Shown here piece by piece: positions 1 to 32,000 of a DNA stretch of 32,000 nucleotides. The stretch's first letter is position 1. Each line of letters begins with the position of its first letter. The notes below the pieces were generated by a model that saw only the letters and a list, made by a program, of their open reading frames with translations, did no database searches and was not told the DNA's origin. Source of the stretch: Geotalea daltonii FRC-32 (lineage in GTDB: Bacteria; Desulfobacterota; Desulfuromonadia; Geobacterales; Geobacteraceae); the NCBI RefSeq assembly GCF_000022265.1, contig NC_011979.1:1200001-1232000 (forward strand), given 5' to 3'. Made by a program: the position numbers and the translations under genes.

Positions 1-794
1 TCGTTTACCACCTGTCCCTCCACCATGAAATGCATATCCTTGACGATGGCGGGGCCGCCGACCCTTTCCGTAACATGCCGGTCGCCGATATTCATGCCGC
101 CGGTGAAGCCTTTCTTGCCGTCTACCACCAGAATCTTTCGGTGATTGCGCAGGTTGACATAGCCCCCTTGACGCAATGGGAGGAATCTGCCCACTTTTAC
201 CTTTGAACCTTTCAGTAGTTTACGTGCCGTGGGGCGCGAGTATTTCTCCCCAAGACTGTCGATAATGACCCGCACCTCGACCCCTCGCTCCGCTGCATCG
301 GTCAGTGCCGCAACGAATCTCCGGCCGGTGGCGTCGCCATCGAAGATATAGGTACTCAGGTTGATGGTGCTGGTGGCGCTGTTGATTGCTTCCAGCATGG
401 CTGGGTAGGCGCCTTCGGCATTTTCCAGTGGAGTGAGCCGATTTGCCGGCAAAAGATCGGCTATTACGACGCGGTCGGCCAAGGAGCGCAGTTCCTGCAG
501 ATGTTCAGTGCCTGGGGGAAGGGAACAGGCTTTCTGCTGTTTTCTGACCAGAGAGAAATTCCCCCATCCCGCCAGTCTCTGTCCGCTTTCCAGCCATTGA
601 CGCGCTCTCCGCGAGATGCGATTGATGCCCATGCTCCAGTAAAGGAGCGGCCCGAAGAGAGGTAAGGTGAGGCAGACGACGATCCAGCCCAGGGCAGATC
701 GCGGGTCACGTTTCAAAAGCAGGGCGTGACCCGCGGAAATCAGCCCCAGCGCGGCGAGCGAGCTAAAAAGAAGACCAACCAGAACGTGATCCAA
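1..794 (-). CDS. cls: cardiolipin synthase (phospholipase D superfamily), N-terminal ~264 codons; the 3' end lies outside the window
   Basis: Absent from the ORF track because it runs off the window edge. Hand translation of the minus strand from TTG at 794 (AAGGAGG just upstream) gives (M)DHVLVGLLFSSLAALGLISAGHALLLKRDPRSALGWIVVCLTLPLFGPLLYWSMGINRISRRA. Further on it reads AEGAYPAMLEAINSATSTINLSTYIFDGDATGRRFVAALTDAAERGVEVRVIIDSLGEKY. An HxKxxxxD motif (NHRKILVVDGKKGFTGGMNIGD) lies near 80-143. I saw no in-frame stop in the stretches I translated (794-241 and ~150-1). Track ORF 464..709 is in a different frame. Confidence 0.85.
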   Translation of the reverse strand, partial: MDHVLVGLLFSSLAALGLISAGHALLLKRDPRSALGWIVVCLTLPLFGPLLYWSMGINRISRRARQWLESGQRLAGWGNFSLVRKQQKACSLPPGTEHLQELRSLADRVVIADLLPANRLTPLENAEGAYPAMLEAINSATSTINLSTYIFDGDATGRRFVAALTDAAERGVEVRVIIDSLGEKYSRPTARKLLKGSKVKVGRFLPLRQGGYVNLRNHRKILVVDGKKGFTGGMNIGDRHVTERVGGPAIVKDMHFMVEGQVVN

Positions 795-834
795 TACCCC
801 TCCTTCAAATCAAGAACATATCATGGAAGCCCTG

Positions 835-1392
835 CTAAAGCAGGTTGTATGGCGAAGCTCTCTTTACCCATTCGCTGGCCGGATATTCGGCGGCAAGACG
901 CTGGTAGGTCTCTTTCAGGTTTCCGGCATTGTGGCTTGTCTTGTAACGGCTGACACCTGTCAGGTACAGGGCTTCCGGAGCTGCGCCACTGTTCCTGTGG
1001 CTTGAAAGGACCTCATTGAAGCGGAGAATGGCATCGTTGTAATCCCCGTTGTCGAAGTCGGCCTTGCCGAGGCCGAGAAGCAGGGACGGGACCAGTTCCT
1101 CCGGTGGGAGGAAACCTATGGTGCGCTGATGCTCCTTGCCGTAAAGATCTAGAACGACGATGGTCGGCGTCCAGCCCACCCGGAAATCCTTGGCCACCTG
1201 CCCGTCGGCAGGTACTTGCAGGGGAATCATCCGTGATGTGACAAAATCGATGACATTGCTATTGGGATACGAAACCGCACCCATCTGTTTGCAGCCTATT
1301 CAGCCAGGGCTGAAGAAATCCAGCAGAACGCATTTCTTTTCAGCCTGCCCGCGGGCGAGGGCCTTGTTGATGTCGCTTTCCCATTGGATCAT
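835..1392 (-). CDS. thioredoxin-fold protein (Thioredoxin_7-like N-terminus, TPR-like C-terminus) with in-frame UGA at 1300-1302 read as selenocysteine (U-x-x-C motif); 185 codons
   Basis: Track ORFs 1300..1497 and 835..1284 are in the same minus-strand frame. They are separated only by TGA (1302-1300) plus five sense codons. The joined product reads MIQWESDINKALARGQAEKKCVLLDFFSPG-U-IGCKQMGAVSYPNSNVIDF... The likely start is ATG 1392, with GGGAGG 7 nt upstream. See finding 1. Confidence 0.7.
1265..1282 (-). promoter_or_regulatory. candidate bacterial SECIS hairpin downstream of the UGA codon
   Basis: The minus-strand RNA GGGUGCG-GUUU-CGUAUCC forms a 7-bp stem that includes two G.U pairs. The 4-nt apical loop starts with G-U, and the loop begins about 25 nt after the UGA. 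The fold was done by eye only. Confidence 0.4.
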
Positions 1393-1474
1393 GGCGGGAC
1401 CTCCCGATATTTGGTGAACTATCTTTAAAAGGTTAACGTCAGTCAAGGTGATGTCAAGAAATGTCTCTGCAGCC

Positions 1475-1502
1475 TTGCAGTTTTGCAGGGAATGCATATA
1501 AT
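1475..1502 (+). promoter_or_regulatory. candidate sigma70 promoter (TTGCAG-16 nt-TATAAT) about 200 nt upstream of rsmB
   Basis: -35 TTGCAG at 1475-1480 and -10 TATAAT at 1497-1502. Sequence match only. Confidence 0.35.
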
Positions 1503-1699
1503 GACAGTTCGCTTTTCAACTAACAGTGCTTCGAAAAACTTCTGCCTGGCCGATCTGCTGTGTTGCCGTTCGCTCGGGAACTCAACATGCATCAGGTACG
1601 GTTTCGTCTCCTCGCTCACTTGAGCCTTGCATATGGGCACCTGTAGGCACTGTGGGTTCTCATCACGTTTTTTCAAATCCTGTAATACATTACGGAGTC

Positions 1700-3049
1700 A
1701 TGGTGTCCAGCTCAAATCCACGTAGTGCCGCTTTTGAAATTCTGCTGCGCATCGACAAGGAACGATCCTATGCCGATATCCTAATCGACCGGGAGTTGTC
1801 AGCAGGAGCTCTGCAGGGCCCCGACCGGGGGCTGCTTACCGAGCTGGTATATGGGGTGCTTCGACGCCAGGCTACCCTCGACCATATCATCAGGCGTTTT
1901 TCGAGCCAAAGGCTGGAGCGGCTGGAACGGTCAGTGCTGCTGCTTCTGCGCATAGGCCTTTATCAGATGTTTTACCTGGACCGGGTGCCCGTTTCAGCAG
2001 CGGTAAATGAGACGGTAAAACTGGCAAAGGTCCTGGTGCCGCGGGCATCCGGCTTTATCAATGCGGTACTGCGCAATGCGGATCGGGAACGGGATCACAT
2101 CTCCTATCCCGACAGGGAAAAAGATCCGGCTGCCTATCTGGCCACCGTCTATTCACACCCTGTTTGGCTGGCAGCGGCCTGGATCGGGCAACTGGGATTG
2201 GACGAGGCCGAAATGCTGGCCAGGGCCATGGCCGAGCCTCCTGCCATTACCGTCAGAACCAACACCTTGAAAACGACCCGGCAACAGCTTATGGAGATCC
2301 TTTCGGCGGAAGGGGTGCAGTGCGAGACAGGCCGATTCTCCCCCATGGCTATCCGCATCAACCTGTCCGGGTCGGTATCACGGCTCAAGTCTTTCCGGGA
2401 TGGCCTGTTTTTCGTTCAGGATGAATCGTCGCAACTGGCTGCCATGTTTCTCGGTCCGCAAGCCGGGGAAAGGGTGCTGGATGCCTGTGCCGCTCCAGGG
2501 GGGAAGTCGACCCAGCTCGCACAGCTGATGGGTGACCGTGGCGAGATCCTTGCCTGTGATGTGATTGGCCGCAAGCTCAAGCTCGTTGATGAAAATGCCG
2601 CCAGGCTCGGCATTTCATCCATAAGGACAGTTCTTCTCGATACGGCAAGACCTCTGAAATCCCTCGAACGGAGTCCACTTGACAGAATCCTTCTGGATGC
2701 TCCCTGTTCAGGACTTGGTGTCATCAGGCGCAACCCTGAAGGGAAGTGGTGGAAGTCTGCTGCCGATGTTATCGATCTTGCCAAGGGCCAAAGAGCGTTG
2801 CTCGAAAACCTGGCCGGACATCTCAGATCAGGGGGCAGTCTTCTCTACGCCACCTGTTCCACGGCAGTCGAGGAAAATGAGGCGGTGATAGAGGCTTTCC
2901 TTTCGCGCCATGATGAGTTCGTCATCGAGGATCTGCGCCTGCTCTTTCCCGACTTGGCCGAGCTGTTCACCCCGGCTGGATTTTTCCGGGCGTGGCCCCA
3001 CCGGCACGGCATGGACGGTTTTTTTGCCGCCCGATTAAAGAAAAAATGA
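1700..3049 (+). CDS. rsmB: 16S rRNA (cytosine967-C5)-methyltransferase RsmB/Sun (NusB-like N-domain plus SAM methyltransferase)
   Basis: Taken from ORF 1526..3049. The conserved part starts at MVSSSNPRSAAFEILLRIDKERSYADILI (ATG 1700). It carries FFVQDESSQL, the SAM motif VLDACAAPGGKS, DRILLDAPCSGLGVIRRNPE and LLYATCS. The 58 codons upstream look non-coding. Confidence 0.9.
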   Translation: MVSSSNPRSAAFEILLRIDKERSYADILIDRELSAGALQGPDRGLLTELVYGVLRRQATLDHIIRRFSSQRLERLERSVLLLLRIGLYQMFYLDRVPVSAAVNETVKLAKVLVPRASGFINAVLRNADRERDHISYPDREKDPAAYLATVYSHPVWLAAAWIGQLGLDEAEMLARAMAEPPAITVRTNTLKTTRQQLMEILSAEGVQCETGRFSPMAIRINLSGSVSRLKSFRDGLFFVQDESSQLAAMFLGPQAGERVLDACAAPGGKSTQLAQLMGDRGEILACDVIGRKLKLVDENAARLGISSIRTVLLDTARPLKSLERSPLDRILLDAPCSGLGVIRRNPEGKWWKSAADVIDLAKGQRALLENLAGHLRSGGSLLYATCSTAVEENEAVIEAFLSRHDEFVIEDLRLLFPDLAELFTPAGFFRAWPHRHGMDGFFAARLKKK

Positions 3050-3146
3050 GAAATGCCAATGAGTATATGGGGACTGTTAAGACGGCGGCTTTCTCTGATT
3101 TGTCGGCATTGGGGCAAGAGCCTTTTCTTACTTCCAGGAGGTTGTC

Positions 3147-3812
3147 ATGAAAAAAATAGCACCATCCATACTTTCCGCCGACTTTTCCCGTCTCGGAGAC
3201 GAGGTGCGGGCAGTGGAAGCTGCGGGCGCCGACTATATCCACATTGACGTCATGGACGGCAGTTTCGTCCCCAATATCACCATTGGCCCCCTGGTGGTGG
3301 AGGCCGTCCGCCGGGTGACCCGGCTGCCCCTGGACGTGCATCTGATGATCGATGCCCCTGACCGCTACATTGGCGAGTTTGCCAAGGCCGGAGCCGATAT
3401 TATCGTTGTCCATGCCGAGGCCACCAATCACCTGCACCGGACGGTGCAGCTCATCAAGTCCTTTGGCAAAAAAGCCGGTGTGTCGCTGAATCCTGCCACA
3501 AGTCTGCACTGTCTGGACCATATTCTGGATGAGTTGGATCTGGTGCTGCTGATGACGGTCAATCCCGGCTTTGGGGGCCAGTCTTTCATCGATGCCTGTC
3601 TGCCGAAGATACAGGCACTGCGCGGCCTGCTTGATAAGAAGGGACTGGAGACCGAGCTGGAGGTGGATGGAGGGGTCAAGGAAGCCAATATCGCCCAGAT
3701 TGCCCACGCCGGCGCCGATGTCTTCGTGGCGGGAAGTGCCGTTTTCGGTAGCAGTGACTATGCTGCCACCATTGCCGAGATGAAGCTCCGAGCAAAGGAG
3801 CCGGTCCTTTGA
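3147..3812 (+). CDS. rpe: ribulose-phosphate 3-epimerase
   Basis: [48 protein letters not shown], then [13 protein letters not shown] and EVDGGV. AGGAGG RBS upstream. Confidence 0.95.
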
Positions 3813-3882
3813 TTGCTGTTAACCATGTTGCATGCTTTCCCGAAATCAGGACCATTAACAATTGTTGAACCGGACTCAAAAT

Positions 3883-4800
3883 ATGGCAACAAGCATCCTC
3901 ATAATCGATGATTCCAACCAAGTCCGGGCCCAGATCGTAAAGACCCTGCAGAAAGTCTCTCTTTTCGACGATTACCTGGAGGCGGCAGATGGTATTGAAG
4001 CCTTCAAGCTCGTTCTCAACAGTCCGGTAGATCTGATCCTCTGTGACCTGGAAATGCCACGCATGGATGGCTTTAAATTCATTTCCATGCTGCAGACGCG
4101 CGATGAACTGAAGGATATTCCGGTCATAATGCTCACTGGCCGTGAAGACCGGGATCTGAAGATAAAAGGGCTTGAGGAAGGGGCGTGCGATTACGTTACC
4201 AAGCCCTTCGATGCAGGGGAACTGGTAGCGAGGGTCAAGGTTCAATTGAAGATCAAGTGCCTGCAGGACGAGCTGAAGCGTTCCAACGAGCTTCTCAAGC
4301 AGCTCTCCAACACAGACCCGCTTACCCACCTGTACAATCGCCGCTACCTTATGGAGGCACTTGACCGGGAATACCAGCGGGCCGCGCGTAAGGAGAGTTC
4401 CCTGTCCCTGATAATCATAGACATCGATCATTTCAAGAAGGTAAACGACAATTACGGGCACCAGCAAGGGGACGTCGTATTGGCTGCGGTCGCAGCTTTG
4501 CTGAAAAAGATGGTCCGTAGCTACGATGTGGCTGCCCGTTACGGGGGGGAGGAATTCGTAGTCCTGCTTTCGGAGACGGCACTGTCCCAGGCGATGCTTT
4601 TTGCCGAACGTTTTCGCTGTGCGGTACAGGAAATCGTCTTTACCGGAAAAATGAATGGTCTGACGATTACCGTCAGCCTTGGTGTGGCCACATTCCCGTC
4701 AGCCAAGGTGGATTGCGTGGATTCGCTGTTCAGGCAGGCGGATGAAGCACTCTACAAAGCCAAACAGGGGGGTAGAAACAAGGCAGAGGCGATGTCATAA
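3883..4800 (+). CDS. response regulator receiver fused to a GGDEF diguanylate cyclase (PleD/WspR-like)
   Basis: The REC domain has ILIIDDS, DLILCDLEMPRMDG and KPF. The GGDEF domain has DPLTHLYNRRY and the active site RYGGEEF. An RxxD I-site (RSYD) sits five residues upstream of GGEEF. The start is uncertain: ATG 3883 or TTG 3862. Confidence 0.9.
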   Translation: MATSILIIDDSNQVRAQIVKTLQKVSLFDDYLEAADGIEAFKLVLNSPVDLILCDLEMPRMDGFKFISMLQTRDELKDIPVIMLTGREDRDLKIKGLEEGACDYVTKPFDAGELVARVKVQLKIKCLQDELKRSNELLKQLSNTDPLTHLYNRRYLMEALDREYQRAARKESSLSLIIIDIDHFKKVNDNYGHQQGDVVLAAVAALLKKMVRSYDVAARYGGEEFVVLLSETALSQAMLFAERFRCAVQEIVFTGKMNGLTITVSLGVATFPSAKVDCVDSLFRQADEALYKAKQGGRNKAEAMS

Positions 4801-5466
4801 GCCATTGCAGGAAGAATGCAGCCTGCAGCCGCTGCACAATGGCTTTTTTCGGCAATGCACCTTGCAGTGCTGGACGATCAGGGCATGGAATTCATTGAAC
4901 AGTGCGGCATCGGCCGGAAGATTATCCATGAACAGAGCGCGCACCGCCTCATAGTCATCCTTTGCCGAGACTAATCCCAGGTGGGTAAAAAGCCGCTTGG
5001 TGTAAGCATCAACGACGAAGGAAGGTTTATTGCCGGCATAGAGCAGGATCGAATCGCAGGTTTCCCTCCCGATACCCCTCACCTTCAGCAGCTCTTCCCT
5101 CAGTTCAAGCCAATCTCCGGCAAACATCGACTCAAGCCTGCCAAGATATCTCTCAAAAAGCCAGCCGACGAAATCCTTCAGCCTGGCGCTCTTCACATTG
5201 AAAAAACCAGCGGGCTTGATCACCTGGGCGAGCTCTTCCACCGGCACATCACGCAGGGTTATTGCCGACAAAAGATCCGCTTTTTTGAGGTTGGCGATCG
5301 CCTTTTCCACATTGCCCCAGTTGGTGTTCTGGGTCAATATGGCGCCGACGCAGACCTCGAAGGGGGTCTCCGCTGGCCACCAATGCAGCTTTCCATAATG
5401 TTCAAAAAGCGAGTTGAAAACCCAGAGGAGTTCCTGACGCCTTGCCGATTGGTTTTCCGCTTGCAA
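4795..5466 (-). CDS. endonuclease III-related HhH-GPD DNA glycosylase family protein with a C-terminal 4Fe-4S cluster loop
   Basis: Helix-hairpin-helix LLKVRGIGRETCDSILLY, then VVDAYTKRLF. The C-terminus is C-x6-C-x2-C-x5-C (CKVHCRKKPLCSGCRLHSSC). Its 3' end overlaps the convergent GGDEF gene by 6 nt. Confidence 0.85.
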   Translation of the reverse strand: MQAENQSARRQELLWVFNSLFEHYGKLHWWPAETPFEVCVGAILTQNTNWGNVEKAIANLKKADLLSAITLRDVPVEELAQVIKPAGFFNVKSARLKDFVGWLFERYLGRLESMFAGDWLELREELLKVRGIGRETCDSILLYAGNKPSFVVDAYTKRLFTHLGLVSAKDDYEAVRALFMDNLPADAALFNEFHALIVQHCKVHCRKKPLCSGCRLHSSCNGL

Positions 5467-5477
5467 CGGCTTGTGCC

Positions 5478-6392
5478 TCAGTCCCTTGGAATGGCCAGCA
5501 TTCGGTCCAATGCAAGTTTTGCCGGCTCCCGCACCTCTTCGGGGACCTTGATGACCGGTGCCATTGATTGCAGTGCGGCGAGGATGTCTTCCAGCGAAGT
5601 AAGCTTCATGTTGGGGCAGACAAGGGCGGGTGAGGCGAGAATGAACTCCTTGTCCGGGCTTTCCTTCTGCAGCTTATAGAGAATGCCGGCTTCCGTGCCG
5701 ATGATAAAGCGGTTGGCAGGACTTTTCTTGCAGAAGTCATACATGCCGGTGGTTGAACAAACATGATCAGCCAGCGCCTCAACCTCGGGATTGCATTCGG
5801 GATGGCAGATGAACAGGGCGCCGGGATTCTCCTTTTTCAGACGGAGTACCGCTTCCGGCTTCAGCCGCTCATGGGTGGGGCAGTAACCATCCCAGAAGTG
5901 GAAGGTCTTGTCGGTGAACCGGGCCACATAGCGCCCCAGGTTCCTGTCGGGGACAAAGATGATCTCGGGTGCAGCCAGTGATTTTACCACCTTCACTGCA
6001 TTGGCGGAGGTGCAGCAGATATCGCTGTTGGCCTTGACCGCTGCCGATGAATTGACATAGGTTACGACAGGTACTCCGGGATGGCGTCTCTTCATCTCCT
6101 GAAGAGCAGGCACCGTCACCATGTCTGCCATGGGGCAGCCTGCGTCAAGTCGCGGCAGAAGGACCGTCTTGTCCGGTGCCAGGATAGAGGCGGATTCAGC
6201 CATAAAATGAACACCGCAGAAGACTATCACCGAGGCTGAGGTCTTTGCAGCCTCAACTGAGAGCCCGAGGGAATCTCCGGTAATGTCTGCGATCTCCTGA
6301 ACCTCGTCACGCATGTAATTATGGGCCAGCAAAATACCGTTTCGTTCCTTGAGCAGGGCTCTGATTTCATTCTTCATATCATCCTGGTACAT
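5478..6392 (-). CDS. nadA: quinolinate synthase NadA
   Basis: [56 protein letters not shown] and PECNPEV. The start is uncertain: the open frame extends to TTG 6437, and ATG 6419, TTG 6404 and ATG 6392 are all possible. Confidence 0.88.
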
Positions 6393-6495
6393 GGTAGATG
6401 CCAACGTCTCCTTTTGCATGCAGGTACACTGTTTCAAAGTGCCTACCGATAGTAGTCAATGTTCCTGGCTATGTCAAATCCTTAAATTACGTCCC

Positions 6496-6524
6496 TTGAC
6501 ACACTATGGTAAAACCTCTATTAT
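6496..6524 (+). promoter_or_regulatory. candidate sigma70 promoter TTGACA-17 nt-TATTAT upstream of tatA
   Basis: -35 TTGACA at 6496-6501 and -10 TATTAT at 6519-6524. Sequence match only. Confidence 0.45.
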
Positions 6525-6583
6525 TTTGTCAGGATTGAGGCCGGGAAGCAGTTTCCTGAGAGTTGTTAACACTTTAACGGATC

Positions 6584-6847
6584 ATGGGGTTCGATATGTT
6601 TGGAATCGGGATGCCGGAACTGATTGTAATCTTTGTCATTGCGCTGGTAGTCATAGGCCCGCAAAAACTTCCCGACCTGGCCAGGTCGCTTGGGCGAGGG
6701 CTCGCTGAATTCAAGAGGGCCACTGAGGATTTCAAGCAGAGTGTCCAGGAGGAGTCCCGCACTGCGGAGGAGAAGGATAAGCTTCCCCAGTCGGAAGAGA
6801 ATGAAGAGGCTAAAGAAGAAAAGGAAGCGGCTGCAAAGAAGGTGTAG
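6584..6847 (+). CDS. tatA: twin-arginine translocase subunit TatA/TatE
   Basis: [42 protein letters not shown] followed by an acidic, lysine-rich tail. ATG 6596 (MFGIG) is an equally plausible start. Confidence 0.88.
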
Positions 6848-6875
6848 TCCTGCCGATACAGGAGAGCGAAAAGGC

Positions 6876-6903
6876 AGACGGGGCCAGAGCCCCGTCTTTT
6901 TTT
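6876..6903. terminator. bidirectional intrinsic terminator between convergent tatA and cpoB
   Basis: The hairpin AGACGGGGC-caga-GCCCCGUCU is followed by T7 on the plus strand. On the minus strand it is preceded by an A-run and followed by GCCUUUU. Confidence 0.7.
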
Positions 6904-7729
6904 ATTTGAGATCCTTCAATTTTTCTTTGGCAATGCGCGCTTCATCCGTGTGCGGATAATCTTCCGCCACCTTTTTGTAGACGTATCGGGCGCTTTTAGC
7001 ATCTCCCAGTTCCTTGAAGGCCATGGCCTGCTTCAGCATTGCTGCTGGAATCTTCTCATTGCCGGAGTAATTCTTGATGATCTCCTGGAATTCGAGAATA
7101 GCCTGGTCGTATTTCTTTTCGCTGTAATAGGTTTCTCCCAGCCAATAATGCACGTTTGCCGCCAGGTCGTGTTTGGGGAACAGTTCCAAAAATCTGCTCA
7201 GGTACTCCCTGGACTTCTGGGGATCGCCCTTGCGCAGGGTCTCCAATCCTTTCTGGTAAAGTGCCTCAGGTGTTTGTTCGGCTTCCGCTGCTTTTGCCTC
7301 TGCCATTTTCTTCTGGAACTCATCAAAGCCTTTGTCAAGTCTGGCAAGGCGATCTTCCATGGCAGCCAGGCGCCGGTCGGTATCTTCCTTGAGCAGGGCC
7401 AGATCGTCTGCCGGCTTCTGGGCCAAGACCCGCACATCGTCGACCTTGCCGGTCAGGACCTGCATGTCGACTTTGGTGCTGTCCAGGGTCGCCTGTAGAT
7501 CGGCGGCTCCCTTGCGCTGGCTTTCCATCTCCTTGTGAAAGTCCTTGATGGTCTTGTCAATCCCTTCCTTTGTCTCGCTGCGCATTCCGCCGATGTCCTT
7601 TTCCATCTTGAACAGGCGGCTCTTCATCTCGTCCATGTCCCGTTGCATGGAATCCACCGTTTCTCTTGTTGCACAACCGGCGAGAGCGATAATAAAGATG
7701 AGAGGCAAACCTCTCCTGACGAACTGCAT
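6902..7729 (-). CDS. cpoB: Tol-Pal system protein CpoB/YbgF (coiled coil plus TPR), here with a lipoprotein-type signal
   Basis: The likely start is ATG 7729 (MQFVRRGLPLIFIIALAGCATRE) with a GGGGAGG RBS. An N-terminal coiled-coil region is followed by C-terminal TPR repeats (YWLGETYYSEKKYDQAILEFQEII, AMLKQAMAFKELGD). Confidence 0.85.
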   Translation of the reverse strand: MQFVRRGLPLIFIIALAGCATRETVDSMQRDMDEMKSRLFKMEKDIGGMRSETKEGIDKTIKDFHKEMESQRKGAADLQATLDSTKVDMQVLTGKVDDVRVLAQKPADDLALLKEDTDRRLAAMEDRLARLDKGFDEFQKKMAEAKAAEAEQTPEALYQKGLETLRKGDPQKSREYLSRFLELFPKHDLAANVHYWLGETYYSEKKYDQAILEFQEIIKNYSGNEKIPAAMLKQAMAFKELGDAKSARYVYKKVAEDYPHTDEARIAKEKLKDLK

Positions 7730-7776
7730 GATTTTCAATCCTCCCCTGTACAGCAAAACTAGTTGGAACGGCATAT

Positions 7777-7801
7777 AAAAAAGGAGCCTGCACGAGGCTC
7801 C
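7777..7801 (-). terminator. intrinsic terminator downstream of pal
   Basis: On the minus strand, GGAGCCU-cgugc-AGGCUCC (7-bp stem) is followed by UUUUUU. It lies between the pal stop (7825) and the cpoB start. Confidence 0.6.
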
Positions 7802-7824
7802 CTTTTTACTTTATGTTGGATGGT

Positions 7825-8409
7825 CTATTTGAGAATAACGAATTCGGCTCTTCTGTTTTGCGCCCACGCAGCTTCGTCATGACCCGGGTCAGCAGGCTTT
7901 TCCTTGCCGAAACTGATAACGCTCAGCTGGCTGGCGGGTATGCCGAGGGTAACAAGATAATTCACTGCAGACTTGGCGCGCTTTTCTCCAAGGGCCAGGT
8001 TGTATTCATCAGAACCGCGCTCGTCGCAGTGACCCTCGATCTGAACTTTGACCTGTTTGTTTTTCTCCAGCCACTGGGCATTCTTGGACAGGGTGTCTCG
8101 GGCCGCCGGCGAGAGGACGAAAGAATCGAAATCAAAGAGGACTTTTTCCAGTTCGGTGGCGGCGATAACTGTCGGAGCTTGTTCCTTGACGGTCGATTCA
8201 GCCGTTGTCGTCGGTGCCTCCTGGATAGGTTGTTCCTTGACGGTTTCACTGGGGGCGGGCTTGGCAGGTGGGGTTACGGCAGGCTTTTCCGTCGTAACCG
8301 GTGGTACAGTCGCCTCTTCAGCTTTTACCATCTCCTTCTTGGCACAGCCACCGCATAAAAGAGCACCGCAAAACAAAACCGTCACCAAGCCTACCATACC
8401 CTTACGCAT
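7825..8409 (-). CDS. pal: peptidoglycan-associated lipoprotein Pal (OmpA-like domain)
   Basis: Lipobox LLCGGC, a Pro/Thr/Ala-rich linker, then the OmpA_C motifs FDFDSFVLSP, IEGHCDERGSDEYNLALGEKRA and NRRAEFVI. Confidence 0.95.
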   Translation of the reverse strand: MRKGMVGLVTVLFCGALLCGGCAKKEMVKAEEATVPPVTTEKPAVTPPAKPAPSETVKEQPIQEAPTTTAESTVKEQAPTVIAATELEKVLFDFDSFVLSPAARDTLSKNAQWLEKNKQVKVQIEGHCDERGSDEYNLALGEKRAKSAVNYLVTLGIPASQLSVISFGKEKPADPGHDEAAWAQNRRAEFVILK

Positions 8410-8479
8410 TTCTTCTCTCCTTTTAATTACAGTTTTAAGAACAGAGGATCGACTCCTCGCAAAGTCAAAAACTAGATGG

Positions 8480-8507
8480 ATTATACATAAGTCTAAGGCA
8501 ATTTCAA
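8480..8507 (-). promoter_or_regulatory. candidate sigma70 promoter TTGAAA-16 nt-TATAAT in the tolB-pal spacer, reading into pal
   Basis: On the minus strand, -35 TTGAAA is the complement of 8502-8507 and -10 TATAAT is the complement of 8480-8485. Confidence 0.5.
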
Positions 8508-8541
8508 CAAGTGACTTAAGAAATATAAATGAAACCGGAAC

Positions 8542-9819
8542 TCACCAGCGTGGCGACCAGGTGGGATGAGAATCGGCACTGCTGCCGCGGGATACCCTCA
8601 CCTGCCCAGTGCCGTCGTTTCTCATCACGTATATCCCTTCTTTTCCTGCCCTGCTTGAGCTGAAGACGATGAACCGGCCATCCGGCGACCATCTTGGATG
8701 CTCGTTGCTTCCATCGGAGGTGAGCTTGATGTCATTGCTTCCGTCCACGTTTATGACATGGATCTGGAACCCTCCCTCCTGGCGGCAGTAGGCTATGGTG
8801 TTTCCCTTTGGAGACCAGCGCGGGCTGACGTTGTATGTGCCGCTGGTCGTGAGGCGGGTAACGTGGGAGCCGTCGGCATTCATGACGAAAATCTGCGGTT
8901 TCCCCAGGCGGTCCGATACGAAGGCGATGCGGGACCCGTCGGGAGACCATGCCGGAGAGACATCGATGGCCTCATTTTTGGTGAGCCTGACCACCTGTTT
9001 GCCATCTTTGGAAATAGTGTAGATCTCGGAGTTGCCATCCTTGCTCATGGCCAAAGCTATCCTGGTGCCGTCCGGAGACCATGCGCCGGTCACGTTGATG
9101 CCGGGATGGGAGGAAATCCGTGCCTCGGCGCCGGTGAGCAGTTCCCGTCGATAGAGATCGGGATTGCGCCTCTTGTAGGAGGTATAGATGAGTTCCTTGC
9201 CGCTTGGTGAAAAATCGGGATTGAGGTTGATGGAGCCGTTCTTGGTAAGGCGCTGCACATTATACCCATCGTAGTCCATCAAATAGATTTCCTTGTTGCC
9301 TGATGCCGTGGAGACGAAGGCCGTCTTGCCGGTGAATGGACCAGTTTCCCCGGTTGTGGCCGAAAGTATCTCGTTGCTGAACATGTGGACGATCTTGCGT
9401 TGATCGGTGCGCTTGCCCGTAAAGCGTTTTACCACCAATTCCTTGCCACGGCTGACATCGAAGAACCTGAACTCCATGGTGATGGTTGCACCGTTGTCGA
9501 TGTAGCCGCTCTTTACCAGCAGATTTGCACCTGCAGCCTGCCATGGGGCCAGGTCGAATTCTCCCGAGCGGATGCCGGTCCGTGTTTCACCAGGGGGAGA
9601 GGGCATCACGGTAAATTGACCGGCCAGCGTCAGGTCGAAGGCGAAAATGTCAGTTATCGTTTTGTCCAGTTCGGCGTTATGAGTGCCGGACAAGGGGACG
9701 GGAGGGGCGATGGCAAGTTGTGGTTGCCGATTGCCGGGGGCGGTAACCTCCAGATAGTCCTGGGCCAAATTCAAGCCAGGCAGGCAGAGCAGCATTATGA
9801 GGATGAAAAATTTTTTCAA
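8542..9819 (-). CDS. tolB: Tol-Pal system beta-propeller protein TolB
   Basis: Signal peptide MKKFFILIMLLCLPGLNLA, the TolB N-domain, and repeated PD40/WD40-like blades (SPDGxxIAF, WSPDG repeated). Confidence 0.95.
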   Translation of the reverse strand: MKKFFILIMLLCLPGLNLAQDYLEVTAPGNRQPQLAIAPPVPLSGTHNAELDKTITDIFAFDLTLAGQFTVMPSPPGETRTGIRSGEFDLAPWQAAGANLLVKSGYIDNGATITMEFRFFDVSRGKELVVKRFTGKRTDQRKIVHMFSNEILSATTGETGPFTGKTAFVSTASGNKEIYLMDYDGYNVQRLTKNGSINLNPDFSPSGKELIYTSYKRRNPDLYRRELLTGAEARISSHPGINVTGAWSPDGTRIALAMSKDGNSEIYTISKDGKQVVRLTKNEAIDVSPAWSPDGSRIAFVSDRLGKPQIFVMNADGSHVTRLTTSGTYNVSPRWSPKGNTIAYCRQEGGFQIHVINVDGSNDIKLTSDGSNEHPRWSPDGRFIVFSSSRAGKEGIYVMRNDGTGQVRVSRGSSADSHPTWSPRW

Positions 9820-10583
9820 TTTTTACCTACCCCTTGAGGTTTGAAAACGAAACCGTGTTCATAGCTACCGCCACCGGGCGGCGGCCTGAAATCCCTTTCG
9901 GCCCTGCTTATGGCCCGCTCGACGGCATTATTGAACATTATATCATTCGAGCTGCGCTCGAAACGTTTGCTGATAATTTTTCCGTTGCGGCCGATGGTCA
10001 GCTTTACTTCCACGACCTTGTTCCTGTCGGGTTTGAAAGTATCCTCCTGTCGGAAGGCATCTTCAAGACGTGAGCGGATGTAGTTGGAATAGTCGCTTCC
10101 TGCTTCAGTACCGGTAGCTGCAGGCATGCCAGTCGGCCCTTTGCCGATGCCGGCGGCCCTTTTTCTTGCGGCTTCCAGAGCGGCTGCCTGATGTCGAGCT
10201 TCATTTTCCCGCTCAAGTTTTGCCAGACGCTCTTCGAATTCCCGCGCTGTCTCAACTCCTGCTGCAGTTTTCGGCTGCGGTTTGCCTGCTTCTTTTGGAG
10301 CAGGTTTTGTGGAGGGCAGCTTCATCTGCTGTGATTCCGTTGTCGGTGGGGAAGGTTCAGTGACGGGAACGGAGGCAGGAGAGCCGCCGGCCGGAGTTCC
10401 TGCCTGGGGACTTGCCACCGGCAGACTGACCACATCCACATAATAAACGGGGGTGTTATCAGTATACAGACCCGGCAGGAAGTTGAATCGGGTGATTATG
10501 AGAAAAATTACCAGGTGGAAGAGGAAGGAACAGACCAGCATTCCTCCCGGTCCCGGCTCTTTTCTTTTCAGTGTGCGTTTCAT
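9816..10583 (-). CDS. tolA: TolA/TonB-family envelope protein (TM anchor, Pro/Ala-rich and charged helical linker, TonB_C-like C-terminus)
   Basis: The call rests on its position between tolR and tolB with 4-nt overlaps at both ends. It has an N-terminal TM helix, a PAxP-rich region, AREFEERLAKLERENEARHQAAALEAARKRAA, and a C-terminal TonB_C-like fold. Confidence 0.75.
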   Translation of the reverse strand: MKRTLKRKEPGPGGMLVCSFLFHLVIFLIITRFNFLPGLYTDNTPVYYVDVVSLPVASPQAGTPAGGSPASVPVTEPSPPTTESQQMKLPSTKPAPKEAGKPQPKTAAGVETAREFEERLAKLERENEARHQAAALEAARKRAAGIGKGPTGMPAATGTEAGSDYSNYIRSRLEDAFRQEDTFKPDRNKVVEVKLTIGRNGKIISKRFERSSNDIMFNNAVERAISRAERDFRPPPGGGSYEHGFVFKPQGVGKN

Positions 10584-10999
10584 TTGCCTTGGGCAGGCTC
10601 CGTGACCATGCCGAGACGTTCGATGCCGGCACCTTTGATTTCAGCCATGGTTTTTACCACTTCACCATAGGGAACATCCTTGTCCGCCTTGAGAAAAACC
10701 TCTTTCTTTGCTCTTGACGCAAACATGCCTGCCAATCTTGTCTTGAGCTCACCCTGAGGCACTTCCGCCTTGTTGATGAATATACTGCCCGACCTTTCCA
10801 GGGTGACAATGACCGTCTCTTCCTGGGGGGCCAGTGCCTTCGTGTCCGCCTTGGGGAGGTTGACCTGCACCCCTTGCTGCATCATGGGTGCGGTAACCAT
10901 GAAGATCACCAGAAGGACGAGCATGACGTCAACCAATGGCGTGACGTTGATCTGTGACATGGTGGAGCGGCCGTTGTTGTCCCTGCTTCCCAGTTCCAT
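10580..10999 (-). CDS. tolR: biopolymer transport protein TolR (ExbD/TolR family)
   Basis: INVTPLVDVMLVLLVIFMVTAP, with the conserved Asp in the TM helix. Position after tolQ. Confidence 0.9.
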   Translation of the reverse strand: MELGSRDNNGRSTMSQINVTPLVDVMLVLLVIFMVTAPMMQQGVQVNLPKADTKALAPQEETVIVTLERSGSIFINKAEVPQGELKTRLAGMFASRAKKEVFLKADKDVPYGEVVKTMAEIKGAGIERLGMVTEPAQGK

Positions 11000-11008
11000 C
11001 CTGCTCTC

Positions 11009-11683
11009 CTATTTGCCGGTGAAGGTGCGCTGGACAATGTTGAGGAATTCCGTGGAAAAGCTGTCCATCTCGCCGATCAGAACACGGATTTTTTGTTGAA
11101 AATGGTTATATCCCATAACGGCTGGTATGGCGGCAACCAGGCCAATTGCCGTCGCGATCAAGGCCTCGGCAATGCCTGGCGCGACAACGGCAAGTGATGC
11201 GGAGCCGGTTTCGCCGATCCCCTTGAAAGCGGTCATGATGCCCCAGACCGTGCCGAAAAGTCCGATAAATGGAGCAGTGGAGCCGGTAGTCGCCAGGAAT
11301 GTCAGGTATTTTTCCAGTCTGGTTATTTCCGAAGTCGTGGCGCGGCGCAAGGCACGGGTTATGTTGTCGATTCCTGCCAGATCGGTACTGATGACATTAG
11401 GGTCCTGTTTTTCCTCTCCCTTTTCCATGAGCTTCTTCAGCTCACCATAGCCTTCATTGAAAAGCACGGTGAGGGGTGAATTGGCAAAACGGTCCAACTG
11501 GGCATTGATGGCGTCGAAGCGTTTGGCTTTCCAGAAAAATTCCAGGAAACGTTCTGACTCGTTATTCGCCCGGTGCACTTGTAACAGCTTGTAAAAGATA
11601 ATAGCCCAGGAGACGACTGAAAAGTAAAGGAGAACAAAGAGTACCAGTTTTACGACCAGTCCGGTTGTGGCGAAAAATTCCAA
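11009..11683 (-). CDS. tolQ: Tol-Pal proton channel protein TolQ (MotA/TolQ/ExbB family)
   Basis: LATTGSTAPFIGLFGTVWGIMTAF and VAPGIAEALIATAIGLVAAIPAV. TTG start at 11683 with AGGAGG 9 nt upstream. Confidence 0.9.
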   Translation of the reverse strand: MEFFATTGLVVKLVLFVLLYFSVVSWAIIFYKLLQVHRANNESERFLEFFWKAKRFDAINAQLDRFANSPLTVLFNEGYGELKKLMEKGEEKQDPNVISTDLAGIDNITRALRRATTSEITRLEKYLTFLATTGSTAPFIGLFGTVWGIMTAFKGIGETGSASLAVVAPGIAEALIATAIGLVAAIPAVMGYNHFQQKIRVLIGEMDSFSTEFLNIVQRTFTGK

Positions 11684-11740
11684 GGCTTGTTACCTCCTGA
11701 TTCCGATGCAGAATTTGCTGTCTGTGGCGATAAAGTCCAA

Positions 11741-11769
11741 TACATAAGCCTTCCGCAAGCCGAAGTCAA
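11741..11769 (-). promoter_or_regulatory. weak candidate sigma70 promoter TTGACT-17 nt-TATGTA upstream of tolQ
   Basis: On the minus strand, -35 is the complement of 11764-11769 and -10 is the complement of 11741-11746. The -10 match is poor. Confidence 0.25.
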
Positions 11770-11803
11770 CACGATTTTTCTGCTTGAATCCATATTGGAA
11801 AGG

Positions 11804-12583
11804 TTAATAGTACTCAGGTTTTCGATCGGGGAAGCAGGTGATCTGCTGACGCCAGCTCTCCATATGGGCAAAATCCAGGACAGCCGTGGGTTCGCAGCTT
11901 TCATAGCCCCCCTCGGCGAGGATCTCTCCCTTGGGGCCGATGATCATGCTGGTGCCGAAGAAGTCCAGCTTTCCCATCACCCCGCAGGCGTTGGCTGCAA
12001 CGATAAAGAGCTGGTTTTCGATTGCCCTCCCCAGAAGAAGCAGCCGCCAGTGTTCCTGCCGCGGCTTGGGCCATTCGCCGGGCACGACGATAATCTCTGC
12101 CCCTTCCACCGCAAGGCGCCGGGGCAGCTCGGGAAAGCGCAGGTCATAACAGATAATGACGCCGATCTTTCCCAGACTGGTATCGGCCAACAGCCACGAA
12201 TCGCCGCCGGTAAAGGCCCGGTCCTCGTTCATCAGGGAAAAGAGGTGGATCTTCCGATATTTCCCCACCAGTTTGCCCTGATCAAGGACATAGGCCGTAT
12301 TGCAGACCTTGTCCCCTTCCGGTTCGGGCAGGCTCCCCACCAGCACCATGCCCAGTTCCGCCGAAAGGCGGCCCATCTCCTCCACCACCTCGGGAGTCCG
12401 TCTGGCCAGTTCGTTCAATTCCCTGTAGGCAAAGCCGCAGCTCCACATCTCCGGCAGCACCGCCAGCTGCACCCCTTCCCCATGCAGCCGGTGCAGTGCT
12501 TCTCGCACATGCTCCACGTTGGCATCTATATCTCCAATCTTGATAGTGAACTGCACCGCGGCAGCCTTGATCTGCTTGCTCAT
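11804..12583 (-). CDS. carbon-nitrogen hydrolase (nitrilase superfamily) protein
   Basis: The likely start is ATG 12583 (MSKQIKAAAVQF) with a GGAGGAGG RBS. The Glu-Lys-Cys triad context is present: LAVLPEMW, YRKIHLF and GVIICYDLRFPE. Confidence 0.85.
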   Translation of the reverse strand: MSKQIKAAAVQFTIKIGDIDANVEHVREALHRLHGEGVQLAVLPEMWSCGFAYRELNELARRTPEVVEEMGRLSAELGMVLVGSLPEPEGDKVCNTAYVLDQGKLVGKYRKIHLFSLMNEDRAFTGGDSWLLADTSLGKIGVIICYDLRFPELPRRLAVEGAEIIVVPGEWPKPRQEHWRLLLLGRAIENQLFIVAANACGVMGKLDFFGTSMIIGPKGEILAEGGYESCEPTAVLDFAHMESWRQQITCFPDRKPEYY

Positions 12584-12686
12584 AGGCGACCTCCTCCATA
12601 AATAAAATTTCATTATGATGTGGGGAAGTTTAATGCAAATAAACATCTATTTCAAGAGGAGTTAAATTTGGACATTTGCCGTTCCT

Positions 12687-13850
12687 ATGGATTATCATTT
12701 CCTTATGCACGTTTCTCTCTACATCCATTTCCCTTTTTGTCTGAAGAAATGTCTCTATTGCGATTTCGATTCCGTTGCCGGTTCCCTGGTCTCGCCTGAT
12801 GAGTATGTGGCGGCGGTGGTGCGGGAGATGGAGCTTCGGGCGGCAAAACTCGCCGCGCCGGTTTCTGCGCCGACTCTTTATTTTGGCGGCGGCACCCCAT
12901 CGCTGATGGCGCCGCAGCTGGTGGGGCGGATAATCGATACCGCGGCGCGCCTCTATGGATTGAACTCCGATGGGGAGATTACCATTGAGGCGAACCCCGG
13001 CACGGTGACGGCGGAAAAACTTGCCGGCTATCGTGCTGCGGGGATAAACCGTTTGTCCCTGGGGGTGCAGGCGCTTGATGATGCGCTTTTGCAGCAACTT
13101 GGTCGTGTCCATAGTGTGGAAGAATCGCTAGCCGCCTATAAGGCCGCGAGAAAAGTCGGCTTTGATAACATCGGTATCGATCTCATCCACTCGCTTCCCG
13201 GCCAGAGCCTGACCATGTGGGAAAAAGCTCTTGATGAGGCAATCAGACTTGGCCCGGAGCACATTTCCGCCTATAGCCTCAGCGTCGAGGAGGGGACTCC
13301 GTTTGCAGCCATGTTCGAGGCTGGGGATCTTAGCCTGCCCCACGAGGATGAAGCGACAGCCATGTTCGAGGCTACCAGGTATTTGCTTGCCTTGCATGGT
13401 TACGAGCATTACGAAATCTCCAACTTTGCCCGGCCCCTTTTCAGGTCCCGTCATAATCAGGTTTACTGGCGGCGTGGCAACTATCTCGGTTTCGGCGCCG
13501 GTGCCCATTCATTCCTGCGCGAACCCGGTTGGGGCTTGAGGTGGGTTAATCCCCGCAACCATACCGCCTACCTTGCTGCAATGCAGCAAGACCATCTGCA
13601 GGAGGAAGAGCTGCAGCAACTTGCGCGTCGGGATGCTCTTGCCGAGGTATTTTTCCTTGGGTTGCGCCTGCTGAAAGGGATTGATATGCTTGATGCCATC
13701 GAGGAATTCGGCCCTGTTGTTGAGGAAGAATACGGTGGCCTTATCGGTGAGCTTGAAGTCAAGGGGCTGCTGGTGAAGTCGGGTCGCCTCATTGCTATCC
13801 CCCCAGACAAAATTATCTTTGCCAACCAGATTTTCTCCAGCTTTATCTAG
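12687..13850 (+). CDS. hemW: radical SAM heme chaperone HemW / oxygen-independent coproporphyrinogen oxidase-like protein
   Basis: LYIHFPFCLKKCLYCDF (CxxxCxxC), GGGTPS, NRLSLGVQ and a HemN_C-like tail. The start is ATG 12687 or ATG 12705. Confidence 0.85.
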   Translation: MDYHFLMHVSLYIHFPFCLKKCLYCDFDSVAGSLVSPDEYVAAVVREMELRAAKLAAPVSAPTLYFGGGTPSLMAPQLVGRIIDTAARLYGLNSDGEITIEANPGTVTAEKLAGYRAAGINRLSLGVQALDDALLQQLGRVHSVEESLAAYKAARKVGFDNIGIDLIHSLPGQSLTMWEKALDEAIRLGPEHISAYSLSVEEGTPFAAMFEAGDLSLPHEDEATAMFEATRYLLALHGYEHYEISNFARPLFRSRHNQVYWRRGNYLGFGAGAHSFLREPGWGLRWVNPRNHTAYLAAMQQDHLQEEELQQLARRDALAEVFFLGLRLLKGIDMLDAIEEFGPVVEEEYGGLIGELEVKGLLVKSGRLIAIPPDKIIFANQIFSSFI

Positions 13851-13860
13851 TTTCCATCCG

Positions 13861-13979
13861 GAAAGGGTGCTTTTTTGCCCTGGCGGCGTCAATCTGCGGG
13901 CTTACTTGTGCGACGTACCGATGTACGTCTCCACGCAAGCCCTTGATTTCCTTGCCAGAACAAAAAATTCCCTCTTTCC
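13861..13979 (+). repeat. copy A of a duplicated intergenic module (partner at 17968..18166)
   Basis: See finding 2. 13861-13918 matches 17968-18025 at 47 of 58 positions without gaps. 13923-13979 matches 18112-18166, including the identical GTACGTCTCC and 16 of 17 positions in TTGCC[A/G]GAACAAAAAAT. Confidence 0.8.
13951..13977 (+). promoter_or_regulatory. possible sigma32 (RpoH)-type promoter CTTGCC-13 nt-CCCTCTTT upstream of hrcA
   Basis: Loose match to the enterobacterial consensus CTTGAA-N13-15-CCCCATnT. The same block recurs upstream of dnaJ (18138-18165). Speculative. Confidence 0.25.
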
Positions 13980-14078
13980 GAATCGGAAACCACTAGTTTC
14001 TCATCCGGAGTTTCCGGATGGAAACTATCTAGCAGGACTTGCAAGCTGTCAAACCCCATCAAAAGGGGGGAAAATCCC

Positions 14079-14107
14079 TTGACAAAGACCAATCCGGTTG
14101 TTATTTT
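14079..14107 (+). promoter_or_regulatory. sigma70-type promoter TTGACA-17 nt-TATTTT immediately upstream of CIRCE
   Basis: -35 TTGACA at 14079-14084 and -10 TATTTT at 14102-14107. CIRCE begins 8 nt downstream of the -10, the usual arrangement for HrcA-repressed promoters. Confidence 0.6.
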
Positions 14108-14114
14108 GACAACA

Positions 14115-14141
14115 TTAGCACTCAAATTCTTTGAGTGCTAA
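14115..14141. promoter_or_regulatory. CIRCE operator (HrcA binding site), perfect consensus TTAGCACTC-N9-GAGTGCTAA
   Basis: TTAGCACTC aaattcttt GAGTGCTAA read directly, 22 nt upstream of the hrcA ATG. Confidence 0.95.
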
Positions 14142-14163
14142 TGTGCTTTAAAGAGGTACACTT

Positions 14164-15195
14164 ATGGATGAGCAGCTTTCTCCCCGAGGCAGGCAGATTC
14201 TCGAAGCGATCATCGAGGATTATATCGTCACGGCGGAGCCGGTCGGTAGCAGGACCATCACTCGCAGGCACCCCATGGCGCTTTCCCCGGCTACGGTGAG
14301 AAATGTCATGGCTGACCTGGAGGAGATGGGTTTTCTTGCTTCGCCTCATACTTCAGCCGGGCGTATACCCACTGACAAGGCTTACCGGTTCTACGTGAAC
14401 TCGCTACTGTCGGTGAGGAACATTGGCCGTGACGAGCAGGAGGAGATTCTCAGGCGCTGTTCCGTGACAGGCAAGGATATGGCGGAGGTGCTCAAGGAAA
14501 CGAGCCGGATGCTCTCCTCCACCTCCCATTATATGGGTATTGTCGTTGCCCCGCGCTTCGATGCCAATGTTTTCCGTCAGATCGAGTTCGTCAAGCTGGG
14601 GAGCAGGCGCTTGCTGGCGATCCTTGTTTCTCAGAATGGCACGGTGCAGAACCGGATTATCGAAGCGGACGAGGATATACCCGCTGATGACCTGGTTAAG
14701 ATGTCCAATTACCTGAATGACCTGCTTGAAGGGCTCACCATCGCCCAGGTCCGGTCTAAGCTTTTGCAGGAGATGCAGAGCGACAAGGCGAAATACGATC
14801 GGTTCATGGCACGGGCACTGTCCCTCTCCACCAAGACGGTCGACGAGGACGTTGCCGAGGTCTTTATCGAGGGGCAGGTAAATATTTTTGATCAGCCGGA
14901 ATTCGCCGATGTGGCAAAGATGAAGGAGATATTCCGCACCTTCGAGAAAAAAAGCACCATCCTGCAGCTGTTCGATCGGGCCATTGCCGCTGAAGGTGTG
15001 CAGATATACATTGGCGCCGAATCCCACTTGAGCGACATGCCGGGAATGAGCCTCATCACTTCTACCTATGTAACCGGCCAAAATACTCTGGGGGTGCTGG
15101 GAGTGGTCGGTCCCACGAGAATGGGCTATGCCAAGGTTATTCCCATCGTGGATTATACGGCAAAGCTGGTGAGCAGGTTGTTGGAGATGGAATAA
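14164..15195 (+). CDS. hrcA: heat-inducible transcriptional repressor HrcA
   Basis: [64 protein letters not shown] and [23 protein letters not shown]. Confidence 0.95.
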
Positions 15196-15238
15196 ACAAC
15201 AATTACACTTAAGCACATGGTCAAGGAGATTATCAACA

Positions 15239-15829
15239 GTGGATAAGAAGAAACACAGTGCTAGTTCGATCAGCGAAGCTCTCAAGGAAAAGGCTTCTAC
15301 AGCTGAAGAATCCGAAAAACAAGAAGGGGCGGAATCAGCTGACCTGACTGAAACAGAGCCCGATAAACTAGCAGAGATGGAAAATGCATTAAAAGCTAAA
15401 GAAGCTGAGGCAGCGGCAAACTGGGATAAATATCTCCGTGAGCGGGCTGACCTGGAGAATTACCGGAAAAGGGTGCAGAAGGAGAAGGAAGAGTTGCTCA
15501 AGTACGGCAATGAGTCGCTGATTCTAGAGATTCTCCCTGCCATTGATAACATGGAGCGTGCCCTTGAGCACGCCAGCGAAGAAAGCATGGCAGCTATCAT
15601 AGAAGGGATCAAACTGACTTTGAGCATGCTCCAGTCGACCCTGAAGAAATTCGGTGTCACCCCGGTGCAGTCTGGGCCGGGTACCGCCTTCGATCCCGCT
15701 TTTCATCAGGCCATGAGCCAGGTGGAGTCCGCTGAACAGGAACCCAATACCATCGTAGCCGAGTTCCAGAAGGGCTACCTGCTCAACGAGCGGTTGTTGA
15801 GGCCGGCCCTGGTCTCGGTGGCCAAATAA
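15239..15829 (+). CDS. grpE: nucleotide exchange factor GrpE
   Basis: GTG start with AAGGAG 11 nt upstream. [42 protein letters not shown] and [14 protein letters not shown]. Confidence 0.9.
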
Positions 15830-15833
15830 AGGC

Positions 15834-15920
15834 AGGTTCGAGGTGCAATGTTCGACGTTAAAGGCTGAATTCCGAACTTCGAACCTCGAACTTCGAACCT
15901 CGAACCTCGAACTTTTTTTT
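15834..15920 (+). terminator. long intrinsic terminator after grpE, built from a 5' arm, a heptamer repeat array and T8
   Basis: AGGTTCGAGGT (15834-15844) is complementary to ACCTCGAACCT (15897-15907). With one G.U pair it also matches ACCTCGAACTT (15904-15914), which runs straight into TTTTTTTT (15913-15920). Confidence 0.6.
15871..15912 (+). repeat. six tandem copies of the heptamer YYCGAAC (tccgaac ttcgaac ctcgaac ttcgaac ctcgaac ctcgaac)
   Basis: Read directly. The array abuts a T8 tract. Confidence 0.95.
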
Positions 15921-15990
15921 GCTGTCCCCTTGCTTTTTGCCGGGGTGATGACTAGCTTTTAGATACAGATATTCAAAAGGAGGAGTTTAA

Positions 15991-17901
15991 ATGAGCAAAG
16001 TTATAGGAATAGACCTGGGAACCACCAACTCCTGCGTCGCAATCATGGAGGGTGGCGAACCCATTGTTATAGCCAATGCCGAAGGAAGCCGCACAACCCC
16101 TTCAATGGTGGCAATCACCGACAGCGGTGAGCGTCTGGTCGGCCAGCAGGCCAAGCGCCAGGCTGTAACCAACCCGGAGAACACCCTCTTTGCCATAAAG
16201 CGTCTCATTGGCCGCAAGTTCGAATCGGAGGCGGTGAAAAAAGACATTGCCATCTCTCCCTTCAAGATCGTCAAGGCCGATAATGCCGACGCCTGGGTGG
16301 AGGTACGGGGGCAGAAGTATTCACCTCCCGAGATTTCAGCCATGGTACTGCAGAAAATGAAGAAGACCGCCGAGGATTACCTGGGTGAGACGGTGACCGA
16401 TGCGGTCATTACCGTACCGGCGTATTTCGACGACTCCCAGCGCCAGGCCACCAAGGATGCCGGCAAGATCGCCGGCCTGAACGTGCTGCGTATCATTAAC
16501 GAGCCGACTGCGGCCGCTCTTGCCTATGGCCTTGACAAGAAGAAGGACGAGAAAATTGCCGTTTTCGACCTGGGTGGCGGTACTTTCGATATTTCCATTC
16601 TTGAACTGGGTGAAGGGGTTTTCGAGGTCAAGTCCACCAATGGGGATACATTCCTGGGAGGTGAGGATTTCGACCAGAACGTCATCGACTGGATTGCTGA
16701 CGAATTCAAGAAGGATCAGGGTATCGACCTCAGGAACGACAAAATGGCACTGCAGCGTCTGAAAGAGGCTGCGGAGAAAGCCAAGTGCGAGCTTTCTTCC
16801 TCCATGGAGACCGATATCAACCTGCCGTTCATCACCGCTGATGCCAGCGGTCCAAAGCATCTCAACCTGAAGCTTACCCGTGCAAAACTGGAAGCGATCT
16901 GCGCCAATCTCATCGACAAGCTGGAAGGCCCGTGCCGTACCGCCCTCAAGGATGCGGGGCTTTCTCCAAGCGACATCGACGAGGTGATTCTGGTCGGCGG
17001 CATGACCCGTATGCCAATCGTTCAGAAAAGAGTCCAGGACATCTTCGGCAAGGTGCCCAACCGGGGTGTCAATCCTGACGAAGTTGTGGCCATAGGTGCT
17101 GCTATCCAGGGTGGAGTGCTCAAGGGTGACGTGAAGGACGTGCTGCTTCTGGACGTAACGCCACTTTCCCTGGGTATCGAAACCTTGGGCGGGGTTATGA
17201 CCAGGCTGATCGAGAAGAACTCCACCATTCCCTGCCGCAAGAGCCAGATCTTCTCCACTGCCGCCGATAACCAGCCGGCAGTGAGCATCCATGTGCTCCA
17301 GGGTGAAAGGGAAATGGCCGGCGACAACAAGACCCTCGGCAACTTTGAATTGACCGGCATTCCCGCCGCACCCCGCGGTGTACCCCAGATCGAGGTCACT
17401 TTCGACATCGACGCCAACGGCATCGTTCACGTTTCGGCTAAGGACCTGGGCACCGGCAAGGAGCAGTCGATCCGCATCACCGCATCTTCCGGCCTTTCCA
17501 AGGAAGAGATCGACAAGATGGTTCGCGAGGCAGAATCACATGCCTCAGAGGACAAGAAGAAGAGAGAACTCATCGAAGCCCGCAACCAGGCCGACAGCCT
17601 TGTCTATTCAACGGAGAAGTCCCTCAGCGAGTTCGGCGACAAGATCGATGCTGCCGAGAAACAGAAAATCGAGGAGGGTCTGGCTGCCCTGAAAAAGGCC
17701 ATGGAAGGCAACGACGCTGATGCCATAAAGAAGGCGAGCGACGAATTGATGCAGGCTTCCCATAAACTTGCCGAGGCAGTTTACGCCAAGGCCCAGCCCG
17801 CCGGCGAGGAACAGGCTGGTGCTGCAGCCCACGAAGGTGAGGCAAAAGGGGAAAAGGTCGTCGATGCCGACTTCGAGGAAGTGAAGGAAGACAAGAAATA
17901 A
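15991..17901 (+). CDS. dnaK: molecular chaperone DnaK (Hsp70)
   Basis: [29 protein letters not shown] and [23 protein letters not shown]. Confidence 0.98.
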
Positions 17902-17929
17902 ACCGGCTGCGACCTGCCGGGTTTAAAAA

Positions 17930-17956
17930 TAGGGGCGACGCTTGCGTTCGCCCCTA
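17930..17956 (+). terminator. stem-loop downstream of dnaK (possible terminator, poor U-tail)
   Basis: TAGGGGCGA-cgcttgcgt-TCGCCCCTA forms a 9-bp stem, followed by tacgtattta. Confidence 0.4.
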
Positions 17957-17967
17957 TACGTATTTAT

Positions 17968-18166
17968 GAAAGGGCTCTTTTTCGCTCTGGCGCTGTCAAT
18001 CGGCGGTCTCGCCTGTGCGACGTACTCATCCCCCTTCTATCTTCCCCCCATAAGGGGGGATGCAAAGAATGCTCTCTCCCTCTGGGAGAGAGATAGAGAG
18101 AGAGAGGGTCCGTACGTCTCCGGGCAATCCCGGTTTTCTTGCCGGAACAAAAAATCTCTCCTTTCA
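17968..18166 (+). repeat. copy B of the duplicated intergenic module, interrupted by an 86-nt insertion (18026-18111)
   Basis: See findings 2 and 3. Confidence 0.8.
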
Positions 18167-18198
18167 AGGCTACTTAAAAAGGGAAAAGGAACGAAAAC

Positions 18199-19317
18199 TT
18201 GGCAAACGGTGATAAACGCGACTATTACGAGGTGCTGGAGGTAAACCGCAACGCCTCTGAAACCGAGATCAAGAAGGCATACCGGCGTCTGGCGATTCAG
18301 CATCACCCTGACAAAAATCCCGGGGACAAGGCGGCGGAAGACAGATTCAAGGAACTGACGGAAGCTTACGAAGTACTCTCCGACTCGCAGAAAAGGGCTA
18401 CCTATGATCAATTCGGCCATGCCGGCATGGCTGGGGGTGGATTTTCCTCCGGCGGCTTCGGTTTCGGAGCCGGTTCCCCCTTTGGTGACATCTTCGGTGA
18501 CATCTTTGGCGATGTCTTCGGCGGCAGGCCGCGCAGCCGCGGCAAGCGTGGAGATGACCTGCTCTATAACATGGAGATAACCTTTGAAGAGGCTGCCTTC
18601 GGCGTCGAGAAGAAGGTAGAGGTTCCCTATGCCAAGCGTTGCGAAAGCTGCGGCGGCAGCGGCGCCAAAGTCGGTACCGAGCCTAAAACTTGTCCTACCT
18701 GCCGAGGTGCCGGCCAGGTCCGCTTTCAGCAGGGCTTCTTCAGCGTCAGTAAAACCTGTAGCCATTGTAACGGGGAAGGGAAAGTGGTGGACAATCCCTG
18801 TCCCGATTGCCGGGGAGCCGGAACGGTAAGGGATAAGAAGACTTTGTCGGTGAAGGTTCCGGCCGGGGTCGAAACTGGCAATCGGCTCAAGCTTTCCGGC
18901 GAGGGGGGGCAAGGCTCCAAGGGGGGCTCAAACGGCGACCTGTATGTGGCCCTTGCCGTCAGGGAACATCCCATATTCAAGCGGGAAAACAACGACGTCG
19001 TTTGCGAGATCCCCATCAGCTACACTCAGGCTGCACTGGGCTGCGAGTTGGAAATTCCCACCCTGGACGGCAAGGCCAATCTGAAAATACCGGAGGGTAC
19101 CCAATCGGGCAAGCTGTTCCGCATTCGTGGCAAGGGGATTCAGGTGCTGCAGGGATACGGCAGGGGAGATCACCTGGTCATAATCAAGGTGGAAACGCCG
19201 ACCAATCTGACCAAGCAGCAAAAGGAACTGTTGGAAGAGTTTGCCAGGATCAGCGGCGAGGATGTGAACCCCATGCGGAAAAACTTCTTCTCCAAGGTTA
19301 TGGACCTGCTCCATTGA
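18199..19317 (+). CDS. dnaJ: molecular chaperone DnaJ (J domain, G/F region, four CxxCxGxG zinc fingers)
   Basis: TTG start giving (M)[20 protein letters not shown], a [11 protein letters not shown] region, and [24 protein letters not shown] and CPDCRGAG. Confidence 0.95.
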
Positions 19318-19349
19318 ACGGCGTAAGGGGAATCGGCATCAGATCAGGG

Positions 19350-19880
19350 ATGGCTGTGGCGGTTTTCGCCATGGCCATTCTTTGTCTAACTCCTTTGTCG
19401 ACAAATGCCGGTGGCAGTCATACGGCCAGCACCACCCTGCTGCGTAATCAGGAGTATGGCGATGCCCTGGTGAAAGGCCTCAGGGATGCCCGCCGTAGTG
19501 TTATCTGTTCCTTTTACCTGTTCAAGGTCACCGAAGCGCGCAACAATCGACCGAGAACCATCGTTGCCGAGCTGATCAAGGCTGCCCGGCGCGGCGTGGA
19601 TGTAACAGTTATCCTGGAAACGAGCAATGATCTGAAAGACAAGCTCAATGATGAAAACCGAAAGACAGCGGCTCTTCTTACCAAAGGGGGAGTCAAGGTC
19701 TTCTTCGATCTGCCCGGCGTAACCAGCCATCTTAAAACTGCCGTCATAGACAGCCGTTATGTTTTTATCGGCAGCCACAACCTTACCCAAAGCGCCCTGC
19801 AGTACAATAACGAACTTTCGGTCATGATCGATTCTCCTGAGATGGCAGCGGAGATCAAAACATACCTGAACCGCCTCTAG
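19350..19880 (+). CDS. secreted phospholipase D / Nuc-like single-HKD protein
   Basis: The likely start is ATG 19350, giving the signal-like N-terminus MAVAVFAMAILCLTPLSTNAGG. There is one HxKxxxxD motif (HLKTAVIDSRYVFIGSHNLT). About 176 aa. The upstream part of track ORF 19002..19880 overlaps dnaJ. Confidence 0.8.
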   Translation: MAVAVFAMAILCLTPLSTNAGGSHTASTTLLRNQEYGDALVKGLRDARRSVICSFYLFKVTEARNNRPRTIVAELIKAARRGVDVTVILETSNDLKDKLNDENRKTAALLTKGGVKVFFDLPGVTSHLKTAVIDSRYVFIGSHNLTQSALQYNNELSVMIDSPEMAAEIKTYLNRL

Positions 19881-19933
19881 ACTTACAACCTCCAGCCATA
19901 CCCTTCCACCGCCAGCTGTGCCGATAAAAATAC

Positions 19934-19960
19934 TTGCTTTACCCTATTAAGTGGTATACT
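19934..19960 (+). promoter_or_regulatory. candidate promoter TTGCTT-15 nt-(TGg)TATACT upstream of larB
   Basis: -35 at 19934-19939. Extended -10 TGGTATACT at 19952-19960. The spacer is short. Confidence 0.3.
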
Positions 19961-20016
19961 TCCACCGTCAATTTTCCACTTCATGTCAAACAGCTAACCA
20001 ATAGCCAAGGCCAACT

Positions 20017-20781
20017 ATGGATAGAGCCGAATTGAAACTCCTGCTGCAAAAGGTGAAAGAAAATCGAATCAATGTTGATGAGGCGCTGAAGTGCCTCAGG
20101 CACCTGCCATACGAGGAACTGGATTGCGCGACGGTGGATCATCACCGCGCCCTGCGCCAGGGCTTTCCCGAGGTAATTTTTGGTGAAAGCAAAACGGTGG
20201 GGCAGATGGAGCAGATTATCATGGCTCTCCTGGGCAAAGGGAACAATGTCCTGGCAACGCGGGTTGATGGAGAAAAGGGGGCGGCGCTGATGCACAAATT
20301 CCCGGTGGCCAGTTATCACAGGGAATCGCGCTGCCTGACCATCGAGCAGAAGCCGGTGGAGGCCAAGGGGAGGGGCAAGATCGTCGTCATTTCTGCCGGC
20401 ACCTCCGACATGCCGGTTGCCGGGGAAGCTGTGATAACAGCACGGATTATGGGCAACGAAGTAGAAACGCTCTTCGATGTGGGGGTGGCTGGGCTGCACC
20501 GGTTGCTAGCCAGGAAGGAATTGCTTTTCTCCGCTTCGGTGATCATCGTCGTCGCCGGCATGGAAGGGGCACTCCCTTCCGTTGTCGGTGGTCTGGTGGA
20601 CAAGCCGGTCATTGCCGTTCCCACGTCTGTCGGCTACGGGGCATCCTTCGGCGGAGTCGCAGCCCTGCTTGGCATGCTCAACTCCTGTGCTGCCGGGGTA
20701 ACGGTGGTCAATATCGACAACGGCTTCGGCGCTGCCTATGCTGCCAGTCTCATAAACAGGGAATCCTCTTCTACAATATAA
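20017..20781 (+). CDS. larB: nickel-pincer cofactor biosynthesis protein LarB (PurE-like NaAD carboxylase/hydrolase)
   Basis: [47 protein letters not shown] and [11 protein letters not shown]. Confidence 0.9.
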
Positions 20782-20795
20782 CTACGGAGAATGGC

Positions 20796-21968
20796 TTGAA
20801 GGTTTTGTTTTTCGATTGTTTTGCCGGGATTGCCGGGGATATGACGGTGGCTGCGATGGTTGAGCTGGGCCTGCCCCTTGAACATCTACGCCGGGAGCTT
20901 GCCCGGCTGGGCCTGCCTGCCTCCACCTATGAACTGGCTGTGGAACCGGTCAGGAGAAAGGGGGTCGCCGCCAGTCATTTTGAAGTGCGGGTTGAGCAGG
21001 ATCAGCCCCACCGCCATTATGCAGACATAGCTGCCATGATCGATGGAAGCTCTCTTGCTGCGACGGTAAAGGACAAGGCGCAGCGTATCTTCCGCCGAAT
21101 TGCTGAAGCAGAGGCGAAGGTGCATGGCATGGAGATAGGCCATGTGCACTTTCACGAGGTTGGTGCCGTCGATTCCATTATCGATATTGTTGGAGCTGCC
21201 ATTGGTCTCGATTACCTGGGGATTGAGGCGGTCTATGTCTCGCCACTCCCCTTGGGGAGCGGCTATATCGAAACGGCCCATGGCAGGCTTCCGGTACCTG
21301 CACCGGCAACGGCAGAGCTTCTCAAAGGTCTTCCTGTCCATGGCAATATCGGCTCCGGTGAACGGGTCACTCCCACCGGCGCGGCCATTGTTGCTGCCCT
21401 GGGCACTGCCTTTGGCAGTCACCCCCCCATGGAAATCAGGTCCATCGGCTATGGGGCCGGCAGCAAGGATTTTGCAGACATGCCGAACCTGTTGCGCCTG
21501 GTTTTGGGGGAGACTGCAGAAACTCTGCAGCGGGACGAAATCGTTGTGCTTGAAACAAATATCGACGATATGAACCCGGAACTCCTCGGCTTCCTCATGG
21601 AGCGTCTTTTTGAAAAGGGGGCACTGGATGTAACCTTTTCTCCGCTGCAGATGAAGAAAAACCGGCCGGGAACCCTAGTTACGGTCATTACCCCCTGTGC
21701 CAAACGCGATGAACTGGCACGGCTTATCCTGTCAGAATCAACAGCTATTGGTGTCCGCTATTACCCTGCGCAGCGGCTGATCCTTTCACGAACCGTCGAG
21801 GAACGGCTGACCAGCCTGGGGCCGGTGAAAGTCAAGGTGGTCACGGATGATGCCCTGCTCAGGCGTGTGGTGCCCGAGTTCGAGGAATGCCGGCGTCTTA
21901 CCGCGGAAAAGGGCCTGCCGCTCATGGATGTCTACCGCATAGTCGAACGCGAGGTGGCGGGAACATGA
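20796..21968 (+). CDS. larC: nickel insertion protein LarC (DUF111 family)
   Basis: TTG start with GGAGA 6 nt upstream. (M)KVLFFDCFAGIAGDM, VHFHEVGAVDSIIDIVG, PVPAPATAELL and ETNIDDMNPE. Confidence 0.9.
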   Translation: MKVLFFDCFAGIAGDMTVAAMVELGLPLEHLRRELARLGLPASTYELAVEPVRRKGVAASHFEVRVEQDQPHRHYADIAAMIDGSSLAATVKDKAQRIFRRIAEAEAKVHGMEIGHVHFHEVGAVDSIIDIVGAAIGLDYLGIEAVYVSPLPLGSGYIETAHGRLPVPAPATAELLKGLPVHGNIGSGERVTPTGAAIVAALGTAFGSHPPMEIRSIGYGAGSKDFADMPNLLRLVLGETAETLQRDEIVVLETNIDDMNPELLGFLMERLFEKGALDVTFSPLQMKKNRPGTLVTVITPCAKRDELARLILSESTAIGVRYYPAQRLILSRTVEERLTSLGPVKVKVVTDDALLRRVVPEFEECRRLTAEKGLPLMDVYRIVEREVAGT

Positions 21969-22414
21969 GGCGCTTTGTCATCCTTTCCGCAACCTGGTTC
22001 GGTACCGGCTTCAGCCCTGTGGCCTCGGGTACGGTCGGTACCCTGGCTGCCATCCCCCTTTATCTGGTCCTGGCCAGGCTGTCGCTTCCCCTTTATCTGC
22101 TCACCTTGCTGGGCTTTTTCTTCTATGCCTGCTGGGCTTCGGACCGGGCGGAGGTTATTTTTGGTGAGAAGGATTCGGGAAAGATCGTCATTGACGAGGT
22201 TATCGGCTTTCTCATTACAATGACCGGCGTCCCCTGCAGCTGGCAAGGAATTGTTGCAGGCTTTTTCCTGTTTCGCTTTTTCGATATCACCAAGATTCCG
22301 CCGGCCCGCTTCTTCGACCGCCGGGTGAAAAACGGTTACGGCGTGGTGCTGGATGACGTGGTGGCCGGTATTTATGCTGCCATTGTCCTGCATCTGCTGC
22401 TGAGGTTCATGTGA
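21965..22414 (+). CDS. pgpA: phosphatidylglycerophosphatase A
   Basis: MRRFVILSATWFGTGFSPVASGTVGTLAAIPLY and DEVIGF. Its ATG overlaps the larC stop (ATGA). Confidence 0.9.
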   Translation: MRRFVILSATWFGTGFSPVASGTVGTLAAIPLYLVLARLSLPLYLLTLLGFFFYACWASDRAEVIFGEKDSGKIVIDEVIGFLITMTGVPCSWQGIVAGFFLFRFFDITKIPPARFFDRRVKNGYGVVLDDVVAGIYAAIVLHLLLRFM

Positions 22415-23652
22415 GAGCTGCCATTCTTTCCATCGGTGATGAACTGCTTCTGGGAGAGGTGGTGGATACTAATGCCTCCACTATTGCGGCGCGGCTTTAT
22501 AATCTGGGAGTCAACCTGCCGCTGCAGATGACGGTGGGGGACAACATCCAGGATATTGTCGAAGCCTGCCAGCTGCTGGCAGGGAAGAGTGATACCGTTA
22601 TCGTCACCGGCGGCCTTGGTCCTACGGTGGATGATGTCACAGCCCTGGCTGCGGCAAAGCTTGCCGGTTCACCCCTGGAACCGAACCGGGAGGCGCTGGC
22701 TCATCTGAAAGATTTTGCCGAAAGAGTGGCAGAAAAGCTGCACCCGGCAAATGACAAGCAGTCGCTGATGCCGGCGAGCGCCAAGGTGATACCTAACTTG
22801 GTGGGTACCGCCTGCGGCTTCTCGCTGGTCCATGACGGCTGCAGATTTTTTTTCCTCCCCGGTGTTCCCGGCGAGATGGTCTCCATGCTCGATGAAACGG
22901 TGCTGCCGGCACTTGCTTCCTCCGGCAGGCACAAGATATTGCGGTCAAAAGTGTTCAAGGTTTCAGGTATATCCGAAGCAGAACTAGATGCGATGTTGCA
23001 GGGGGTGACGGAAGGTTTTGCCGCGGCCTCCATTGCCTTCTGCGTCAATTTTCCGGAAATTGAGGTAAAGATCAGGGTGGTGGCGGACGAAAAGCTAACT
23101 GCCGACAAAATTATCGCCATTGTCGGTGACAAGACCAGGAACATTTTGGGCAGCCGCGTTTTTGCCGAGGATGGCGAAACCATCGACACGGTGGTGGCCG
23201 GTCTTTTCAAAAAAACAGGAGCTACCCTGTCCCTGGCCGAATCCTGCACTGGCGGCCTCATTGCCAAACGCATTACCGACCTTTCCGGAAGTTCGGCATA
23301 TTTTCTCGAAGGTCTTGTTACTTACAGCAACCGGGCCAAAATCGATCTGTTGGGCGTTCCCGCGCAACTTCTGGAAGAAAAAGGTGCAGTCAGTGCCGAG
23401 GTGGCAATGGCAATGGCTCGTGGAGCAAGGGAAAAATCCGGCAGTGATCTTGCCCTTGCCGTTACAGGTATCGCCGGTCCCGAGGGAGGCTCAGCGGAAA
23501 AGCCCGTCGGCACGGTTTTCATGGCACTTGCCGGCCAAGAGCAATGCCGGGTCAGGCTTTTTAATTTTCATGGTGACCGGGAGCAGGTTCGCCTGGTCAC
23601 TTCGTTTGCCGCCCTTAACTGGCTGCGAAGGGAGCTGCTCGCCCGGCCATAA
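22411..23652 (+). CDS. cinA: CinA: competence/damage-inducible protein with MoCF-type N-domain and PncC-type NMN deamidase C-domain
   Basis: The GTG start overlaps the pgpA stop (GTGA). (M)RAAILSIGDELLLGEVVDTNAS, VIVTGGLGPTVDD, and the C-domain motifs AESCTGGL and TGIAGPEGG. Confidence 0.9.
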   Translation: MRAAILSIGDELLLGEVVDTNASTIAARLYNLGVNLPLQMTVGDNIQDIVEACQLLAGKSDTVIVTGGLGPTVDDVTALAAAKLAGSPLEPNREALAHLKDFAERVAEKLHPANDKQSLMPASAKVIPNLVGTACGFSLVHDGCRFFFLPGVPGEMVSMLDETVLPALASSGRHKILRSKVFKVSGISEAELDAMLQGVTEGFAAASIAFCVNFPEIEVKIRVVADEKLTADKIIAIVGDKTRNILGSRVFAEDGETIDTVVAGLFKKTGATLSLAESCTGGLIAKRITDLSGSSAYFLEGLVTYSNRAKIDLLGVPAQLLEEKGAVSAEVAMAMARGAREKSGSDLALAVTGIAGPEGGSAEKPVGTVFMALAGQEQCRVRLFNFHGDREQVRLVTSFAALNWLRRELLARP

Positions 23653-23687
23653 CAAGCAACAACATGCAGCACGATGACAGGTGGATC

Positions 23688-25787
23688 ATGACGTCTGCCA
23701 GAAAAAAAACCGCTGTTAAAATCCTCATCCTCTCCATCGGACTGATGCTCTCGGGGCTCATTGCCGAGGCACTCCTTCCCGCCGCCGTTTTTTCACCCCT
23801 TCTTCACCTGGCTGTTGTCGTTCTGCTGGCGGTTTCGCTCGTCATCCTCAAGGTAGCTGGGGGGACAACGAGAACCCACAGGGAAAGTGAATACTCCCAT
23901 GAACTGCAGGAAATGCAGCGGGAGGTGGACAAGACCATCCGTCGCTACAAAAGTCTTCTTGAAGGGGCCGGCAATGCCATCTTTGTCTTCAATGCAGACA
24001 GCGGCATTCTGGAAGAGGTTAACCGAAAAGGGTGTGAACTCCTCGGCTTCAGCAAGGAGGAAATGGCCGCCATGCGCGGCAAGGATCTGGTGCTTGAGGA
24101 TGAGCAAGGAAAATTCACCTTGATGGTCTACCGGGTGAAGCGCCGTGGCCGGGCCCATTCCGACGGCATTACCTTCAAAAAGAGCGACGGCTCTTCCTTC
24201 CTTGGCGAGATAGATGCCCGGCTGATCGATCTGGGAGATGAAAATTTGGTTCATGTCATCGTACGCGATGTTACCTACAGGCATCGGGCAAAGCTGGAGA
24301 TCCAACAACGGAACAGAGAATTATCAATTCTCAATAATATTCTGGCCGGTACCCAGACTTCCGACCTGCAGACGGTACTTGAAACAACCATCAAGGAGAC
24401 TCTGGAAATATTCTCTGCCGAGGGGGGCACCATCCACCTTCTGGAAGACGACGGGAAGAGCCAGGTGTTGGCTGCTTCAATCAACATCTCTCCGGAACTT
24501 AATGCGAAATTGGCCCATAATAAATTGCAATGCGCATCGGACTGCCGCCTGTCGTCAGTTCAGCGTTGCCATGTGCTGAACTCTCTGGAGGAATTTCCAT
24601 GCCACATCGCCATGGCCGCAGCGGAGGAAGGTTGGCAGTGCATCACGGCGGCGCCCCTGGTGGCGAAAACGGACCTGATCGGCATCATGCATATCCTGAC
24701 CCGCGCGGAGCAGCATTATACCACAGAGGAATTGCGATTTCTGAGCACCATGGGAAGCCAGATCGGCATAGTTATAGAGCAGTCCCGGCTTTTCAGCGAA
24801 CTGAACTGGAAGAACGAGGAACTGCTCCGCTCCCATCGCCTGCTGGAAAAAAGCAGCAACAAACTGGCCGTTTCCCAGAATCGGTTGAGGAAGAATCTGA
24901 CCCTTGTGGAACGGGCCAACGCGGAGCTGGAAAGATTCGACCGGATGAAAAGCCACTTTATCGGCATGATTTCCCATGAATTCAAAACTCCTCTTACCAG
25001 TGTCCTCGGTGGTGCCGAGTATCTCCTCAACCTGGACAACCGGGATCTGTCGGTGGAACAAAGGCGCATGCTGGAGATGATATACAATGGGGGCCATCGA
25101 CTGAACGAAATAGTCAGCGATCTCCTGACCGTTATAAAACTGGAAACCAGCGCTTCACCGGTAAAAAAAGTATCGTTGCAGCTGTCAGAGATTATCGAAA
25201 CCCTGCAGGAACAATTCAAGCCACTTCTCAATGAAAGGAAGCAGACCTTGAGTTTCCGTAACAAGGAAGCCCTTCCTTATTTTAATGGTGATCGTGAGTA
25301 TCTGGAGGAGGTTTTCAACGAACTGCTGGAGAATGCCATGAAATTTACCCCGGATGGCGGTGAAATCATCATCAAGGGACGAGTTGTCGACCGACAGGCT
25401 TTGGCAGAAAAGGCGGAACTGCTGATTCGCTTCAATCCCGGTTTTTACGAGCACCAGAGCGGCTCATGCTATCTTGAGGTGCAGGTGCAGGATTCGGGCA
25501 TCGGTATTAGGGTTGACGAGCAGCTGAAAATTTTCGACAAGTTCTATGAGGTGGGGGACATCAGGCACCATTCCAGCGGCAAACACAAGTTCCAAGGCAA
25601 GGGGACCGGTTTGGGACTGGCCATCGTCAAAGGGATGGTGGAAGCCCATGGCGGAATGGTGTGGGTCGAATCGTCGGCGGGATCAGGCAGCTCGTTCTTT
25701 TTGCTCCTGCCACTTGAGGAGATTCCAGGGCAGCCTACACTCCCCTTTGTTCAGCAGGAGGCCCTCCCCTTTTTAACAGGTCTTTGA
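23688..25787 (+). CDS. membrane sensor histidine kinase (TM - PAS - GAF - HisKA - HATPase_c), with no cognate regulator adjacent
   Basis: TM helices at the N-terminus. PAS (AGNAIFVFNADSGILEEVNRKGCELLGFSKEEM), a GAF-like region, the H-box SHFIGMISHEFKTPLT, the N-box ELLENAMKFTPDGG, and the G-boxes DSGIGI and GTGLGLAIV. The start is ATG 23688 (AGGTGG upstream) or ATG 23664. Confidence 0.85.
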   Translation: MTSARKKTAVKILILSIGLMLSGLIAEALLPAAVFSPLLHLAVVVLLAVSLVILKVAGGTTRTHRESEYSHELQEMQREVDKTIRRYKSLLEGAGNAIFVFNADSGILEEVNRKGCELLGFSKEEMAAMRGKDLVLEDEQGKFTLMVYRVKRRGRAHSDGITFKKSDGSSFLGEIDARLIDLGDENLVHVIVRDVTYRHRAKLEIQQRNRELSILNNILAGTQTSDLQTVLETTIKETLEIFSAEGGTIHLLEDDGKSQVLAASINISPELNAKLAHNKLQCASDCRLSSVQRCHVLNSLEEFPCHIAMAAAEEGWQCITAAPLVAKTDLIGIMHILTRAEQHYTTEELRFLSTMGSQIGIVIEQSRLFSELNWKNEELLRSHRLLEKSSNKLAVSQNRLRKNLTLVERANAELERFDRMKSHFIGMISHEFKTPLTSVLGGAEYLLNLDNRDLSVEQRRMLEMIYNGGHRLNEIVSDLLTVIKLETSASPVKKVSLQLSEIIETLQEQFKPLLNERKQTLSFRNKEALPYFNGDREYLEEVFNELLENAMKFTPDGGEIIIKGRVVDRQALAEKAELLIRFNPGFYEHQSGSCYLEVQVQDSGIGIRVDEQLKIFDKFYEVGDIRHHSSGKHKFQGKGTGLGLAIVKGMVEAHGGMVWVESSAGSGSSFFLLLPLEEIPGQPTLPFVQQEALPFLTGL

Positions 25788-25863
25788 AAACTCTGAGATT
25801 TAAGAATTGGTTTGCTCCAGAAAAACTGTAAGCAGAAGCGGCTTCTGCAGGACAAAGATAAAC

Positions 25864-25893
25864 TTGAAAAGGCACTGATAAGTGTGCTATTTG
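25864..25893 (+). promoter_or_regulatory. candidate recA promoter TTGAAA-18 nt-(TGc)TATTTG
   Basis: -35 at 25864-25869. Extended -10 at 25885-25893. Sequence match only. Confidence 0.35.
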
Positions 25894-25954
25894 TGGGTAC
25901 GCTCCAGCTAATAGTGTTATGTGGAGAGGGTATAAAATTACGGGAGGCTCCTGA

Positions 25955-26956
25955 ATGCAGGAAAGAGAGAAGGCTATTGACCTGGCGTTGAGCCAGATAG
26001 AAAAGCAGTTCGGCAAGGGCTCCATAATGCGCCTCGGCAATGAAGAGGCCTTGCCCGATGTGGCAGCCATACCCACCGGCTCCCTTTCCCTCGACATTGC
26101 CCTTGGTGTCGGTGGCGTGCCCAGAGGGCGCATTATCGAAATCTACGGCCCGGAGTCGTCGGGAAAGACCACACTGGCACTGCACATCGTTGCAGAAGCA
26201 CAGAAAACGGAAGGTATTGCTGCTTTTATAGATGCCGAGCATGCACTGGATATCGGCTATGCCCGTAAGCTGGGGGTGAAAACCGATGACCTGCTGGTTT
26301 CTCAGCCGGACACCGGTGAACAGGCCCTTGAAATAACGGAGACACTGGTGCGAAGCGGCGCCATTGATGTCCTCGTTATCGATTCGGTAGCGGCGCTGGT
26401 GCCGAAGGCCGAGATCGAAGGGGAGATGGGGGATTCGCACATGGGGCTGCAGGCCCGCCTCATGTCACAGGCCCTGCGGAAGTTGACCGCTATCATCAGT
26501 AAATCCAACTGTTGCGTCATCTTCATCAATCAGATCAGAATGAAAATCGGCGTCATGTTCGGCAATCCGGAAACAACCACTGGCGGCAACGCCCTCAAAT
26601 TTTACGCCTCGGTGCGTATGGACATCAGGAAGATTGCCAGCCTCAAGCAGGGAAATGATGTCATTGGCTCCCGCACCAAGGTGAAAGTTGTGAAGAACAA
26701 GGTGGCTCCTCCCTTCAAGGAGGTTGAATTCGATATTCTCTACGGCGAGGGCATTTCCCGTGAGGGAGACATCCTTGATCTGGCCGTGGAAAAGGGAATT
26801 GTCGACAAGAGCGGCGCCTGGTTCTCTTACGGCAAGGAAAGGATCGGCCAGGGACGGGAAAACTCCCGCATCTACCTGAAGCAGAATCCGGAGATATGTG
26901 CGGAAATAAAGGAAAAGCTCGCCCAGCAGACAGTACCCTCCGGAGGGGGTGCATAA
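25955..26956 (+). CDS. recA: recombinase RecA
   Basis: [18 protein letters not shown], the Walker A motif [19 protein letters not shown] and [23 protein letters not shown]. Confidence 0.98.
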
Positions 26957-26959
26957 AAA

Positions 26960-28108
26960 ATGGATCTTAACGAGATACTCACCATAGCTGTCAAGGCGCG
27001 CGGTTCGGATATCCACATCAAAACCGGCATGCCTCCCATCGTCCGCATTGACGGAAGGCTAAGGGCCATTCCCAATGCGGAACGCCTCACGGCCGAGAAT
27101 GTCATGAACATGGCCATGGGGATCATGAACGAACGGCAGCAGAAGCATTTCGACGAGAATTTCGAGGTCGATCTTGCCTATGGCGTACCCGGCCTCGGCC
27201 GATTCCGTGTCAGTGTCTATGCCCAGCGGGGTAGCATCGCCATGGTGTTCCGTGCCATACCCTTCGGCATTCCATCACTGGAAGCGCTCAATCTGCCGCC
27301 GGTCCTGAAAAAAATCGCCATGGAAGAGCGTGGGCTGGTCCTGGTTACCGGGACCACCGGTAGCGGCAAGTCGACGACCCTGGCGGCAATGGTTGATTTC
27401 GTCAATGAAAGCCGCAACTGCAACATCATCACCATTGAAGACCCGGTGGAATACCTGCACAAGGATAAAAAGAGCATCATCAGCCAGCGTGAAGTGGGAT
27501 TCGACACCTCCTCCTTCGGCAAGGCCCTGACCAGTTCCCTGCGTCAGGACCCTGATGTTATCCTCGTGGGTGAAATGCGTGATTTCGAAACTATCGAGAC
27601 CGCCCTCACGGCTGCCGAAACGGGCCATCTGGTCATGTCGACCCTGCATACCCTGGATGCAGCCGAGACCATCAACCGCATCATTTCCGTCTTCCCCCCC
27701 TATCATCAACGTCAGGTAAGGATGCAGCTTTCCGGTATCATCAAGGGTGTCATCTCTCAGCGACTGGTACCGAGAGCCGACGGCAAAGGGAGGGTGCCCG
27801 CCGTCGAAGTCATGATCGGTACAGCCCGCATCCGTGATTGCATTGACGACAAGGAAAAGACCAAGCAGATACCGGAGGCCATTGCCCAGGGTTTCACCAC
27901 CTACGGCATGCAGACCTTTGACCAGTCATTGATGCAGCTGTTCACCCGAAAGCTGATTACCTACGAAGAGGCTCTGCGCCAGTCATCCAATCCGGATGAC
28001 TTTGCCCTCAAGGTTTCCGGCATCTCTTCCACCTCCGATGCCAACTGGGATCAGTTTGCCATGGAGGGAAGCGAAGAAGGGGAGAAGCTGGAAATAGACA
28101 AGTTCTGA
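26960..28108 (+). CDS. pilT: PilT-family type IV pilus retraction ATPase
   Basis: SDIHIKTGMPPIVRIDG, the Walker A motif GTTGSGKST, the Asp box and Walker B ITIEDPVEY...DPDVILVGEMRD, and the His box GHLVMSTLHT. It starts 3 nt after the recA stop. Confidence 0.9.
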   Translation: MDLNEILTIAVKARGSDIHIKTGMPPIVRIDGRLRAIPNAERLTAENVMNMAMGIMNERQQKHFDENFEVDLAYGVPGLGRFRVSVYAQRGSIAMVFRAIPFGIPSLEALNLPPVLKKIAMEERGLVLVTGTTGSGKSTTLAAMVDFVNESRNCNIITIEDPVEYLHKDKKSIISQREVGFDTSSFGKALTSSLRQDPDVILVGEMRDFETIETALTAAETGHLVMSTLHTLDAAETINRIISVFPPYHQRQVRMQLSGIIKGVISQRLVPRADGKGRVPAVEVMIGTARIRDCIDDKEKTKQIPEAIAQGFTTYGMQTFDQSLMQLFTRKLITYEEALRQSSNPDDFALKVSGISSTSDANWDQFAMEGSEEGEKLEIDKF

Positions 28109-28109
28109 A

Positions 28110-28592
28110 ATGGGTGATAAGGCCGGTGCCCTGCCCGTGGCGCTGAGAATACTGGCCCGCCGGGATCACAGCGAGGCGGAACTGCGGCGCAAGCTTCAGG
28201 AAAGAGGCTTTGGCTGCGGCGAAACTGAGGCTGCCGTTACCAGGATGAAAGGGCTCGGTTACCTGGATGACAGTCGTTTTGCCCGACAATGGGCGGAATC
28301 GGCCGTTCGGAATGGACGCGGTTTCGGACCGAGGATCCGGCTGGAGTTGCTGCGCCGGGGAGTTGCCGAAACAATCATTTCGGAGGTGCTTGTATCTCTG
28401 ACAGGTGATTACCAGGAGCGGCAGGTTCTGGAATCGGTCGTGGCCAGGAAATTCGGCAGTTTCGACTGCCGCAAGGCCGATGACAGGGAGAAGCGTCGTA
28501 TTGTCAGCTATCTCCAGCGCCGCGGCTTTTCCCTTTCCCTGATTTTGGATGTTTTACATGAGCAGCAAGGTTGCCGAGGCAACCTTTTTTAG
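28110..28592 (+). CDS. recX: RecA regulator RecX
   Basis: [33 protein letters not shown] and repeated three-helix modules. It starts 1 nt after the pilT stop. Confidence 0.9.
28569..28590 (+). terminator. intrinsic terminator overlapping the last codons of recX
   Basis: GGTTGCC-ga-GGCAACC followed by TTTTTT. In practice this is about a 5-bp stem with a 6-nt loop. The TAG stop lies at 28590-28592. Confidence 0.5.
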
Positions 28593-28633
28593 TTCCTTTC
28601 AAGCTGCTTTTACAATATTTTGCAGAGGTTTTC

Positions 28634-31264
28634 ATGACAGGCAAAGAAATCAGAGAAAAGTTCTTCAGATTTTTTGAGGAGAGAGGTCATACGGTTGTGG
28701 AAAGCTCCAACCTCGTCCCCAGAAATGACCCGACCCTCCTCTTTACCAATGCGGGAATGAACCAGTTCAAGGATCTGTTCCTCGGCCTGGAGAAACGTGG
28801 CTACGTCCGCGCCTGCAGTTCCCAAAAATGTGTCCGCGCCGGCGGCAAGCACAATGACCTGGAAAATGTCGGTCGTACCGCCCGTCATCATACCTTTTTC
28901 GAGATGCTGGGAAATTTTTCCTTCGGCGACTATTTCAAAAAAGAGGCCATTGCCTTTGCCTGGGACTTCCTGACCAGGGAACTGAAGCTGGACAAGAATC
29001 GCCTTTATGTGACGGTTTACACGGACGATGACGAGGCGGCCGAGATCTGGAACAAGCAGGAAGGGGTACCTGTGGAGCGGATCTACCGCTTCGGCGAGAA
29101 GGACAACTTCTGGTCCATGGGTGATACCGGACCGTGCGGTCCCTGCACCGAGATCTTCTGGGACAATGGTCCCGGCACCGGCTGCGGCAGCCCTACCTGC
29201 GAGGTCGGCTGCGATTGCGACCGCTATATGGAGATCTGGAACAACGTCTTCATGCAGTTCAACAGGGATGCCAAGGGTAACATGACGCCGCTGCCGAAAC
29301 CATCAGTGGATACCGGAATGGGCTTGGAGCGGATCTGCACCGTCATGCAGGGGGTTACCTCCAATTACGACACGGATCTCCTGCAGGGAATCATTCGGCA
29401 CGTGGAAAAGCTTTCCGGCAAGCGGTACCGCCAGGACGAGAAGGATGATGTCTCCATGCGGGTCATTGCCGATCACGCGCGGGCCATCACCTTCCTCATC
29501 TGCGACGGCGTGCTCCCCAGCAACGAGGGGCGCGGCTACGTGCTCCGCCGCATTATGCGCCGGGCCGCCCGCCACGCCAAGATGCTCGGCTTTGCCGAGC
29601 CGGTGCTGTACCGGATTGTCGACGCAGTCAATGCCATGATGGGGGACGCCTATCCGGAGCTTCTGGAGCGGGAGGAGTACGTCAAGAAGGTGATCCATGC
29701 GGAAGAGGAACGGTTCATGGAAACTTTGGACCGGGGCCTTTCCATTCTCAACGAGGAGGTTGCCCTACTGAAGAAACAGGCCGGGACCGTGCTGCCGGGG
29801 GAGGTGGTTTTCCGCCTCTACGACACTTTCGGGTTCCCGGTGGATCTTACGGCGGACATTGTCGCCAATGAAGGGCTGACTATCGACGAGGACGGCTTCG
29901 TCCTGTGCATGGAGAAACAGCGCCTCCAGGCGAGGGAAAACTGGAAGGGGTCAGGAGAGGAAGGTCTGGCAGAGATTTACAAGAACCTGCACGGCAAAGG
30001 GATCAGGAGCGCATTTGTCGGCTATGACGAGCAGACGGCTTATTCTCCCATAACTGTTCTGCTGCGGGAAGGCAGAGAGGTTACTGAAGCGGTTGTCGGG
30101 GAGGAAGTGGAAGTCGTCGTCGGAACCACCCCCTTCTATGGCGCTTCCGGCGGCCAAGCCGGGGATATCGGTGTCATTTCAACCGGCAATGCCCATCTTA
30201 AAGTCGTCGGCACCAGCAAGCCCTTTGCCGATCTCACCGTGCACCGCGTACTGGTGGAGAAAGGGACGGTCAAGGTGGGGGATGCGGCCGATCTAAAGGT
30301 ACTCACCCGGGAGCGTAACGCCACGGCCCGCAACCACACGGCTACCCATCTCTTGCAGTCGGCCCTGCGTCAGGTCGTCGGCGACCATGTGAAGCAGGCC
30401 GGTTCGCTGGTCACTGCCGACCGGCTCCGCTTCGACTTCACCCACTTCTCTGCCATGGCGGCCGACGAATTGCGTCGGGTGGAGAACATCGTCAATGGAT
30501 ACATCATGGAGAACTCCGACGTGAGTTCGGTGGAAATGGCCGCGGCAGAAGCCATGCAGAGCGGTGCCACCGCCCTGTTCGGCGAAAAATACGGGGACCG
30601 GGTCCGGGTTGTCAGGGTGGGTGAGGTGAGCAGCGAGTTGTGCGGTGGTACCCATGTCCAGGCAGCCGGCGACATCGGATTTTTCAAGATTGTCAGTGAA
30701 GCGGGGATTGCCGCAGGGGTGCGCCGTATCGAGGCCGTCACCGGCAGCGGCGCCATTGAATATGTCCAGCAGCTGGAAGACGAGCAGAAGCACCTTGCGA
30801 CCCTGATCAAGGCGGAGGGAGGCGGCGTCATCGACAGAGTTGAGCGCCTGCTGGCAAGACAGAAAGAACTGCAGCGGGAAGTGGAGGAACTCCAGTCCCG
30901 CCTGAACGCCTCCAAGTCGGCCGATCTGCTTGCCGGGGTACGGGAAAGCAATGGAATAAAAATTCTTGCCACCAGAGTTGAGACCGGGGACCCGAAAGGG
31001 CTGCGTGATCTGTCTGACAGCCTGAAAGACCGGCTTCAGTCGGGGGTGATCGTTCTCGGCTGTGCTGCAGCCGGCAAGGCCAACCTGCTGGTGGCCGTGA
31101 CCAAAGATCTCACCGACCGCTGCAAGGCAGGGGACATCATCAAGTCACTGGCTCCCATCATCGGCGGCAGCGGCGGCGGCAAGCCCGAGCTTGCCCAGGC
31201 TGGCGGCACGAAGCCTGAAAATCTCGATGAGGCATTGGAAGCAGCCTATAAAATAATCGGTTAA
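28634..31264 (+). CDS. alaS: alanine--tRNA ligase
   Basis: The start is ATG 28634 ([29 protein letters not shown]) with AGAGG upstream. [28 protein letters not shown], the editing-domain motifs HTATHLL and CGGTH, and a C-terminal DHHA1 domain. Confidence 0.97.
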
Positions 31265-31278
31265 CCGGGAGTGACTCC

Positions 31279-31623
31279 ATGAACTGGAAAAATGTCGATT
31301 CTAATGCTCTGGCTGAAAATCTCCATCCCAAGCACGACAAATACTTTCTCAAAGACCTCGTTGTTAAGGCTGACAGCGGTCTTCTCAGTGTCCATCGCGG
31401 CAGAATCGAGCCTGGCGGAGAGATCTTTGTCCACACCCATGAGGTAGAGTCGGAGACTTTCTATATCCTCTCCGGCCGGCTTGAGTGCACCATGGGTGAT
31501 GAGAAAATAGCTTATGCCGCCGGCAACTGCGGCTTCGCACCACCGGGCATTCCCCACGGCCTGCGCAATACGGGGGATGTCCCAGCGGAGCTTATCGCCA
31601 TCTTTACCCCACCTCTGAAGTAA
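31279..31623 (+). CDS. cupin domain protein
   Basis: Cupin_2 motifs GGEIFVHTHEVESETFYILSG and PPGIPHGLRNTG. GGGAG RBS. Confidence 0.8.
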   Translation: MNWKNVDSNALAENLHPKHDKYFLKDLVVKADSGLLSVHRGRIEPGGEIFVHTHEVESETFYILSGRLECTMGDEKIAYAAGNCGFAPPGIPHGLRNTGDVPAELIAIFTPPLK

Positions 31624-31648
31624 TCTGCAGCCGATTTTGTGAGGCGCC

Positions 31649-32000
31649 ATGCTTGATGTCGTTCAGACTCAGAACATAGAGCTCCGCCAGAAGCAGGAGG
31701 GGAAATGCATTCTCATCGTCGATGATGAGGCCATCATCCGCGATCTCTGCAGCAGGGCACTCAAAGGCTACCGGGTGCTGGAGGCTGCCGATGGCGAAGA
31801 GGCCCTCAAGGTCTTCGAGAATGGCGGGGTCGATGTCATCCTCACCGATGTGATGATGCCCAACATGGATGGGATCGAGCTCCTGAAGAAGCTGAAGGAG
31901 CTGGAACCGACGCTGGTGGTCATTGTCATGACCGGCTATGCGGACAAGGACATCATCCTCAATGCACTGAAGGCCGATGCCGACGATTTCATCACCAAAC
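31649..32000 (+). CDS. response regulator receiver domain protein (5' part; continues beyond the window)
   Basis: Hand translation from ATG 31649 gives MLDVVQTQNIELRQKQEGKCILIVDDEAIIRDLCSRAL...VDVILTDVMMPNMDGIELL...VIVMTGYADKD...ADDFITK. It is absent from the track because no stop is reached. Confidence 0.85.
   Translation, partial: MLDVVQTQNIELRQKQEGKCILIVDDEAIIRDLCSRALKGYRVLEAADGEEALKVFENGGVDVILTDVMMPNMDGIELLKKLKELEPTLVVIVMTGYADKDIILNALKADADDFITK

Follow-up and report, generated by a model that had tools for sequence, protein, structure and literature searches.

A TGA-interrupted gene of Geotalea daltonii FRC-32 predicted to encode a thioredoxin-fold/TPR selenoprotein of an already published family

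In the stretch of Geotalea daltonii FRC-32 DNA analysed here (32,000 nucleotides, hereafter the window), two neighbouring minus-strand ORFs are separated by a TGA codon that falls on the first position of a thioredoxin-type redox motif. The question raised by this locus is whether that TGA ends translation, as in a dead gene or in a pair of separate products, or whether it is read through, and if so by means of selenocysteine (Sec). The region 1392-835 on the minus strand is predicted, with high confidence, to be one Sec-decoded selenoprotein gene encoding 185 residues. The evidence for this reading, and for and against the other explanations of the TGA, is set out below.

Reading frame and gene structure

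ORF listing and translation place the ORFs 1300..1497 and 835..1284, both on the minus strand, in one shared frame, the sole break of which is the TGA at 1302-1300 (-). This codon is followed by ATA GGC TGC AAA CAG and then by the ATG of the second ORF (1284-1282, -). An ATG at 1392-1390 (-) precedes the TGA by exactly 30 codons and has, 7 nt upstream, a Shine-Dalgarno-like GGGAGG recognised by sequence reading (1400..1405, -). The product of the joined frame, from ATG 1392 to the TAG at 837-835, is 185 amino acids long with the UGA as residue 31 (...VLLDFFSPG-U-IGCKQMGAVSYP...). Accordingly, a complete selenoprotein coding sequence of 185 codons plus the TAG is assigned to 835..1392 (-), with Sec predicted at codon 31, on the basis of translation, alignment to full-length Cys homologues and identity to a published selenoprotein of G. 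uraniumreducens. The UGA itself (1300..1302, -) is the predicted Sec codon and forms the first position of a U-I-G-C redox motif (1302-1291); this assignment draws on the aligned codons of 80 related loci and on alignment with U in published family members. An earlier first-pass annotation of this DNA had described the shared frame, the single TGA, the start at ATG 1392 backed by a ribosome binding site, the U-x-x-C motif and a hairpin downstream, and all of these were recovered at the same positions. The conditions that it had named as refuting a selenoprotein were each checked by analysis or in the literature, and none spoke against that reading.

The mechanical start of the upstream ORF is ATG 1497. 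A putative promoter lies between it and ATG 1392, a sigma-70-like match of pattern only (TTGACT-17-GATAGT, 1446-1418, minus strand; 9/12 matches in a consensus scan). If this promoter is real, ATG 1497 falls outside the transcript. Translated DNA of related loci shows the orthologue to start at the equivalent Met (MIxWE...), matching ATG 1392. That ATG 1392 is the true start is consistent with the position of the putative promoter.

Sec/Cys pairing and coding constraint

A scan of one genome per species yielded 80 related loci, from the translated DNA of which the codon aligned to the UGA was extracted. This codon is TGA in 72 loci, TGC in six and TGT in two, while neither TAA nor TAG occurs. 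The TGA form was identified among Geobacteraceae, Syntrophaceae/Syntrophorhabdus, Desulfomonilaceae, Desulfobacteria, Nitrospiraceae, Thermodesulfovibrionales, Ca. Brocadia and other MAGs; the Cys forms (8/80) are restricted to a Geomonas-type clade. Protein searches also divide the homologues into two classes: full-length proteins of 186 amino acids (e.g. in Geomonas) and entries of 149-151 amino acids, which cover 81% of the query and start at the Met located five codons past the UGA. The full-length homologues carry C-I-G-C aligned to the UGA motif, with Cys at exactly the UGA position (SPE-C-IGCKQM), establishing the Sec/Cys pairing at residue 31. This supports the earlier proposal that the UGA is a Sec codon, for which alignment of Cys or Sec at residue 31 had been named as a check.

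The approximately 30 codons upstream of the TGA encode a conserved N-terminal segment in every TGA locus. Among the 20 upstream codons analysed (-20 to -1), variation occurs mostly at third positions, the Pro at codon -2 being a typical example (entropy of 0, 0.11 and 1.85 bits at codon positions 1, 2 and 3, respectively). This third-position bias argues that the codons ahead of the UGA are translated in this frame. Neither frameshifts nor extra stops were seen in the translated DNA of orthologues at the 80 loci, and the continuity of the gene over the UGA is considered demonstrated.

These data bear directly on the possibility that the locus is a pseudogene, a thioredoxin-TPR gene killed by a nonsense change of TGC or TGT to TGA. 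A single base would suffice for such a change, and RefSeq and other pipelines annotate no full-length product. Against this, the same TGA is present in species-level genomes of several phyla, never replaced by another stop codon, coding constraint persists in both halves, and an RNA hairpin (described below) accompanies the TGA and is missing from Cys forms. By these sequence comparisons the pseudogene explanation is effectively refuted, with a probability close to nil.

A second explanation takes the locus as annotated: a 30-residue peptide ending at the UGA and a separate 149-residue TPR protein starting at ATG 1284, with read-through being irrelevant. This ATG is the start picked by gene callers; it lies five codons past the UGA, and the Met is invariant there in all homologues. 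It is, however, equally invariant in the Cys forms, which have no stop at this site, and is therefore taken to be a structural residue. ATG 1284 also lacks a preceding Shine-Dalgarno sequence (AAUAGGCUGCAAACAG). Furthermore, the 149-residue piece would be devoid of strand beta1, the helix preceding it and the first redox residue of the fold (modelled with a pLDDT of 96.5), and the peptide sequence encoded by the 30 upstream codons is conserved at every locus. Production of two separate proteins is accordingly regarded as very unlikely. The preferred reading, a single gene decoded through the UGA, agrees with the first-pass claim that neither half makes sense alone: homologues never begin or end separately at this position, and the entries of 149-151 amino acids are gene-caller truncations, with the upstream codons and the TGA present in their DNA.

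Predicted SECIS element

A hairpin with a 7-bp stem (GGGUGCG-GUUU-CGUAUCC; 1265..1282, -) was identified shortly after the UGA and is predicted, from its comparative conservation, to be a bacterial SECIS element. Its stem is formed by 1282-1276 and 1271-1265 and its loop, GUUU, by 1275-1272; as coding sequence it is translated as G-A-V-S-Y-P. The stem begins 17 nt downstream of the UGA and the loop begins 24 nt past the A of this codon. This UGA-to-loop spacing of 24 nt (columns 4-27) is the same in all loci, with zero indels.

RNAalifold analysis of the ungapped alignment of 69 distinct TGA-form sequences showed a single helix, pairing columns 21-26 with 33-38. The 6-bp core stem is retained in all 69 of these sequences; for the 7-bp version, 93% of cells are paired, a figure that drops to 20-70% on sliding the 3' partner. 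Pair 23:36, which corresponds to 1280:1267 in the window, covaries (A-U in 45 sequences, G-C in 16, G-U in five and C-U in three), and pair 25:34 is G-U in 63 and A-U in six. In coding terms, column 23 corresponds to the middle base of an Asp/Gly codon, and column 36 to the synonymous site of a Tyr codon. At pair 23:36 the combination A-C occurs in none of the Sec forms and in 6/8 Cys forms. Two-sided covariation is confined to this one stem pair, the other pairs being invariant or changed on one side, and part of the conservation of the stem could reflect amino-acid constraint.

Synonymous sites point in the same direction. Codon +10 (Thr/Ser) ends in G in 71/71 and codon +7 in T in 70/71, while other four-fold sites show 1.4-2.0 bits of variation. 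The loop, 4 nt in length, starts with GU in 72/72 TGA-form loci. All eight Cys forms have a broken hairpin, with ACC/AGC codons and Phe in place of Tyr, and folding energies there range from 0 to -5.6 kcal/mol. The stem-loop that the first-pass annotation had put downstream of the UGA is thus conserved in orthologues, covarying, accompanied by frozen synonymous sites and lost in Cys forms. Since the element is near-invariant, the peptide that it encodes, M-[D/G]-A-V-[T/S]-Y-P, is fixed in the family.

The hairpin was also compared with the SECIS consensus of the bSECISearch model (PMC13188914, Fig. 2). Its apical loop (GUUU, 4 nt; model range 3-9 nt), upper stem (7 bp; model range 4-16 bp) and UGA-to-loop spacing (24 nt; model range 16-37 nt) all lie within the limits of this model (PMC13188914). 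A G is found at loop position 1, where the model calls for a G at loop position 1 or 2 or both, usually as G[G|U], and the hairpin alone has a folding energy of -8.0 kcal/mol, below the model threshold of -7.5 kcal/mol or lower (PMC13188914). In its 60-nt context the centroid and MFE structures have energies of -9.2 and -11.8 kcal/mol, respectively. Folded as a single sequence, the 60-nt stretch past the UGA shows no advantage over shuffled versions (z = -0.05). Rfam searches gave no relevant match at the gathering threshold over the whole window; at E <= 10 on positions 700-1700, only a spurious match to snoR20a on the other strand was obtained. Support for the predicted hairpin is comparative rather than energetic.

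Selenocysteine machinery, genomic context and proposed decoding

Table S2 of PMC5029168 includes G. daltonii FRC-32 as a Sec-utilizing organism and credits it with 12 selenoproteins. None of selA, selB, selC and selD is located within the window, and a tRNA scan showed no tRNA gene, thus no selC, in its 32,000 nt. The remaining window genes are housekeeping genes (rsmB, rpe, nadA, tol-pal, hemW, hrcA, dnaK, larBC, cinA, recA, pilT and alaS). Using as query the SelA of G. uraniumreducens printed in PMC1794560, SelA matches were identified in G. toluenoxydans, Geotalea sp. SG265, G. pickeringii and Geobacter sp. AOG1, all four of which possess the TGA form. In G. toluenoxydans, selA and the orthologue are located on the same 1.44-Mb contig; this orthologue is 99% identical, 1/149 residues differing from G. 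daltonii. No SelA match named G. daltonii was among the best 120 matches listed, and selB and selC are absent from the selA neighbourhood examined.

Gene neighbourhoods of the 80 loci show synteny at the level of Geobacteraceae only, with a downstream cardiolipin synthase gene (cls) and a divergent rsmB-rpe pair. Clustering of these neighbourhoods revealed no universal partner gene; no function is therefore inferred from context.

A further explanation is that the UGA is read without Sec, either by near-cognate insertion of Trp or Cys or through a reassigned code. This would likewise give a full-length protein, and Cys is acceptable at the residue 31 site, as the Geomonas forms show. TGA is, however, the normal stop of 8/20 confidently identified housekeeping genes in the window; the genetic code is thus standard and no reassignment is indicated. 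Moreover, a conserved GU-loop hairpin at the canonical distance is the specific signature of SelB-dependent decoding, and the host is a documented Sec user. Read-through of this Sec-independent kind is thus considered extremely unlikely.

Under Sec decoding, the preferred reading, translation would start at ATG 1392. At UGA codon 31 the SECIS hairpin would recruit SelB-GTP-Sec-tRNA(Sec), so that Sec is inserted in place of RF2 termination, and the ribosome would then melt the hairpin and read G-A-V-S-Y-P. Both the recruitment and the incorporation of Sec are inferred. In the predicted product, U31-I-G-C34 would form a selenylsulfide/selenol-thiol redox centre where helix alpha1 of the thioredoxin fold begins.

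Protein fold and domains

For Pfam and NCBIfam scans of the joined product, Cys was put in place of the UGA stop. Thioredoxin_2 (PF13098) is the top Pfam family, scoring 35.3 bits over residues 17-101 (gathering cut-off 27). The remainder resembles TPR proteins: sub-threshold TPR matches occur at residues 102-175, including TPR_16 (1.8e-6, below cut-off), and NCBIfam YbgF matches the tail at 3e-9, also below cut-off. No NCBIfam model reaches its cut-off on the joined product, the head giving weak matches to DsbD, TsoB and the VPGUxxT family. A PDB-sequence profile search matched the tail to CpoB (6g5s, 1.2e-8) and the head to a Bacteroides disulphide isomerase and DsbD-gamma.

The Cys homologue P0004 (63% identical) was modelled with AlphaFold at a mean pLDDT of 96.5 and a pTM of 0.91. 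In this model beta1 comprises residues 21-27 and the UGA-aligned Cys (residue 31) stands at the N-terminus of helix 32-41, which, as modelled, is the classical active-site geometry of thioredoxins. In the G. daltonii protein, beta1 (VLLDFFS) is encoded upstream and helix alpha1 downstream of the UGA; the earlier suggestion that a beta1 strand (VLLDF) precedes the redox dyad is supported by the model. Helices 98-185 form a TPR-like tail. From these data two domains were assigned: a thioredoxin-fold domain of about residues 1-101 (1090..1392, -), identified by Pfam, the AlphaFold model of the Cys homologue and Foldseek, and a C-terminal TPR-like helical domain of the CpoB/YbgF type of about residues 102-185 (838..1089, -), for which Pfam and NCBIfam matches below cut-off, a PDB profile match and the model were used.

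Neither a signal peptide nor a hydrophobic N-terminus was identified in the translated product. With a hydrophilic N-terminus that belongs to the fold, the 185-residue protein is most likely cytoplasmic. Its fold makes a role as thiol-disulfide oxidoreductase the most likely one. For the CpoB/YbgF-like TPR module fused to the thioredoxin fold, binding of a partner or substrate protein is the most likely task.

Annotation of the locus and its homologues

RefSeq represents this gene by WP_012646178.1, a truncated ORF (835..1284, -) of 149 amino acids named "tetratricopeptide repeat protein" (database entry P0001, 100% identical here). Mis-annotation of this kind had been predicted in the first pass, and the RefSeq entry is indeed the C-terminal piece of the product. 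The corresponding entry of G. pickeringii, WP_039739457.1, is named "BamD". Both of these proteins, like dozens of entries from metagenomes, represent the C-terminal fragment of a selenoprotein.

The practical value of the present analysis is one of annotation correction, and a dedicated NCBIfam model would fix the whole family. The locus is also an unusually clean example of an RNA signal inside a coding sequence, with frozen synonymous sites, one covarying pair and decay in the Cys forms, and could act as a benchmark for SECIS detection. The finding raises no new question; its only news is the truncated public annotation of the G. daltonii copy.

Comparison with known systems

Bacterial SECIS elements, as described by the bSECISearch model and typified by that of E. 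coli fdhF, are stem-loops within the coding sequence just 3' of the UGA, and the window element is likewise of this kind. The fdhF SECIS carries a bulged U. The window hairpin differs in being short and simple, without a bulged U, and in matching no Rfam model.

At the level of structure, the best Foldseek match to the N-terminal domain is the DsbD gamma domain (E about 5e-7; TM 0.68-0.75, target-normalised; 24-27% identity). DsbD is a large membrane protein whose gamma domain is periplasmic, whereas the window protein is soluble, 185 amino acids long and possesses a TPR tail. Membership in the DsbD family was rejected: with the model NF001419 the protein obtains 33.6 bits, the cut-off being 330, and the match is limited to the gamma region, and a hydrophobic N-terminus is lacking. 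The VPGUxxT thioredoxin-like selenoprotein family (NF041383) was also rejected, with 26.1 bits against a cut-off of 275 and a motif, SPGUIGC, that has Cys rather than Thr in fourth place.

The same order of domains, thioredoxin followed by TPR, is seen in CnoX/YbbN (PDB 3qou and 3qdn), 3qou being matched by Foldseek with an E value of 1.9e-6 over 195 columns. The window protein was not assigned to CnoX/YbbN, as the rmsd is 11.6, the TM score is 0.41 when query-normalised (0.41/0.28), and no sequence-family model matched. CnoX is approximately 100 residues longer than the window protein. E. coli CnoX is not known to contain a CxxC dyad, in which it differs from the window protein with its UxxC. 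The family may represent a selenium-dependent cytoplasmic analogue of CnoX-type chaperedoxins, in which the CpoB/YbgF-like TPR tail holds clients; this suggestion is a tentative one and rather doubtful. Even if true, it would leave the kind of thing described here unchanged.

A selenoprotein family under the name "Thiol:disulfide interchange protein" reportedly goes back to Kryukov and Gladyshev in 2004. Zhang, Romero, Salinas and Gladyshev (2006; PMC1794560) described this family in G. metallireducens, G. uraniumreducens and Syntrophus aciditrophicus and printed its sequences in Additional file 4. Reviews of 2022 and 2026 (the latter PMC13188914) continue to include the family under "predicted with high confidence", with PF13098, the UxxC motif and WP_011366075.1 as representative. 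The papers on BSepDB and deep-Sep make no mention of this selenoprotein family or of TPR. Peng et al. (2016) counted the family in 14 organisms; the present analysis identified its TGA form in 72 or more species-level genomes, among them those of anammox Ca. Brocadia and of Nitrospirota, and thus shows a much wider distribution than that count.

The printed G. uraniumreducens member begins with MIKWE and contains LLDFF and NPGUIGCKQM, the latter followed by DAVTYP (PMC1794560). BLASTP comparison of the window protein with this member showed 65% identity (E 2e-100) over 185/186 residues, and with the G. metallireducens member 50% identity (E 1e-70). The U of both published Geobacter members aligns with the window UGA, with SPG-U-IGCKQM in the window and NPG-U-IGCKQM in the published members. 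These full-length identities, together with the alignment of U to the UGA, place the window gene inside the published family, and its family identity is regarded as established. The name "Thiol:disulfide interchange protein" is misleading, as the protein is a small soluble thioredoxin-plus-TPR protein that has neither signal peptide nor membrane domain and is distinct from DsbD. By sequence, the window gene is to be seen as an orthologue within a selenoprotein family published about twenty years ago, and is in this sense already known. A length of 185-190 amino acids, the thioredoxin and TPR domains and the motif [NS]-P-G-U-I-G-C-K-Q-M are common to the family and the window protein; between the two there is no difference of substance, the window gene being the orthologue from another Geotalea species.

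Taxonomic range of the selenoprotein family and Sec/Cys exchange

When the selenoprotein family was tallied in 2016, it was counted in fourteen organisms (Peng et al. 2016). Its range is far wider: among the 80 related loci compared, the TGA form was found in anammox Planctomycetota, namely Ca. Brocadia (loci L034, L042, L061, L064, L072 and L075), and in Nitrospirota of the Nitrospiraceae/Thermodesulfovibrionales (L038, L050, L051, L069, L076 and L077). The predicted SECIS hairpin is nearly identical in the loci of both groups, with pair 25:34 of the stem alignment being A-U rather than G-U in those of Brocadia.

A Geomonas-type clade carries TGC or TGT at the codon that is TGA in the other loci (L012, L015, L020-L024 and L029; position about 4091 in each), and the hairpin of these loci is degraded, showing an A-C mismatch, ACC/AGC codons and Phe in place of Tyr. 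Because relatives including G. bemidjiensis appear in a published list of Sec users (PMC5029168), this is a switch between Sec and Cys without loss of the Sec trait. A protein database search for SelA returned no match named Geotalea daltonii among the best 120; SelA is present in the near-identical G. toluenoxydans, in a one-member cluster. The missing G. daltonii match is probably a gap in the protein collection.

Truncated database entries

Public databases hold many truncated calls of the selenoprotein, of 149-151 amino acids. The protein search identified the G. daltonii entry (P0001), P0092, P0241 and about 60 more; the names they carry are unrelated, with "tetratricopeptide repeat protein", "outer membrane protein assembly factor BamD" and "hypothetical protein" among them. 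Query coverage is slightly greater in a few calls of 154 amino acids (P0062 and P0082); that of P0062 possesses the N-terminus MGCKQM, its start lying at the Ile codon directly 3' of the UGA.

Neighbouring genes

The gene downstream of the selenoprotein gene encodes a cardiolipin synthase (window 1-794, minus strand, extending past the window start). It shares the strand of the selenoprotein gene, begins with TTG at 794, 40 nt beyond that gene's stop codon, and has a GGAGG of its own, with no terminator-like site identified in the 40-nt gap between the two genes. A cardiolipin synthase gene is the next after the selenoprotein gene in 25 of the 80 loci, mostly those of Geobacteraceae, and therefore the two genes may be co-transcribed. 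Elsewhere in the window, a phospholipase-D-like ORF (19002-19880, plus strand) has sub-threshold family-model matches: 68.6 bits against the DISARM DrmC model (cut-off 133), as well as sub-threshold matches to cardiolipin synthase and NucT. Alternative ORFs overlap it at 18037-19317.

The window also encodes a bona fide tol-pal YbgF/CpoB protein (6902-7774, minus strand; TIGR02795, 114.6 bits), whose gene sits inside a tolQ...tolB cluster. The C-terminal domain of the selenoprotein resembles the type of TPR domain possessed by this YbgF/CpoB protein.
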